A stretch of 54,696 bases of DNA from a virus (IMGVR_UViG_3300048598_000478:1-54696); one strand, 5' to 3'. Positions 1 to 54,696 are shown, counted from the first letter of the stretch. Notes: generated by a model not told the origin, from the letters alone. Numbers and translations are program-made.

Positions 1-258
1 GTGGTTAAGGAACTCTTAAGCGCGGTACAGCGGATTATCATCGGCGGCGACTACCGGATGGTTGTCGATGTAACGCTGGTTGACGCCAAGTCGGGCGCGG
101 TGATTGTGGCCTACCCTGAGATGACGCATGTGGTGCCGGCCTTGAACGGGTGGGCCGGTGCGCTCGTTCAGGCTGCCCATGATGCATCCAATCCGCCCGG
201 AGACCGCGTGGTCAACGGCTTCGTCGAAAAGTACAGGGTCGGGCTCGTCAAGATCTGA
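1..258 (+). CDS. Host hypothetical protein, C-terminal part (probably truncated by window edge)
   Basis: Open frame from base 1 to TGA at 256-258; lies upstream of the tRNA att site. Confidence 0.5.
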   Translation: MVKELLSAVQRIIIGGDYRMVVDVTLVDAKSGAVIVAYPEMTHVVPALNGWAGALVQAAHDASNPPGDRVVNGFVEKYRVGLVKI

Positions 259-309
259 TGCGTTGTTGGCGCCGAACGATTCAGAAACATTTTGGTGTGT
301 GAGCGTGGC

Positions 310-464
310 TGGCGAGCCGAACGGCGCGAAGTCCTGCGGCATCGCCACCTTGATGACTTTCGCCTTCAGGATGTCGTCGAGGGCGCCGGCCCGCGCCGCC
401 GAAGCGGCCGACAGCGTGAAGATGCCGAAAAAGCGGCACGGATTGCGAGGGATGCAGGCTTCAT
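310..464 (-). pseudogene. Frameshifted 5' remnant of an amino-acid ABC transporter substrate-binding protein
   Basis: GGGAG RBS and ATG at 464 (MKPASLAIRAAF), then another frame gives AARAGALDDILKAKVIKVAMPQDFAPFGS, typical of the SBP family 3 N-terminus; similarity then stops. Confidence 0.55.
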
Positions 465-606
465 GACGGTCTCCCGGAGGCCTTGGGATTTCTGCGGCCC
501 TCGGACCTCGGGGAGAACTGGGCCTGTTCCGCGGGATGGCCGTCCTTGCAAAGCGCCCATCGGTAAGGCATATCCGCGCGGCTGCGGGGCACCGCTGCAT
601 CGCTGT

Positions 607-683
607 AGGAGTGTAGCTCAACTGGCTAGAGCACCGGTCTCCAAAACCGGGGGTTGGGGGTTCGAGTCCCTCCACTCCTGCCA
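607..683 (+). tRNA. tRNA-Trp (CCA); prophage integration site
   Basis: AGGAGTG/CACTCCT acceptor stem, CCGGT-CTCCAAA-ACCGG anticodon arm, GGGGG-TTCGAGT-CCCTC T arm, encoded CCA end. Confidence 0.97.
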
Positions 684-750
684 GCCGTGGGTCTAACGTA
701 TTGATTTTGCAGGAGTGGGTCACTTTTGGGTGACAGAGTGGGCCACTTCA
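660..750. other. attL region with candidate integrase arm-type sites
   Basis: tRNA 3' end next to the integrase stop; inverted repeat CCACTCCTGC (672-681)/GCAGGAGTGG (709-718); direct repeats GAGTGGGTCACTT (713-725) and GAGTGGGCCACTT (736-748). Confidence 0.65.
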
Positions 751-757
751 TCCGTTC

Positions 758-1858
758 TCACTCCATTCCGGTTGCGCGTGCGAGCTTCGGCATCGCCTCC
801 GCCGCCATGCGCTTTCGGTTCGCCGCCTGGAAATAGACTTCCGCCTGCCTCGCCGTGGTCCAGTCGTAGATCGCCATGAGCTGCGGGACGGTAGCGCCTT
901 CTTCGGCCAGCATGGTGGCACCGGCCTTGCGCAGCCCGTGCGCGGTGCAGTGCGCTAGGCCGGCTTCGTCGCACCATTCCCGGATCTTGTTGCCGAAGCC
1001 CTTGTTCGAGAACGGCTTGCCATAGTCGGTCACAAGGAAGGTCAGGTCGCCGCAGGGCCCGGCGTCGATGGCGCGCTGCAGCGGCGGCAGCACCGGCTTG
1101 TAGGTGATGTCCCGGCGCAGGTGCGCGGTCTTGTGGGGGGCGTAGCCGAATTCGCCATTGCGCAGGTGCTGGCGGCCGTATTTCGCGGTGTCGCTCGGGC
1201 GGCCGCCCAGGAACAGCAGCAGGCAGCCGGCGAGATGGGCCTTGGTACCGATCGGGTGAAACGACAGGAAATGCCGCGCCTCGTCGACCGTCCAGGTGTG
1301 GAATCCGGAGGTCGCGTATTTTTTGCGGCGCACGTCCCGGCACGGATTGATCGTCACGTTGCCTTCGTCGTTCTCGATCGCCCATCCGAACATGGCGGAG
1401 AGATATTTGCGGCGGTTGTTGGCGGCGCCTGGCAGGCCTGGCTTGCGATCACGCAGCAGCTTGATATGCCGCGCCGTCAGATGTGCCAGCGGGCAATCCC
1501 GCATCAGGTCCGGGCTGCCGGTCTTGCGGGGCTCGATCAGGCAGGATTCGATCACGGCGCGTCGGGTCTTCTGCGAGTCCTTCTCGAGGTTGCCGAATTC
1601 TTCGGAGCCGAAATAGCGCAGCGCCAGCCACCCGAGCGTCAGCTTGAGGGCACCCGCGCGCGGCGGCTTTGCGAGTCCTGCGCGCCTGGCATTCAATTCC
1701 GCGAGGCCCTCGTTGTAGGCCAGCGTGAATGCCGGCGTCCCGGGCCGCTCCCTGATCCTGATCTTGTGCTTGTAGCGGCGCACGTAATAGCGCCTGCGGC
1801 CGTAACGGTCGTCGTCGGCATAGAGATAGGGCAGGTCTATTTCCATGGCGGAACTCAT
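758..1858 (-). CDS. int: Tyrosine recombinase (phage integrase)
   Basis: Catalytic motifs GGRPSD, HGLRKAGAT, and C-terminal YFQAANR; adjacent to tRNA. Confidence 0.95.
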   Translation of the reverse strand: MSSAMEIDLPYLYADDDRYGRRRYYVRRYKHKIRIRERPGTPAFTLAYNEGLAELNARRAGLAKPPRAGALKLTLGWLALRYFGSEEFGNLEKDSQKTRRAVIESCLIEPRKTGSPDLMRDCPLAHLTARHIKLLRDRKPGLPGAANNRRKYLSAMFGWAIENDEGNVTINPCRDVRRKKYATSGFHTWTVDEARHFLSFHPIGTKAHLAGCLLLFLGGRPSDTAKYGRQHLRNGEFGYAPHKTAHLRRDITYKPVLPPLQRAIDAGPCGDLTFLVTDYGKPFSNKGFGNKIREWCDEAGLAHCTAHGLRKAGATMLAEEGATVPQLMAIYDWTTARQAEVYFQAANRKRMAAEAMPKLARATGME

Positions 1859-2067
1859 GCCTCGATATCGGCCCAGCGGGCCGCCTCATCGGGGGCGAGT
1901 GTAGCATTGGAAACGTCTTCCGGTTCGGGGTCGCCGGGGGTGCACACAAGAACGGTTCCGTCCGGCCGGATGCCTCTCACCTTCAGGCCGGCCTTCTGGG
2001 CCGCGCGGATCGCGCGCCGGACGGTCGCCTCGGTGAAGGGCAGCTTCGCCGTCACCACCCCCTCCAT
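1855..2067 (-). CDS. Putative excisionase-like small protein (start probably GTG 2055/2058)
   Basis: Overlaps integrase start; FTEATVRRAIRAAQKAGLKV..IRPDGT pattern typical of genes preceding this integrase type. Confidence 0.6.
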   Translation of the reverse strand: MEGVVTAKLPFTEATVRRAIRAAQKAGLKVRGIRPDGTVLVCTPGDPEPEDVSNATLAPDEAARWADIEA

Positions 2068-2403
2068 GGCAGCCCGGAGGGGAGGGCCAGAGAATTCAGC
2101 CGTAAGGGCTTGCGGGAGGCTTGGGCGAAAGCTCTACGATCCAACGAGACCCGCCACATTCGCGGACCTCTTTGACGAAATAGCTTTGGCCCCTGTATTG
2201 CACGCCCGTTGCATCGGGGTATTGCGCGCGCATGCAGATGGCGGCGATGTCTGGATCGCTGGTGACGAATTCCAACTCCATCACCGAATCCAATCCTTGA
2301 CGCGCCCGAGTTCCGGCCTGTTCGCGAGTTGCCATGGCGACCAATTTCCTCGAATCTGACGATGTTAGCAATCGCGTTCACGACCCCCTCCATGGCAGCC
2401 CGG
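2052..2403. repeat. 26-bp direct repeat (one mismatch) at 2052-2077 and 2378-2403
   Basis: TCAC(C/G)ACCCCCTCCATGGCAGCCCGG at both positions, flanking ORF 2096-2335. Confidence 0.9.
2096..2335 (-). CDS. Hypothetical protein between direct repeats
   Basis: GAGGA upstream of ATG 2335; 79 aa MATREQAG...PYG. Confidence 0.5.
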   Translation of the reverse strand: MATREQAGTRARQGLDSVMELEFVTSDPDIAAICMRAQYPDATGVQYRGQSYFVKEVRECGGSRWIVELSPKPPASPYG

Positions 2404-2785
2404 TCCTGCGGTCCACGGGATCTGAATAGGGGCGTAGAGGCTTTCTGACGCCCGAAGCCTTCGTGCCAGCCATCGGCCGCCACTGATAGGGCTTGATGTT
2501 GCGCGATCGATCCGCGAGTCGCTTTGTGTCGGCGACATGCTGCTGATCGTAGTGATGGGTCTTATAGCGCCAGCATGTCTTGGTCAGGACGGCGCAATTC
2601 GAGAGGACCGGATCGCCGCCAGCTCCATCCTCGATCACATGCTCATAGAAGGTGTTGCCTTCGCCCAGCGGTCGCCCGCACGGCTTTGCGAACACATGCG
2701 GGATCAAATGACACTCGCAGATTCCACCGGAGCGCTGGTAGGCTTCTCGCTTCACAGGGGAGGGGAATTCGCGGCGGGTGGTCAT
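2378..2785 (-). CDS. HNH endonuclease
   Basis: MTTRREF...RSGGICECH...YEHVIED..GG...NCAVL..TC...KT; ATG overlaps the upstream stop. Confidence 0.8.
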   Translation of the reverse strand: MTTRREFPSPVKREAYQRSGGICECHLIPHVFAKPCGRPLGEGNTFYEHVIEDGAGGDPVLSNCAVLTKTCWRYKTHHYDQQHVADTKRLADRSRNIKPYQWRPMAGTKASGVRKPLRPYSDPVDRRTGLPWRGS

Positions 2786-3468
2786 GCGACCGCTCCTGCG
2801 AAGCTGAACAGGTCCGGTTCGCGCGGGGCGATCTCCGTCGCCTCGCCGCCCCACTGATCCGCCATGGCGTCGGCGATGCCCTGGAATGTCCGGCTTCTCT
2901 GTTTCCAGCGCTCCGGTCCAGGCGACGCGCGATGAATGGCAGACCATGCCTTGTGTTCGTCGGTGCCGGGCCGCGGCGGAGTCAGCCTGTTCGTCGGCAG
3001 AAGTGCCGGGAGTGCCTTGAGGTAGAGCCCGGTGGCCTTGAAAGCCTTCTCGCCGAACCACCATGGCTGAACGGTCTGCGTCGCCGGCCGATAGTTTCTG
3101 ATGCGCGCCTTCGCGTGCTTGTGCATCACCGGGTTCTCGACCGCGATCCGTTCGATCGGTGCATTCCAGCAGGCTGAAAACAGGCTCGCCGCTTCGTCGA
3201 GTTCGCGCCACATGTCGTCAAGGGCGCGACCGGGCGGCGGCGTCGAAAGCCAGCGCACCCCGGAATTGCACAGGCGCGTGCAGGGCGGGTGAAGCACCGC
3301 CAGCAAGTCCCAGCCATCGTTCAGATGGTCGCGAATATCGCCGACGATATGCTTGTTGCTGCGGTCTTCTGCGGGCAGCAGGTCGCAGGACCATGCGTCG
3401 TGGCCGCGAGCTGCGAAGGCGCGCCGAACCGCGCCGGAATATTCGCAGCCGATCAGCACCCTCACCAC
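2782..3468 (-). CDS. Phage DNA cytosine-C5 methyltransferase-like protein
   Basis: VLIGCEYSGAVRRAF (motif I-like), HPPCT (PC catalytic), VENPV (ENV-like), RSRTFQGIADAMADQWG. Confidence 0.85.
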   Translation of the reverse strand: MVRVLIGCEYSGAVRRAFAARGHDAWSCDLLPAEDRSNKHIVGDIRDHLNDGWDLLAVLHPPCTRLCNSGVRWLSTPPPGRALDDMWRELDEAASLFSACWNAPIERIAVENPVMHKHAKARIRNYRPATQTVQPWWFGEKAFKATGLYLKALPALLPTNRLTPPRPGTDEHKAWSAIHRASPGPERWKQRSRTFQGIADAMADQWGGEATEIAPREPDLFSFAGAVA

Positions 3469-3644
3469 GCCCTCCCATGCCGCAGCACGCGCTGGGAGCG
3501 TCCGCGTTCGTCCTTATCGTCGAACAGGTCTTTCTCGATCTGGAAGTCGGTAAGATGATCGAAGCATACCGGGTCGCCGTCCGTTGTCGTCGCGACGGAT
3601 TCTCTCTTGCATTCACGGTGAGAGCAGAGGGGTTTGGGGATCAT
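3462..3644 (-). CDS. Small Cys/His-rich hypothetical protein
   Basis: CSHREC...VCFDH; overlaps both neighbours. Confidence 0.55.
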   Translation of the reverse strand: MIPKPLCSHRECKRESVATTTDGDPVCFDHLTDFQIEKDLFDDKDERGRSQRVLRHGRAW

Positions 3645-4021
3645 GCCTTCACCACGATGATCTTGTCGGGGTGAACCTTCTCGGCAAGTTCGGAAAGCGG
3701 ATCGATGCGCTCGTGCTGATCGCGTGTCAGCTTCGGGACCGGCAGGCGGTCGCCGTAGATCGCCTTCTGATCAGCGAGCCATGCCTTGAACGTCTCCGGC
3801 GTGATCTTCGCTTCCTCGTCGATCTCTGCGAGCTGCGGATGCATCGCCAGGATGACCGGCCTGGCTTCGCCGCAGACGCGCGGCAATTGGTGGGTGAACA
3901 GGCTTTCGCCCGTCATGTAATTGAGGATTTTGTAGACGCCGCCGATGCCGTCCAGCGACACGATGCGGCCCGTAGTGACAGAGAGAATGTCTCCCAGATC
4001 AAATTCAAGATTGTCGCTCAT
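3641..4021 (-). CDS. Phage hypothetical protein
   Basis: FDLGDILSVTTGRIVS...ILNYMTGESLFTHQLPRV; ATGA-type overlaps. Confidence 0.75.
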   Translation of the reverse strand: MSDNLEFDLGDILSVTTGRIVSLDGIGGVYKILNYMTGESLFTHQLPRVCGEARPVILAMHPQLAEIDEEAKITPETFKAWLADQKAIYGDRLPVPKLTRDQHERIDPLSELAEKVHPDKIIVVKA

Positions 4022-4620
4022 CCGTCTCCTCCAAACTTCTTCCCGACCTCCGCGACCGCGCGGTCGAGGGCTTCGCTCTTGATCTGACGTTTCGGTGCGC
4101 CGGCGGCTTCCGCCAGATGCTGCTGGATGAAATCAAAATGCCGCTCGCGCTGACATTGCTGGCCGCTGTAGAGCGAGCGGGACCATCCGCACGAGCAATG
4201 CGCGATCTCGTGCTTGAAGGATCGGATCTCGGTGTAGATCGAGTGCAGGCCGATTTCCTTCGCGATCCGGCGCGCGACGATGCGGGCATAGCCCTTGCCG
4301 TCGTCAGTGAGGCGGTGCCAGATCGTGTCCGGCTGGCGCTCGGCAAGACCGAGGCTGCGCAGCAGCGCGAATTCCTGCCGGCCGAACCGGACGGTGGAAT
4401 TCTTCAGGGCTTTCGTCACGGCCTTCGCTACCGCATCGAAGGACATCGATATCAGGGCGGCCTGTGCCGCATTCGGGATGTCGTCGATCTCGATATGGGG
4501 GAGGGGCCTTGCGGGTGCGGGTGCGCCGCCCATCGCGATGCGATCGAGCTCGCGCAATTGCGCGTCGCTCATGCGGGCAAGTCTCGATATCGATATCTGG
4601 ATGGCAGGGTAGTTCGACAT
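4018..4620 (-). CDS. Phage hypothetical protein
   Basis: GGAG RBS, ATG 4620; C-terminal CSCGW...HF..H possible Zn site. Confidence 0.7.
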   Translation of the reverse strand: MSNYPAIQISISRLARMSDAQLRELDRIAMGGAPAPARPLPHIEIDDIPNAAQAALISMSFDAVAKAVTKALKNSTVRFGRQEFALLRSLGLAERQPDTIWHRLTDDGKGYARIVARRIAKEIGLHSIYTEIRSFKHEIAHCSCGWSRSLYSGQQCQRERHFDFIQQHLAEAAGAPKRQIKSEALDRAVAEVGKKFGGDG

Positions 4621-4711
4621 GACGCTACTCCACAACGCTACGGGACAAGGCAAAGCAGCCGGCGCATTGGCGCGCACGGCCGCTAAGGTAAATGATGTCA
4701 TGCTTTTCGGG

Positions 4712-4786
4712 TTGACACATACAGGCGCTAGCGCTAGAACCATGGGGCTTTCCGGGCAATCCCGCCCGGCTCCTGTGGAGGGTTAG
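4712..4786 (+). promoter_or_regulatory. Sigma70-type promoter and leader hairpin of element A
   Basis: TTGACA (4712-4717)-N17-TAGAAC (4735-4740); CCGGGC/GCCCGG hairpin; GGAGG RBS; conserved in element B. Confidence 0.7.
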
Positions 4787-5140
4787 ATGGCCGACAAATT
4801 CGGATGGGATGACAACTTCGGAAACAATCCCGCGCCGTCGCGGCACAAGACGCTTAAGCCGTTGGAACCGTTGCTGCCGGGCGAAACGCGCTCGGAATAT
4901 CTTGATCGGCTGGACCGTGCGGAGGCCGGAAAACCGCAACAGCTTGTCGCCCGCATCAAGCGGAGCAGCAAATACGCCTATCAGGCGCCGAAAGGCGGAT
5001 GGTTCGATGTCCGCGTTGTGCCGGACATGGGCTATGGCCTGCGCGGCAACAATAACAACTACCGCTTTGCCGATGTCGCTTTCGGCGTCCGGCTCGACGA
5101 CGGGACAATCGTCGAACTGGGCAGCGGCAAGAGGGGTTGA
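4787..5140 (+). CDS. Passenger gene A1, hypothetical
   Basis: GGAGG RBS, 117 aa ORF inside the TIRs. Confidence 0.8.
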   Translation: MADKFGWDDNFGNNPAPSRHKTLKPLEPLLPGETRSEYLDRLDRAEAGKPQQLVARIKRSSKYAYQAPKGGWFDVRVVPDMGYGLRGNNNNYRFADVAFGVRLDDGTIVELGSGKRG

Positions 5141-5143
5141 GCC

Positions 5144-5485
5144 ATGGCCAAACCCTATCTGCCGGGCCGCGACGTAGAGATCGATGAGGATGAGTTCGCG
5201 TTGTTCTGCGAAATGACCGAAGAACAGGTCGAGGCCGAAGGCGACCGCGCCAATAAAGACTTCGCTGCCATGCTCGACCGCATGACCCCGCTTGAGGAAT
5301 ACCGGTTCTGGCGGCGCTACATCTTGCAGAACATTATTGATAACCGGCGGCGGCTCCGAAATCCGACCTTGGCGCGGATTGAGATCATTGACCAGTTGTG
5401 GCGCGACGGGATTAAGAAGTCGCAACACAGCCTGCTCAAACACCGTCACCACCTGCGAACCGGCATTTGGCCGGGAGGGGCGTAA
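5144..5485 (+). CDS. Passenger gene A2, hypothetical
   Basis: 113 aa ORF, 3 nt after the A1 stop and 3 nt before the transposase start. Confidence 0.8.
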   Translation: MAKPYLPGRDVEIDEDEFALFCEMTEEQVEAEGDRANKDFAAMLDRMTPLEEYRFWRRYILQNIIDNRRRLRNPTLARIEIIDQLWRDGIKKSQHSLLKHRHHLRTGIWPGGA

Positions 5486-5488
5486 GCC

Positions 5489-6529
5489 ATGCCTCCCCAC
5501 GCCGACGTTCTCCAATGGGAACACCTGCCGTTCCCCAAATCTCTCAGAGACTTCCAGCAGCTCTTTCCCGACGATGATGCGTGTGCCCGATACCTGGAGG
5601 GTGCGAAATGGCCCAAGGGGTTCGTCTGCCCGCACTGCGGCGAAAAGGGCGAGCCGTTCCGCATGGCGACGCGGACCAGCGTCTTGACGTGCCGCAAATG
5701 CCGCAAGCAAACGAGCCTCACGGTCGGGACCGTGATGGCGCGCACGCATTCGCCCCTGACTACATGGTTTTGGGGTGCGTATCTGGTCGCCACCATGACG
5801 CCCGGAATCTCGACGGTGCAGTTTCAGCGGCAACTCGACCTGACGCGCGAGACGGCTTTCCAAATACTGCACAAGCTGCGCGCGGGGATGGTCCGGCAGA
5901 ACCGCGACCGCATCGGCGGCAACCTTGGGCGCGGCGATCACGTCGAGGTTGACGAGACTTACATCGGCGGCGCGGTTCGCGGCCAAGGGCGCGGTCCGCA
6001 AGATCAGACCCTCGTCATGGCCGCTGTAGAGGTCCGCACCCGGCCGGCCAAGAGGGGCGACAAGCCCATGCGGCGCGGCGGGCGCTACGCTGGCCGGTTG
6101 CGGCTGGAAATCATCCCCAATCGCGGCGCGCGCGCCCTGACAGGCTTTGTAGAACAAGCGGTTGAGCCCGGCGCGATGGTCATCACAGACGGCGCGCCGG
6201 GCTACGCCACGCTTGGCAAGCTCGGCTATCAGCACTTGCCGGTTGTCGAGGGTAGCAACCCGGACGTGGCGGAAGAATACCTGCCCATCGTCCACTTGGT
6301 TTTCAGCAACCTCAAAGCTTGGCTGCAAGGCACTCACCACGGGCGCGTCAGCCCTAAGCACCTGCAAGCCTACCTCAACGAGTTCGTGTTCCGCTTTAAC
6401 CGGCGCTTTTACCCGTTCAATTCGTTCCGCTCTTTGCTCGGCATCGGCGCGAACGGCGAAAGCCCGACCTATGACGGGCTTTACGAAGGCACTTGGAAAC
6501 ATCCGACGATGGCTAGTCATCATGACTGA
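5489..6529 (+). CDS. IS1595-family DDE transposase
   Basis: Zn ribbon CPHC...CRKC, HTH, VEVDETY, VITDG..Y, HLQAYLNEFVFRFNRR. Confidence 0.95.
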   Translation: MPPHADVLQWEHLPFPKSLRDFQQLFPDDDACARYLEGAKWPKGFVCPHCGEKGEPFRMATRTSVLTCRKCRKQTSLTVGTVMARTHSPLTTWFWGAYLVATMTPGISTVQFQRQLDLTRETAFQILHKLRAGMVRQNRDRIGGNLGRGDHVEVDETYIGGAVRGQGRGPQDQTLVMAAVEVRTRPAKRGDKPMRRGGRYAGRLRLEIIPNRGARALTGFVEQAVEPGAMVITDGAPGYATLGKLGYQHLPVVEGSNPDVAEEYLPIVHLVFSNLKAWLQGTHHGRVSPKHLQAYLNEFVFRFNRRFYPFNSFRSLLGIGANGESPTYDGLYEGTWKHPTMASHHD

Positions 6530-6671
6530 CCGTCAACCCGTGGGGCTTGTATGTGGAAACCCGAAAAGCATGAATGATGTTTTGAATGAGCGATGGTGAC
6601 TGCCGGCTCCCGCGCGAAAGCGTTCCGGCTTTACGGCATGATGGCGGCCCTCCGTTGATCTCGAAATTCGG

Positions 6672-6714
6672 AAAAGGACCGGACGGGCGGGGAATGCAGT
6701 CACCCGTCCGGCCC
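6672..6714 (-). terminator. Intrinsic terminator in the leftward operon
   Basis: Minus strand GGGCCGGACGGG...CCCGTCCGGTCC followed by TTTT. Confidence 0.65.
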
Positions 6715-6837
6715 AGGTGCCGCCGCACCTCGCGGGATTGCGAAGCCTGATTACGGCGGAGAAAACAGAAGCGGCAGGCGAATGCGTTACATCCGCGCTC
6801 TTCACCTGCCGCTGATGGGGTGACTTACGCAACGCGG

Positions 6838-6990
6838 TCACCGAGTTCTTGATGAAACGAAAAACGCCATGCCGCATCCGCTGAAGGCGATGGTGGCAAC
6901 GGTCTGGCTGTCGAAGTGATGGCCGAACAGGCTTGCTATCGCGCAACCCAAACAGACCATTGAGTAGACGAAATCGATCTGTCTACCCAT
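6838..6990 (-). CDS. 50-aa hydrophobic peptide
   Basis: MGRQIDFVYSMVCLGCAIASLFG...MAFFVSSRTR; TGATG coupling and GGAGG RBS; below the ORF-track cutoff. Confidence 0.55.
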   Translation of the reverse strand: MGRQIDFVYSMVCLGCAIASLFGHHFDSQTVATIAFSGCGMAFFVSSRTR

Positions 6991-7039
6991 CACGCCCCTC
7001 CCTGTTCTTTGGAGCGGGCGAGGGCGGCGTCGATCATCT
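6990..7039 (-). pseudogene. Detached 3' end of the gene interrupted by element B
   Basis: Removing element B restores ...DLEMI-DAALARSKEQGGA* in frame. Confidence 0.85.
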
Positions 7040-7079
7040 CATGCTTATCCGGTTTGAACATACGACCCCCAAAGGTTGA

Positions 7080-8129
7080 TTAGTCATGATGGCTTGCCAT
7101 CGTCGGATGCTTCCAAGTTCCTTCGTAAATCCCGTCATAGGTCGGGCCTTCGCCGTTCGTGCCGATGCCGAGCAGCGAGCGGAAGGCGTTGAACGGATAG
7201 AAGCGGCGATTGAACCGGAACGTGAACTCGTTGAGGTAGGCTTGCAGGTGCTGCGGCTCGACGCGCCCGTGGTGCGTCCCTTGCAGCCATGCTTTGAGGT
7301 TCGAAAAGACAAGGTGGACGATCGGCAGGTATTCTTCGGCCACGGCCGGGTCATTTGCCTCAACAACCGGCAAGTGGTCATAGCCAAGCGCCTTGAGGCC
7401 GTTGTAGCCGCCCCAAGCGTCCGTGATGACCATCGCACCCGGCTCGACGGCCTGTTGCACAAAGGCGGTCAAGGACTTAGCGCCGCGCGTGGGGACGATT
7501 TCCAGCCGCAGGCGGCCCGCGTAGCGCCCGCCGCGACGGGTCGGCTTGTCGCCCTTCTTGGGCGGCCGGGATCGGACTTCGACGGCGGCCATAACCAGCG
7601 TCTTTTCGTCCGCGTGGACGCCCTTGCCTTGGCCTCGCGTCACGCCACCGATGTAAGTTTCGTCGATCTCGACGTGATCGTTGCGGCCAAGGTTGCCGCC
7701 GATCCGGTCGCGACCCTGCCGCACCATGCCAGCGCGCAGCTTGTGCAGGATTTGGAAGGCGGTTTCGTACCGGCTCAGGCCAAGCTGGCGCTGGAACTGC
7801 ACCGCCGACATGCCCGGCGTCATGCTCGACACCAGATAGGCTGCCCAAAACCAGATAGTCAGCGGCGTATGCGTCCGCTGCATCACGGTATCAACTGTCA
7901 GGGACGTTTGTTTACGGCAGGCGCGGCACGTCAAGACGCTGGTTCGCGTCGCCAATCGGAAGGGTTCGCCCTTCTCACCGCAATGCGGGCAGACGAAACC
8001 CTTGGGCCACTTCGCGCCCTCAAGATAACGGGCGCACGCGGCGTCGTCTTTGAACAACCGCTGGAAGTCCCTGAGAGATTTGGGGAACGGCAGGTGTTCC
8101 CATTGGAGCACGTCGGCATGGGGAGGCAT
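7080..8129 (-). CDS. IS1595-family DDE transposase
   Basis: Close paralogue of 5489-6529 (first 23 aa identical; VEIDETY, VITDA, YLNEFTFRFNRR). Confidence 0.95.
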   Translation of the reverse strand: MPPHADVLQWEHLPFPKSLRDFQRLFKDDAACARYLEGAKWPKGFVCPHCGEKGEPFRLATRTSVLTCRACRKQTSLTVDTVMQRTHTPLTIWFWAAYLVSSMTPGMSAVQFQRQLGLSRYETAFQILHKLRAGMVRQGRDRIGGNLGRNDHVEIDETYIGGVTRGQGKGVHADEKTLVMAAVEVRSRPPKKGDKPTRRGGRYAGRLRLEIVPTRGAKSLTAFVQQAVEPGAMVITDAWGGYNGLKALGYDHLPVVEANDPAVAEEYLPIVHLVFSNLKAWLQGTHHGRVEPQHLQAYLNEFTFRFNRRFYPFNAFRSLLGIGTNGEGPTYDGIYEGTWKHPTMASHHD

Positions 8130-8132
8130 GGC

Positions 8133-8420
8133 TTACCTGCCTTCCCCGACCAGCCGCGTGCACTCGGGCTGCTTGGCCATGTATTCGGCGCGCCGGACAA
8201 GGTTGGCCGCATCGTGCCGCAGTGGCTCATCCGAGTAGTACCAGCGGCGGAAAATCCCGCGCCACCCCGTCTGCTCAAGCGAAAACCGATGAAGCAGGCC
8301 AAGGCACTCCATGAGCAAGGTCCGATCGCTCATTTGGTAGGGTTGCGGATCAATCAGCGGCGGACGCACAACGTGCTCTTTAGGGCACGAAAAGCCGTCA
8401 GATGTGCTCTTAAGCGTCAT
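8133..8420 (-). CDS. Passenger gene B2, hypothetical
   Basis: 95 aa ORF with 3-nt spacers to both neighbours. Confidence 0.75.
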   Translation of the reverse strand: MTLKSTSDGFSCPKEHVVRPPLIDPQPYQMSDRTLLMECLGLLHRFSLEQTGWRGIFRRWYYSDEPLRHDAANLVRRAEYMAKQPECTRLVGEGR

Positions 8421-8423
8421 GGT

Positions 8424-8822
8424 TCAAATCCTAACCTTCGCGATTGCGGCCTCAGCCCGCTCTACTGCCGTCTCGTATCGCGCCTCCCCACCAACTGGGG
8501 CCGTGTTCCCGGACGCTTCAATCAACTCCTTGAGCGCCCCAAGCAATTGGAGACGCTCAAACGCCACGCGCGCCAGGACAACGAACAGCGTCTCAATGTT
8601 GTGGTCGCCACGGTATTTTTGAGCGACGGCCGCAAGAATCTTCCCTTCTTCGGGTTCGAACGGTGCTGGCCTGTTATAATTTTCAATGAGATCAGCCTTA
8701 GCGGCTTCCGGCGTGGGGCCAAGGCCACAAACGCTGCCGGTGTCGTATGTGCCCCAACAAGCCGCCCAGCGATATTCGGAAGGGGCGTGCATTTGCTCGA
8801 AAACAGAGATCGTCTCAGGCAT
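8424..8822 (-). CDS. Passenger gene B1, hypothetical phage-like protein
   Basis: GGAGG RBS, ATG 8822 at the same position as the A1 start; ends LLGALKELI...AEAAIAKVRI. Confidence 0.75.
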   Translation of the reverse strand: MPETISVFEQMHAPSEYRWAACWGTYDTGSVCGLGPTPEAAKADLIENYNRPAPFEPEEGKILAAVAQKYRGDHNIETLFVVLARVAFERLQLLGALKELIEASGNTAPVGGEARYETAVERAEAAIAKVRI

Positions 8823-8910
8823 CTTATCCTCCAAAGGAGCCGGGCGGAATTGCCCGGAAAGTCCCATGGTTCTAGCATTAGGCGCTGTATGTGTCAACCG
8901 GATAAGCATG

Positions 8911-9267
8911 GATCATCTCAAGATCTTTTTGGAAGTCGGCGTAACGCGCATTCGCCTCATAGCTCGCTCGCATAGCGCGGCCCTGTACGTATTCGCGCGC
9001 TATCACCAGCGCCTTCACGAGATCGTCGTGGGAGTTGACGGCGCGGACGATCAGATCGGCGTCGGCTTTCATTCGGTTTGTGACCGAGCGGCCTTCGTTG
9101 TAGAGCGAACAGACCTCTGATCCTTCAGCAAATTCGTTTTTTGGATCGTGGCGGATAATGATCGTGTTGCTGTGCTCTTTCGCCGAACACCAAGGCGTCG
9201 GCGTATGCTCGCCCGCCTTCTCAATCCCCACGTCTTCCGTCTTTGCAAGGGGGAGGGTGTCGGTCAT
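8911..9267 (-). pseudogene. Phage hypothetical protein (HTPxPW type), 3'-truncated by element B
   Basis: HTPTPW...ADADLIVRAVNSHDDLVKAL; true C-terminus lies at 6990-7039. Confidence 0.8.
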
Positions 9268-9476
9268 GGCTTGACCCAGTTCGTGACGTATTCGCGCGCG
9301 AGCCTAATTTCCTGAGCGCAGTCGTATGCAGCAAGGAAGCGACTTACTCGCGCGATTTTGGCTTGCTCGGCTTCCGAAAGCTCAATGTCGCAACCTGCAT
9401 TCATCAGGTGGACCAAAACCTGATCGCGGTATGGTGCGCGGCTGAGACCCTTAACGGTGCCTGTGTAAAGCCCCAT
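9264..9476 (-). CDS. Hypothetical protein
   Basis: GGAGGGGGTGATG start, 70 aa, coupled on both sides. Confidence 0.65.
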   Translation of the reverse strand: MGLYTGTVKGLSRAPYRDQVLVHLMNAGCDIELSEAEQAKIARVSRFLAAYDCAQEIRLAREYVTNWVKP

Positions 9477-9583
9477 CACCCCCTCCATCCGATCTGCACC
9501 ACGACCGCGATCATTGCGACCATGAGAGCAAGGCCGATCCAGAATTCAGAGGCGGGGATGTAGGCGCGGGGGTGCATGGTCAT
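9476..9583 (-). CDS. Small membrane peptide, copy 1
   Basis: MTMHPRAYIPASEFWIGLALMVAMIAVVVQIGWRG; ATGA/TGATG overlaps. Confidence 0.7.
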   Translation of the reverse strand: MTMHPRAYIPASEFWIGLALMVAMIAVVVQIGWRG

Positions 9584-10005
9584 GCTGCCTTGCGCTGTTC
9601 TGGCGCTGCTGATTGCGCGATCTGTTCGACCAGGTCGGCGATGCGGCGCCGCAGTTTCGGACAGGCGATGCCGGTGAAGGCGCGCGCGATCGCGATGCCG
9701 TCGGTCGTCGCCACGAAATCGTCGACGAAGGACGGCGATCCGGAATCCAGATAAGCGGCAGCCCCTCCCGGCGTGACCCCGTTGCCCTCGAAGAAGAAGG
9801 CGACCTCGACGCCAAGGATCGTTGCGATCTGCTGCAGCCGGCCGGCCCCGATCCGGTTCACGCCCTTCTCGTATTTCTGGACCTGCTGGAAGGTGAGATC
9901 GAGCGCTGCGCCAAGCTTCTCCTGGCTCATGCCGAGCATCATGCGGCGCATCCGCACGCGGGAGCCAACGTGCTTGTCGGTCGGGTTCTGAAACTTGTTC
10001 TTCAT
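9580..10005 (-). CDS. XRE-family HTH regulator
   Basis: DKHVGSRVRMRRMMLGMSQEKLG..L.LTFQQVQKYEKG.NRI. Confidence 0.92.
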   Translation of the reverse strand: MKNKFQNPTDKHVGSRVRMRRMMLGMSQEKLGAALDLTFQQVQKYEKGVNRIGAGRLQQIATILGVEVAFFFEGNGVTPGGAAAYLDSGSPSFVDDFVATTDGIAIARAFTGIACPKLRRRIADLVEQIAQSAAPEQRKAA

Positions 10006-10106
10006 CACCCCCTCCCCACGATCTGCACCACGATCACGATCATCGCCATCGTAAGAGCGAGAGATATCCAGAAGGGGGAGGAGGGTTCGTAGGCGCGGGT
10101 GTTCAT
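10005..10106 (-). CDS. Small membrane peptide, copy 2
   Basis: MNTRAYEPSSPFWISLALTMAMIVIVVQIVGRG; paralogue of 9476-9583. Confidence 0.7.
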   Translation of the reverse strand: MNTRAYEPSSPFWISLALTMAMIVIVVQIVGRG

Positions 10107-10861
10107 GCGATCATCTCCGCCAATGATTTTCGGCTTTGGTGCATCGTGTAGCCGGTGCGCTGCTCGATCTCGCGATACCGGGCATAAAGTTCGGGATGCT
10201 GTTCGGCGCCGTTCCGCAGATCGTTGCGGCTTCCCATGATGCAGAAGACGCAGGACAATCGCTCATTGCCGAGCGCATAGGCGTAGTGCGGCGGCAGAGG
10301 GGAGCGATCTATCGCTGCAAAGACCTCTGCCTGCGAAAGTCCATGGATCGGCAGCCATTCGTACCAGTCGCGCCCAGCAACCGAGCCGCGTTCATTGCGG
10401 CGGAAGGGGGTGGCCTTAGCTCGCTGGCAGGATTCCTGCGCGCGTATACCCATGCAAGAAACAATGATGGTGTAGCCGTGCAGCCTCGCGTAGCGCCGGA
10501 CCTCGCGTTCAATGGGGCCGCGCTTCAAGTCGCTCGTGCATTGCCGGTTGGCGGCCGAGGGCCAGCACGGCGAGTTGGGGCCCGGGCGCACCTTGAAACG
10601 GTGCTCGACCATTTCAAAGAAGGTCTTGACCGCGCGCGCAACGACGAACGGCAGCCCTTCGGCGTCGGCGTGCTGCTCGGCTTTCTCCAGCGCGCCTGGC
10701 CACTCAGCCTCACCCAATGAAGCGTGCACTACTAGGATTTGCGACCGGGGAACGTAGCGCAGCAAGTGCGCCAGACATGCCTGGCTATCCTTGCCGCCAC
10801 TGTGATTGGCAACGAAGAGGGCGCCTGCTTCGATAAGCTTCCGAATTTCGGCAGGCGCCAT
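10103..10861 (-). CDS. PAPS-reductase-family (PP-loop) protein
   Basis: HSGGKDS PP-loop, RQCTSDLK, GIRAQES..RA, RLSCVFC. Confidence 0.88.
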   Translation of the reverse strand: MAPAEIRKLIEAGALFVANHSGGKDSQACLAHLLRYVPRSQILVVHASLGEAEWPGALEKAEQHADAEGLPFVVARAVKTFFEMVEHRFKVRPGPNSPCWPSAANRQCTSDLKRGPIEREVRRYARLHGYTIIVSCMGIRAQESCQRAKATPFRRNERGSVAGRDWYEWLPIHGLSQAEVFAAIDRSPLPPHYAYALGNERLSCVFCIMGSRNDLRNGAEQHPELYARYREIEQRTGYTMHQSRKSLAEMIA

Positions 10862-10931
10862 CGCCCGTCTCCCGTGGTTTCACGGGAAACACGATAACTT
10901 AGATTATGGATATGTCAATAACAAAAGTTAT
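10862..10931 (-). promoter_or_regulatory. PL-like promoter with two operators
   Basis: Minus strand TTGACA-N16-TATCGT; ATAACTTAGATTAT (10894-10907) and ATAACAAAAGTTAT (10918-10931); CCCGTG/CACGGG hairpin before the RBS. Confidence 0.75.
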
Positions 10932-11383
10932 TAAAACATTCTCAGCCCGGAGGTTGTGAACTGCCCAATCTCCTTTCCGGACTGCCCGTCATATATGCGC
11001 ACGCTGTCGGTGAAGTCGTTGCCATCGAAATAATAGGCGTAGACGACGCTGACAAACGTCTGCTTGGTATCAAAATCCAAGGCCTTAAAGCGTTGTGTAA
11101 CCCACAGGCGCGGCAGGTTTCCAGGCACTTCGATCTTGAGAAAGACCCGCTCCGCCTGCAGCTTGGCGATCAGTTTGGACCGTCTTTCCTGCGCTGCAGC
11201 AGATTTGTCGACTTTCGGCTCGGCTTTTTTCGGCGCCACAGGCGGCGACTGCGCTGCCGCGCGCTGCTCTGGTTGTCGGGCTGGGCTTGGTTCTGGTTTT
11301 TGCTGGGTTGCCGGCTGGAAATAAGCGAACAGCACTACCGTCAGGACAAAAGCCAAGAGCAGCATCCGGCCTATGCCTTTCAT
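10931..11383 (-). CDS. Membrane-anchored protein co-transcribed with the repressor
   Basis: N-terminal hydrophobic segment, Pro-rich linker, globular C-terminus; immediately downstream of cI. Confidence 0.8.
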   Translation of the reverse strand: MKGIGRMLLLAFVLTVVLFAYFQPATQQKPEPSPARQPEQRAAAQSPPVAPKKAEPKVDKSAAAQERRSKLIAKLQAERVFLKIEVPGNLPRLWVTQRFKALDFDTKQTFVSVVYAYYFDGNDFTDSVRIYDGQSGKEIGQFTTSGLRMF

Positions 11384-11392
11384 GGGATGCGC

Positions 11393-12013
11393 CTATCGCC
11401 GCAACTGGCGCTGCACGACGCGGTGAACCCATCGCCATTCCTTGCGGGGAAGGGAAAAGTCCCGCTGCGGGTTCCACTGTGTAATCAGCCAGTTTTCCGC
11501 TGACTGCCGGCGCAGATGTTTGATGCTCGCGCGCGCTTCCCCCTCGCGCTCGGCAAAAAAGATGCAGGTCGTCTCCCCTATGATCGGGAGGCTTGGATTT
11601 ACCATCGCCACGTCGCCGGGACGGAATTCCGGGACCATCGATTCGCCGACCACCAAGATTGCGTAGGCATCGCTCGCGAAGCGCAGTTCCGGCGGGCGCG
11701 CGATATAGTCCACCGGATCACTCGAAACGATGATTTCTCCGGGGCCGCCCTCCGCTGCTGCGTGCAGCCGCAGGTCGGAAATAACACCTACGCCGGCGGG
11801 ATGCGGCCCGGCATCGCTGGCGCCGGGCACTAGTCGGTCGACCGGAATGCCGAGCGCCGCACCTATCTGGGGCAGGAACTTGGTCTGACGGGTATTGCCG
11901 TCCTCGATTTTCTTAATGGCGGGCTGGCTCAAGCCGCCGGCTTCTTTGCCGAGCTTGGCCTGCGACCATCCCCGCTTCAATCTGGCAGCTTTGATAATGG
12001 CGCCGGGTTCCAT
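11393..12013 (-). CDS. CI-like repressor (HTH plus S24 peptidase)
   Basis: IKAARLKRGWSQAKLG..LSQPAIKKIE; VVGESMVPEFRPGD and SIKHL catalytic Ser/Lys. Confidence 0.92.
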   Translation of the reverse strand: MEPGAIIKAARLKRGWSQAKLGKEAGGLSQPAIKKIEDGNTRQTKFLPQIGAALGIPVDRLVPGASDAGPHPAGVGVISDLRLHAAAEGGPGEIIVSSDPVDYIARPPELRFASDAYAILVVGESMVPEFRPGDVAMVNPSLPIIGETTCIFFAEREGEARASIKHLRRQSAENWLITQWNPQRDFSLPRKEWRWVHRVVQRQLRR

Positions 12014-12102
12014 GATGCCCGGCAATATAAAACTGTGGTTATGGGGCGTCCCCATAACAATGGTGCTTGCCATTTCCATAACCTACGTTATCAATTGGTT
12101 AT
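12014..12102. promoter_or_regulatory. OR-like region between cI and cro
   Basis: AAAACTGTGGTTAT (12029-12042), ATAACAATGGTGCT (12054-12067), ATAACCTACGTTAT (12078-12091); TTGCCA-N16-TATCAA just before the cro ATG. Confidence 0.75.
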
Positions 12103-12328
12103 GGACGATTCGGACCCGATCACGCGCGCGATCAAATGGGCTGGCTCCGAGGCGAAGCTCGGTTCTCTCATCGGCTGTTCGCAGGTCGCGATCAACAAGG
12201 CCAAGAAGCGCGGCAAGGTCTCGGCTGAAATGGCGGTTGCGATTGACGACCTGAAGGATTGCCCCGTCAGCAAACAAGAACTGCGCCCCGATCTGTTCAA
12301 GGCGGAGGAGGCGCAGCCGTGCGGCTAG
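12101..12328 (+). CDS. Cro/YdaS-like regulator
   Basis: AIKWAGSEAKLG..IGCSQVAI...VSKQELRPDLF; divergent from cI. Confidence 0.88.
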   Translation: MDDSDPITRAIKWAGSEAKLGSLIGCSQVAINKAKKRGKVSAEMAVAIDDLKDCPVSKQELRPDLFKAEEAQPCG

Positions 12329-12594
12329 TTCTTCCACCCAGCAATCGTGTCCAGCCCCAGAACGCGCAAGGAAACGTGTCGGAGTTCTTGGGGAACGACT
12401 GCTTTCGGGCAGAGGACGGTCCCGACGTGCTGACGGTAGGGCACAAGATCGCTGGTCAAGCGATTCCGAAACAACAGCATTCGGCAGACCGAATGCATCG
12501 TCTCGATGCGATGGATACCATCGAACCAAACATCTGGCAGGTTCGCATTTTCGATGAAAGTGGAGTGGTCTGCTCGGGTACTTCCCATTCCCAT
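12325..12594 (-). CDS. Hypothetical protein opposing the early-right operon
   Basis: GGGAGGTAAAAAATT RBS before ATG; 89 aa; AT-rich upstream region. Confidence 0.6.
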   Translation of the reverse strand: MGMGSTRADHSTFIENANLPDVWFDGIHRIETMHSVCRMLLFRNRLTSDLVPYRQHVGTVLCPKAVVPQELRHVSLRVLGLDTIAGWKN

Positions 12595-12821
12595 AATTTT
12601 TTACCTCCCGAATTACGCCGGGAACCTGATGGAACCCGCTACGGAGGCCAGCGTAGAACCGTTTCAAATGAAACTGGTGGTAATTTATGGGGCAACAAAA
12701 ACCATATTTCCGCCCCGGTAGCGTCACAGTTGCGTCAGTCCTGCGGGCGGCCGGTACGCATACAGGTACATCCGGCCGCCCGCTTCCTGGCCTGCGAGCG
12801 GAGGCGTCCCGCAAGCCATCC

Positions 12822-12926
12822 CTATCCATGCGCGAACACCTTCCACAGCAAAGCCACCAGCGCGCCCGCGATCACCACCAGAATAATCAGCGCATATAGC
12901 GGGCCTGCATCCGACATCCGTTTCAT
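12822..12926 (-). CDS. Small single-TM peptide
   Basis: MKRMSDAGPLYALIILVVIAGALVALLWKVFAHG. Confidence 0.45.
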   Translation of the reverse strand: MKRMSDAGPLYALIILVVIAGALVALLWKVFAHG

Positions 12927-12962
12927 GGCTGAAGTTTTCGTTGTGTTGCGTGAGGGCGTGTC

Positions 12963-13217
12963 ATGCATGGATCATTGCAACGGCGGATCGCCGAGCAAAC
13001 CGAAATCGAGCGCAAGATCGTGCAGGGCGCTGCAAGGATTTGCAGCGGAAATTTCGGCAAGGCCTGGAAGGGCATTTTTCCGATCAAAGCCGCCGAAGAA
13101 CTGGCAGCGCGCACCGGCATGTCGGTTCGCACCGCAGCCTATGAACTCTCTGGCGAGCACGAGGCTTCCGGCAGATCGATTGCCGCCCTCATCGCCGAGA
13201 TCACAAAGCGAGATTGA
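12963..13217 (+). CDS. CII-position HTH protein
   Basis: KAAEELAARTGMSVRTAAYELSG HTH-like segment; GAGGG RBS. Confidence 0.65.
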   Translation: MHGSLQRRIAEQTEIERKIVQGAARICSGNFGKAWKGIFPIKAAEELAARTGMSVRTAAYELSGEHEASGRSIAALIAEITKRD

Positions 13218-13303
13218 CGTGTCTCCATGTGGTGGCGGGGCGAAAGCTGACTGCCTCCTTCATGAGCGCCAACGCGGCGGAGGCTTGGAAACCGGGCCAT
13301 GCG

Positions 13304-13502
13304 TGACAGCCGGAGAGACGGCGCCTATATCTCGGAATGCTGCCGTTGCCGGAGGCGGCGCGGGTAAACTTCGCCGCGCAGTGATGTGGTTTAACGGTGA
13401 CCGTCGGGAAGACTCTTGGTGTGCGCCGACGCGCAATACGCCGGGAGCCATGGGTTCGAATCCCATACGGCAGCAGCTGACCATGACAGCCGGAGAGACG
13501 GC
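13304..13502 (+). repeat. 19-nt direct repeat TGACAGCCGGAGAGACGGC at 13304-13322 and 13484-13502
   Basis: Identical copies, each containing a GCCG-GAGAGA-CGGC hairpin. Confidence 0.9.
13338..13475 (+). ncRNA. Enlarged tRNA-like RNA
   Basis: TGCTGCCGT/ACGGCAGCA terminal stem stacked on ATGGG-TTCGAAT-CCCAT T arm; long internal hairpins; no canonical anticodon arm. Confidence 0.6.
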
Positions 13503-13516
13503 ACTTCAATTCAATA

Positions 13517-13591
13517 GCCCAGCTAGCTCAGCGGTAGAGCGGCTGTTTTGTAAACAGCGTGTCGGCGGTTCGAATCCGTCGCTGGGCTCCA
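13517..13591 (+). tRNA. tRNA-Thr (TGT), phage-encoded
   Basis: GCCCAGC/GCTGGGC acceptor, GCTGT-TTTGTAA-ACAGC anticodon arm, GGCGG-TTCGAAT-CCGTC T arm, CCA. Confidence 0.95.
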
Positions 13592-13596
13592 GTTTT

Positions 13597-13690
13597 GCGT
13601 CAGTCGTTTTGAACAGCCCCCGCGCGATAATTGGGGTGGGCCAAGACCGCTATTGCGGCGGGGTGCAATTCCTCGCGGCTGAACGCGCCA
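13597..13690 (+). ncRNA. Second tRNA-like RNA ending in GCCA
   Basis: GCGTCAGTCG/CGGCTGAACGC stem with one bulge, CGGGG-TGCAATT-CCTCG T-like arm, CCGC-TATT-GCGG arm, 3' GCCA. Confidence 0.5.
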
Positions 13691-13705
13691 GATATGGGAG
13701 TGACT

Positions 13706-13930
13706 ATGCCGGTCGGCCGTTCGTCGATTGTCCGGCGGCGCTGGCGCATGGATATGATGGTCATGCAAGCCGCCCGTTGTCATTGGTGCAAGGGCCTGAT
13801 GCAGACGGGCGATCCGCAAAGCGGCAACTACGCATCCTTCGAGCATCTGCATCGCCGTCGTCACGGCGGCAAGTTCAACCGGCGCAACCTCGTGCTGGCC
13901 TGCAAGCAGTGCAACAACGAGCGCAACTGA
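13706..13930 (+). CDS. HNH endonuclease
   Basis: CHWC...SFEHL...HGG....NLVLACKQCNNER. Confidence 0.8.
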   Translation: MPVGRSSIVRRRWRMDMMVMQAARCHWCKGLMQTGDPQSGNYASFEHLHRRRHGGKFNRRNLVLACKQCNNERN

Positions 13931-14121
13931 ACCGCCGCCACACCTGGTCCCAAAAGCACCGCCCCGACATTCACCACACCATCCAGCGCTGCTGGGACTG
14001 CGGCATCACCAAGACCGGCCGTCACGAGAACGGCCAGCACTGGACTGAATTCCACGACACCGACGGCAAGCGCATCCGCATCGAAGGCGAGCGCACGCCG
14101 AATTGTGAGGGGGTCGAATGA
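13909..14121 (+). CDS. Hypothetical protein
   Basis: RHTW...CWDCGITK...HWTEF; start uncertain. Confidence 0.55.
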   Translation: MQQRAQLNRRHTWSQKHRPDIHHTIQRCWDCGITKTGRHENGQHWTEFHDTDGKRIRIEGERTPNCEGVE

Positions 14122-14275
14122 AAAAGCGCGAAGCATGGGCCATTGGCCGCCGCGTGAACGGGCGCTTTACGTTCCGGCGCGTGGTGTTCGGGCGAGCGTT
14201 GGCTCGTGCCGAATGTCGCGAAGGAGAGCGCGCTTATGTCGTGGTGAGCATCAAGGTCAATCTTCGGAGGCGCGC

Positions 14276-14377
14276 ATGACAACCTTCCTGCTCGCCTATC
14301 TCGCCGGCTCGGCGCTCTCCACCGTCATCCTCTTCTATCTCGCCTACACCGCGCCGGAACTGCCCTGGCACGACTAG
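14276..14377 (+). CDS. Small membrane peptide
   Basis: GGAGG RBS; MTTFLLAYLAGSALSTVILFYLAYTAPELPWHD. Confidence 0.55.
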   Translation: MTTFLLAYLAGSALSTVILFYLAYTAPELPWHD

Positions 14378-14450
14378 TCCGTTCCTGTTCCCTGTTGCGT
14401 TTTGTGTTCCCAATAATTCTGAACCAAAACCCAATCGGGGGAGGGGCGTC

Positions 14451-14990
14451 ATGTCCTTTCGTACAGTGGAATTGCCGACGCGCACGAAGGTGGGCGATGG
14501 CTGCGTAAGTGTATCCATCGGACGGCGCGGACTGTGCATCGGATTGAGCGCCGCGCTTGCCAGTCAGCTCGCGGTCGCCGCAGGCGACACCTTCGGTCTC
14601 CAGATCGGCGAAGGTGAAAACGCCGGGCGAATCCGCATCGCATCCGACAAGAACGGCCGGCGCCTGTCGAAGCTCGGCGGCAAGGCGCTGTGCATTGCCT
14701 TCGGCGCGATCGATGCCTTCGCGATCTTCGGCCTGCAGGACAAACAATTCTGCAAGGCCGAGGCGGTGACGGGCGGCGGCATCCAGATCACCCTTCCCAA
14801 GTGGAAGGAAGGCGGCAGCAGCGCCTCATCCGGCGACGCACATTCCTTCTCCTTCGATCTCGATCCCGAACAGGCTGAATCCCTTCGCGATGCGGCAAGC
14901 GATGCCGATCAGGAGGTGCCCGACTATCTCGCCGAGATCGTCGGCACCTACATCGAGGAATATCGGAAAGAACAGGCCGGAAAGGACTGA
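14451..14990 (+). CDS. Hypothetical protein
   Basis: GGAGG RBS, 179 aa, GC3-rich codons. Confidence 0.7.
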   Translation: MSFRTVELPTRTKVGDGCVSVSIGRRGLCIGLSAALASQLAVAAGDTFGLQIGEGENAGRIRIASDKNGRRLSKLGGKALCIAFGAIDAFAIFGLQDKQFCKAEAVTGGGIQITLPKWKEGGSSASSGDAHSFSFDLDPEQAESLRDAASDADQEVPDYLAEIVGTYIEEYRKEQAGKD

Positions 14991-14995
14991 AGGTC

Positions 14996-15274
14996 ATGCC
15001 CGCTTTCAAATTCAAGCTTGCGCAATGCGTGACATTGCCGAGCGATACCTCGGTGCAGGGCCGCGTCTCCGCGCGCACCGAATTCGTCACCCAGCCGAAC
15101 ATCTACCAGATCGTTTGGCTCGACGCGAAACTCGCGATGCAAAGCGCGGTCTTCACCGAGGCCGAGTTGGAAGGCCTCACGGTCGAAGCCAATCCGGCGC
15201 TGCCCGATGTCGAATTCGCCGCTGCGGCGCCCGCCCGCAAGTCCCGCTCCAAAAAGCGGAGCACAAAGCGATGA
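14996..15274 (+). CDS. Hypothetical protein
   Basis: 92 aa in operon, basic tail. Confidence 0.7.
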   Translation: MPAFKFKLAQCVTLPSDTSVQGRVSARTEFVTQPNIYQIVWLDAKLAMQSAVFTEAELEGLTVEANPALPDVEFAAAAPARKSRSKKRSTKR

Positions 15275-15429
15275 ACATCCTCATCATCACCGGCATCGTC
15301 ATCGCGATCCTGCTGCTGCTCACCGCCCTGGCCTATATCGCCCGCGAGATCGATGACGCAGCCGAGCGCAGGCGCCGCGCCGTTCTCTCCGACCATGACC
15401 ACGAAATGCTCGGAGGATCGCCCCTGTGA
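15271..15429 (+). CDS. Small membrane protein
   Basis: MNILIITGIVIAILLLLTALAYIAREID; ATGA overlap. Confidence 0.6.
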   Translation: MNILIITGIVIAILLLLTALAYIAREIDDAAERRRRAVLSDHDHEMLGGSPL

Positions 15430-15487
15430 TCTCCTTGGCCCGGCTGGTCGCTACCCTGCAGTCCGTTTTCAACAAGGGGAAGGCTGC

Positions 15488-16105
15488 ATGAGCGATCCCG
15501 TCAACAGCCCGCAACACTACATCGCCCCGAATGGCCTCGAGGCCATCGACGTGATCGAGGGCTTCGGTCTCGGCTTCCATCGCGGCAACGCGGTCAAGTA
15601 TCTCCTGCGCGCCGGCAAGAAAGACGATGCCGCCCAGGACATGCGCAAGGCCCGCTGGTATGTCGCCCGCGATCTGGAACGCATCGCCGGCACCATGGCG
15701 ATGCCCTCGTCGGTGCTCGCGCAATACCGGCTCTGCTATCTCGCCACTCCCTACAGCAAATATCTTCCGGGCATCGATGCGGCCTTCGTTCATGCCGCCG
15801 AGATCGCCGCCCGCCTGCTGAAGCAGGGCGTGCGGGTCTATTCCCCGATCGCGCACACCCATCCACTCGCGATGCACGGCCATATCGATCCGCTCGATCA
15901 CAAGATATGGCTGCCCTTCGACGAAGCCATGATGGACGCCGCCGACTGTCTCATCGTCGCCCGCATGAATGGCTGGGAAGAATCCTATGGCGTGCAGCAT
16001 GAAATCGAATTCTTCTCCCGCGACAGCAAGCCGGTCATCCATATCGATCCGGTGACGCTGCGGCTCGTACCGTTCACCGCACCGCTGCAAGCGGAGCCCG
16101 CCTGA
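15488..16105 (+). CDS. DUF3310 plus DUF1937 (nucleoside deoxyribosyltransferase-like) fusion
   Basis: DPVNSPQHY...EAIDVIE...GNAVKYLLRAGKK, then YLATPYS...VYSPIAHTHP...GWEESYGVQHEI. Confidence 0.8.
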   Translation: MSDPVNSPQHYIAPNGLEAIDVIEGFGLGFHRGNAVKYLLRAGKKDDAAQDMRKARWYVARDLERIAGTMAMPSSVLAQYRLCYLATPYSKYLPGIDAAFVHAAEIAARLLKQGVRVYSPIAHTHPLAMHGHIDPLDHKIWLPFDEAMMDAADCLIVARMNGWEESYGVQHEIEFFSRDSKPVIHIDPVTLRLVPFTAPLQAEPA

Positions 16106-16212
16106 TGGCCTCCGCCTCCAAGATAGAATGGACGGATAAAAACCGCACCCTGCTTGAGCGGCTTCGCCGAGCATGTCGCTTCATCCATGTAGGTGCCAGT
16201 GGACGATTGAAA

Positions 16213-16386
16213 ATGACAACCGAGCAAAAGCTGACCGACGAAGCCCTGAGCTGTGCCGAGCGCGGAGACTTCGACGAAGCGCGCCACCGCCTTCGCCTTC
16301 GCGACCATCCCAAATGGTCAAGCCCGCAAGAGTGTCAGGCAGCCTACGACAGCGCGATGGCTGCAAAGCGTGGAGTAACCGCATGA
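16213..16386 (+). CDS. Hypothetical protein (may start at 16105)
   Basis: Open frame 16105-16386 overlapping the next ATG. Confidence 0.5.
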   Translation: MTTEQKLTDEALSCAERGDFDEARHRLRLRDHPKWSSPQECQAAYDSAMAAKRGVTA

Positions 16387-17483
16387 AATTCATCTGCGAG
16401 CGCGATGTCCTGAAGGAAGGCATGGCCGCCATCAGCGGTAGGACCAAACACGGCAAGAATATTCCCATCCTCGGACACGTGCTGATCGAGGCTTCGGATG
16501 CCTCCGTCCGCCTCACCGGCAACGACATGTCGGCCTGCAGCGTGATCGAAATTCCGGCCGATGTCAGCCAACCAGGCGAATATACGCTGCCGGCGGATCG
16601 CCTCGGCAAGCTGGTATCCGGGTTGCCGCTCGGTGCGCAGGTATGCGTCGAAAGGGAAGGCAACGCACCGCTCGCCAAGATTCGCGCCGGCCGTTCGGCA
16701 TATTCGTTCGGTGGATTGCCTGCCTCCGATTTCCCGGGCGCCTTCACAGTCCAAGACCCTTGCGAATTGGTGCTCACCCGCAGCGAAGTGAATCGAATAC
16801 TCAAGGTGCCGGCGCCATCGGTGTGCGACGAGGCAGCACGCCTGTACCTTAGCGGCATCTATCTTCACCCGGAAAGAGGTCGCCTTGTTGGTGTCGCATC
16901 GAACGGGCATACGCTCATTCGAACCAGCGTCGATTGCGTGGCCGCGAAATTCACTGGCGTCATCATCCCCGCGGCGGCCTGCGACGAAATTGTCAGGCTC
17001 GCAAGCGATGGCGATGTGACGGTGCGCGTCACGGCTTCTCTGATCGAGGTCGAAACCGGCAAGCGACGGTTTGTCAGCAAACTCGTCGACGGCACGTTCC
17101 CAGATTATCACCGCACGATACCGCAATCGAACCCGCCGGCCTTCGCCGTCGATGTCGCCGAACTGGATGCGGCGCTCGCCCGTCTTGCGGGAGCCGGCGA
17201 AGGCGGTCGCGGCGTCAAATTCTCATGGGACGCAAAAGCGGAAGTCCTGAAGCTGCAACGTCGCACCGATCAGGGCGAAGGCAACGAGGAAATCCCTTGC
17301 GATTGCGAGGGCCGCCCGTCGCCTGGCGAAGCTGGGTTCAACGTCGATTATGTCCGCATGCTGATTGCCGCCTCCGGCGGCGAAGTCGTGCGGCTGCATA
17401 TCGACGGCCCCGGAGAGCCGGCGCGCGTCACCAATCCGGCCGATGCGGATTTCGTCTCCGTCATGATGCCGCTCCGAGTTTAG
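16383..17483 (+). CDS. dnaN: DNA polymerase III beta clamp homologue (phage copy)
   Basis: [53 protein letters not shown]. Confidence 0.92.
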
Positions 17484-17491
17484 GTGACCCC

Positions 17492-17776
17492 ATGCAAACT
17501 CAAACCTCCACCGCACCCGAAAAAGAACAATCCTCCGTCCGCTTCGCCAAGGATCAGCTCAAGTCCATTGTCGAGCGGATCGAGAAGCTGGAGGAGGAGA
17601 AGAAGACGATCTCCGACGACATCCGCGACGTCTATGCGGAAGCCAAGGCCAACGGCTTCGACGTGAAGGCGCTGCGCTCGATCATCAAGCTTCGAAAGAT
17701 CGAACCAACCGAACGGGATGAGCAGGAAGCCATCCTGGAGACCTATATGCACGCGCTGGGGATGTTGAAGGGGTGA
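17492..17776 (+). CDS. gapR: GapR/DUF2312 DNA-binding protein
   Basis: [45 protein letters not shown]. Confidence 0.92.
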
Positions 17777-17777
17777 T

Positions 17778-18185
17778 GTGATGCCAAAACCGACCGAGAA
17801 GCAAATTCTGGATGCGGCCATTCAGCAAGTCGAAGCGATGCTTCTCTTCGCTTCGGTCGAAAACGGTATGGGCAAGAGCGGCAAGCCATCTCGCCCGTCG
17901 CGCTATCGCCAGATCGAGGTCCTGAAGAACCTGATGCACCTTGCCGACGTGCTGAACGGCAAGATCGACGAATGGCCGCATTGCGAGGCTTGCGGCAAGC
18001 CAATCAAGGCGAGGCAGGCCTATCTTCACGATTCCGAAGATGGTCTCGATTTCCACACGCGCTGCATGCACATGCCCGCCTCAAAGGGGATCCGCATGGA
18101 CACGCCAGCCTATTTCCGCCGCGAGATGGTTAAGCGCGCGGAAGAGGTTAGGCGCTTCCTGCGCAAGAAGGGGGTCGTCGCGTAG
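17778..18185 (+). CDS. Hypothetical Zn-finger protein
   Basis: CEACGKPI...FHTRC. Confidence 0.65.
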   Translation: MMPKPTEKQILDAAIQQVEAMLLFASVENGMGKSGKPSRPSRYRQIEVLKNLMHLADVLNGKIDEWPHCEACGKPIKARQAYLHDSEDGLDFHTRCMHMPASKGIRMDTPAYFRREMVKRAEEVRRFLRKKGVVA

Positions 18186-18186
18186 A

Positions 18187-19548
18187 ATGACCTCGCTCAC
18201 CCGATACGATGCCGCATGCGCAGCGCTCGCGGCCGCCGTCAAGGCGGATGAGGTGATGGCTGTGCATATCGAGGCGCGCGCTATCGAAGCGGTCGGACGC
18301 GTTGCGCAAAACATTGAACTCGAAGTCCAGGCCCGGACACTTCGGACCCGCGCCGAAGCCCGATTGGGAGACATGATCGAGGAGGGCGAGCGCCTCGGTA
18401 TCATCGCCCGGCATGGCGGCCACAAGCCCAAAAAGGAAGATTCCGCGACGGAAACTTCCCGGCCCGCCACCCTCAAGGAAGTCGGCATCCCTCCGAAGAT
18501 CGCCACCCGCGCGCGGAAGCTGAACGGGCTGGGCGGCGAAAAGGTCGGCGACGTCTTACAGAAATTCGAGGCAGAGAGCTTGCGCACAGGCAGGCTTGCC
18601 ACCGGCGTAATCGACGAGGCACTCGCCAAGCGCAGCGCAGAAAGTAGACGGCAGCTTTCGCAAGCCCTTTCGGATGCCTCTGCGGCGCTGTCGCCGAGCG
18701 GTCGTCAGTTCGGTGTCGTCTATGCCGATCCGCCCTGGCATCGGAAAGCCGGCATCGGCAATCGCGCATACGAAAATCACTATGGCACCATGACATGGGC
18801 CGAGATCATCGCCATGCCGGTCGCAAAGCGCGTTCTGCCTGATGCGTGGCTGTTCCTCTGGATTCCGCGCGCGCATTTGCTCGCGCTGCATTCGGTCGAG
18901 ATCGATACGCCCATCGGACGCACCAAGGTCAAGCTGCCGCTGGCGTGGGCGGTTGCGCAGGCGTGGGGCTTCGATGCCTATTCGACGTGCTGCATCTGGA
19001 CGAAGACGCAGCCTGAATCGCCAGACGATCACGGCACCGGTCTGATCTTCTGGGATCAGGATGAGATTCTTTGTCTGTTCAAGCGCGGACGCGGCCTTCC
19101 GATGCCCGATAGCGCGCGCAAACACTCGTCGAACCATCGCGAGAAGCCACAGGCGCATTCGGCGAAGCCCACCTATTACCGCGACATGATCAACGACATG
19201 ACCGGCACCGTGCCGACGCTCGAATTGTTCGCGCGCGAGGATGACGATCACGTCCTGCCGCCGAATTTCTTCACCTGGGGCAACGAGTCCAAAAACACCG
19301 CCGAGATCGCGTGCGACGAAAGTTTCGCATCCGACACCGGCGAAATCACCACCCCTTCTGGCAGCCCTCCGGCAGCCAACGAGCCTGTATCCGAACCTGA
19401 CTTCGCCCAGGCTACGGATGCAGGCTCACCCATTCCAGCCTGTGCTGAATCTTCACAGGTTCAGACTGAAGACGATCAGCTTGAGATCCCGCCATTCCTG
19501 AAACGCAACGAGGACGGCAGCATGCAGCAGCCGATGGGGGCGGGATGA
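18187..19548 (+). CDS. MT-A70-family adenine methyltransferase with N-terminal extension
   Basis: VVYADPPW, LFLWIP, WGF..., HSAKP, LELFARE, WGNE. Confidence 0.88.
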   Translation: MTSLTRYDAACAALAAAVKADEVMAVHIEARAIEAVGRVAQNIELEVQARTLRTRAEARLGDMIEEGERLGIIARHGGHKPKKEDSATETSRPATLKEVGIPPKIATRARKLNGLGGEKVGDVLQKFEAESLRTGRLATGVIDEALAKRSAESRRQLSQALSDASAALSPSGRQFGVVYADPPWHRKAGIGNRAYENHYGTMTWAEIIAMPVAKRVLPDAWLFLWIPRAHLLALHSVEIDTPIGRTKVKLPLAWAVAQAWGFDAYSTCCIWTKTQPESPDDHGTGLIFWDQDEILCLFKRGRGLPMPDSARKHSSNHREKPQAHSAKPTYYRDMINDMTGTVPTLELFAREDDDHVLPPNFFTWGNESKNTAEIACDESFASDTGEITTPSGSPPAANEPVSEPDFAQATDAGSPIPACAESSQVQTEDDQLEIPPFLKRNEDGSMQQPMGAG

Positions 19549-20267
19549 CCCTCGGCTCGCACCAGTCCACCATCGGCAGATCGCAGGTGCATATCACGCC
19601 CAGGCGCATCCTCGATTCGCTCGGGGCTTTCGATCTCGATCCGTGCGGCAACGATCCGCGGCCATGGGATTGCGCGGCCGTCACCTTCACCGAAAAGGAT
19701 GACGGGCTCGCGCAAGACTGGTTCGGCCGGGTGTGGCTCAATCCGCCTTTCGACCGCCGCGTGATCGCGGATTGGCTTGCAAAGATGGCGGCCCATGGCT
19801 GCGGCGTCGCGCTCGTACATGCCCGCACCGAAACCCAGTGGTTCCGGTTGATCCGCGAACATGCTTCGGCCCTGCTTTTCCTCGAGGGCCGGGTGATCTT
19901 TTGCAAGCCGGATGGCTCGCAGCAGACGACGGCGGCCGGCAAGGTCGCCAATAGCGGCGCGCCAGTCCTGCTCGCGGGCTATGGCGGCTCCGACCGCGAC
20001 ATGCTCGCCGCGTGCGGGCTCGCAGGATTGTTCGTGCCGCTAATCATTCCGCGCGCTGTGCTGGCGCAATTCGTCGGCACCTGGCGCGAAGCGATCGAGG
20101 TCGCATTCCCGGAGGGGGATTTCGCGCTGGACGATCTCTATCGCGTCTTCGCCTCGCATCCGAAGGCCGCCGCCAATCGCAACGTCAAGGAAAAGCTGCG
20201 GCAGACGCTCAATCGCGGCGGCTTCCGGCGCACCGCGCGCGGCAGATATCAGCGGGTGGCCGCATGA
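19545..20267 (+). CDS. Phage N6-adenine methyltransferase
   Basis: TP..IL..LG.FDLDPC, DDGL.QDW.GRVWLNPPF, ARTETQWF. Confidence 0.88.
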   Translation: MTLGSHQSTIGRSQVHITPRRILDSLGAFDLDPCGNDPRPWDCAAVTFTEKDDGLAQDWFGRVWLNPPFDRRVIADWLAKMAAHGCGVALVHARTETQWFRLIREHASALLFLEGRVIFCKPDGSQQTTAAGKVANSGAPVLLAGYGGSDRDMLAACGLAGLFVPLIIPRAVLAQFVGTWREAIEVAFPEGDFALDDLYRVFASHPKAAANRNVKEKLRQTLNRGGFRRTARGRYQRVAA

Positions 20268-21133
20268 ACGCACCCACCCGTCCCGTCCTTCGCTGGCATG
20301 GCGGCAAGTGGAAGCTTGCCCCTTGGATCATTTCGCATTTCCCGAAACACCGGGTCTATGTCGAGCCGTTCGGCGGGGCTGCCAGCGTATTGCTGCGGAA
20401 GGAACGCAGCTATGCGGAGATCTATAACGATCTGGATTCCGAGGCGGTGAACCTTTTCCGCGTGCTGCGCAATGAGGCCAGCGCTGCGATGCTCGTTGAT
20501 CGGTTGCGGAAAACGCCATTCGCGCGCGAGGAATTCGAAGGTTCATACCACATCGCTGCCGACCCAGTGGAGGCGGCGCGCCAGTTTATCGTTCGGTCGT
20601 TCATGGGCTTCGGTTCGAACGGCCACAACCCGCGTCGCAAAACCGGCTTTCGACATAACTCCAACCGGAGCGGCACTACGCCGGCCCAAGATTGGGCGAA
20701 CTATCCAGACTGTCTGGAAGACATCGTGGAGCGACTGCGCGGCGTCGTAATCGACAATCGCAATGCCTGCGAGGTGATGTCGGCGGGCGACGAGCCGCAC
20801 ACGCTTCATTACGTCGATCCGCCCTATCTGCCGGAAACGCGGTCGCTCAAAAACCCATACGACCTGACCTATGCTGGCATGTACGCGCACGAGATGACGG
20901 CCGCAGATCATGACGCGCTGCTTGCCCATCTCCGCTCGCTTGAGGGCATGGTGCTGCTGTCGGGTTATGCGTCGCCGCGATACGAAGCGGCTTTGCCGGA
21001 CTGGCGCCGCGTCGAAGTCTCAGCGCATGCGGATGGATCGCGCGACCGCACCGAAGTCCTATGGATCAATCCCGCCTGTGCCGCGGCGCTCGACCGCGAG
21101 CGCCATGACCTGTTCGCGAGGGCAGCGGGATGA
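20264..21133 (+). CDS. Dam/D12-class adenine methyltransferase
   Basis: LRWHGGKW, YVEPFGGAASV, EIYNDLD, YVDPPY. Confidence 0.92.
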   Translation: MNAPTRPVLRWHGGKWKLAPWIISHFPKHRVYVEPFGGAASVLLRKERSYAEIYNDLDSEAVNLFRVLRNEASAAMLVDRLRKTPFAREEFEGSYHIAADPVEAARQFIVRSFMGFGSNGHNPRRKTGFRHNSNRSGTTPAQDWANYPDCLEDIVERLRGVVIDNRNACEVMSAGDEPHTLHYVDPPYLPETRSLKNPYDLTYAGMYAHEMTAADHDALLAHLRSLEGMVLLSGYASPRYEAALPDWRRVEVSAHADGSRDRTEVLWINPACAAALDRERHDLFARAAG

Positions 21134-21543
21134 AAGCGCTCGCCATTCAACAGCCTTGGGCCTGGGCCATTCTTCATGCCGGCAAGGACATCGAGAACCG
21201 GAGCTGGTCGACCAATTATCGCGGCCGATTCCTGATCCACGCTTCGCAAGGCTTCGACGAAGAAGGCTTCACCTTCCTGCGCATCCGGCTTGGCGCGGCC
21301 GTGCCGATCCGAAACGATTTTGCGCGCGGCGGCATTATCGGCTCCGCCGTGATCCGCGATTGCATCAGGGCATCGGATTCGCCGTGGTTCTTCGGACCCT
21401 ACGGCTTCGTGCTGCAAGGCGCACAGGAATTGCCGTTCGCTCCATGCCGCGGGCAACTCGGATTCTTCGAGCCGCAATATCGCACGCCGGAATATGCGCG
21501 CGTGATGCAGGCGGCCATCGAACAGCGGGAGAGGGCGGGATGA
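21130..21543 (+). CDS. ASCH-domain protein
   Basis: MKALAIQQPWAWAILHAGKDIENRSW.TNYRG..LIHAS. Confidence 0.9.
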   Translation: MKALAIQQPWAWAILHAGKDIENRSWSTNYRGRFLIHASQGFDEEGFTFLRIRLGAAVPIRNDFARGGIIGSAVIRDCIRASDSPWFFGPYGFVLQGAQELPFAPCRGQLGFFEPQYRTPEYARVMQAAIEQRERAG

Positions 21544-22079
21544 AACGCAGATTCTGGACCGATGACGAATGGCGCAAGGCGCTCGACCTGAACGACGCCA
21601 GAAAGACCCCGCTAGAAATGGCGCTCGCGCTCGACCGGCCGGTCTCGTCCATCCATTCCAGATTCACGGGCCAGGGCGTCTCCTTCAAGGCGAAGGGCAA
21701 TACCTATCGCCCGAAAGGATGGGGCAACCGCCAGCCGCAAGCCTATCTCGACGGCAAGTGGACGCAGGAAAAGTGGAAGCGCGCGCTGGCGCTGGCGCAG
21801 CAGGGTATGGATTCGGAAACCATCGCCGAACAGATCGGCGGCGTCTCCGCCGGCGATGTGCGCAAGCGGTTTACGAATTTCAACAAAAGCGCCCTGCTGA
21901 TCGACGTGCGGCAGAGCAGGGCCCGTCTCGCGGAACAGGAACGTCTCGACAAGGCGGCGCAATATCTCGCGGCGCGCGATGAGCGCGATGCCCGCGATCT
22001 CACCGGCAGATTCTTCGGCGATCCGCCGCCTGGCTATTCCGCACTCGATCGCAAGCGCGCGCAGGAGGCGAGGTCTTGA
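21540..22079 (+). CDS. Hypothetical protein with two HTH/Myb-like repeats
   Basis: WTDDEW and WTQEKW repeats; C-terminal FFGDPPPGYSALD. Confidence 0.7.
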   Translation: MKRRFWTDDEWRKALDLNDARKTPLEMALALDRPVSSIHSRFTGQGVSFKAKGNTYRPKGWGNRQPQAYLDGKWTQEKWKRALALAQQGMDSETIAEQIGGVSAGDVRKRFTNFNKSALLIDVRQSRARLAEQERLDKAAQYLAARDERDARDLTGRFFGDPPPGYSALDRKRAQEARS

Positions 22080-22306
22080 TGAAAGATCAAGAATATACCT
22101 GCGGACATTGCGGACGGGCGTTTGCCTCGCGTGAAGCGAAGCAGCGGCATCGTCAGGCCAAACACGGCATGAGTTATCTATCTCTCACCTCGCGCGAGCG
22201 ACCTCTACATCGCGGGCCGATCGAGTGCGGGTTCTGCCCGCAAACGTTCGCCAACGATCACAACGCCGGTCAGCACCGCCGGATGAAACATGGGGCGCGC
22301 GCATGA
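22076..22306 (+). CDS. Tandem C2H2 zinc-finger protein
   Basis: CGHCGRAFASREAKQRHRQAKH and CGFCPQTFANDHNAGQHRRMKH. Confidence 0.75.
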   Translation: MMKDQEYTCGHCGRAFASREAKQRHRQAKHGMSYLSLTSRERPLHRGPIECGFCPQTFANDHNAGQHRRMKHGARA

Positions 22307-22663
22307 CCGGCCTCACGCCCTACCAGGCCCGCGTCTGGCACGCCACCGCAGCCCTGATCGTGCAAGGGGGGGGGCAGCCCCACCGTGCGCGAGATCGCGG
22401 CGGCGTGCGAATATTCCACCGGCAATGTGCACCAGGCGCTCAAGAGCCTGAAGGCGCGCGGCTGGATCACCTGGACCGAAGGCCGCGAGCGCACCATCCG
22501 GCTGACGCCCCGCGCGCCGGAAGCCTTCCATCTGCCCGATGCGCTGAAGGCACGCCTCGAATCCCATTGCACGCAAACCGGCGACGATCCCTACGCCGTG
22601 ATCTGCGATGCGATCGCGCTTCATATCGATCAAGCCGAAACCGAATTCCCTGTCAGTCAGTAG
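22303..22663 (+). pseudogene. LexA-type winged-HTH protein frameshifted at a G9 tract
   Basis: MTGLTPYQARV...VQ, then G9 at 22366-22374; G8 would give GGGSPTVREIAAACEYSTGNVHQALKSLKARGWI. Confidence 0.8.
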
Positions 22664-22817
22664 CGTCCGCGTCCCCTCAAGAACAGAAACACGAACGGAA
22701 ATAGACGGGCGTTATGTCGATCTCTTCGATGAAGCTGCCGCGCACTATGCGCAGGCAAGTCTTTCGGCACGGTGCGATTCTATCCGGGTCGTGTCTCGCG
22801 GGTGAGTCCCGCGCGGC

Positions 22818-23849
22818 ATGTCAACGGTGTTTTTACCCGATGTCCACAGGGCGGAACGGATGATCATCCGCCGCAAGCACACGGCCAATTATACGACGAT
22901 CGGCAACGCGCTGTTCAACGATGAGCGGCTGAAAGCCGATGAGCTTGGTGTGCTCGCCTTTCTGCTGTCGCGTCCGCACCATTGGGAGGTGCGCCGGCCG
23001 GCATTGCAGCGGCGCTTCAAGATTGGCCGCGATCTCATGCGGCGCATTTTGCGCAATCTGATCCAGCTCGGCTGGGTGCGCGCGGAACTGGCGCGGCGCC
23101 CCAACGGGACAATTTGTGTCGAGTATGAGGTGCGGGATGAGCCCGGCCCCGAACTCACCGCTGATGAGGCCCGGTCGGCTTTGTCGCTCGAATCGAGCGA
23201 CGCCGGACCGGGCGAGTCATGCGATGACGGAATGGCTGACGAATCCGCGCCCGAACCGGGGAGCGAGGCCGATCCCGATCCGCCCGACCCGCCGCCAGCC
23301 GGTGACGGCTCACCGCTTACCGGTCAACCGTCGGCGGCTGGCCGGTTACGGCAAATCCCCCCCGGTATCTTAGAAAAGAATGATTCAGCAAAGACTGAGT
23401 CAGAAAACGCGCGCCCTGATTTTTGCGGGATCGGCGAAACGGCGGGTCGGATCGCAGACGCCCTGCTGGCAGCAAAATCGCTGCCACCGGACGCGCTGGA
23501 AGCCATCGGCCTGCGCTATCAGGCACAGGCCTGGCTCAATGCCGGAATACCCGCCGACTTCGTGATGGCGGTCGCGACCCGTGTCATCGGGAAGCGTCCG
23601 AAGTTTCCGCACCTCAACTATCTCGACAAGGCTGTTCGCGGCGCATGGGATGACCATCGCGCTCTTCCGGCTGCGTCGCCTTCACGGGAAAAGCCGCATG
23701 AAACCTCTCGCAGTGTCATCGCCGCCGCCGACCGCGCCCTCGATCGGCTCGCAGCAGAAATCGAGCGACGAAGCGCTCAGGGCAGCGGAATATTGCTTGA
23801 AAGCGGCACGCCGCCTGTTCGGACAATACCGGAGGCCGGAAGCGGCTGA
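22818..23849 (+). CDS. Phage replication initiation protein
   Basis: IIRRKHTANYTTIGN.LFNDERL...LGVLAFLLSRP..W N-terminal HTH; acidic/Pro linker. Confidence 0.75.
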   Translation: MSTVFLPDVHRAERMIIRRKHTANYTTIGNALFNDERLKADELGVLAFLLSRPHHWEVRRPALQRRFKIGRDLMRRILRNLIQLGWVRAELARRPNGTICVEYEVRDEPGPELTADEARSALSLESSDAGPGESCDDGMADESAPEPGSEADPDPPDPPPAGDGSPLTGQPSAAGRLRQIPPGILEKNDSAKTESENARPDFCGIGETAGRIADALLAAKSLPPDALEAIGLRYQAQAWLNAGIPADFVMAVATRVIGKRPKFPHLNYLDKAVRGAWDDHRALPAASPSREKPHETSRSVIAAADRALDRLAAEIERRSAQGSGILLESGTPPVRTIPEAGSG

Positions 23850-24318
23850 CCCGGACCAGTTCACGCACGATGTTGCCTCGATCTTTTCGGGCTATCCGAG
23901 CGACACCGTCGAATACGTTCTGAACGGCAATACCGGCCTTGCGGCGAATCCCATTCCTGATCCGAAAACCGGTCAGGTCTGGAAAGGCCTGCCTGATCTC
24001 GCCGATGTCAAAAAGGCTTGCGAGAACCACTTTGGCCCGATCCGGCGACGGATGCAGCGCGAGCAGCAGCAGCGCGAGCAACTGGAGGAACGCGAGCGTC
24101 TCGTCTTGTCAGATCAGCGGACGAAGAAAACCTATGCCGAGCTGCAGGCCGATTGCCACGCCCGCGGGCTCTTTATCGGAGACGGAAAGGCGGCGGCGCC
24201 GGCCTTCGATGTCGACGGGTTCTGCATCGAACACGGCATTACCAAGGAGCAATGGGACGCCATCCCGAATGCCGGCGATTACGACAACTGGCTGCGATCT
24301 CAGGGCCTCAAGCGATGA
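23698..24318 (+). CDS. Hypothetical replication-associated protein
   Basis: Follows and overlaps the rep gene; start uncertain. Confidence 0.6.
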   Translation: MKPLAVSSPPPTAPSIGSQQKSSDEALRAAEYCLKAARRLFGQYRRPEAADPDQFTHDVASIFSGYPSDTVEYVLNGNTGLAANPIPDPKTGQVWKGLPDLADVKKACENHFGPIRRRMQREQQQREQLEERERLVLSDQRTKKTYAELQADCHARGLFIGDGKAAAPAFDVDGFCIEHGITKEQWDAIPNAGDYDNWLRSQGLKR

Positions 24319-24845
24319 CGCTGTATGCGCTCATCGATACGGCTGTCGCGGATGCGCTCACCGCGCATGCGGACTATCTCAGCCCGAAAGGGATAGAGAC
24401 CGACCGCGCCCGCAAGTTGATCGTGCGCAAGGTGACGAAGGCCCTGCGGGACGCGCTGTCGGCACCACGCGAGGATGACGATCGGCCCGAGCCCGAAGCA
24501 CGGGCTGCCGAGACCGCGCAACCTGAATTCTACAAATGCGAGGTCTGGTCGAAGGAATGGTGGGCGCTGTTCTTCGCCATGATCGAGCGCGGCCAGTCGG
24601 TCAGCTTCCTGTTGTCCTTCGCGATGCGCTCGCAAAAAGGAACCATGGCCGCCATCAGCTTCGACAAGGCGCCATCCGAGGATCTGATCGAACGCATGAA
24701 GCAATATCCCTCGACCGCGCCGGAAGTCGAAGCCTGGCGCAACTGGCTGGCACGGCGAAGCGTTCGATTGCCGGAATGGCGAGAGCGCGTCTGGCTGTTC
24801 CTGCCTTCGCCCGACCCTCCCGAACAGGAATCCTCCGCCGCCTGA
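24315..24845 (+). CDS. Hypothetical protein
   Basis: ATGA overlap, 176 aa. Confidence 0.65.
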   Translation: MTLYALIDTAVADALTAHADYLSPKGIETDRARKLIVRKVTKALRDALSAPREDDDRPEPEARAAETAQPEFYKCEVWSKEWWALFFAMIERGQSVSFLLSFAMRSQKGTMAAISFDKAPSEDLIERMKQYPSTAPEVEAWRNWLARRSVRLPEWRERVWLFLPSPDPPEQESSAA

Positions 24846-24870
24846 AATCACAAAACAACACCAATCCGGA

Positions 24871-25479
24871 TTGCACGAGGGAAAGATGGAAATGGTCGGA
24901 AATCTGGCAAGGGCTTTCGAGGAGGCTGGTCTGATCGATCCATCAACGCCGAAGCTGGATTTCCAAGAGCCGAGACTTTGGCATGTGCTGATGACGCAGC
25001 CACAGCAGGAACGCAAAGCCGCAGACTGGCTGAGAAGCGCGCACCACAGTGTCTATTTTCCGAATTTCGTTGAGCAGGTGAAAAGCCGCAAGGGCCTGCG
25101 CCGGTCAATCATCCGGCCGATCGTAATCGGATATCTCTTTCTGGCGGTGCGGCCGGGGACCGATCTCAACCGGGTGGTCGAGCGCATTCCCGGTCTGGTG
25201 GGATATCTTCGCGACGAAGCCAGTCATGCAGCGGTGATACGGGAACGGGAAATCCTGAAAATCAGGGAACTGGAAGCAACCCATTTCGTGCCGGAAACTG
25301 GCAAAATCGCCCATGCGTTCAAGATCGGGCAACGGGTGCGGCTTGTGGACGACGTCTATCTCGGATGGCGCGGTCCGATCATAGCCCTTGCGCAGGACGG
25401 GAGAATCAGCGTTGAGGTGAACCTGTTGGGTCGGAAGGTGCCTGTATGGCTCGTTCCGTCTCAGATCGAGCGCATGTAG
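24871..25479 (+). CDS. NusG-paralogue antiterminator (NGN plus KOW)
   Basis: WHVLMTQPQQE, P...GYLFL, FKIGQRVRL....GWRG.I, VEVNLLGRKVPV. Confidence 0.88.
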   Translation: MHEGKMEMVGNLARAFEEAGLIDPSTPKLDFQEPRLWHVLMTQPQQERKAADWLRSAHHSVYFPNFVEQVKSRKGLRRSIIRPIVIGYLFLAVRPGTDLNRVVERIPGLVGYLRDEASHAAVIREREILKIRELEATHFVPETGKIAHAFKIGQRVRLVDDVYLGWRGPIIALAQDGRISVEVNLLGRKVPVWLVPSQIERM

Positions 25480-25593
25480 TTAAGGCAGGTTCGGTCAGCG
25501 CAAAGCCCGGTCCTCCCCTGGCGAAGTCGCCCGACGGCGGATAACACCGCTACAAAACACCATAATTTGGTGTGGCTGCGCATGCAGAGAAAC

Positions 25594-25628
25594 AAGCCCC
25601 GCCCTCAAAGCGGGGCTTTCTCGTTTCC
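25594..25628 (+). terminator. Terminator-like hairpin in the late leader
   Basis: AAGCCCCGC/GCGGGGCTT followed by TCTCGTTT. Confidence 0.65.
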
Positions 25629-25726
25629 ATAGGGCATAGAGGCTGGCCGTCCCAGGCCTCATGATGTCCCCCGGAGAATGAGACCATGAAGTAACCCCAT
25701 TCCCCCTTTGACAAGCTGTCGATATC

Positions 25727-25761
25727 GAAAGCCCGGTTCTCCTCCAAGTAGCCGGGCTTTC
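25727..25761 (+). terminator. Second hairpin in the late leader
   Basis: GAAAGCCCGGTT/AGCCGGGCTTTC. Confidence 0.6.
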
Positions 25762-25778
25762 GTGTGTCTGTAGGGTAG

Positions 25779-26174
25779 ATGCCCGTGCGTCCCCCGACAT
25801 TCAGGCCGAAGGGCCAGCGATCAAGGCGTGAGGTCAACACCGATTACGATGATCGGCGCGGCACGGCTCATGAGCGTGGCTATACCTACCGCCTGCGCCA
25901 GCGCATGGCGGCATGGAAGCGAGGTCATCCCCTCTGCCTCGGATGCCAGGCCATAGGCAGGGTCACCGCTACCGAGGTGACCGACCACACCATCCCTCAT
26001 CGGGGCGACCAAGCCCTGCTGCATGACGAAGCCAACTGGCAGCCTGCCTGCAGGCCGCACCATGACGTGGTGAAGCAGCGCCTTGAGGCGCTGTTCAAGG
26101 CAGGCAGCATAGGTGCCGATGCTCTTCGCCTCGATAGCGATCGAGCGATCCAGATGACGATGGAACTCCTCTGA
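25779..26174 (+). CDS. Packaging-associated HNH endonuclease (HK97 gp74-like)
   Basis: HPLCLGC...TDHTIPHRGD...NWQPAC..HH; just upstream of terS. Confidence 0.88.
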   Translation: MPVRPPTFRPKGQRSRREVNTDYDDRRGTAHERGYTYRLRQRMAAWKRGHPLCLGCQAIGRVTATEVTDHTIPHRGDQALLHDEANWQPACRPHHDVVKQRLEALFKAGSIGADALRLDSDRAIQMTMELL

Positions 26175-26272
26175 CCGGGGGGGGGTGGTGAAAAGTCTAC
26201 AGCCTTTTGCGCCGACACCGGTGCCCCCTCAACAAAAACTTTTTCGCGAGTTTTCGAAGGATTTTTTTTCTC
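26175..26272. other. Probable cos packaging region
   Basis: G-run GGGGGGGGGTGGTGAAAAG, then ACCGGTGCCCCC, between HNH and terS as in 3'-cos HK97-like phages. Confidence 0.55.
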
Positions 26273-26842
26273 ATGGGCCGACGCGGACCAAAGCCTCAGC
26301 CCGGTGCGGTGAAGGAGCAGAAGGCTCCCGTTCGCAGCCGGCAGCGCAAGACGATCGCGGCGACGCAGCCCGTGGTCCCGGCGGCGACGGGTGTCGCGCC
26401 GGCATGGCTGAAGGGCGAGGGCTTGAAGATTTTCCAGCGCATGGCACCGCTGCTGCGGACCATGAAGCTGCTGACCGAGGCAGACGTCCCGGCCTTCGCC
26501 CGATACTGCAAGCACTACTCGCGTTGGCTCGAGCTGCAGAAGCGCCTCGACAAGAAAGGCGACATCTACGAGATCGAGACTGCGAGCGGGAAGGTGCGTC
26601 GCGCTGACCCGGCTTTCACGATGGCCGATCGGCTCGATCGCATGATGCTCGCCTTTGAAGATCGCTTCGGCCTGAATCCGGCGGAGCGCCAGCGCATCAT
26701 GGCAGCGCGCGCGAATACCGGCGCCCCCGATCTGTTCGGCGGGGCCTCCGGCAAGGAGCCCGAGCGCCGTCCGGACGATCCAGCGGCTCCGCCGGCGGAG
26801 CCGGCTCAGCCGATCGAAGGCCCGATCGGCCTACTGAACTGA
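26273..26842 (+). CDS. Terminase small subunit (P27 family)
   Basis: MGRRGPKP, APAWL, D..AFARYC, FGLNPAER. Confidence 0.9.
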   Translation: MGRRGPKPQPGAVKEQKAPVRSRQRKTIAATQPVVPAATGVAPAWLKGEGLKIFQRMAPLLRTMKLLTEADVPAFARYCKHYSRWLELQKRLDKKGDIYEIETASGKVRRADPAFTMADRLDRMMLAFEDRFGLNPAERQRIMAARANTGAPDLFGGASGKEPERRPDDPAAPPAEPAQPIEGPIGLLN

Positions 26843-26848
26843 TGGTGC

Positions 26849-28630
26849 ATGTCAGCGAAACGGAAACTGGTGGAGCCGGAGCGCCCGGAGGCGCTGAAGG
26901 CATTCCCGAAAGCTCTTTGGAATCCGGACTTCCGCTTCTGGGTCGCGCCGAAGAAGGCTGCTGACGGCAGCACGGTCCCGGGCTTCTGGATCGTCGGCGC
27001 CTGGTGCGACGGCGAGTTCTGGTATCACGAGACGGCGGCCGACAAGGCCGCGTCGTTCTTTCCGAACCATTTGGTCTTCACCGAAGGGGAGTGGGCCGGC
27101 CGGCCGTTCGTCCTCGAGCCCTGGGAAGAGCACGATATCGTCCGGCCTTTGTTCGGCTGGAAGCGTGCGGACGGGACACGGCGCTTTCGCCGATGCTTTG
27201 TCTGGATCGCGCGCAAGAACGGCAAGACCGAGCTCGCGGCCGGCATCGCACTGCTGATCCTGGTCGGCGATGCCGAAATGGGAGGGCAGGTGTTCTCGAT
27301 CGCCTCGGAAGAGGCGCAGGCCAAGATCGTGTTCACCAAGGCGAGCAACATGGCGGTGCGAACGCCGATGCTCGCCGCCAAGCTCGACTGTCTCGGCAAG
27401 GTCATCTACTGCCCGGAGTTGAACGCATCGTTCCGGCCGCTGTCCGGCAAGCCGAAAGGCAAGCACGGACTGAACATGTCGGGTCTCGTCGGCGACGAGA
27501 TCCACGAATGGCCGACCGGCGATCTCTACACCTTCGTGCATGACTCGTCGGCGGCGCGACGGCAGCCGCTGGAATTCCTGATCTCGACCGCCGGCCAGAA
27601 GGGAACGCACGGCGAAGAGGTCTTCAAGGAATGCCAGGCGATCCTCGCCGGTGATGTCGACGATCCCGACACGATGGTCGTGATCTACGCGCCGGGCGAA
27701 GATGACGACTGGACCAAGGAAGAAACCTGGCGAAAGGCCAACCCGAATTTCGGCAAGTCGGTGAAGGTCGAGCCGTTCATGGCCGACTTCAAGCGGGCGC
27801 GGCAGCTCCCGCGGCTCGAGAACGACTTCAAACGCTACCGGCTGAACATCTGGACCGACCAGGCGGTGCGCTGGCTGCCGATGGACTCGGTCGACGACGA
27901 AGGCCGGAGGTTCGGTTGGGATCACTGCGTAGGCCCGATCCAGTGGAACGATCCGCAATTCGAAGCGCGCTTGCTCGGCAAGCGATGCTTCGGCGGGCTC
28001 GATCTGTCGTCGACGCAGGATTTGTCGGCGCTGCTCTGGTGGTTTCCGGTTCAGGAAGGGCTTGAGGTTCCGGTCGCGCTATGCCGCGCGTACAAGCCAG
28101 CCGATCTGGTGAAGGAGCACGCGAAACGAGATCGCCAGCCCTACGAACGCTGGGTCAAGGAAGGCGCGCTGTTCACGACGCCAGGCAATGTCGTCGATTA
28201 CGGATTCATCGAACGGCAGGTTCTGAACGACGCCACGAAGTTTAGAACTGCTTATTACGGGCAAGCCAAGCGTGAAGCTCACGAGGGTGGCCTCGCGGTC
28301 GACCGTTACAATGCGACCGGCACAATGGTTCGCCTTGAGAACGAAGGAATTGCGGTCGTAGCGTTCGGGCAGGGAATGATTTCGCTGTCAGCTCCGTCGA
28401 AGGAGCTGGAGCGACTCGTGATGGCGAACGGGTTTCATCACGGCGGGCATCCGGTGTTCCGCCGGCATGCCCAGGCAGTCGCGGTCGTCACCGACGATGC
28501 CGAGAACATCAAGCCGACCAAGGCGAAGTCGAACGGCCGGATTGATCTGATCGCAGCGTGCGTGAATGCGCTCGGGATTGCGAGCCAAGGTGAGCCGGTC
28601 GAGATCGATATTGGCGGGATGATTGGCTGA
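26849..28630 (+). CDS. Terminase large subunit
   Basis: ARKNGKT Walker A, VGDEIHE Walker B, GGLDLSS.QDLSA, RIDLIAA. Confidence 0.95.
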   Translation: MSAKRKLVEPERPEALKAFPKALWNPDFRFWVAPKKAADGSTVPGFWIVGAWCDGEFWYHETAADKAASFFPNHLVFTEGEWAGRPFVLEPWEEHDIVRPLFGWKRADGTRRFRRCFVWIARKNGKTELAAGIALLILVGDAEMGGQVFSIASEEAQAKIVFTKASNMAVRTPMLAAKLDCLGKVIYCPELNASFRPLSGKPKGKHGLNMSGLVGDEIHEWPTGDLYTFVHDSSAARRQPLEFLISTAGQKGTHGEEVFKECQAILAGDVDDPDTMVVIYAPGEDDDWTKEETWRKANPNFGKSVKVEPFMADFKRARQLPRLENDFKRYRLNIWTDQAVRWLPMDSVDDEGRRFGWDHCVGPIQWNDPQFEARLLGKRCFGGLDLSSTQDLSALLWWFPVQEGLEVPVALCRAYKPADLVKEHAKRDRQPYERWVKEGALFTTPGNVVDYGFIERQVLNDATKFRTAYYGQAKREAHEGGLAVDRYNATGTMVRLENEGIAVVAFGQGMISLSAPSKELERLVMANGFHHGGHPVFRRHAQAVAVVTDDAENIKPTKAKSNGRIDLIAACVNALGIASQGEPVEIDIGGMIG

Positions 28631-28651
28631 TAGCTGCCGGAGAATTCCGAT

Positions 28652-30547
28652 ATGAAAATGATCTTCAAGACCGTCGCGAGCGACGGGGGGCTGGACTTCG
28701 TCCTCTCGGATGAGACGGTCGACCGCTACGGAGACGTGATCGAAGCCGCGGGCTGGGTTCTCGCGAACTTCAAGAAGAATCCCATCGCGCTGTTCGGTCA
28801 TGACAGCAGGTTCATCGTCGGGACGTGGTCGAACCTGCGCGTCGAGAACAAGCGGCTGATCGGCCGGCTCAATCTTGCGGCGCGCGGCACCAGTGCGCGG
28901 ATCGACGAACTGATCAGCCTGGTCGAGCAGGGAATTCTCCGCGCCGTTTCTGTCGGCTTCTATCCCATGAAGTCGGAGCCGATCGATCCGGAGCGGAAGT
29001 ACGGACCGCAACGCTACACCAAGCAGGAACTGCTCGAGACGTCGCTCGTCTCCGTTCCGGCAAATCCTGCGGCGCTCGCACTCGCGAAGTCGATGAACAT
29101 CTCCGACGAAACACTGTCCCTGGCCTTTGGCGAGCATGCCGATGTGAGGCGCAAGGACGTGACTGCCACCGGCGAGCATGCCGATACGAAGACTGCGATC
29201 GAGAAGGATGCCCGTGCGGCCCTTCTGTCGCGACCCAGGGTGAATACCATGAAGACTGTTTCCCAGCGCCTCGAAGAGGCGCAGCTCAAGCTTGCTGCCA
29301 GGCAGCAGCGGCATGCCGAACTCGTCAACGCCGACGACTTGGATAGCGAGGCGCTCGAATCCGCCACCAGCGAAATCGCAAAGCTCGAAAAGGACGTCGA
29401 AGCCCTGAAGCGCGCGGAGACTGCGGTCGCGAAGGGCGCTGCCGCTCCGGCCATCAATCGCAGGCCGCTCGGCTTCCCGCAGAAGGAAGTCAAGCCGCTC
29501 GATCTGCTGGTCCGCAAGGGCGTCATCTTCGCCGTCGCCAAGTATGGCGAGATGTCGATCGACAAGGCGCTCGACGAGCGTTATCCCGGCCACGAGACCA
29601 CCTCGCTGATCTGCAAGTCGGATGCCCCGCTTGGCACGACGGCCGGATCGCATTTCGTCGACGACCTGCAGCAGGTGAGCTACCAGGGCTTCTTGGACGC
29701 GCTCGACGGGCGTTCGGTGTTCCCGTCGCTGCGTGGAAGTTCGGGCCTGCCGCTGAATTTCGATAACTCGGGCACTGCGTATATTCCCGGGGTGTCGGCC
29801 GGCGGCGCGAATGGGTCCTTCTTTGCGGAAGGCTCGCCCATGCGAGTCGGACGCATCACGACCACGTCGGGCAATATGACCCCGCGAAAGATGGGCGTGA
29901 TCATCCCGTTCTCGCGCGAGGCTGCCAAGCGCAGCACGCCGAATCTCGAGGCGCTGGTTCGTCGCCGGATTCTCGCGGACTCGGCGGCCATCCTCGACTC
30001 GCATCTGCTGGATGCGACCGCTGAGGATTCCGTCCGTCCGGGCGGCCTGCTCTACAACATCTCGGCTGCGGCGAGCGGCTACGGTGGCGGCGATCATGTG
30101 GCGGTGAAGGAGGACTTCAAGGCGCTCCTGGCGCCGTTCATCGCGGCCAAGGCGGCGGGCGGCATCACCGTCATCATGAATCCGTCGCAGGGTCTTTCCA
30201 TCGCCATGATGGATGGGCCGACCAACAATGCGGGTTGGTTCGCTGGCGTGGAAAACCGCGTGACACTCATCGAGTCCGAGCACGCCACGGCCGGCCGCCT
30301 CATCGCGGTTCGGACCGAAGATCTGGCGACCGCGCTTGGTGCGCCGGAATTCGAGGTCAGCACGCAGGCGACCGTCCACATGGAAGACACGACGCCGCTG
30401 GCGATCTCTGCGTCCGGCGCGACGGATGTGACGCCGGTGCGGTCGTTCTTCCAGACCGACTCCATGGGCGTTCGCATGGTGCTGGACACGAACTGGAAGA
30501 TGGTCCGTTCCGGCATGGTGCAGTGGATCGACGGCACCTCCTACTGA
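28652..30547 (+). CDS. Prohead protease-major capsid fusion (HK97 fold)
   Basis: VDRYGD...NPIALFGHD, AVSVGF, LLETSLVSVPANPAAL, coiled coil, capsid C-terminus SFFQTDSMGVR. Confidence 0.92.
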   Translation: MKMIFKTVASDGGLDFVLSDETVDRYGDVIEAAGWVLANFKKNPIALFGHDSRFIVGTWSNLRVENKRLIGRLNLAARGTSARIDELISLVEQGILRAVSVGFYPMKSEPIDPERKYGPQRYTKQELLETSLVSVPANPAALALAKSMNISDETLSLAFGEHADVRRKDVTATGEHADTKTAIEKDARAALLSRPRVNTMKTVSQRLEEAQLKLAARQQRHAELVNADDLDSEALESATSEIAKLEKDVEALKRAETAVAKGAAAPAINRRPLGFPQKEVKPLDLLVRKGVIFAVAKYGEMSIDKALDERYPGHETTSLICKSDAPLGTTAGSHFVDDLQQVSYQGFLDALDGRSVFPSLRGSSGLPLNFDNSGTAYIPGVSAGGANGSFFAEGSPMRVGRITTTSGNMTPRKMGVIIPFSREAAKRSTPNLEALVRRRILADSAAILDSHLLDATAEDSVRPGGLLYNISAAASGYGGGDHVAVKEDFKALLAPFIAAKAAGGITVIMNPSQGLSIAMMDGPTNNAGWFAGVENRVTLIESEHATAGRLIAVRTEDLATALGAPEFEVSTQATVHMEDTTPLAISASGATDVTPVRSFFQTDSMGVRMVLDTNWKMVRSGMVQWIDGTSY

Positions 30548-30567
30548 TCATCCGATCACAAGCATTG

Positions 30568-30597
30568 ACGCGGGGCCAATAACGGCCCCGCGTTTTC
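30568..30597 (+). terminator. Intrinsic terminator after the capsid gene
   Basis: ACGCGGGGCC-AATAAC-GGCCCCGCGT-TTT. Confidence 0.75.
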
Positions 30598-30632
30598 ACC
30601 TTGTCCGGATCAGAGTCCGGGGGAGAAACATC

Positions 30633-31010
30633 ATGGCGCTTCGACGCTTTGTCGTGTCCGCAACCGTTGATGAGGCGGGCGATGCGGAAGTCTACAGCCC
30701 GGTTCTGTCGGGCAAGCTCATCTCAATCCGGTACGTGAAGCCCGGCTCCGGCGGATACACCAACGGTGTCGATTTCGACATCACGGCCGAGGCGTCCGGC
30801 GAGGATCTGTGGGCCGAAGACAATGTGAATGCGTCCGCCACGCGGTATCCGCGAACAGTCATGCAAACCGTAGCCGGCGCGGACTCGCTTTATGCAGCCG
30901 ATGGCGAGGATGTGCTCGGCAAGATCGCGCTGAGTCAGGATCGCGTCAAGATCGTCATCGCCAGCGCCGTCAGCGGAGTTGGCACCTTCCACATCACTGT
31001 CGACGGCTAG
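30633..31010 (+). CDS. Putative virion protein, paralogue 1
   Basis: Beta-rich 125 aa; similar to 31044-31427. Confidence 0.75.
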   Translation: MALRRFVVSATVDEAGDAEVYSPVLSGKLISIRYVKPGSGGYTNGVDFDITAEASGEDLWAEDNVNASATRYPRTVMQTVAGADSLYAADGEDVLGKIALSQDRVKIVIASAVSGVGTFHITVDG

Positions 31011-31043
31011 AGCCCGCATCGGGCTAGAAAGGGAATTACTCCA

Positions 31044-31427
31044 ATGGCCATTCGTAAATTCACGGTGACTCCGGTCACCGGCACCGCCACCGCAACCGCC
31101 TATAGCCCGTATTTCTCGGGCTATATCGAGTCGATCGAATACGTGAAAGACGGCTCTATCCCATACGCGGATGGTGTCGATTTCACCATCACGGCCGACG
31201 TGACCGGGGAGAGCATTCTCAGTCTGACCGATCAGAACTCGTCGGTTGTGAAGCGACCGCGGGCGCCGACGCATTCGGTTGCCGGTGTCGCCGCGGTCTA
31301 CGCCTCCGGCGGAGCGGCGGTGAATGATCGCATCGCTCTCTCGCGCGACCGGGTCAAGGTTGCCATTGCGCAGGGCGGCAACGGCAAGTCCGGCCGATTC
31401 ATCATCACCGTGGATGATGGCCAATGA
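31044..31427 (+). CDS. Putative virion protein, paralogue 2
   Basis: Shares YSP..SG...SI.YVK, GVDF.ITA, IALS.DRVK..IA with paralogue 1. Confidence 0.75.
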   Translation: MAIRKFTVTPVTGTATATAYSPYFSGYIESIEYVKDGSIPYADGVDFTITADVTGESILSLTDQNSSVVKRPRAPTHSVAGVAAVYASGGAAVNDRIALSRDRVKVAIAQGGNGKSGRFIITVDDGQ

Positions 31428-31729
31428 TCGAGACCTGGTACGTGCTCGAGGATGGGTCGGTTGCCCATCCTCGCGATGTGAAGCCAGACGCGAAAGGTGT
31501 CTGGCGACACAAGGACGGCCGCGGCGTTGCGATGCGGCGCCCCACCACGCCGCGCACGCGCAGCGTCGATCTCGACGAAGAGCGTGCGAAGGCCGCAACC
31601 GCTGCAGAGAATGCAGCCACGGCAGCGGCAGCAGAGAAGGCCGCCAAGGCCGCCACTTCAAAGTCGAAAGACATGAAGCCTACCGAGCCCGATCTCGGAT
31701 ACAAGACCCGCGAAACCAAGGCCGACTGA
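31424..31729 (+). CDS. Hypothetical head-region protein
   Basis: 101 aa, ATGA overlap, ends YKTRETKAD. Confidence 0.7.
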   Translation: MIETWYVLEDGSVAHPRDVKPDAKGVWRHKDGRGVAMRRPTTPRTRSVDLDEERAKAATAAENAATAAAAEKAAKAATSKSKDMKPTEPDLGYKTRETKAD

Positions 31730-31736
31730 CTTGGGC

Positions 31737-33092
31737 ATGTTGACCCGAATCTTCGGGGCCAAGGAAAAGTCCGTCGAAGGACAGGTGCGGCCCGGGCCGT
31801 ACCTGCTCGACGGCGGCTGGCTGTCGTCGGCCGCCGGCAAGTATATGAACTGGTGGCAGATGGGCCATTCGCTTTCGCCGTTCGGCGAAAGCGGGGCGAT
31901 GGTCGAAGCATGTGTGTCGGCCTATTCGCAGACGGTTGCGATGTGTCCTGGCGATCACTGGCGTGCGACCGGCGATGGCGGCCGCGCGCGGGTGACGACG
32001 TCCGATCTGGCGCGTATCATACGCAGGCCCAACGACTATCAGTCTATGTCGGATTTCCTGCTCAATCTCACGCGGTCGCTCTATCACCGCGGTGAAGGTT
32101 TTGCCGTGGCGATCCGCAACGGGAAGAACGAAATTGCCGAACTGCACTGGATGCCGCACGGATGGCCCTATGTCGGCGTTGACGGGTCGATCTTCTACCA
32201 TCTGGCCGGAAACGAAATTGCCGAGCGTCGATTCGATCTAACGATCCCGATACCGGCGCGCGATGTGCTGCATGTGCGCTTGCATACGCCGCGCCATCCG
32301 CTCAAGGGCGTGAGCCCGATCCTGGCGGCTGCACTTGAAATGCAGATGTCGGGTGCGGCGCTGAATCAGCAGATCATCTTCTATCTGAACCAGGCGCGCC
32401 CGTCGTTCATGCTGGAAACCGACCAGCAGTTGAACGCGATACAGACTGAAGAGTTGCGCCAGCGCTGGATCAATCAGACGACCGGTGCCAACGCCGGCGG
32501 CACGCCGATCCTTGCATGGGGCCTGAAGGCGAAGCCGGTAACCACGAATGCCAACGATGCGCAGATTGCCGATCTCTTGAAGCTGACAGACCAAAATGTA
32601 GCGCTCGCATTCCGCATGCCGCTGCAGATACTTGGCATTGGCGGAACGCCGTTCGCCTCGACCGAAGCTCTTATGTCGTCGTGGAAGGCGATGGGGCTTG
32701 GCTTCTGTCTCAATCATATCGAGGAAGCATTCGGAATGTTGTTCCGGTTGGATGGCTTCCCTGCCGAGTATGTCGAGTTCGATACCAACGCGCTTCTGCG
32801 GTCGTCGTTCAAGGAAATGATTGATGCTCTTTCGAACGGCACGCGGCGCGTTATGACTCCGAATGAAGGGCGCCGCTATCTCGACCTTCCTGAGAAGGAG
32901 GGAGGAGATCAGCTTTTCGTTCAAATGCAGGACATTCCGCTGAGCATGGCCGGCAAGGTGCAGGCGAAACAGCCGGCACCCACGAACCCTGACGGCGAAG
33001 ACACCGAAAAGCCGGAGGCGGATGCGGATGCCGATGAGCGCGCGTTCCAACAATTCAAGTCTGGCTATGATGGCGAAATCAACGCCGCTTGA
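31737..33092 (+). CDS. Portal protein (HK97 family)
   Basis: VEACV, RRPNDYQS, DVLHVR...GVSPI, NAGG..IL..G, VMTPNEGRRYLDLP...GGDQLF. Confidence 0.92.
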   Translation: MLTRIFGAKEKSVEGQVRPGPYLLDGGWLSSAAGKYMNWWQMGHSLSPFGESGAMVEACVSAYSQTVAMCPGDHWRATGDGGRARVTTSDLARIIRRPNDYQSMSDFLLNLTRSLYHRGEGFAVAIRNGKNEIAELHWMPHGWPYVGVDGSIFYHLAGNEIAERRFDLTIPIPARDVLHVRLHTPRHPLKGVSPILAAALEMQMSGAALNQQIIFYLNQARPSFMLETDQQLNAIQTEELRQRWINQTTGANAGGTPILAWGLKAKPVTTNANDAQIADLLKLTDQNVALAFRMPLQILGIGGTPFASTEALMSSWKAMGLGFCLNHIEEAFGMLFRLDGFPAEYVEFDTNALLRSSFKEMIDALSNGTRRVMTPNEGRRYLDLPEKEGGDQLFVQMQDIPLSMAGKVQAKQPAPTNPDGEDTEKPEADADADERAFQQFKSGYDGEINAA

Positions 33093-33945
33093 TCGCATCG
33101 CGCGCGAGCTCGGTGTCGTCGCCGGCCGCATTGAGCGCGAAGCGAGGCTGCGCCTTGACGCTGCAATTGCAGACCTGCGCCGCATTGATGCGGAGCGGGA
33201 GGTGCGTCTGCAGAATCTTGAGCGCGCGGTCACCGATCGGCTGGCCGTCGTGAAGGATGGTGCGCCCGGTCCGCAGGGCGAGCGCGGTCTCGATGGTGCT
33301 GCTGGACGCGATGGCGTCGACGGCAAGGATGGTGCGCCCGGTCCGCAGGGCGAGCGCGGTCTCGATGGTGCTGCTGGACGCGATGGCGTCGACGGCAAGG
33401 ATGGTGCGCCCGGTCCACAGGGCGAGCGCGGTCTCGATGGTGCTGCTGGACGCGATGGCGTCGACGGCAAGCTTCCGATCGTCCGCGCATGGACAGATCG
33501 CGTGCATCGCGAGGGCGACGTCGTCACGATCAGCGGCGGAACCTGGCAGGCCAATCGCGATACCGGCAAGTCGCCGCCGCATGAAGACTGGAGCTGTCTC
33601 GCGGCGCCTGGCTTGAACGGCAAGGATGGCCGTTCGATCCGCATCCGCGGCACCTATGCCGAAGGTGAGGAATATACGGCGCTGGATCAGGTGACTCTGA
33701 ACGGGGCGTCCTTCACCGCGAGGCGCGACAATCCGGGGGCGTGTCCCGGCGACGGATGGCAGCTCAGCTCCGCGCAAGGCAAGGCCGGCAGGCCCGGCGA
33801 GCGTGGTCCTGTCGGGCCGGCTGGTACTGCTGGCCCGGCCGTGAAGGATATCGCGGTCAACGGCGAGGGGCTTGTCACGCTGACAAACGCGGACGGCTCG
33901 ACGGCGCAAGTCGATCTTTATCCGGTGCTGGCGAAGCTGCAATGA
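33070..33945 (+). CDS. Collagen-repeat head-associated protein
   Basis: G-X-Y repeats; GDVVT..GGTW and QVTLNGASF repeats. Confidence 0.8.
   Translation: MAKSTPLDRIARELGVVAGRIEREARLRLDAAIADLRRIDAEREVRLQNLERAVTDRLAVVKDGAPGPQGERGLDGAAGRDGVDGKDGAPGPQGERGLDGAAGRDGVDGKDGAPGPQGERGLDGAAGRDGVDGKLPIVRAWTDRVHREGDVVTISGGTWQANRDTGKSPPHEDWSCLAAPGLNGKDGRSIRIRGTYAEGEEYTALDQVTLNGASFTARRDNPGACPGDGWQLSSAQGKAGRPGERGPVGPAGTAGPAVKDIAVNGEGLVTLTNADGSTAQVDLYPVLAKLQ
33253..33468 (+). repeat. 3 x 72-bp tandem repeat
   Basis: Units start at 33253, 33325, 33397, each encoding KDGAPGPQGERGLDGAAGRDGVDG; one synonymous difference. Confidence 0.95.
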
Positions 33946-34547
33946 CGTATCTGCCTGTTCGTACCGCGGCGCCCGCCATTCAGCCAGTCTCCTTGGACGA
34001 GGTGAAGGAGTGGGCCGACATCACGTATTACGACAAGGATGCGATGATCGAAGGTTTGATCGCTGCGGCGACGTCGCGCTATGACGGTCCGACCGGCATC
34101 CTCGGAATTTGTCTTGTCGAGCAAAGCTGGCGGCAGGACTATGACGCTTTCAGCCGATGCATGCGACTGCCGTTCGGTCCGGCCATCTCGATCACTGGCA
34201 TCACCTACATCGACGAGTTCGGCGATACCCAGACGGTCAGTGCTGGGCATTACAGCCTGCTCGCTGACAGCCTTGGACCATACGTTAAGTTTCGCGATAC
34301 CTATTCGTTTGCATCTCTTTCCGATGTGCCTGCTGCGGTAAGCATCACGTTTAAATCTGGCTATGCCAACGCGGGGTCGCCAGAAAACCCCAGAAGCACA
34401 GTGCCGGATGGCATTAAACAGATGCTGTTGCTGCTGATCCGGCACTGGTTCGATAATCCTGCTGGCGTTGTGACAGGAACTATCGCCACGCAGATGCCGC
34501 TGTCCGTTCGCTCTCTCGAGGAGCAGTGGAGCAGGATTCGAGTCTGA
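33942..34547 (+). CDS. Head-tail connector (gp6-like)
   Basis: PVSLDEVK...LIAAAT...Q.W.Q, VP..IKQ..LLLI.HWF.N. Confidence 0.88.
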   Translation: MTYLPVRTAAPAIQPVSLDEVKEWADITYYDKDAMIEGLIAAATSRYDGPTGILGICLVEQSWRQDYDAFSRCMRLPFGPAISITGITYIDEFGDTQTVSAGHYSLLADSLGPYVKFRDTYSFASLSDVPAAVSITFKSGYANAGSPENPRSTVPDGIKQMLLLLIRHWFDNPAGVVTGTIATQMPLSVRSLEEQWSRIRV

Positions 34548-34930
34548 TGCAGCGCCGCTACGACCGTCCTATCATCATCCAGCGCAAGAGCGTGACGCAG
34601 TCGAGTTCTGGCGAGGAGATAGCGACCTGGGCCGATCTCGCCTATCGATGCTTTGCTTTCGTGGCGCCGACCAAGGGGAGCGAGCGGTTCACTGCGGCGC
34701 AGGAGGTGGCGCAGCAGGAGGTCACCTTTACGGTGCGATTCCACACCATAGGGTCGGCGTCGCGGCCGCTGCAGCCGGAAGATCGGATCCTCTATCCCGC
34801 CGATGGAATTGCAGCCAACGCGCAGACGCCGGCCACCCATCTGATCCATGACATCGTTTCCGCCGATGTGGTCGGGCGTGATGTTGATCTCTCGATCAAG
34901 ACCATCCGCAGGTCGGATGTGATGGCATGA
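34547..34930 (+). CDS. Head closure / head-tail adaptor
   Basis: I.IQR......GE....W, GSERF.A.Q, FTVRF. Confidence 0.85.
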   Translation: MQRRYDRPIIIQRKSVTQSSSGEEIATWADLAYRCFAFVAPTKGSERFTAAQEVAQQEVTFTVRFHTIGSASRPLQPEDRILYPADGIAANAQTPATHLIHDIVSADVVGRDVDLSIKTIRRSDVMA

Positions 34931-35328
34931 GCCTGAAGGATATCCGGATAGGCTTGCGAGGCTTTGTGCTGGCGAATGGCGCGGTTGCCGCGCTGGTCGG
35001 CACCCGCATGTATCCGGGCAAGCTCCCGCAGGGCGTGACTGGCGCAAGCCTCGTCTACAACGAGATTTCCGGACAGGGCGATCATCACAACGAAGGGGCG
35101 TCCGGCCTTGTGTCCGTCAGAATGCAGATCGGGGCCTGGGCAACGACAGCCGATGCCGCGCACGCGCTGTTCCTTGCAGTGAAGGAAGCCCTCGATGGCT
35201 ACAAGGGATTGATGGGTTCGGTCGCGGTGCAGGGCGTGTTCATCGATAGCTGGCGTGACGTCGACGATACCGAAGCGAACCTGCGCGGGAAGATTGCGGA
35301 TTATTTCATCTGGTATGCGGAGCGCTGA
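34927..35328 (+). CDS. Tail terminator (DUF3168-like)
   Basis: VAALVGTRMYPG.LPQG, VRMQI.AWA. Confidence 0.8.
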   Translation: MSLKDIRIGLRGFVLANGAVAALVGTRMYPGKLPQGVTGASLVYNEISGQGDHHNEGASGLVSVRMQIGAWATTADAAHALFLAVKEALDGYKGLMGSVAVQGVFIDSWRDVDDTEANLRGKIADYFIWYAER

Positions 35329-35783
35329 TGGCCCGCCAGACCTTCAAGATCGAGGGCCTGAAAGAACTCGACGAAGCCTTGAAGGAATTGCCGAAGGCGA
35401 CCGCCCGGAATGTCCTGCTGCGGACGTTGAAAGAGCAGGGACAGCCGATCGCGGATGCCGGTGAAGCCAATGCCCCGCGCTTGAGCGGAAAGCTCGCGGA
35501 TTCCTACACGGTCGGAACCAAGCTCTCGCGCCGCCAGAAAAAGCAGAACAAGAAAGAGTCGATGGTCGAGGTCTATGTCGGGCCGACACCGCACGCGAAA
35601 TCGGTGCAGACCGAATTCGGCAACGCGCACCAAGCGGCGCATCCGCATCTTCGTCCGGCATGGGACGGCAACGTGATGCGGGTGCTGGACGGCATCAATA
35701 GAAGCCTTGCCGAGCAGATCGAAAAGGCAAGGGCGCGTCTCGCACGCAAGGCCGCACGCGAAGCGGCGAAGATGAAATCGTAA
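35328..35783 (+). CDS. HK97 gp10-family protein
   Basis: IEGLKELDEALKEL, APR.SG.L, EFG..H..AHP.LRPAWD. Confidence 0.88.
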   Translation: MARQTFKIEGLKELDEALKELPKATARNVLLRTLKEQGQPIADAGEANAPRLSGKLADSYTVGTKLSRRQKKQNKKESMVEVYVGPTPHAKSVQTEFGNAHQAAHPHLRPAWDGNVMRVLDGINRSLAEQIEKARARLARKAAREAAKMKS

Positions 35784-35847
35784 CCAGTGTTGGCCCGACC
35801 CCGCAGGGCTGATCGCGGGCTTCTGAACATTTGAATGGAGACTTGCG

Positions 35848-36546
35848 ATGTCAGCCACAGAAGCTGAAATTGGCTATGGCGTCTTGCTGAAGATGCTCAC
35901 CTCCACGGGGCCGGACGTCTATACGACGCTCGGTCGCCAGCGCGATGTGCTGCCGCCGGACGGGTTCTCCGTCGACCTACGCGACGCCACTCACAACGAA
36001 AGCACGGATGTGACCGAGGAGGTCATTCCGGGCATCATCCGCACGAAGTCGATCACGATCGAGATCGAATACAAGCCGTTGAACGCGGCGGTGCAGTTGA
36101 TCCAGGCTGCGAAGCGGGTGCTGAAAACCTTCCGTTCGGTCTGGCCGGATGGCCGCTATATCCAGTGGCAGGGCTATATCGAAGACTTCGAGCCGGAGGC
36201 TCCAACCGAAGACAAGCAGATCGCGACGCTGACGATCAAGCGCAGCGGGACGGCGACGCCGAATGCCGCCTCTGCGCCGACCAATTCCGTGCTGCCCGCC
36301 ATCGCCGGCACGGTTCAGGTCGGTCAGACGCTCACGGTGTGGCCGGGCGTGTGGGCCAATGAACCCACTTCGTTCACTTACGTCTGGAAGAACGAAGGTG
36401 TCGCGATCGAGGGTGCGACGTCGTCGACCTACGTGCTCGTGGCTGGCGACCAGGGCGACAACATCACGGTCACGGTCACGGCCACGAACAGCGCCGGTTC
36501 TGCGAACGCGACATCGGCGGAGACGATTGCTGTCGCGGCGGCGTAA
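35848..36546 (+). CDS. Major tail tube protein with C-terminal Ig-like domain
   Basis: Position; PTNSVLPAIAGTVQVGQTLT...GATSSTYVL. Confidence 0.85.
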   Translation: MSATEAEIGYGVLLKMLTSTGPDVYTTLGRQRDVLPPDGFSVDLRDATHNESTDVTEEVIPGIIRTKSITIEIEYKPLNAAVQLIQAAKRVLKTFRSVWPDGRYIQWQGYIEDFEPEAPTEDKQIATLTIKRSGTATPNAASAPTNSVLPAIAGTVQVGQTLTVWPGVWANEPTSFTYVWKNEGVAIEGATSSTYVLVAGDQGDNITVTVTATNSAGSANATSAETIAVAAA

Positions 36547-36556
36547 CGGGTGAGAT

Positions 36557-36934
36557 ATGGCGAATCCATTCAAGGGCGAAGTTGCGTTTGAGGTGGGGGA
36601 GCAGAGCTACAAGCTCTGCTTCTCCGCCAACGCCATCATCGAGATGGAAGACCATTTCGACAAGACCGTCGAAGAGATCAGCAATTTGCTGCGGGATACC
36701 GACCGGCTGCGCATGAAGAATCTGCGGGCTGTGTTCTGGGCTGGTCTCACTGACCATCATCCTGGCATCACCATCAAAGAGGCAGGCGTGATCATCACGC
36801 AGGTTGGATTTCAGCGGGTGGTCGAGCTGATCGGTCTTGGCTTTTCCCGGGCGTTTCCCGAGGTGGAGGGGGAAGCAAACCCTCCCAAGCCGGATCAGGA
36901 TGGGACTGGTCCGGCCTCCTCGACGAATGGCTGA
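36557..36934 (+). CDS. Tail assembly chaperone (G-like)
   Basis: MANPFKGEV; lies between tail tube and tape measure. Confidence 0.85.
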   Translation: MANPFKGEVAFEVGEQSYKLCFSANAIIEMEDHFDKTVEEISNLLRDTDRLRMKNLRAVFWAGLTDHHPGITIKEAGVIITQVGFQRVVELIGLGFSRAFPEVEGEANPPKPDQDGTGPASSTNG

Positions 36935-37188
36935 CGCTCGGGCTCACCGAAGACGAATTCTGGCGCAAGACCCCGCGTCAGATCGCTCGCACATTTGATG
37001 CCGCGGTTGTCCGCGCCGAACGCGAGCACAACGAGCGGGCCTGGCACACCTGGCATATCGCTGCGCTGCCGCGCCTGAAGACTTTTCCGAAGCTTGAAAA
37101 GCTGAAGACCCGCAATCGCTCCAAACGACCCATGACGCCCGATGAGATGTGGGCCGTCATGTTGCCGATCACTTACAGCAAGCATTGA
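36877..37188 (+). CDS. Tail chaperone GT extension via -1 frameshift
   Basis: A-AAC-CCT heptamer at 36877-36883; the -1 frame reads WDWSGLLDEWLTLGLTEDEFWRKTPRQI to TGA at 37188. Confidence 0.75.
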   Translation, partial: KPSQAGSGWDWSGLLDEWLTLGLTEDEFWRKTPRQIARTFDAAVVRAEREHNERAWHTWHIAALPRLKTFPKLEKLKTRNRSKRPMTPDEMWAVMLPITYSKH

Positions 37189-37202
37189 TGGATCGCTGAT
37201 CT

Positions 37203-39131
37203 ATGGCAGGCAACGCCGTCATCGGTGCATTGCGGGTCGTGTTGGGCGCGGATACTGCCGCGCTCGACAAGGGCCTGAAGGATGCGCAGGGCTCGCTGGC
37301 GCGGTTCTCGTCTTCCATGAAGACGTTCGGCGCGGTCGCCGGCGCTGCGCTTTTGGCAGTGGGGACCGGTTCCGCGATTGCGATCAAGAGCGCGCTTGAG
37401 AACGCCGACAAACTCGGCAAGCTCGCCCAGTCGGTAGGCTTGCCGGTCGCGGAATTGTCGAAACTCAATTACGCCGCGAAGCTGTCGGATGTGACGCTCG
37501 AAAGCCTCGGCACGTCGCTGGTGCGGCTGTCGAAGAACATGTCGGAAGTCGCAGCCGGTGGCACCGGTCCTGCGGCGCAGGCGTTCAAGGCGCTTGGCAT
37601 TTCGGTGCGCGAAGCCGACGGCTCGATGAAATCATCGAGCGCGATTATGAGTGAGGTCGCCGACAAGTTCGCATCCTACAAGGATGGCGCCAACAAGACC
37701 GCGATCGCGGTGGCGCTGTTCGGTCGTGCCGGCGCCGCGATGATCCCGATGCTCAACCAGGGGTCGGCCGCTCTTGCGGAAGCCAAGAAGGAGGCAGAGG
37801 AGTTCGGTCTTGTCATCGATTCCAAGACCGCTGCCGCTGCCGAGACGTTCAACGACAATCTGACCCGGCTCGGCAAGGTGACGGAAGGGGTCGGAATCCA
37901 GATTGCCTCCCGGCTGGCGCCGTCGCTGGCGCAGATTTCCAACGAGATGGTGACGACGGCCAAGAATGCGCAGACGCTTGCCTATGTCGCGTCGGGGCTC
38001 GAAATCGCGACCAAGACGCTCGCCTCTGGCGTGCTGGTCGCGGTCTATGCCTACAAGCAATTCGCAACCGTAATTGCGACCGTCGTGAAGGCTGCGACGC
38101 AGGTCGCGGGATTCGATTTCAGCGGTGCGCTGGAAACGATCAAATCGGGGCTGGATCAGGTCAAGACCACGGCGGTGGAAACCGCCGAGTCGGCACAGCG
38201 ATTGTGGGCCTCCCCGGATACGACCGGCATTGTCGCTGGCTTCAATGTTTATATCGGCAAGGCGAAAGAGGCGCAGGAAGCGGTTCTCGGTTTCCTCGAA
38301 GCAAGGAAAAAGGATGCGCCGGCGATCGGCGGTCCGGAGACCAACGCATTCAAGGAATATCTGTCGGGGATCGAGAAGCGCAAGGCTGCGCTGAGTGCCG
38401 AGATTCAGACCATCGGCATGTCCGAGGCCGCTCAGGAATCGCTTCGCATCAAGCTGGAAGCGCTGACGATCGCCAAGGAAAAGAACATCACCGTCACCGA
38501 TGCGATGCGGGCAAAGCTCGATCAGGCTGCGCTGAGTTTCGGGCAGATGTCGCAGGCGGTGCAGGAAGCCCGCACGCGGTGGAGTTTCGTGGAGGGCTCG
38601 CTCAATACCGTCGCATCCGGCCTGACCGATATCGTGATGCGGACCAAGACGGCTGGCGAAGCGTTCCGGGAGATGGCGTTGTCGATCGGCCGCGATTTCG
38701 TCCAGATGATCATCAAGGCGCAGTTGTTCAGGGCTGCCACGGCGTTCATGGGCGGCGGTTTCGGCGGAGGTCCGTCTTTTGCCGGCGCCGGTTTTGCGAA
38801 CGGCATTCCGCAGGGGGTGGGGCTTGGCGGTTATGCCGGATCGTTCGCCAGCGGTGGATCGTTCGTGGTCGGCGGGTCCGGCGGCATCGACAGCCAGATC
38901 AGGACCATGCGCGTGACGCCGGGCGAGCGGGTGACGGTGAGCAAGGATGGCGAGGGCATGGGGGGCGCGGTCGTCGTTCATCAGACCAATCAATGGACGA
39001 ACGTCTCGCCCGACATGAAGGCCTATGTCGATCGTGCGGTGGCGCAGGGTAACGCTGCGGTGATGAAGGCCATGCCCGGCATGTTGCAGAAACAGCGTGG
39101 CGCCAATCCGAACCTGTACGGGCCGGGCTGA
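37203..39131 (+). CDS. Tape measure protein
   Basis: 642 aa, Ala-rich helical; IGALRVVLGADTA start; FASGG...PGERV C-terminus. Confidence 0.92.
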   Translation: MAGNAVIGALRVVLGADTAALDKGLKDAQGSLARFSSSMKTFGAVAGAALLAVGTGSAIAIKSALENADKLGKLAQSVGLPVAELSKLNYAAKLSDVTLESLGTSLVRLSKNMSEVAAGGTGPAAQAFKALGISVREADGSMKSSSAIMSEVADKFASYKDGANKTAIAVALFGRAGAAMIPMLNQGSAALAEAKKEAEEFGLVIDSKTAAAAETFNDNLTRLGKVTEGVGIQIASRLAPSLAQISNEMVTTAKNAQTLAYVASGLEIATKTLASGVLVAVYAYKQFATVIATVVKAATQVAGFDFSGALETIKSGLDQVKTTAVETAESAQRLWASPDTTGIVAGFNVYIGKAKEAQEAVLGFLEARKKDAPAIGGPETNAFKEYLSGIEKRKAALSAEIQTIGMSEAAQESLRIKLEALTIAKEKNITVTDAMRAKLDQAALSFGQMSQAVQEARTRWSFVEGSLNTVASGLTDIVMRTKTAGEAFREMALSIGRDFVQMIIKAQLFRAATAFMGGGFGGGPSFAGAGFANGIPQGVGLGGYAGSFASGGSFVVGGSGGIDSQIRTMRVTPGERVTVSKDGEGMGGAVVVHQTNQWTNVSPDMKAYVDRAVAQGNAAVMKAMPGMLQKQRGANPNLYGPG

Positions 39132-39892
39132 TGACGGCGGTCAATATCGAAACCTGGCCGGGCGATGCGGGCATTGCGCAGCGGTCATTCCAGCTCAAGT
39201 CCTACAATCTTCGGTCCACCGGATATCTTTCGCGCGAGGTGAGATCGAGCGGCCCGGTGGCGCAGCGCTTCGAGGTGAAGCTCACGCTGCCGCCGATGGG
39301 AATGATAGCTCATGAAGCCGAGGGAAGCGCCAGCGCGAAGGCATCCTGGCGGATGATCGACGGATTTCTCGCGCGGCTTCGCGGCACGTCTGGCTTCGTG
39401 CGCTTGCGCGACCATGCGCGGCCCGCACCCTATTACAATGTCGTCAATATTCAGGGCGCCGCGAATTGGGACGATAGCGCGACCTGGGACGATGGTGCGC
39501 AATGGATCGGCGGACATTTGCCGCCCTATGTCGTGGTCGATGCGCTGGCGCGGCGCGGCGACAACAACGTGGTGATGAGGGGATTGCCGGTCTCGACCGC
39601 GGAGGTGCTTAATCCGGGCGATCTGTTCGAGATCAGGCCGAACGGCGTCCCTGCCGAGCACGGCATGCTTCACATCGTGACGCGCCAGGCGAACAGCAAC
39701 TCCGATGGCAAGGCGCGGGTCTATTTCGAGCCGGGGCTACGGCTCGGCGTGCGCTCCGGTGACATGGTGGTGTTGCGCCAGCCCACATCGGTGTTCAGCC
39801 TCGCCAGCGATGACGAGGGCATGATCGATGTGGATCAGGCGTTGAACGGGACGCTGGGTCTCACGCTGATCGAAGTGTTGCCGAGATCATGA
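39131..39892 (+). CDS. Distal tail protein-like
   Basis: Follows the tape measure gene; FLARLRG..G pattern. Confidence 0.7.
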   Translation: MTAVNIETWPGDAGIAQRSFQLKSYNLRSTGYLSREVRSSGPVAQRFEVKLTLPPMGMIAHEAEGSASAKASWRMIDGFLARLRGTSGFVRLRDHARPAPYYNVVNIQGAANWDDSATWDDGAQWIGGHLPPYVVVDALARRGDNNVVMRGLPVSTAEVLNPGDLFEIRPNGVPAEHGMLHIVTRQANSNSDGKARVYFEPGLRLGVRSGDMVVLRQPTSVFSLASDDEGMIDVDQALNGTLGLTLIEVLPRS

Positions 39893-40485
39893 CGTGTCTC
39901 ACGACACCCGGTCTCGCGGAATCGATCCGCAACGGATGGCCGACTGCGGCGCTTGCGGCGATCGATCACCCGACCGAAGGCATCATCCGGTTCTGGGATG
40001 GCTCCGGTGTGCTGCGCTGGGACGGTTATGACTGGAAGGGGCTCGGCCACCTCGGGAAGATGATCGGTCTGGGCGGATCGAAGCGATTGTTGCTGCGTAC
40101 CGTCACCTTCGAGATATCGGGTCTTCCGGAGGATGCGGAAGTTCGGCTCGAGCCGGCACTCCGCAACCGCGCAGCGCAGGCATGGATCGCTGGTCTCGAC
40201 AAGCGCGGACGCAAGGTCAATGGCGAGCCGTTCCAGGAAGTCGACGGGCTCGTGGATTACCAGGAATTGAAGGCGGGCGACGACGGATCGCAGGTGATCC
40301 ATGTCACGATCGGCGAGCCGGTCTATTCGATCGAGCGCGCGCAAACCTTGTCATACACCCCGGAATGGGCGAATTCCTATCTGGAGGCGTGGCGCAATGC
40401 CAATCTCTCCGGAGATCGTATCACCGGTTACGATCGGTTGTCTGAACTTGCCAACGCGACGCGGTCATGGAAGCCGCCGACCTGA
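39889..40485 (+). CDS. Tail tip/hub protein
   Basis: RFWDGSG.L.W.G..W.GLG; position. Confidence 0.7.
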   Translation: MTCLTTPGLAESIRNGWPTAALAAIDHPTEGIIRFWDGSGVLRWDGYDWKGLGHLGKMIGLGGSKRLLLRTVTFEISGLPEDAEVRLEPALRNRAAQAWIAGLDKRGRKVNGEPFQEVDGLVDYQELKAGDDGSQVIHVTIGEPVYSIERAQTLSYTPEWANSYLEAWRNANLSGDRITGYDRLSELANATRSWKPPT

Positions 40486-40892
40486 TCCGCAAACGGCTCG
40501 CGGATCTGATCGAGCAGGCCAAGACGCGGGCGAGCGGAGTGCCTGCCGTGACCGGTTCGGACGATTGCGTGATGTGGATCGCGTCGATCTATCGCGATGC
40601 CTTCGGCGAAGACCCGGCACGACGCTATCGCGGTCGTTATTCCTCGGTCGAGGAAGCTGCGCTCTTGATGAAACACCGCGGCATCGGACCGACCGTGATG
40701 CGGGTCGTGCGCCGTCTGCGCTGGGTTCGTATCCAGCCCTCGGATGCGCTCGTCGGCGATTTCGCGCTGATCGACGTGGCAGGGGAAGTCAATGCTGCGA
40801 TCTTCGACGATCAATTGTGGATCAGGCGGATTGACGGCGGCTATGGCGGCTATCCGGCAGAGTTCGTGCGCAAGGCCTGGCGGGTGACGTGA
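40467..40892 (+). CDS. NlpC/P60-like tail-associated protein
   Basis: G..DC..W...DP...YRGRYSS...A, GD.AL. Confidence 0.7.
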   Translation: MEAADLIRKRLADLIEQAKTRASGVPAVTGSDDCVMWIASIYRDAFGEDPARRYRGRYSSVEEAALLMKHRGIGPTVMRVVRRLRWVRIQPSDALVGDFALIDVAGEVNAAIFDDQLWIRRIDGGYGGYPAEFVRKAWRVT

Positions 40893-42520
40893 GACGCGAT
40901 CCGAACTTGTTGTCGGGCGTGCGTCTGCCGCAGCCGGTTCACGGCGTCGAGGCGCTGGCGATCGCGATCGCGTCGGCCGCGGTCTACGGGCCGCCGACCG
41001 CGGCTGCGGTTGCCTTCACCACGGCCGCGATCAATTTCGGTATCGCTGCGGCGGTCAGCGTCGGCTTGTCCTATGCGCAGCAGGCGCTGGCGCGCACCCA
41101 GACCGATCGTGCCGGCACTTCGCTTGGCGACAATCCGGCGGGGGTCAATTCGCCGGAAGCGCGCGGCAACGTCAAGCAGGCGACGCCGCCGCAGCGCGTG
41201 ATCTTCGGAGAGACTCGCGTGGGCGGCGCGATCTCGGTCTATGAAGTCGATGCGCCCTATCTCTACATCCAGCAATTGCTGGCGGCCCTGCCGATCTCGG
41301 AATTCGTGACCTGCTATGTCGGCGAGCAAGTGCTGACCCTCTCCGATGCGGTGCCCGGTTCGACGCTGACCCCGCTCGCGGTTTCCGGAATCGCGCCGTT
41401 CCATACACGGCTGTCGCTGGCACTGCAGGCCGGCGAACTCGATCAAGGCCGCAATCCGCTGATCGTCTCGGATTTCTCATCCTACGGCACGCGCTTCCTG
41501 ACGCCCGGCGTTCCGAACGCGATGTATAAATGCCATTATGGCTCGAACTACGATCAGTTCGTCGAGCTCTGGGGCAACGTCCAGATTCCGAATTTCCAAT
41601 GGGTGGTGCGAGGTGTGCCGCTGCCCGATCCGCGCAACCCGCGACACATTCTGGATTTCGATCCGCGCGATCCGGAAGAGCTCTATGCCGCGATCGCGAG
41701 CTGGGATTATTCCAACACGGCGGCACTCGCGCAGGCTTTCTGGACGCTGATGCCGTTCGGGCTGGGGGCAGGGCCGTCTCGCATCCGCTGGGATGAAGTG
41801 GCGGAAGCCGCAACCTTCGACGAGGAAATCGTAGGCCTGAAGGTTGGCGACGACGGTGTGCAGAGGTTTCAGAAGCGCCACACCATCGACGGCGTTGCCT
41901 CGCTGCACGAGAAGCCGAACGTGGTGATGGAAGCGATGCTGACTGCGAACCGCGGCTTCATCGCGCAGCGGGCCGGGCAGGTCTCGATCGTCTCCTCGCA
42001 GCCGCGCGATCCGGTGCTGACCATCACCGATGCGATGCTGATCGGCGGGTTTGAATTCCGCAACAACAAGCCGAAAAAGGATCTGGTCAATATCGGACGC
42101 TGCCGATTCGTGGCGCCCGATCGTGAACACCAGGACGCAGAGGGGCCGGTCTATCGCGATGCCGCCGCGGTGGCGGCGGATGGCGAGGAATTCGATCAGT
42201 CGGTGCGCATGCCGTTCACCTCGACGCATCAGCGCGCGCAACGCCTTCTGAAGGGATTCGTGGAAGAGGCGCGTCTCGGCAAGATGCTGTCCTGCCGCTG
42301 CGACATGCGCGCCTATGGTCTGCGGGAAGGCGATATCGTCCGGCGCTTCTCGGAGACCGGACGCTACAGCCAGCAGAACGGACTCTATTCGGTCGAGGAA
42401 TGGCAACTCGCCGAAGACCGAACCAGCGTGAGTTTCAACTTTGCGGAATACGATCCTGCGCTGGCGCGCAACTGGATCCCGGAAACCAACGAACAGCCCT
42501 TCGAGCTGGAAGCCGCATAG
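40889..42520 (+). CDS. Tail tip / host-specificity (J-like) protein
   Basis: PQRVIFGETRVGG, VRG....DPR, QRAQRL. Confidence 0.8.
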   Translation: MRRDPNLLSGVRLPQPVHGVEALAIAIASAAVYGPPTAAAVAFTTAAINFGIAAAVSVGLSYAQQALARTQTDRAGTSLGDNPAGVNSPEARGNVKQATPPQRVIFGETRVGGAISVYEVDAPYLYIQQLLAALPISEFVTCYVGEQVLTLSDAVPGSTLTPLAVSGIAPFHTRLSLALQAGELDQGRNPLIVSDFSSYGTRFLTPGVPNAMYKCHYGSNYDQFVELWGNVQIPNFQWVVRGVPLPDPRNPRHILDFDPRDPEELYAAIASWDYSNTAALAQAFWTLMPFGLGAGPSRIRWDEVAEAATFDEEIVGLKVGDDGVQRFQKRHTIDGVASLHEKPNVVMEAMLTANRGFIAQRAGQVSIVSSQPRDPVLTITDAMLIGGFEFRNNKPKKDLVNIGRCRFVAPDREHQDAEGPVYRDAAAVAADGEEFDQSVRMPFTSTHQRAQRLLKGFVEEARLGKMLSCRCDMRAYGLREGDIVRRFSETGRYSQQNGLYSVEEWQLAEDRTSVSFNFAEYDPALARNWIPETNEQPFELEAA

Positions 42521-42526
42521 CCAATC

Positions 42527-43864
42527 ATGACCGATCATCCTGCCATCGCGGCGGTCCCGATAGCGGGAACGCCAAACCGCGGTTTGCTGCAGGCGCTCCT
42601 GATCGGGCGCTGCGCTTATGTGTTCGGCGACGACGAAGACCCGACCGCCTTCGATCCGACCGGCACCGGTGCCATCGTTCTGGTGCTGGGATATCAGGGC
42701 AAGTGGTTCTGGTATGACGAGGCGGATTCGACGACGGCGCATGACGGCACGGTCTGCATCGTCACCGCCGGCGGCGAACGATACAAAATCTTCGGGCTCG
42801 ATCTCCTGGTTACCAGCGTCATCAGCCATACCGAGACGACGCCGCCCGATCCCGAAGATGTCGACGAGGAGGCGCGGCCGGAATACGGCGATGCCTATCG
42901 GGTGCCGGCCGGCGCCACCGGAGACTGGTCCGGTCACGCCGACGAGATCGCGATCTGGACGACCCGTGAGGAATGGGAATTCATCGAGCCCAAGCCGGGC
43001 TGGCTGGTCTGGACGCGAGGCATCGCGCCTTCGGGTTACGACGTCGCCTATCACTATGATTCAGCGCAGGGCGCGTGGACGGCGGGCTTCGGAGGCCAGG
43101 CACACCCCGACGGCACGATCCCGCAATCCGCGACGATCAATTTCGGCAAATTCTTCATCGTCGAAAATCAGACCACGAACACGCCGCCTGGCTCTCCGGC
43201 GCTGGCGGACGCCTACGTCATCGGGCCATCTCCGACCGGCGCATGGGTGGGGCATAGCGGCAAGATCGCGCTGTGTCAGGTTGCTGGCGCCTTCACCATC
43301 ATCACGCCCGCCGAAGGCTGGCGCGTTTATGACAAGGCACTCAATCGAGATTTCCAGTTCACCGGCTCGGCCTGGCAATCGGCCACGGGGCGGTTCTACA
43401 CGAAGTTCACCGCCTTCACCGCAAGCGGGACGTTCTCCAAGGACGCGCGATGCATCCAGGTGAAGGTTACGGTGATCGGGTCTGGGGGTAGCGTAACGAC
43501 CGATGGCGGTTCCGCATCGTTCGGGTCGCATGCCAGCGCCAATGGTGGCGTGCGTGGCGGTTCGACCGGAGCCGGCGGGACGGCGACCGCGTCGGGCGGG
43601 CTGGCCTTTAGCGGTGAGACCGGCATCGCGTTCGGTGCAGCGGCCGTGCCCGGCCGCGGCGGCAAGCCAGGGGTGACCGGTTTGGGCACCCGCGGGCAGG
43701 GCACCGACTCCAATAATATCGGTAGCGTCAACGGCGCCGGCGGCGGCGGCGGCGCCATCAAGATCATCCAGGCGGCCGATCTGGCAACCAACGAATCCGT
43801 CACCATCGGAACCGGCGGGGCCAATAACGGCTACGTGCTGGTCGAGGAATATATCGAGAATTGA
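42527..43864 (+). CDS. Tail fibre protein with two DUF2793 domains and a Gly-rich end
   Basis: Twice TPP....D.Y.(V/I)....TG.W.GH...IA...P..GW. Confidence 0.8.
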   Translation: MTDHPAIAAVPIAGTPNRGLLQALLIGRCAYVFGDDEDPTAFDPTGTGAIVLVLGYQGKWFWYDEADSTTAHDGTVCIVTAGGERYKIFGLDLLVTSVISHTETTPPDPEDVDEEARPEYGDAYRVPAGATGDWSGHADEIAIWTTREEWEFIEPKPGWLVWTRGIAPSGYDVAYHYDSAQGAWTAGFGGQAHPDGTIPQSATINFGKFFIVENQTTNTPPGSPALADAYVIGPSPTGAWVGHSGKIALCQVAGAFTIITPAEGWRVYDKALNRDFQFTGSAWQSATGRFYTKFTAFTASGTFSKDARCIQVKVTVIGSGGSVTTDGGSASFGSHASANGGVRGGSTGAGGTATASGGLAFSGETGIAFGAAAVPGRGGKPGVTGLGTRGQGTDSNNIGSVNGAGGGGGAIKIIQAADLATNESVTIGTGGANNGYVLVEEYIEN

Positions 43865-43872
43865 TGCTCTAG

Positions 43873-44442
43873 ATGGCAAACGATCCGGTCGACGATATCG
43901 ATGGGCTGAATTCCTCGGCGGATGTTTCCAAGGCGGAAACGCTCGCGGAATTGAAGGCGGTCATTCGCGTGTTCGCGAATGCCGATGCGGTGCGGGCAGT
44001 CGATCTGTCGGGCCGAACCCATATCATGGTGGGGGCGAGCTTCTACGAAAAGGACACCAGCGACGTTTCGCCTGACGATGGCGTGAGCGTGATCCATGAC
44101 GATGTGGGAAATCACTGGCTGCGGTTCGATCCTTCGGAGGATCTGGGGCCGCAGGGGCGCGTCGTTGCAGCCGGCACTGTCGCGGTATCGAACGGTCACC
44201 GCGGCTACCAGGTCGAGGCCACGGTGGCGGGGGCCGTCACCTTCAATCTCGGGCCGTTCGCCTCGCGCACCAGGAAGTTCACCGTGGCCCTGGTAGGCGC
44301 CGATCCGGTCGCGCATGTGATCAAAGTTGTTTTCGATGGTTCGGAAGAGTGCCGCGGGTCCGGAGAATTCGTTCTGACCGTGCCTTACGAAGTCGTGACT
44401 TTCCATCCGCTCGCTGCCGGCGGCGGCGGTTTCATAGGCTGA
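43873..44442 (+). CDS. Tail-region hypothetical protein
   Basis: DDGVSVIHD..G..W.R pattern seen in fibre N-termini. Confidence 0.7.
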   Translation: MANDPVDDIDGLNSSADVSKAETLAELKAVIRVFANADAVRAVDLSGRTHIMVGASFYEKDTSDVSPDDGVSVIHDDVGNHWLRFDPSEDLGPQGRVVAAGTVAVSNGHRGYQVEATVAGAVTFNLGPFASRTRKFTVALVGADPVAHVIKVVFDGSEECRGSGEFVLTVPYEVVTFHPLAAGGGGFIG

Positions 44443-44447
44443 TCATC

Positions 44448-46187
44448 ATGAAAATCAGGTCTGCATGCCTCGCGGCATTCGTTGCGATCGCGCTCCTCTT
44501 TGTGCCGGCATCCGCTTTCGCGCAGAGCAGCCCTGGCGTGCTTTGCACGACGACCGGCGCCTTCCCGATCTATGACGGGACGCGATGGCTGTGCTCGACC
44601 GCGACCGCGCCGCAGGCGGCCATTCTCAACGGCACGATGAATCTGAACCCGCTCGCGGCGTCGTCGCAGCGTGGATTGAACATCACGACGTCGGGTCCGG
44701 GCTCTGGCAGCACGGCGGGCGCGATCTACAACAATCTTGTTCAGGGCTCATGGAACAACACCCTGACCGGTGCCGGCAGTCCGGGCACGCCGACCTGTCC
44801 GTGCTGGAGCCTGTTTCAAATCTCGGCTTCAACCGGTGCCAGTTTCGACGGTGTCGAAAGCTATGGCTTGGCGGTCGGCAACGTGATGGCGGGAGCCAAC
44901 ACCACGTCTTCGGATATCGTCGGCATTTCCGGCGGGGTCTATACCAACTATGCCACGCCCAATGCGAGATTCTATGGCGGCGCTTTTGCTGCGACGACCG
45001 GCCCGAACGGCACCACTCCGTTTCTGCTGGGGCTCGAGATTGCGGCGTCCAATGGCAATGCCACGCCGGGGGCGGTTGAAAACCGGGCCGCGATCAATCT
45101 CATCAGCTACGAGACCCATCAGGCCAGCACCTTCGATGCCGCGATTGCGATCTCCGGCGGCAATCCCGGCGGGCAGTTCGAGCACGTCATCGGCCTGTTC
45201 ACCAAGGCTGGCACGCTCGCGGATGCGCTGTCGACGACGGGCGATATCATCTATGCGCAGACCGCTCAGACGGTCGGCAGCATCATCAACGTGCCGCTGC
45301 TGGATGTTACGAATTACGTCATCAACACCAAGAACGCCAAACTGACCGGGGCCGGAATTCTCGATCTCGGAACGACGGCGGTCGATGGCGGACTGGTTCT
45401 GTCCGGCGGCAGCGGCGCCAATCTGCAATTCGTATCGCAATACAATGGAACGCCGCTGTGGGTTCAGGGTGCGGTGTCGTCGACCTGGTATATCTCCGCG
45501 GTCGGCTTCGGCTCCAATGCGATCCAGATCGCGCATTCCACCAACCAGGTGACGATGCCGAACGGCCTTGCGGTGCAGACCTCGTTCAGCTCCACGGCCA
45601 ACCTGTCGATCAACAAGACGCTGCCGCAAATCTTCATCAACAAAGCGGCCTCTGGCGACGATGCGCTGCTGGTAGGCCGGACCAACGGCTCCAATCGCTG
45701 GCTGTTCAATCTCGCCAACAGCGTGGCGGAAAGCGGTTCCAATGTCGGTTCCGATTTCAGCATCAGCCGCTTCAGCGATGCGGGAAGTTTTCTGGCAACG
45801 CCGTTCGGCATCAACCGGGCGACGGGGGCGATCTCGCTTGGCGAAGCGACGACGTCGGCGATTGTCGCTGCCTTGTCGACCGCCGCTGCCACGTCTTCGA
45901 CGACCGGAGGCCTTCGCAGCGCCGGCGGCATCGGTGCGGCAGGAGCCATCTGGGCCGGCACCTATGTCGCGAGCGGCGTGGTGGCGGTCGCATCGTTGCC
46001 GACCTGCAATTCCGGCATTCAGGGCGCGCGCATGGTGGTCAACAACGCCACCGCCACCACGTTCGCATCGACCGTGGCGGGCGGCGGCGCCAACATCGTT
46101 CCGGTCCTGTGCAACGGCACCAACTGGATCATCGGCAGCGCCCCCGCCAATGACAATGATCCGCTGTCGATCCGCAAATACGCTTGA
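44448..46187 (+). CDS. Fibre/spike-like Gly-Ser-Thr-Asn-rich protein with signal-peptide-like start
   Basis: MKIRSACLAAFVAIALLFVPASAFAQ; RW....N...ESGSN.GSDF.I.RF.D.G; C-terminal VASLPTC...GGGA..VPV.CNGTNW. Confidence 0.75.
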   Translation: MKIRSACLAAFVAIALLFVPASAFAQSSPGVLCTTTGAFPIYDGTRWLCSTATAPQAAILNGTMNLNPLAASSQRGLNITTSGPGSGSTAGAIYNNLVQGSWNNTLTGAGSPGTPTCPCWSLFQISASTGASFDGVESYGLAVGNVMAGANTTSSDIVGISGGVYTNYATPNARFYGGAFAATTGPNGTTPFLLGLEIAASNGNATPGAVENRAAINLISYETHQASTFDAAIAISGGNPGGQFEHVIGLFTKAGTLADALSTTGDIIYAQTAQTVGSIINVPLLDVTNYVINTKNAKLTGAGILDLGTTAVDGGLVLSGGSGANLQFVSQYNGTPLWVQGAVSSTWYISAVGFGSNAIQIAHSTNQVTMPNGLAVQTSFSSTANLSINKTLPQIFINKAASGDDALLVGRTNGSNRWLFNLANSVAESGSNVGSDFSISRFSDAGSFLATPFGINRATGAISLGEATTSAIVAALSTAAATSSTTGGLRSAGGIGAAGAIWAGTYVASGVVAVASLPTCNSGIQGARMVVNNATATTFASTVAGGGANIVPVLCNGTNWIIGSAPANDNDPLSIRKYA

Positions 46188-46199
46188 GGAGATTCCAGA

Positions 46200-46481
46200 A
46201 TGAAATTCAGGCTCGCTGTCGTTCTGTTCGTTCTTGCCACGGGTGTCGCGCAGGCACAGGAAGCGAAGCCGGACAATCCGGCTGCCGCTGCCGCAATCGA
46301 CGGGGATCGCAAGATCACGCTCACCGTCAACGAGCTGCAGGCGATCATCCGCTCGCAGGTGCAGCTCGCCATGGCGCAATACCTGGCACAGACCGATCTG
46401 GCGGCGGTGACGAAGCAGCTTCCGCAAGCGGCCCAGTCGGCGGCGCCGGCTCCGGCTGAGATGCCAAAACGAAAGCGCTGA
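46200..46481 (+). CDS. Small exported or fibre-chaperone-like protein
   Basis: GAGGAG RBS; signal peptide MKFRLAVVLFVLATGVAQA. Confidence 0.7.
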   Translation: MKFRLAVVLFVLATGVAQAQEAKPDNPAAAAAIDGDRKITLTVNELQAIIRSQVQLAMAQYLAQTDLAAVTKQLPQAAQSAAPAPAEMPKRKR

Positions 46482-46487
46482 AGCCCT

Positions 46488-46682
46488 TCACCGCTTCTGG
46501 AGCAGCGCTCCAAGCGCGGCCAGGGCGGCCTCTGCAAGCTGATGCAGTTGTGGCGTCGCGTCGGGCTCTTCGTCGTTTCCGTTCAGACGCAGATTCGCAT
46601 TGTGGGTGGCGCGGAATTCCCGGATGCGCCGATCCATCGCTTCCGTGACGGCAGCCAGTATCAAGTCACGGGGTTGAACCAT
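46488..46682 (-). CDS. Small reverse-strand hypothetical protein
   Basis: MVQPRDLILAAVTEAMDRRI...ALGALLQKR; convergent with 46200-46481. Confidence 0.45.
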   Translation of the reverse strand: MVQPRDLILAAVTEAMDRRIREFRATHNANLRLNGNDEEPDATPQLHQLAEAALAALGALLQKR

Positions 46683-46845
46683 GCCGGGCCTTTGCTGGCG
46701 CCGGGTTGTAGCGCCAATATCACACAACCATATCGCATCCCATGCCGCCGCCCCTGAGTCAAATTGACTCACCCCGTGATGTTTCAACAGCAATCTGAGG
46801 GCGCCTGGCCCCGGGCAAACCCAAAGACAAACAGGAGAATCCACG

Positions 46846-47265
46846 ATGGCCAGCTATGTCAAATACCAGGATGCGGTCGATCAGTTGAACCGCGGCATCC
46901 ATTCCTTCATCGCGGCCGGGCACACCTTCAAGGCGGCGATCCATACCGACGCGCCGACGGTCGCAACAGACGACGAACTTGCCGACCTGACGCAAATCAG
47001 CGGCACCGGCTACACGTCCGGCGGCGAGGATATCCAGAACGATGGATCTGAAGCGTCGGGCACCTTCACCGCGACCGCGGTGGATGTGGTCTGGACTGCG
47101 GGCGCGGCGGACTGGACCTCAACCGCGCGCTACATCACGACCTATAACGACACGTCGACCGGCGACAAGCTCTGGAATTATTGGGATTACGGCGCGACCT
47201 TCGCGCTCGGAAACGGTGAGACCTTCACACTCGATTTTGGCGCGACCTGGTTCACGATGTCCTGA
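46846..47265 (+). CDS. Putative virion structural protein
   Basis: AGGAG RBS; GTGYTSGG...VVWTA...WDYG.T..L.NGETFTLDF. Confidence 0.75.
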   Translation: MASYVKYQDAVDQLNRGIHSFIAAGHTFKAAIHTDAPTVATDDELADLTQISGTGYTSGGEDIQNDGSEASGTFTATAVDVVWTAGAADWTSTARYITTYNDTSTGDKLWNYWDYGATFALGNGETFTLDFGATWFTMS

Positions 47266-47310
47266 TCGCCGCGCATTCAAAGCATCATCATCATCAGAGG
47301 AAAGCCAGCC

Positions 47311-47538
47311 ATGAAAACTGCTGAGCGCCGCGACCAGATGGTCGCAACGGTAAACGCCACCGCCGCCAAGTGGCCGACATTTGCCGAGATGCCGGAGGTC
47401 GAGACCTTCAAGGCGCAATTCAAGCTTGCGGGCGATCCCGCCAAAAGCAGCGCCTTCTATATCGAGGCCCTGTATGAGCTGTGCTCGCGGGGGACCACCC
47501 CTACCGGTCGCGCCGGCGATTGTGTGGTGGGGGACTGA
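47311..47538 (+). CDS. Hypothetical protein
   Basis: GAGG RBS, 75 aa. Confidence 0.6.
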   Translation: MKTAERRDQMVATVNATAAKWPTFAEMPEVETFKAQFKLAGDPAKSSAFYIEALYELCSRGTTPTGRAGDCVVGD

Positions 47539-47544
47539 CCGCCT

Positions 47545-47820
47545 ATGGCTCACGTTCTCGCTTGTCCGCGCGTCAAGGTCTCCACGCTGGAGGGGCTGAT
47601 CCCGCAGCGCTTCATTGAGGCGCTGGAGCATAATCAGCAAATCTCCTCCTGCTGCCGTCACCCGGAGAACCACGAGATCGAAGCGTGGCATTCCAACGAG
47701 CAGGAAGCCGAAGCAAAGAAAGCCCCGGACATCTATATCTTTCACTGCCCTTGCGGGCGTGCGCATCGGCGCTTCTGCGTCGGCGGCGGGGACGTGCGTC
47801 CGGTGTGGGAGGTCCGCTGA
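47545..47820 (+). CDS. Cys/His-rich hypothetical protein
   Basis: CCRHPENH...HCPCGRAH..FC. Confidence 0.7.
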   Translation: MAHVLACPRVKVSTLEGLIPQRFIEALEHNQQISSCCRHPENHEIEAWHSNEQEAEAKKAPDIYIFHCPCGRAHRRFCVGGGDVRPVWEVR

Positions 47821-48144
47821 ATGTCGAAGGTCGACCGCACGCAGGTCAGCAAGACCGATCTCGGCGACGGGACGGTCATGATCTCGGAGGAGCATTTCCT
47901 CGATGATGGGCGCGTGGAAACCTACATGTTCACGGCACCGGCCGAAGTCGATCAGGAATTGATCGCGCAAAGGCGCGCCGCCGAAATCGACGAGCGTGCA
48001 GCGATTGCGGCGCGTCCGGATGTTCTTCTCGATATGGCCTCGCGCGCGAGAGCAACGGCGGCCTCCTGCATAGCCGAAGCGGAAGCCCTGGAAGCAAAAG
48101 CCAATACCAAGGGGGAGGTCGCCCTTGACGCATCGCTACGTTGA
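47821..48144 (+). CDS. Hypothetical protein
   Basis: GGAGG RBS, 107 aa. Confidence 0.65.
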   Translation: MSKVDRTQVSKTDLGDGTVMISEEHFLDDGRVETYMFTAPAEVDQELIAQRRAAEIDERAAIAARPDVLLDMASRARATAASCIAEAEALEAKANTKGEVALDASLR

Positions 48145-49516
48145 TTCCAACGCGGTCGGCGCGGGGACTGGCGCGGATTGGGCGAATGCTTATACGACGC
48201 TTGCAGCGGCGCTGACGGCGGATGCGGCTGGCGATAATATCTGGGTCGCGCAGGACCATGCGGAGACGCAAGCGTCCGCGATGACGATGACTTCGTCGGG
48301 GACGCCGGCGTCTCCTGTCACGATCATCTGTGCGAATAAGGCTGGCAGCGTTCCGCCGGTGAGGGCGGACTGGCGGACGACGGCGAGCGTGTCGACCACG
48401 GGCGCAAATGCGATCACTATCAACGGGACGTTCTACTGCTACGGCATCGCGTTCAATTCCGGAACCAGCGGCACCAACGTCACGATGAGCCTGACCAATA
48501 CGTCCGGCAACGTGCAGCATTACGATTCCTGCAAGCTCAAGAACGGCACGGCCACCAACCCGAAAATCCTGCTCGGTCCTGCATCCGGCGCCCTTACCAT
48601 CCTCGAAAACACGACGGTTGAGTTTGGCGGCACCAGCGGCGGGCTGGAGGTTGGCGGGGAGCTCATTTGGCGGGACACGCCTTCAGCAATTGCTGGAACG
48701 CCCCCGTCGACTCTGTTCACCAAAGTCTTCCGTGCGAATAATATTAAAGTTTCCTGCGAAGGGCTCGACCTCAGTGCGGTATCCGGCACGCTTGTCGGCG
48801 CCACTTCCACCCCGGATCGCGTGGAGTTCATCGGCTGCGATCTGCACGCCAGCGTGACGGTCGCGGCAACGCCGACCGGCATTGCTGCGGTTGTGGACGC
48901 GATCCGCTGCGATACCGCCAACAATCAGCGCCATGAGCGCATCGGCTACGCCGGCTCGCAATTCCGGGAGACGACGGTCGTTCGTACAGGCGGCGCATCG
49001 GACGGGTCCAACAGCGAAGCCTGGCGCATCGTCACGACCGCCAACAGCGAGCTGCTGTTTCCGTTCAGAGGTATGCCGATTACCATCTTGAACGAAACGG
49101 TGGGGCAGCCGCTCGACATCAAGATGCATGGCATCTGGGGCGGCGGCGCCGTGCCCGACAACGACGAAATCTGGTTCGACGTGGATTATTTCGGCAGCGC
49201 CGGGTCTCCGGTGCTGTCGCGCGCGAGCGGCAGAATGTCGGACCCATTCGGCACGCCTACGGCGCTCGATGCCGACTCGCAGACCTGGGGCGGCGGCACG
49301 ACCGATTTCAGCCAGACCATAACCGTGACACCGCAGCAAAAAGGTCCAATCACGATCTGGCCGAATGCGGCGCTGCCGAGCACGACGTTCTATGTCTGCC
49401 CGAAACCCGACATTACAAATATCGCGATGGACAAGACGTGGATCTCAAGGTTCGCGGGCATGATCGCCCAGTCGGCCGGAAAACACGTCTGGCCCTCGGG
49501 CAATCTGGGAGTGTGA
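48125..49516 (+). CDS. Putative beta-helix virion/spike protein
   Basis: YVDS...GAGTG.DWANAYTTL.AA....AGD.IWV, typical N-terminus of right-handed beta-helix proteins. Confidence 0.7.
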   Translation: MTHRYVDSNAVGAGTGADWANAYTTLAAALTADAAGDNIWVAQDHAETQASAMTMTSSGTPASPVTIICANKAGSVPPVRADWRTTASVSTTGANAITINGTFYCYGIAFNSGTSGTNVTMSLTNTSGNVQHYDSCKLKNGTATNPKILLGPASGALTILENTTVEFGGTSGGLEVGGELIWRDTPSAIAGTPPSTLFTKVFRANNIKVSCEGLDLSAVSGTLVGATSTPDRVEFIGCDLHASVTVAATPTGIAAVVDAIRCDTANNQRHERIGYAGSQFRETTVVRTGGASDGSNSEAWRIVTTANSELLFPFRGMPITILNETVGQPLDIKMHGIWGGGAVPDNDEIWFDVDYFGSAGSPVLSRASGRMSDPFGTPTALDADSQTWGGGTTDFSQTITVTPQQKGPITIWPNAALPSTTFYVCPKPDITNIAMDKTWISRFAGMIAQSAGKHVWPSGNLGV

Positions 49517-49519
49517 ATC

Positions 49520-49834
49520 ATGGCTGCGCCCTATAACCCTCCCAAGAAGAACGAGGACTTCGTTATCTATATCAGTCTGTCCGATATGGCGGCGCTCGGT
49601 TCGCTCAAGGCCAACCCCACCATCGCATCTGGCGACTTCAAGATCAGCAAGGATGGCGGCGCGTTTGCGAACCTCGCGACGCTCCCAACGGTTGAGCCGG
49701 CGAGCGGCGTGGGCGTGAAGGTTCCGCTCTCGTCCACCGAAATGAATTGCGACAACGTGTTCATCACCTGGGTCGATCAGACGACTCCGAAGGAATGGGC
49801 TGACGGGTGGATCAGCATCCCGACCACGCAATAG
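49520..49834 (+). CDS. Putative structural protein
   Basis: NPTIASGDFKISKDGGAFANL...LSSTEMN.D. Confidence 0.7.
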   Translation: MAAPYNPPKKNEDFVIYISLSDMAALGSLKANPTIASGDFKISKDGGAFANLATLPTVEPASGVGVKVPLSSTEMNCDNVFITWVDQTTPKEWADGWISIPTTQ

Positions 49835-49845
49835 GGATGCCGTAG

Positions 49846-50907
49846 ATGTTTCGGGGTCGGATATTCTTCGGAAATGGTTCCGTTGGCGGAGCCATTTCGA
49901 TTGCGGCGGATGCGGGCTCCTATTCAATTTCCGGGACGGCCGCAGCGCTCAAGCGCGGCTATCTGATCGGAGCCGGTGCCGGCTCCTATGCGATCAGCGG
50001 CACCGATGCTGGCCTCAGATACGGACGCAAGGTTGCGGCGGCGGCTGGCTCCTATGCGGTCACAGGAACGGACGCGAGCTTTGTCCGAAGTTACAAAGCC
50101 GCAGCGGAGGCGGGCTCCTACTCGATTACAGGGACGGACGCTGGCCTTGAGCGTGGCTATGAAATCGCGGCGGATGCGGGCTCCTACAGCATCACGGGTG
50201 CTGCCGCCACCCTGAAGCATAGCTGGCGCGTCGCCGCGGATGCCGGCAGCTATTCAATCACCGGGACCGACGCCAGTCTCGAGCGAGGTTACAAGCTATC
50301 GGGTGAGGCTGGTTCCTATTCCATCGCCGGATCCGACGCCGGACTTGCTGTCACGGCTGCGGGGTCGTTCACGCTATCCGCGGATGCTGGTTCCTATTCG
50401 ATCGCGGGGACCGCAGCCACCTTGAAGGTGGCATGGCGTGTCGGCGCCTCCGCCGGCAGTTATGCGATAAGCGGCAGCGATGCGACGCTTACAAAACAGG
50501 CCGCAGAAGCGCTCACGCTTGCTGCTGACGCGGGCTCCTATGCGATCTCGGGCGCCGCTGCGTCTCTCAAGGCCACCCGCCATCTCAGCGCGGAGGCGGG
50601 CTCCTATGCGATAGGCGGATCGGGTTCTAGCCTGCTCCGCCTCCGCAAGCTCATCGCGGAATCTGAAATCTACGTCATCACCGGCGCGGATGCGTCGCTG
50701 CGCCTGCAGCGGAAGCTGTCGGCGGATGCCGGCTCCTACCAGATTGATGGCCAGGCGGTTGCTCTGACTTGGTCCGGTACAACGCCGATCGTCGACATGA
50801 CCGTCACGCTTGCGGCATTCGAGGGGTCCATCACGCTTGCGGCATCGGAAGGGTCGGTGTCGAAGGCGGCTTATGAAGCAACTTTTGTTCTCGACGCCGT
50901 GGAATAG
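49846..50907 (+). CDS. Repeat protein (about 13 x 22 aa)
   Basis: Recurrent AxAGSYxIxGxxAxL. Confidence 0.8.
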   Translation: MFRGRIFFGNGSVGGAISIAADAGSYSISGTAAALKRGYLIGAGAGSYAISGTDAGLRYGRKVAAAAGSYAVTGTDASFVRSYKAAAEAGSYSITGTDAGLERGYEIAADAGSYSITGAAATLKHSWRVAADAGSYSITGTDASLERGYKLSGEAGSYSIAGSDAGLAVTAAGSFTLSADAGSYSIAGTAATLKVAWRVGASAGSYAISGSDATLTKQAAEALTLAADAGSYAISGAAASLKATRHLSAEAGSYAIGGSGSSLLRLRKLIAESEIYVITGADASLRLQRKLSADAGSYQIDGQAVALTWSGTTPIVDMTVTLAAFEGSITLAASEGSVSKAAYEATFVLDAVE

Positions 50908-50918
50908 GGGCATCCGAT

Positions 50919-51227
50919 ATGCAGCAATTCACGCGCGGCGCTACCGTGCGCATCCGGGTGCAATTCCGCGACGCGGACGGCAATGTGGTCTCCCCATCCG
51001 CCGCGAATGTCTATCTCAGCTATCTCGTTGGCCTTGCTCGAACCCCGCTGGAGGCGGCGCTGGTGTCTTCGGGTGGCTATTGGGTTTACGAATGGGATAG
51101 CCGGGACGCCTCTGCGGGTGTCGTGTTCGGACATGCCCGCACGGTCGATCCAGCCCCGATTTGTGCGGTGAACTTCGAATTCAGGCTTCTTTCGAACACG
51201 CCGAATAACACCGCCGCCGACGACTGA
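50919..51227 (+). CDS. Hypothetical beta-sandwich protein
   Basis: GATVRIRVQFRDADG. Confidence 0.65.
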   Translation: MQQFTRGATVRIRVQFRDADGNVVSPSAANVYLSYLVGLARTPLEAALVSSGGYWVYEWDSRDASAGVVFGHARTVDPAPICAVNFEFRLLSNTPNNTAADD

Positions 51228-51261
51228 CCGCGTAGCCCTTCCACAATCCCATAGGTGAATC

Positions 51262-51711
51262 ATGCTGCGAGCGATTCTCGCCGCGCTCTTTGTGTGCGTG
51301 GCCTCTCCCGCTTTTGCCTTTCTGCAAGGGCCTTGGAATGTCGCCGCGCAACACGGCACGATCAAGGGCTATGCGAAAGCATCGTCTTCGCGATCCTGTC
51401 TGACGGCGGATACCCGTGCGGTGCTGGCAAGGCTCGAGGCGAGAGTAGGAGCGGTGTCCATCGTCTCGACCTGCCGGCCGGGCGCGACCATTGCGGGGAC
51501 GGGAAGGCCATCCTTCCATCGCTACGGCAAGGCGGTGGATTTCAACACGCGGAAGAAAGCTGCGGCGATTTCCTTCCTGCGAACGCAAGGGGTCTTCGTC
51601 ATGACCTATTGCGGCATGAGCCATGTGCATTTCAACACCGGGCAGGTGGGGACATCGTTCTGCGGTGCACGTCATGCCTATGCATTGGCGCGAAAGAGGG
51701 GGCGGCGATGA
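51262..51711 (+). CDS. Exported peptidase M15-like protein
   Basis: Signal peptide; STCR, S.H..GKAVDF, HVH zinc ligands. Confidence 0.8.
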   Translation: MLRAILAALFVCVASPAFAFLQGPWNVAAQHGTIKGYAKASSSRSCLTADTRAVLARLEARVGAVSIVSTCRPGATIAGTGRPSFHRYGKAVDFNTRKKAAAISFLRTQGVFVMTYCGMSHVHFNTGQVGTSFCGARHAYALARKRGRR

Positions 51712-51896
51712 TTATTCGAGTAGCTGTCTTGGCCGCCGTGATCCTCGCAAGCCTGGTGTTCTTTTTGGGGCCGTCGATGATGAGCACCGCTCTCTGGATC
51801 GTCGGCATCATCATCGGCATCCCGACGCTGATCCTGCTCGGATGGATCGCCATCATCTATCTGTCGGCGCTCGCCAATAAGGGCTGGTTCAGGTGA
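51708..51896 (+). CDS. Small 2-TM protein
   Basis: MIIRVAVLAAVILASLVFFLG...IAIIYLSALANKGWFR. Confidence 0.6.
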   Translation: MIIRVAVLAAVILASLVFFLGPSMMSTALWIVGIIIGIPTLILLGWIAIIYLSALANKGWFR

Positions 51897-51903
51897 GGGT
51901 GCC

Positions 51904-52275
51904 GTGATCCGCGCCGCATTATGGATCGCTGCGGCCCTGGTCGTTTCGCTGCTCGCGATTGTGCGGCTTGTCGTCGGCGACGCCTGGGGCGACGGCTACC
52001 AGCACCATTCCAATCCATGGCTGTTGTCGTGGATCCCGGCGACCCGCTGCGTCACCAACGATTGCTGCTGGGAAGTCTCGGAGCGTGAACTGATCTCGCT
52101 CCCTGATGATGAATGGCAGGTGAGATCGACCGGCCAGGTGCGCAAGCGCACGGCGTATTCTCCGGACGGCAAGTTCTATCGCTGCGCCTGCGATTACGAC
52201 AATGCCGGCAAGGTCTGGAACCGGCATCAGGGCGCCAACACGCGCTGCATTTTCGTGCCGATGCAGCTGTTCTGA
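51904..52275 (+). CDS. Cys-rich exported protein
   Basis: N-terminal TM; CVTNDCC, SPDG...RC, TRCIFVP. Confidence 0.7.
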   Translation: MIRAALWIAAALVVSLLAIVRLVVGDAWGDGYQHHSNPWLLSWIPATRCVTNDCCWEVSERELISLPDDEWQVRSTGQVRKRTAYSPDGKFYRCACDYDNAGKVWNRHQGANTRCIFVPMQLF

Positions 52276-52292
52276 AATCAAGGATCATCGCC

Positions 52293-53159
52293 ATGTCGAT
52301 TGTTGCGCATATCAACGCGCTGCGGCGCCCCGTTGTCGAACTGGGCGCGCGCGGCCCCATCGTCACCGATATCCAGAAAGCCCTCATCAGGGGCGGCTAT
52401 TACAAGTTCAAGCTGGACGACAAATACGGCATCAAGACCGACGCTGCAGTCCGCGCTTTTCAGCTCGACAACCATGTCTCGGTCGATGGTGATGTCGGCT
52501 CGGTCACCGGCAGCTTGCTGGACAAGCTGCTCGGCGTCGAGACCTCCATCACGATTCCGGTCGCGCGCGCGTCCGGGGTGTTGCAAACCTTCCCGTACCA
52601 GAATGAATACACAATCCTTTGGCAGTCGATCGCGCTGAAGCAGAGCCGCATCAAGGAAATCGACCGGGTGATCGCCAAGCTTCGCGACTTGGCGCGGTGG
52701 AAGGAATATCTCCGCCTGTTCGAAGCGACAGGCGTGCCGCCGCAGGTCACAGCGGTGATCCATGAGCGCGAGTGCGGCGCCAATCTCAAGGGCGTCCTGC
52801 ACAACGGAGAGCTGATCGTCGGCACCGGCCGCAAGACGAAACTGGTGCCGGCTGGCAGGGGGCCGTTCGCAACCTTCCATGCCGCCGGCCTCGACGCCTA
52901 CCGGAAGGAAGGCCTCGACACCTTCGACTGGCATGCCGGCGGGCCGGCGCGTTGCGCCTATGCCTTGGAGAAATTCAACGGCTTCGGCTATCGCAAGCAG
53001 GGGATCAAGTCGCCTTATCTGTGGGCGGCAACCGATCATTACACGCGCGGCAAATATATCCGCGACGGCGTGTTCAGCGCGACCCATGTCGATACCCAGA
53101 TTGGCGGCATGGCGATCCTGCGCCGGATGATGGACCTCGATGCGTCGCTGAAATTCTGA
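52293..53159 (+). CDS. Endolysin (PG-binding domain plus lysozyme-like domain)
   Basis: DDKYG.KT.AAVRAFQ....VDGDVG; IHEREC, LHNGE, EKFNGFGY, SPYLWA.T.HY..GKY..DG. Confidence 0.88.
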   Translation: MSIVAHINALRRPVVELGARGPIVTDIQKALIRGGYYKFKLDDKYGIKTDAAVRAFQLDNHVSVDGDVGSVTGSLLDKLLGVETSITIPVARASGVLQTFPYQNEYTILWQSIALKQSRIKEIDRVIAKLRDLARWKEYLRLFEATGVPPQVTAVIHERECGANLKGVLHNGELIVGTGRKTKLVPAGRGPFATFHAAGLDAYRKEGLDTFDWHAGGPARCAYALEKFNGFGYRKQGIKSPYLWAATDHYTRGKYIRDGVFSATHVDTQIGGMAILRRMMDLDASLKF

Positions 53160-53190
53160 TGTGTCTTTCTCGAAATCACGGAGAACCGAT

Positions 53191-53700
53191 ATGGCAACGA
53201 CACCCAGCAAGGTGACGATCATCTTTGTGCGCGGCCTGTTCGGCTGGATTTATTCGCGCGGCATGGACACCCTTGCCGGGAAGTTTCGGGCGCGCGGTTA
53301 CAATACGCAGGTCTGGAATCATTCGACGCTGTTCATCACGTTTTTCGGCAACACGAATGCGATCATCGCGGAGGTCCGCCGTCTCTCCAATGCGGGCCAG
53401 ACCGTTTTCCTGGTCGGTCATTCGTTCGGCGGCAATACCATCCTGCGGGTGGCGCGCGGTCTTGGACTGAAGGTGAAGGCGCTGTTCGCGGTCGATCCGG
53501 CGCAGCAATACGACTGTTCGGTGCCGGCCAATGTCGAGCTTGCCTTCGGCTTTCGCAACGATGTCGGCGGGCTTGGCAGGGGCAGGTTGACGCCGCAGCG
53601 CCCTGGCATTGTCGATATCCCGCTGTCGGACAATCACGTCTACATCGACGACGATCCGCGCGTTCATAACCGGATCATTGCAGAGATCGCGAAGCTTTAG
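53191..53700 (+). CDS. Small alpha/beta hydrolase
   Basis: IFVRGL oxyanion region, LVGHSFGG nucleophile elbow, VDPA, C-terminal NH..ID. Confidence 0.8.
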   Translation: MATTPSKVTIIFVRGLFGWIYSRGMDTLAGKFRARGYNTQVWNHSTLFITFFGNTNAIIAEVRRLSNAGQTVFLVGHSFGGNTILRVARGLGLKVKALFAVDPAQQYDCSVPANVELAFGFRNDVGGLGRGRLTPQRPGIVDIPLSDNHVYIDDDPRVHNRIIAEIAKL

Positions 53701-53745
53701 TCCCGCGCCGTCCGGGTCCGGCGGCAATCAACGATAGGTGAAACT

Positions 53746-53925
53746 ATGAACTCAGAACTTCTGGAGCGACTGCTCCGCACGGCACTGCAGGTCGGCGGCA
53801 CGTTCATGGTCGGTGCGAGCTGGTACAGCGATGCTCGCTGGGGCCTGATCACCGGCGCGGTCATCACCGTTGTCACGACCGGCTGGACGATCTGGGCCGG
53901 CTGGAACGCCCCCAAGAACGTATGA
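53746..53925 (+). CDS. Holin-like 2-TM protein
   Basis: MNSELLERLLRTALQVGGTFMVG...GLITGAVITVVTTGWTIWAGW; below the ORF-track cutoff. Confidence 0.7.
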   Translation: MNSELLERLLRTALQVGGTFMVGASWYSDARWGLITGAVITVVTTGWTIWAGWNAPKNV

Positions 53926-54152
53926 CCTGGCTGCAGGCCATTGTTGCGCTGCTCGGCGTCATCCGCGATTTCTTTCATGCGAAGGAAAACGCGGATGCCC
54001 GGCAGGCCGGCCGTGACGAAGCCAACGCTTCCACGCGCGCCCAGAACGATGAGCGCGTGAAGGAAGCGGGCGAAGCCGAGATCGAAGCCGACAAGGATCA
54101 CAAGACCATGCCGGGCGATGAGGCGTTCGATACCGAGTTTCGGAGGGATTGA
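53922..54152 (+). CDS. Inner-membrane spanin-like protein
   Basis: N-terminal hydrophobic anchor plus charged helical tail, in the lysis cassette. Confidence 0.6.
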   Translation: MTWLQAIVALLGVIRDFFHAKENADARQAGRDEANASTRAQNDERVKEAGEAEIEADKDHKTMPGDEAFDTEFRRD

Positions 54153-54337
54153 TGCTGACCTGCAAGGGCTGGGCGTTCGTCTATGTAGCGATCACCTGCC
54201 AGCCGGCGGGGGCGCCGCCGGACACCTATTGCAGCATCGCAAAGCCGATCTATTGGTCTGGCACGGACAGCCGCGTCACCAAGGAACAGGTTGATCGTCA
54301 TAACCGCGTTTGGAAGAAATTATGCGGGGCGCGCTGA
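54149..54337 (+). CDS. Outer-membrane spanin-like protein
   Basis: DTYC.IAKPIYWS..D...T..QV..HN.VW..LC. Confidence 0.6.
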   Translation: MMLTCKGWAFVYVAITCQPAGAPPDTYCSIAKPIYWSGTDSRVTKEQVDRHNRVWKKLCGAR

Positions 54338-54696
54338 ACGTGGAACACATCGGCACCATTCTGACGATTGCGGGCTTCATCCTGAATCTGATCGTGATCG
54401 TTGTCGGCGGGACATGGAAGCTTTCGCAGGTCGAAGGCTCGCTGCGCAAAGCGATCGAGGAATCGAGAAAGGAGATCGACGATCGGATCGATCTTCAAAG
54501 CCGCGAGTTTGGCGAGACGGTCGCCGCGCTTCGGCAAAAGATGCATGAAGTCGAGCTATGGGCGCGCGACACCTTCATGCGCCGGGACGGCTTCTACAAG
54601 ATCAAGGACGAGGTGACCGGCGCTTTGAAAGAAGTGAGGGACGAACTCAAAACCGACCTTCGCCGGCTCGAAGAAAAGATCGACACCAAGACCTGA
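54310..54696 (+). CDS. Single-TM coiled-coil protein
   Basis: TM ILTIAGFILNLIVIVVGG then heptad-rich region; start uncertain. Confidence 0.7.
   Translation: MEEIMRGALNVEHIGTILTIAGFILNLIVIVVGGTWKLSQVEGSLRKAIEESRKEIDDRIDLQSREFGETVAALRQKMHEVELWARDTFMRRDGFYKIKDEVTGALKEVRDELKTDLRRLEEKIDTKT

What the first reader, a model, noticed from the sequence alone, without database searches (positions are those of the whole stretch)
4691..8918. Two sibling IS1595 elements with the same chassis but completely different two-gene cargo: candidate gene-cassette shuttling transposon
Seen: elements A (4699-6572, +) and B (7040-8910, -) each have TIRs and their own 8-bp target duplication, so they are independent insertions 467 bp apart. 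They share TIR, promoter, leader hairpin, RBS position and a closely related transposase. Between leader and transposase each has exactly two small ORFs with no visible homology (117+113 aa vs 132+95 aa). Total lengths are 1874 and 1871 bp. Known: IS1595-family elements make 8-bp duplications and some carry passengers. From memory, the nnnGCnTATC end resembles the ISSod11 subgroup, which I recall as about 1.1 kb without cargo. Inference: a lineage with a fixed cargo slot, precisely exchanged content and a size constraint, implying an undescribed capture or swap mechanism.
Basis: partly seen in the sequence, partly recalled or inferred. Interest (0 to 1): 0.85.

Follow-up and report, generated by a model that had tools for sequence, protein, structure and literature searches.

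The report
Jumping genes carrying swappable gene cassettes
Two related jumping genes in a dormant bacterial virus each carry a different pair of small passenger genes, and their many relatives carry a large, shuffled variety of such passengers in the same slot, so the family appears to ferry small virus genes between genomes.

Summary
A (4699-6572, +) and B (7040-8910, -) are complete IS1595-family elements. Each has inverted repeats and its own perfect 8-bp target duplication. Their transposases are 83% identical, they share a leader, and their two-ORF cargos are unrelated.

I collected 94 related loci, which gave 63 distinct leader-to-transposase slots.
- 59 of 63 hold 1-6 tightly packed ORFs. 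The other 4 carry cargo downstream instead.
- 126 cargo ORFs fall into 102 blastp families and 54 distinct arrays.
- 9 of 12 recurring families have different neighbours.
- Homology between elements breaks exactly at ORF boundaries. Most boundaries are a slot-specific linker, SD-stop-GCC-ATG (consensus GGAGGGCTGAGCCATG).
- Element B, with its cargo, sits at different sites with different duplications in four unrelated metagenomes, so it moves as a unit.

Lengths run 1411-2845 bp, so there is no size constraint. Two ORFs is the commonest number, not a rule.

Best reading: an ISSod11-like transporter IS clade whose left-end promoter drives ORF-precise passenger cassettes and then the transposase. 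The cargo comes from phage accessory genes and is shuffled by recombination at the linkers. How new genes are first captured is unresolved. Verdict: a new variant of a known kind.

The parts
4691..4698 (.). Left copy of the target duplication of A (AATGATGT)
   Evidence: identical to 6573-6580
4699..4726 (+). Left inverted repeat of A. It contains the -35 hexamer TTGACA at 4712-4717.
   Evidence: I7; one search shows this hexamer in nearly all relatives
4735..4786 (+). Leader of A: -10-like TAGAAC (4735-4740), hairpin CCGGGC/GCCCGG (4752-4769), SD GGAGGG (4777-4782)
   Evidence: The promoter is inferred; the tool scan found none.
4787..5140 (+). A passenger 1 (117 aa). The conserved ~65-aa core is a small beta-rich domain of unknown function.
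   Evidence: phrog_21559, phrog_18597; 134 representative relatives; pLDDT 83, no fold match
5131..5146 (+). Linker between the A passengers: GAGGGGT-TGA-GCC-ATG
5144..5485 (+). A passenger 2 (113 aa), function unknown
   Evidence: a 71%-identical homologue lies outside any IS in L040
5474..5491 (+). Linker from passenger 2 to the transposase: GGAGGGGCG-TAA-GCC-ATG
5489..6529 (+). Transposase of A (346 aa), IS1595 family
6545..6572 (+). Right inverted repeat of A
   Evidence: I7
6573..6580 (.). Right copy of the target duplication of A
7032..7039 (.). Target duplication of B (GATCATCT), copy next to the right inverted repeat
7040..7079 (-). Right inverted repeat of B
   Evidence: I6
7080..8129 (-). 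Transposase of B (349 aa)
   Evidence: The closest cluster is 97% identical and has 187 member sequences.
8133..8420 (-). B passenger 2 (95 aa), function unknown. In the sample it always follows passenger 1.
   Evidence: family F2 follows F1 in 5 of 5 slots
8424..8822 (-). B passenger 1 (132 aa), the commonest cargo family (F1)
   Evidence: phrog_1273 is hit by 4 of 126 cargo ORFs and by the resident gene at 8878-9267.
8823..8910 (-). Leader and left inverted repeat of B
   Evidence: (I5, I6)
8911..8918 (.). Target duplication of B, copy next to the left inverted repeat
8911..9267 (-). Resident prophage gene (phrog_1273 family). Its last ~14 codons are cut off by the insertion of B.
   Evidence: The truncation is read from the sequence.

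Best explanation
A and B are two independently inserted, probably active members of an abundant clade of ISSod11-like IS1595-family elements that always carry passengers (transporter IS).

How the element is built. A promoter whose -35 box lies in the left inverted repeat drives one operon. It runs leader hairpin, then 1-6 small passenger ORFs, then the transposase. Each ORF ends 3 nt (or 0 nt) before the next start codon, and the next ribosome-binding site is encoded in its own last codons. Translation is therefore probably coupled all the way into the transposase.

What the passengers are. They are whole ORFs, or short runs of ORFs, taken from the accessory early regions of temperate phages. 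The few that can be named point to DNA modification and anti-restriction.

How cargo changes. Cassettes are swapped between elements by recombination in short conserved sequences. These are the -35 end of the repeat, the linker GGAGGGCTGAGCC-ATG, and the transposase start. The element then transposes with whatever it holds, preferring AT-rich 8-bp targets.

Shown: the anatomy, the diversity, the ORF-precise breakpoints, the slot-specificity of the linker, and movement of B with its cargo.

Inferred: promoter activity, translational coupling, the recombination route, the benefit to the phage, and the direction of gene flow.
For: Delimitation. 41 unique insertions have perfect 8-bp duplications. 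The duplications are 32% GC against 59% in the flanks.

Diversity.
- 63 distinct slots came from 73.
- 126 ORFs form 102 families, 90 of them singletons, and 54 distinct arrays.
- ORFs cover about 95% of most slots.
- The closest transposase pairs, about 93% nucleotide identity, often share no cargo. Examples are L026/L050, and L003/WA at 91.5%.

Modularity.
- 9 of 12 recurring families have different neighbours.
- L011 and L014 are alike through ORF1 and the linker up to ATGGCC, then unrelated, then alike again from GGCGTAAATG.
- L059 and L060 share 26 nt of the repeat, then differ until ACTGAGC(C/T)ATG.
- Further pairs behave the same way.

Linker.
- 45 of 67 internal junctions have exactly a 3-nt spacer. 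At the transposase junction, 26 of 59 have 3 nt and 23 of 59 have 0 nt.
- In a uniform scan, 3-nt gaps make up 72 of 160 junction candidates in slots and 39 of 1041 in flanks. The spacer reads G 56, C 59, C 60 of 72.
- TGAGCCATG follows 27 of 126 cargo ORFs, in 24 families. It occurs 8 times in 715,138 nt of flanks counted on both strands.
- The exact 16-mer follows ORFs of 8 unrelated families.

Mobility with cargo. Contigs from 4 runs of 4 studies hold B at 98-100% identity. Their flanks diverge exactly at 7039/7040 and 8910/8911. In 3 of the 4 runs both ends show their own matching duplication: GTTTGTTA, ATCCGAAT and AGATAAAT.

Source of the cargo.
- Homologues lie outside any IS and lack the linker (L037-L040).
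- The two-gene cargo of L005 matches two adjacent genes of an ordinary phage operon in the flank of L011, up to the stop codon.

Named functions.
- Lar-like, L003:2662-2901.
- Two PHROG 'host nuclease inhibitor' hits.
- Downstream DNA methyltransferases in L004, L006 and L019, and a PAPS-reductase-like gene in L072.

Non-autonomous derivatives with duplications: L008:494-1170 and L103:3020-3707.
Against: - The promoter scan found no site in 4500-9100, and no expression data were obtained.
- The leader hairpin is not significant against shuffles.
- That breakpoints coincide with linkers partly restates that the cassettes are whole ORFs. It does not prove that crossovers occur in the linker.
- 22 of 67 internal junctions are not of the 3-nt type.
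- The cargo of L005 keeps a native junction and a 12-nt spacer before the transposase, so the linker is not obligatory.
- More than 90% of cargo has no assignable function: 15 Pfam families, mostly zinc ribbons, each matched by one or two of the 126 ORFs, and 0 of 126 in PADLOC. The anti-restriction theme rests on a handful of genes.
- Phage specificity is unproven. Among 45 flanking ORFs of 8 MAG loci, hits included two integrases and a head-tail adaptor, but also ABC transporters.
- ORFs were called mechanically. About seven arrays (such as L015, L035 and L036) are uncertain.
- blastp families of short proteins overcount true families.
- The sample came from peptide patterns at the transposase ends, so only close relatives (mostly 72-98% identity) were seen.
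Confidence: 0.6

Rival explanations
1. The linker only reflects selection for translational coupling. Passengers enter by rare illegitimate recombination and are then trimmed and tuned. Exchange between elements is ordinary homologous recombination in the long conserved chassis (leader and transposase) or within shared cassettes. The linker itself plays no part in recombination.
For: - Every linker contains a ribosome-binding site, a stop and a start, which are exactly what coupling needs.
- Cargo-free leaders already end in GGAGTAAAGAGCCATGCC, so GCC-ATG is the transposase's own start context.
- The cargo of L005 carries a native, non-canonical junction.
- The passenger-2 homologue L040 ends ...GCGTGAGC, so only small changes were needed to make the linker.
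Against: - The exact 16-mer GGAGGGCTGAGCCATG follows ORFs of 8 unrelated families. Coupling does not need a fixed stop codon, spacer length or spacer sequence.
- Flanking phage genes mostly use ATGA overlaps, 388 of 1041 candidates.
- Internal swaps such as L011/L014 need one crossover at a linker whose neighbour on one side is unrelated.
Confidence: 0.22
2. The array is a true cassette platform. A site-specific or transposase-assisted step inserts or excises units of the form ATG-ORF-...CTGAGCC at the GAGCC^ATG junction, much as integron cassettes enter at attI. The core GCTGAGC is a GCTNAGC palindrome that could be a recognition site.
For: - Promoter-proximal arrays of promoterless, ORF-precise units with a repeated boundary sequence.
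- Extreme cassette diversity and reshuffling.
- The boundary sequence is specific to the slot.
- The palindrome is read from the consensus.
Against: - No recombinase other than the DDE transposase lies inside the elements.
- The linker is short and variable.
- A third of the junctions differ from it.
- No free or circular cassettes, and no empty linker sites, were observed.
- Multi-gene cargo keeps native junctions.
Confidence: 0.12
3. The upstream ORFs are not passengers but regulators of transposition. The analogue is the small upstream ORF of IS91 (Orf121), reported to regulate transposition (bioRxiv 10.1101/2025.01.24.634351; search listing and start of abstract only).
For: They lie upstream of, and are apparently coupled to, the transposase. 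Every element in the sample has cargo of some kind, either upstream or downstream.
Against: - 102 unrelated families cannot share one regulatory function.
- Homologues exist as ordinary phage genes away from any IS.
- Some are a Lar-like protein or methyltransferases.
- Four slots have no upstream ORF.
Confidence: 0.03

Closest known systems
ISSod11 subgroup of the IS1595 family (ISfinder classification; its features are recalled, not from a call)
   Same: - N-terminal zinc ribbon plus DDE_Tnp_IS1595 domain.
- 8-bp duplications.
- Ends CATGCTTATC (B) and CATGCTTTTC (A), against the recalled consensus nnnGcnTATC.
- Spacing D155, D234, H283-x6-K290, E298/R302/R305, as in the recalled DDHK+ER4R7 signature (read from the translation).
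   Different: I recall the described members as about 1.0-1.1 kb with a single ORF. A table in PMC7371123 gives 700-1287 nt for IS1595 elements of the ISPna2 and ISSod11 subgroups in Ralstonia (passage seen). Here 40 of 40 delimited full elements are 1411-2845 bp, and all carry passengers.
Transporter IS (tIS), first described for IS1595-family members (Siguier et al. 2009, seen only as cited in PMC3129680 and PMC9330008)
   Same: Passenger genes unrelated to transposition lie inside the inverted repeats and move with the element.
   Different: I know of no described tIS group with an operon of translationally linked, ORF-precise cassettes upstream of the transposase, with a conserved linker and about a hundred cargo families among close relatives. 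The 2009 paper itself was not read.
Integron gene-cassette arrays
   Same: Promoterless cassettes in an array behind a single promoter, very diverse and reshuffled.
   Different: There is no tyrosine recombinase in the element. attC sites were not searched for. Boundaries are about 16-nt translation-initiation linkers. The platform is itself a small DDE transposon.
Modular exchange at conserved gene-boundary 'linkers' in temperate phages, and phage morons (recalled concepts of Susskind and Botstein, and of Hendrix and colleagues)
   Same: Whole genes are swapped at short conserved boundary sequences. The cargo resembles accessory early-region genes.
   Different: Here the boundaries belong to a transposon, not to the phage backbone. 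Unlike morons, the units have no promoter or terminator of their own.
Mobile insertion cassettes (MICs) of IS231 (cited in PMC3129680)
   Same: L008:494-1170 has this family's repeats and a target duplication around two ORFs, with no transposase.
   Different: It belongs to another IS family, and only one such derivative was seen here.

Membership tests
IS1595 family | Transposase with an N-terminal zinc ribbon and an IS1595-type DDE domain | tested here: met
   PF12760 and PF12762 are above their cut-offs in both proteins. NF033547 scores 179 and 191 bits against a cut-off of 75.
IS1595 family | Terminal inverted repeats and 8-bp target duplication | tested here: met
   for A and B. 41 unique relatives have perfect 8-bp duplications.
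ISSod11 subgroup | End consensus nnnGcnTATC (recalled from the ISfinder table) | tested here: met
   B has CATGCTTATC. A has CATGCTTTTC, one mismatch. Relatives have CATGC(C/T)T(A/T)TC. The consensus itself comes from memory.
ISSod11 subgroup | Catalytic signature DDHK plus ER4R7 (recalled) | tested here: inconclusive
   Residues with the right spacing are present: D155, D234, H283...K290, E298, R302, R305 (translation, conserved between A and B). No alignment to a reference ISSod11 transposase was possible.
ISSod11 subgroup | About 1.0-1.1 kb with a single ORF (recalled; 700-1287 nt in a table of PMC7371123) | tested here: not met
   Lengths are 1411-2845 bp in 40 of 40 delimited full elements. 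59 of 63 slots hold passengers, and the other 4 carry downstream cargo.
Transporter IS (tIS) | Passenger genes inside the repeats that transpose with the element | tested here: met
   Duplications enclose the cargo. B with the same cargo sits at other sites with other duplications in 3 of the 4 runs laid.
Integron | IntI tyrosine recombinase next to the array | tested here: not met
   Each element holds only two passenger ORFs and the DDE transposase. Neither passenger has a Pfam hit.
Integron | attC sites bounding the cassettes | not tested
   No attC model was run. The boundaries are only 0-3 nt plus a ribosome-binding site, which leaves no room for a 60-140 nt attC.

The most novel reading that the evidence does not exclude
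The conserved linker is a working exchange site. It would make this IS clade a self-mobile, integrase-free cassette platform. Any coding segment joined at GAGCC-ATG is expressed at once from the element's promoter, coupled to the transposase, and carried from phage to phage. The slot would then be a natural, constantly reshuffled library of phage counter-defence and host-takeover genes. It would also serve as a guilt-by-association marker for finding new ones.
Probability: 0.2. Interest if true: 0.9.

Novelty: new variant of a known kind. Interest (0 to 1): 0.74.

Why it matters
Insertion sequences are usually seen as bare transposase genes, and in phages as rare and harmful. This clade is abundant: 6175 proteins reached E <= 1e-30 among the 8000 candidates scored, almost all from uncultured soil, water and sludge samples. 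Every member seen carries passengers, and closely related members carry unrelated ones.

- If the cassettes are phage accessory genes, as the nameable ones suggest, the elements offer a route for single genes to move between unrelated phages without homology between the phages.
- The slot also gives a simple rule for harvesting hundreds of small expressed proteins that are candidates for counter-defence functions.
- The slot-specific linker makes an old idea testable, namely that genes are exchanged at short conserved boundary sequences.

Tried and rejected
- Size constraint: rejected.
- Special conservation of the transposase 5' end, as a possible recombination or regulatory site: not seen. 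The first 60 nt are no more conserved than several later stretches.
- Promoter and terminator scan: no promoter, and one terminator-like site against 5.1 expected.
- Cultured phage records: the transposase has only three distant hits at 25-28% identity, and A passenger 1 has none.
- Flank comparison with the window by tblastx: most loci share nothing, so the hosts are diverse. This gave no answer on whether the targets are phages.
- PHROG scan of MAG flanks: mixed result.
- Protein Atlas for two passengers: only unnamed clusters below 0.9.
- First structure model of A passenger 1 from 6 sequences: pLDDT 52, discarded. Second model from 71 sequences: pLDDT 83. It had no match at E <= 0.001 in either library: best E was 0.78 in PDB and 0.11 in BFVD.
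- PADLOC on all 126 cargo ORFs: 0 hits.
- NCBIfam on the four window passengers: 0 hits.
- I could not tell which cargo ORF gives the strong 'host nuclease inhibitor' hit. Sixteen candidates were scanned without finding it.
- Read laying: only short, scattered pieces of element A and the window's own flanks were laid in the four runs, which says nothing either way.
Supplementary files were not requested.
- The idea that the linker always supplies the stop codon for truncated captures was dropped as a general rule after L005/L011 and L040 showed captures ending at the native stop. It still fits A passenger 1, whose non-IS relatives L038 and L039 run 30-110 aa further.

Full report
**What is in the window**

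The window is an IMG/VR provirus record of 54,696 bases.

Element A runs from 4699 to 6572 on the + strand. Element B runs from 7040 to 8910 on the - strand. A is flanked by AATGATGT on both sides and B by GATCATCT. The two lie 467 bp apart, with their right ends facing each other.

A has 29-nt terminal repeats that are 90% complementary. B has 40-nt arms at 75%.

Both encode IS1595-family transposases with the zinc ribbon and the DDE domain. The proteins are 83% identical.

Similarity between the elements covers two stretches. The first is the opening 96 nt, up to the first start codon. The second begins about 16 nt before the transposase start and runs to the right end. The 670-680 nt in between show no similarity.

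That interval holds two ORFs in each element, 117+113 aa and 132+95 aa. None has a Pfam or NCBIfam hit.

**Setting**

An integrase gene lies at 758-1858 and a CI-like repressor at 9580-10008, both on the - strand. A and B sit between them in the accessory early region. B cuts off the last ~14 codons of a resident gene (8911-9267, -). That gene belongs to phrog_1273, the PHROG family most often hit by cargo ORFs of this IS clade.

**Relatives**

Searches with the two transposases returned 25 viral, 9 MAG and 60 metagenome loci.

- 41 unique insertions have perfect 8-bp duplications. A further 11 have both ends but no perfect duplication, some differing by only one or two letters.
- The duplications are 32% GC in flanks of 59% GC.
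- The 40 full elements measure 1411-2845 bp, median 1785. The near-equal lengths of A and B are therefore coincidence.

Of 73 loci that hold a left end and the transposase start, 63 have distinct slot sequences. The 10 exact duplicates were dropped.

- Slots are 90-1754 nt long, median 624.
- They hold 0 ORFs (4 slots), 1 (9), 2 (38), 3 (10), 5 (1) or 6 (1).
- ORFs cover about 95% of most slots.
- The four slots without upstream ORFs belong to elements with cargo between the transposase and the right end, on the other strand.
- That downstream cargo includes N6/N4 DNA methyltransferases (L006, L019) and a PAPS-reductase-like gene (L072). L004 has one upstream ORF as well as a downstream C5 methyltransferase.
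- No bare element was seen.

**Cargo diversity and modularity**

The 126 mechanically called ORFs form 102 blastp families (E <= 1e-4), of which 90 are singletons, and 54 distinct arrays. This overcounts true families, because short diverged proteins escape blastp.

The closest transposase pairs, about 93% nucleotide identity, often share nothing in the slot. The same cargo family also occurs on chassis only 70-85% identical. Of the 12 families seen more than once, 9 have different neighbours.

At the DNA level the change-over points are sharp.

- L011 and L014 are alike from the left end through ORF1 and the junction up to ATGGCC. They are then unrelated, and alike again from GGCGTAAATG into the transposase.
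- L059 and L060 share the first 26 nt. They then have different leaders and ORFs, and become alike again at ACTGAGC(C/T)ATG.
- Other pairs behave the same way.
- In one of the laid runs, a contig with a relative of B passenger 2 departs from the window at 8131, inside the 3-nt spacer.

**The linker**

- 45 of 67 internal junctions have a spacer of exactly 3 nt. At the junction to the transposase, 26 of 59 have 3 nt and 23 of 59 have none (TAA-ATG).
- A uniform scan for stop-to-ATG pairs found 3-nt gaps in 72 of 160 candidates in slots and in 39 of 1041 in 355 kb of flanks. In the flanks the ATGA overlap dominates (388).
- The spacer is G/C/C in 56, 59 and 60 of 72 cases, preceded by a G-rich ribosome-binding site and C-TGA.
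- TGAGCCATG follows 27 of 126 cargo ORFs, from 24 families. It occurs 8 times in 715,138 nt of flanks counted on both strands.
- The exact 16-mer GGAGGGCTGAGCCATG follows ORFs of 8 unrelated families, which therefore all end in Glu-Gly.
- Cargo-free leaders end in GGAGTAAAGAGCCATGCC, so GCC-ATG is the transposase's own start context.

**Where the cargo comes from**

- The conserved 65-aa core of A passenger 1 has 134 representative relatives. It occurs in viral contigs with no IS nearby and no linker (L037-L039).
- Two of those non-IS relatives run 30-110 aa beyond the point where the IS copies stop.
- A passenger 2 has a 71%-identical non-IS homologue of the same length, ending GCGTGAGC (L040).
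- The two-gene cargo of L005 matches two adjacent genes of an ordinary operon in the flank of L011. The match starts about 20 codons before the end of the upstream gene and ends at the stop codon of the downstream one. That operon uses an ATGA overlap further upstream and is followed by an HTH gene.
- Three loci show the reverse state. They hold cassettes with the linker and a piece of leader, or the first 9-16 codons of the transposase, but no transposase (L042/L044, L043, L027). These look like decayed elements whose cargo stayed behind.

The direction of gene flow in any single case is therefore not settled.

**Mobility**

- Contigs of four runs from four studies (soil, aquatic, two wastewater) hold B at 98-100% identity, passengers included. 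Their flanks leave the window exactly at 7039/7040 and 8910/8911.
- In three of the four runs both flanks are shown, and they carry their own matching 8-bp duplications.
- Each flank rests on a single contig.
- The closest protein cluster to B's transposase is 97% identical and has 187 member sequences.
- Two non-autonomous derivatives with duplications exist. One is a 677-bp cassette of two ORFs between the repeats (L008:494-1170). The other is a 688-bp internal deletion (L103:3020-3707).

**Function of the cargo**

Most of it is unknown.

- 15 Pfam families are each matched by one or two of the 126 ORFs. They include one Lar restriction-alleviation domain (L003:2662-2901), several zinc ribbons and one antitoxin-type domain.
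- Thirteen PHROG families are hit, two of them annotated 'host nuclease inhibitor'.
- No ORF matches a PADLOC defence model.
- A confident model of A passenger 1 (pLDDT 83) is a small beta-rich domain with no significant fold match.
- Together with the downstream methyltransferases, the nameable cargo points to DNA modification and anti-restriction. This rests on fewer than ten genes.

**How it most likely works**

The -35 hexamer TTGACA lies in the left repeat, 17 nt before TAGAAC. In relatives the second hexamer is TAGTAT or TAGTGT, preceded by TGn. The tool's strict scan does not accept the window's sites.

A GC hairpin follows. It is kept by compensatory changes in relatives, though it is not significant against shuffles.

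The packing of the ORFs, with the next ribosome-binding site inside the last codons of each, suggests translation is coupled through to the transposase.

I infer that cassettes are exchanged between co-resident elements by recombination in the short conserved stretches, and that the homogenised linker raises the rate. Phage annealing recombinases, which tolerate short homology, are a plausible catalyst (recalled, not tested).

The main rival is that the linker is only tuned for coupling and takes no part in recombination. A site-specific, integron-like step is possible but has no enzyme to point to. A regulatory role for the ORFs is all but excluded by their diversity.

**Comparison with what is known**

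The transposase, ends, duplication length and catalytic spacing fit the ISSod11 subgroup of IS1595 as I recall it. The size and single-ORF criteria are not met.

IS with passengers (transporter IS) were defined on this family. I saw that only in passages of PMC3129680 and PMC9330008, not in the original paper.

Seven full-text searches turned up no description of a hypervariable, linker-delimited passenger array in an IS. ISfinder, TnPedia and paper supplements were not available, so prior description cannot be excluded.

**Verdict**

This is a new variant of a known kind with a testable exchange mechanism, and possibly a rich source of phage accessory genes.

Noticed in passing
L008:494-1170: A 677-bp element with this family's terminal repeats and a perfect duplication (ATGTCTTT). 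It holds two ORFs (111 and 112 aa) and no transposase, like a mobile insertion cassette. It lies 1.5 kb from a full element in the same contig.
   Followed up: partly
L103:3020-3707: A 688-bp internal-deletion derivative with a duplication (ATTTGGTT). It has the leader, one passenger, the linker, and a second ORF fused in frame to the last ~63 codons of the transposase.
   Followed up: partly
L042:1840-2590 (same contig as L044); L043:2800-3240; L027:3290-3550: Cassette arrays with the linker and remnants of the leader or of the first 9-16 transposase codons, but with no transposase or end repeats. They look like decayed elements whose cargo stayed in the phage. In L043 the first passenger is a chimera with a different N-terminal half.
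   Followed up: partly
L003:3261-3500: A second left-end-like repeat lies inside the five-ORF slot. It is followed directly by a 68-aa ORF that resembles the N-terminus of the methyltransferase carried downstream in L006. This suggests a rearrangement between two kinds of element.
   Followed up: no
L011:5785-7285: An ordinary phage operon 2 kb from the IS in the same contig holds relatives of another element's two-gene cargo (L005). This is the clearest candidate for a source locus.
   Followed up: yes
L005:7835-7872; L026:6811; L017:6219; L061:464 and 2761: Extra end repeats of the family lie within 3.5 kb of a full element in several loci, as with A and B in the window. Insertions seem to cluster, through local hopping or a tolerated region.
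   Followed up: no
L099:517-1332: Relatives of A passenger 1 and B passenger 2 lie side by side on the strand opposite a truncated transposase (residues 258-346). This is a rearranged remnant.
   Followed up: no
window 6838-6993 (-): A 51-aa ORF in the 467-bp gap between A and B. Its start overlaps the natural end of the gene that B interrupts, so B separates two genes that were probably coupled.
   Followed up: no
L042:1-400: A tandem repeat at the contig start that encodes a repeated pentapeptide (PTSRV/HPRGW, depending on frame).
   Followed up: no
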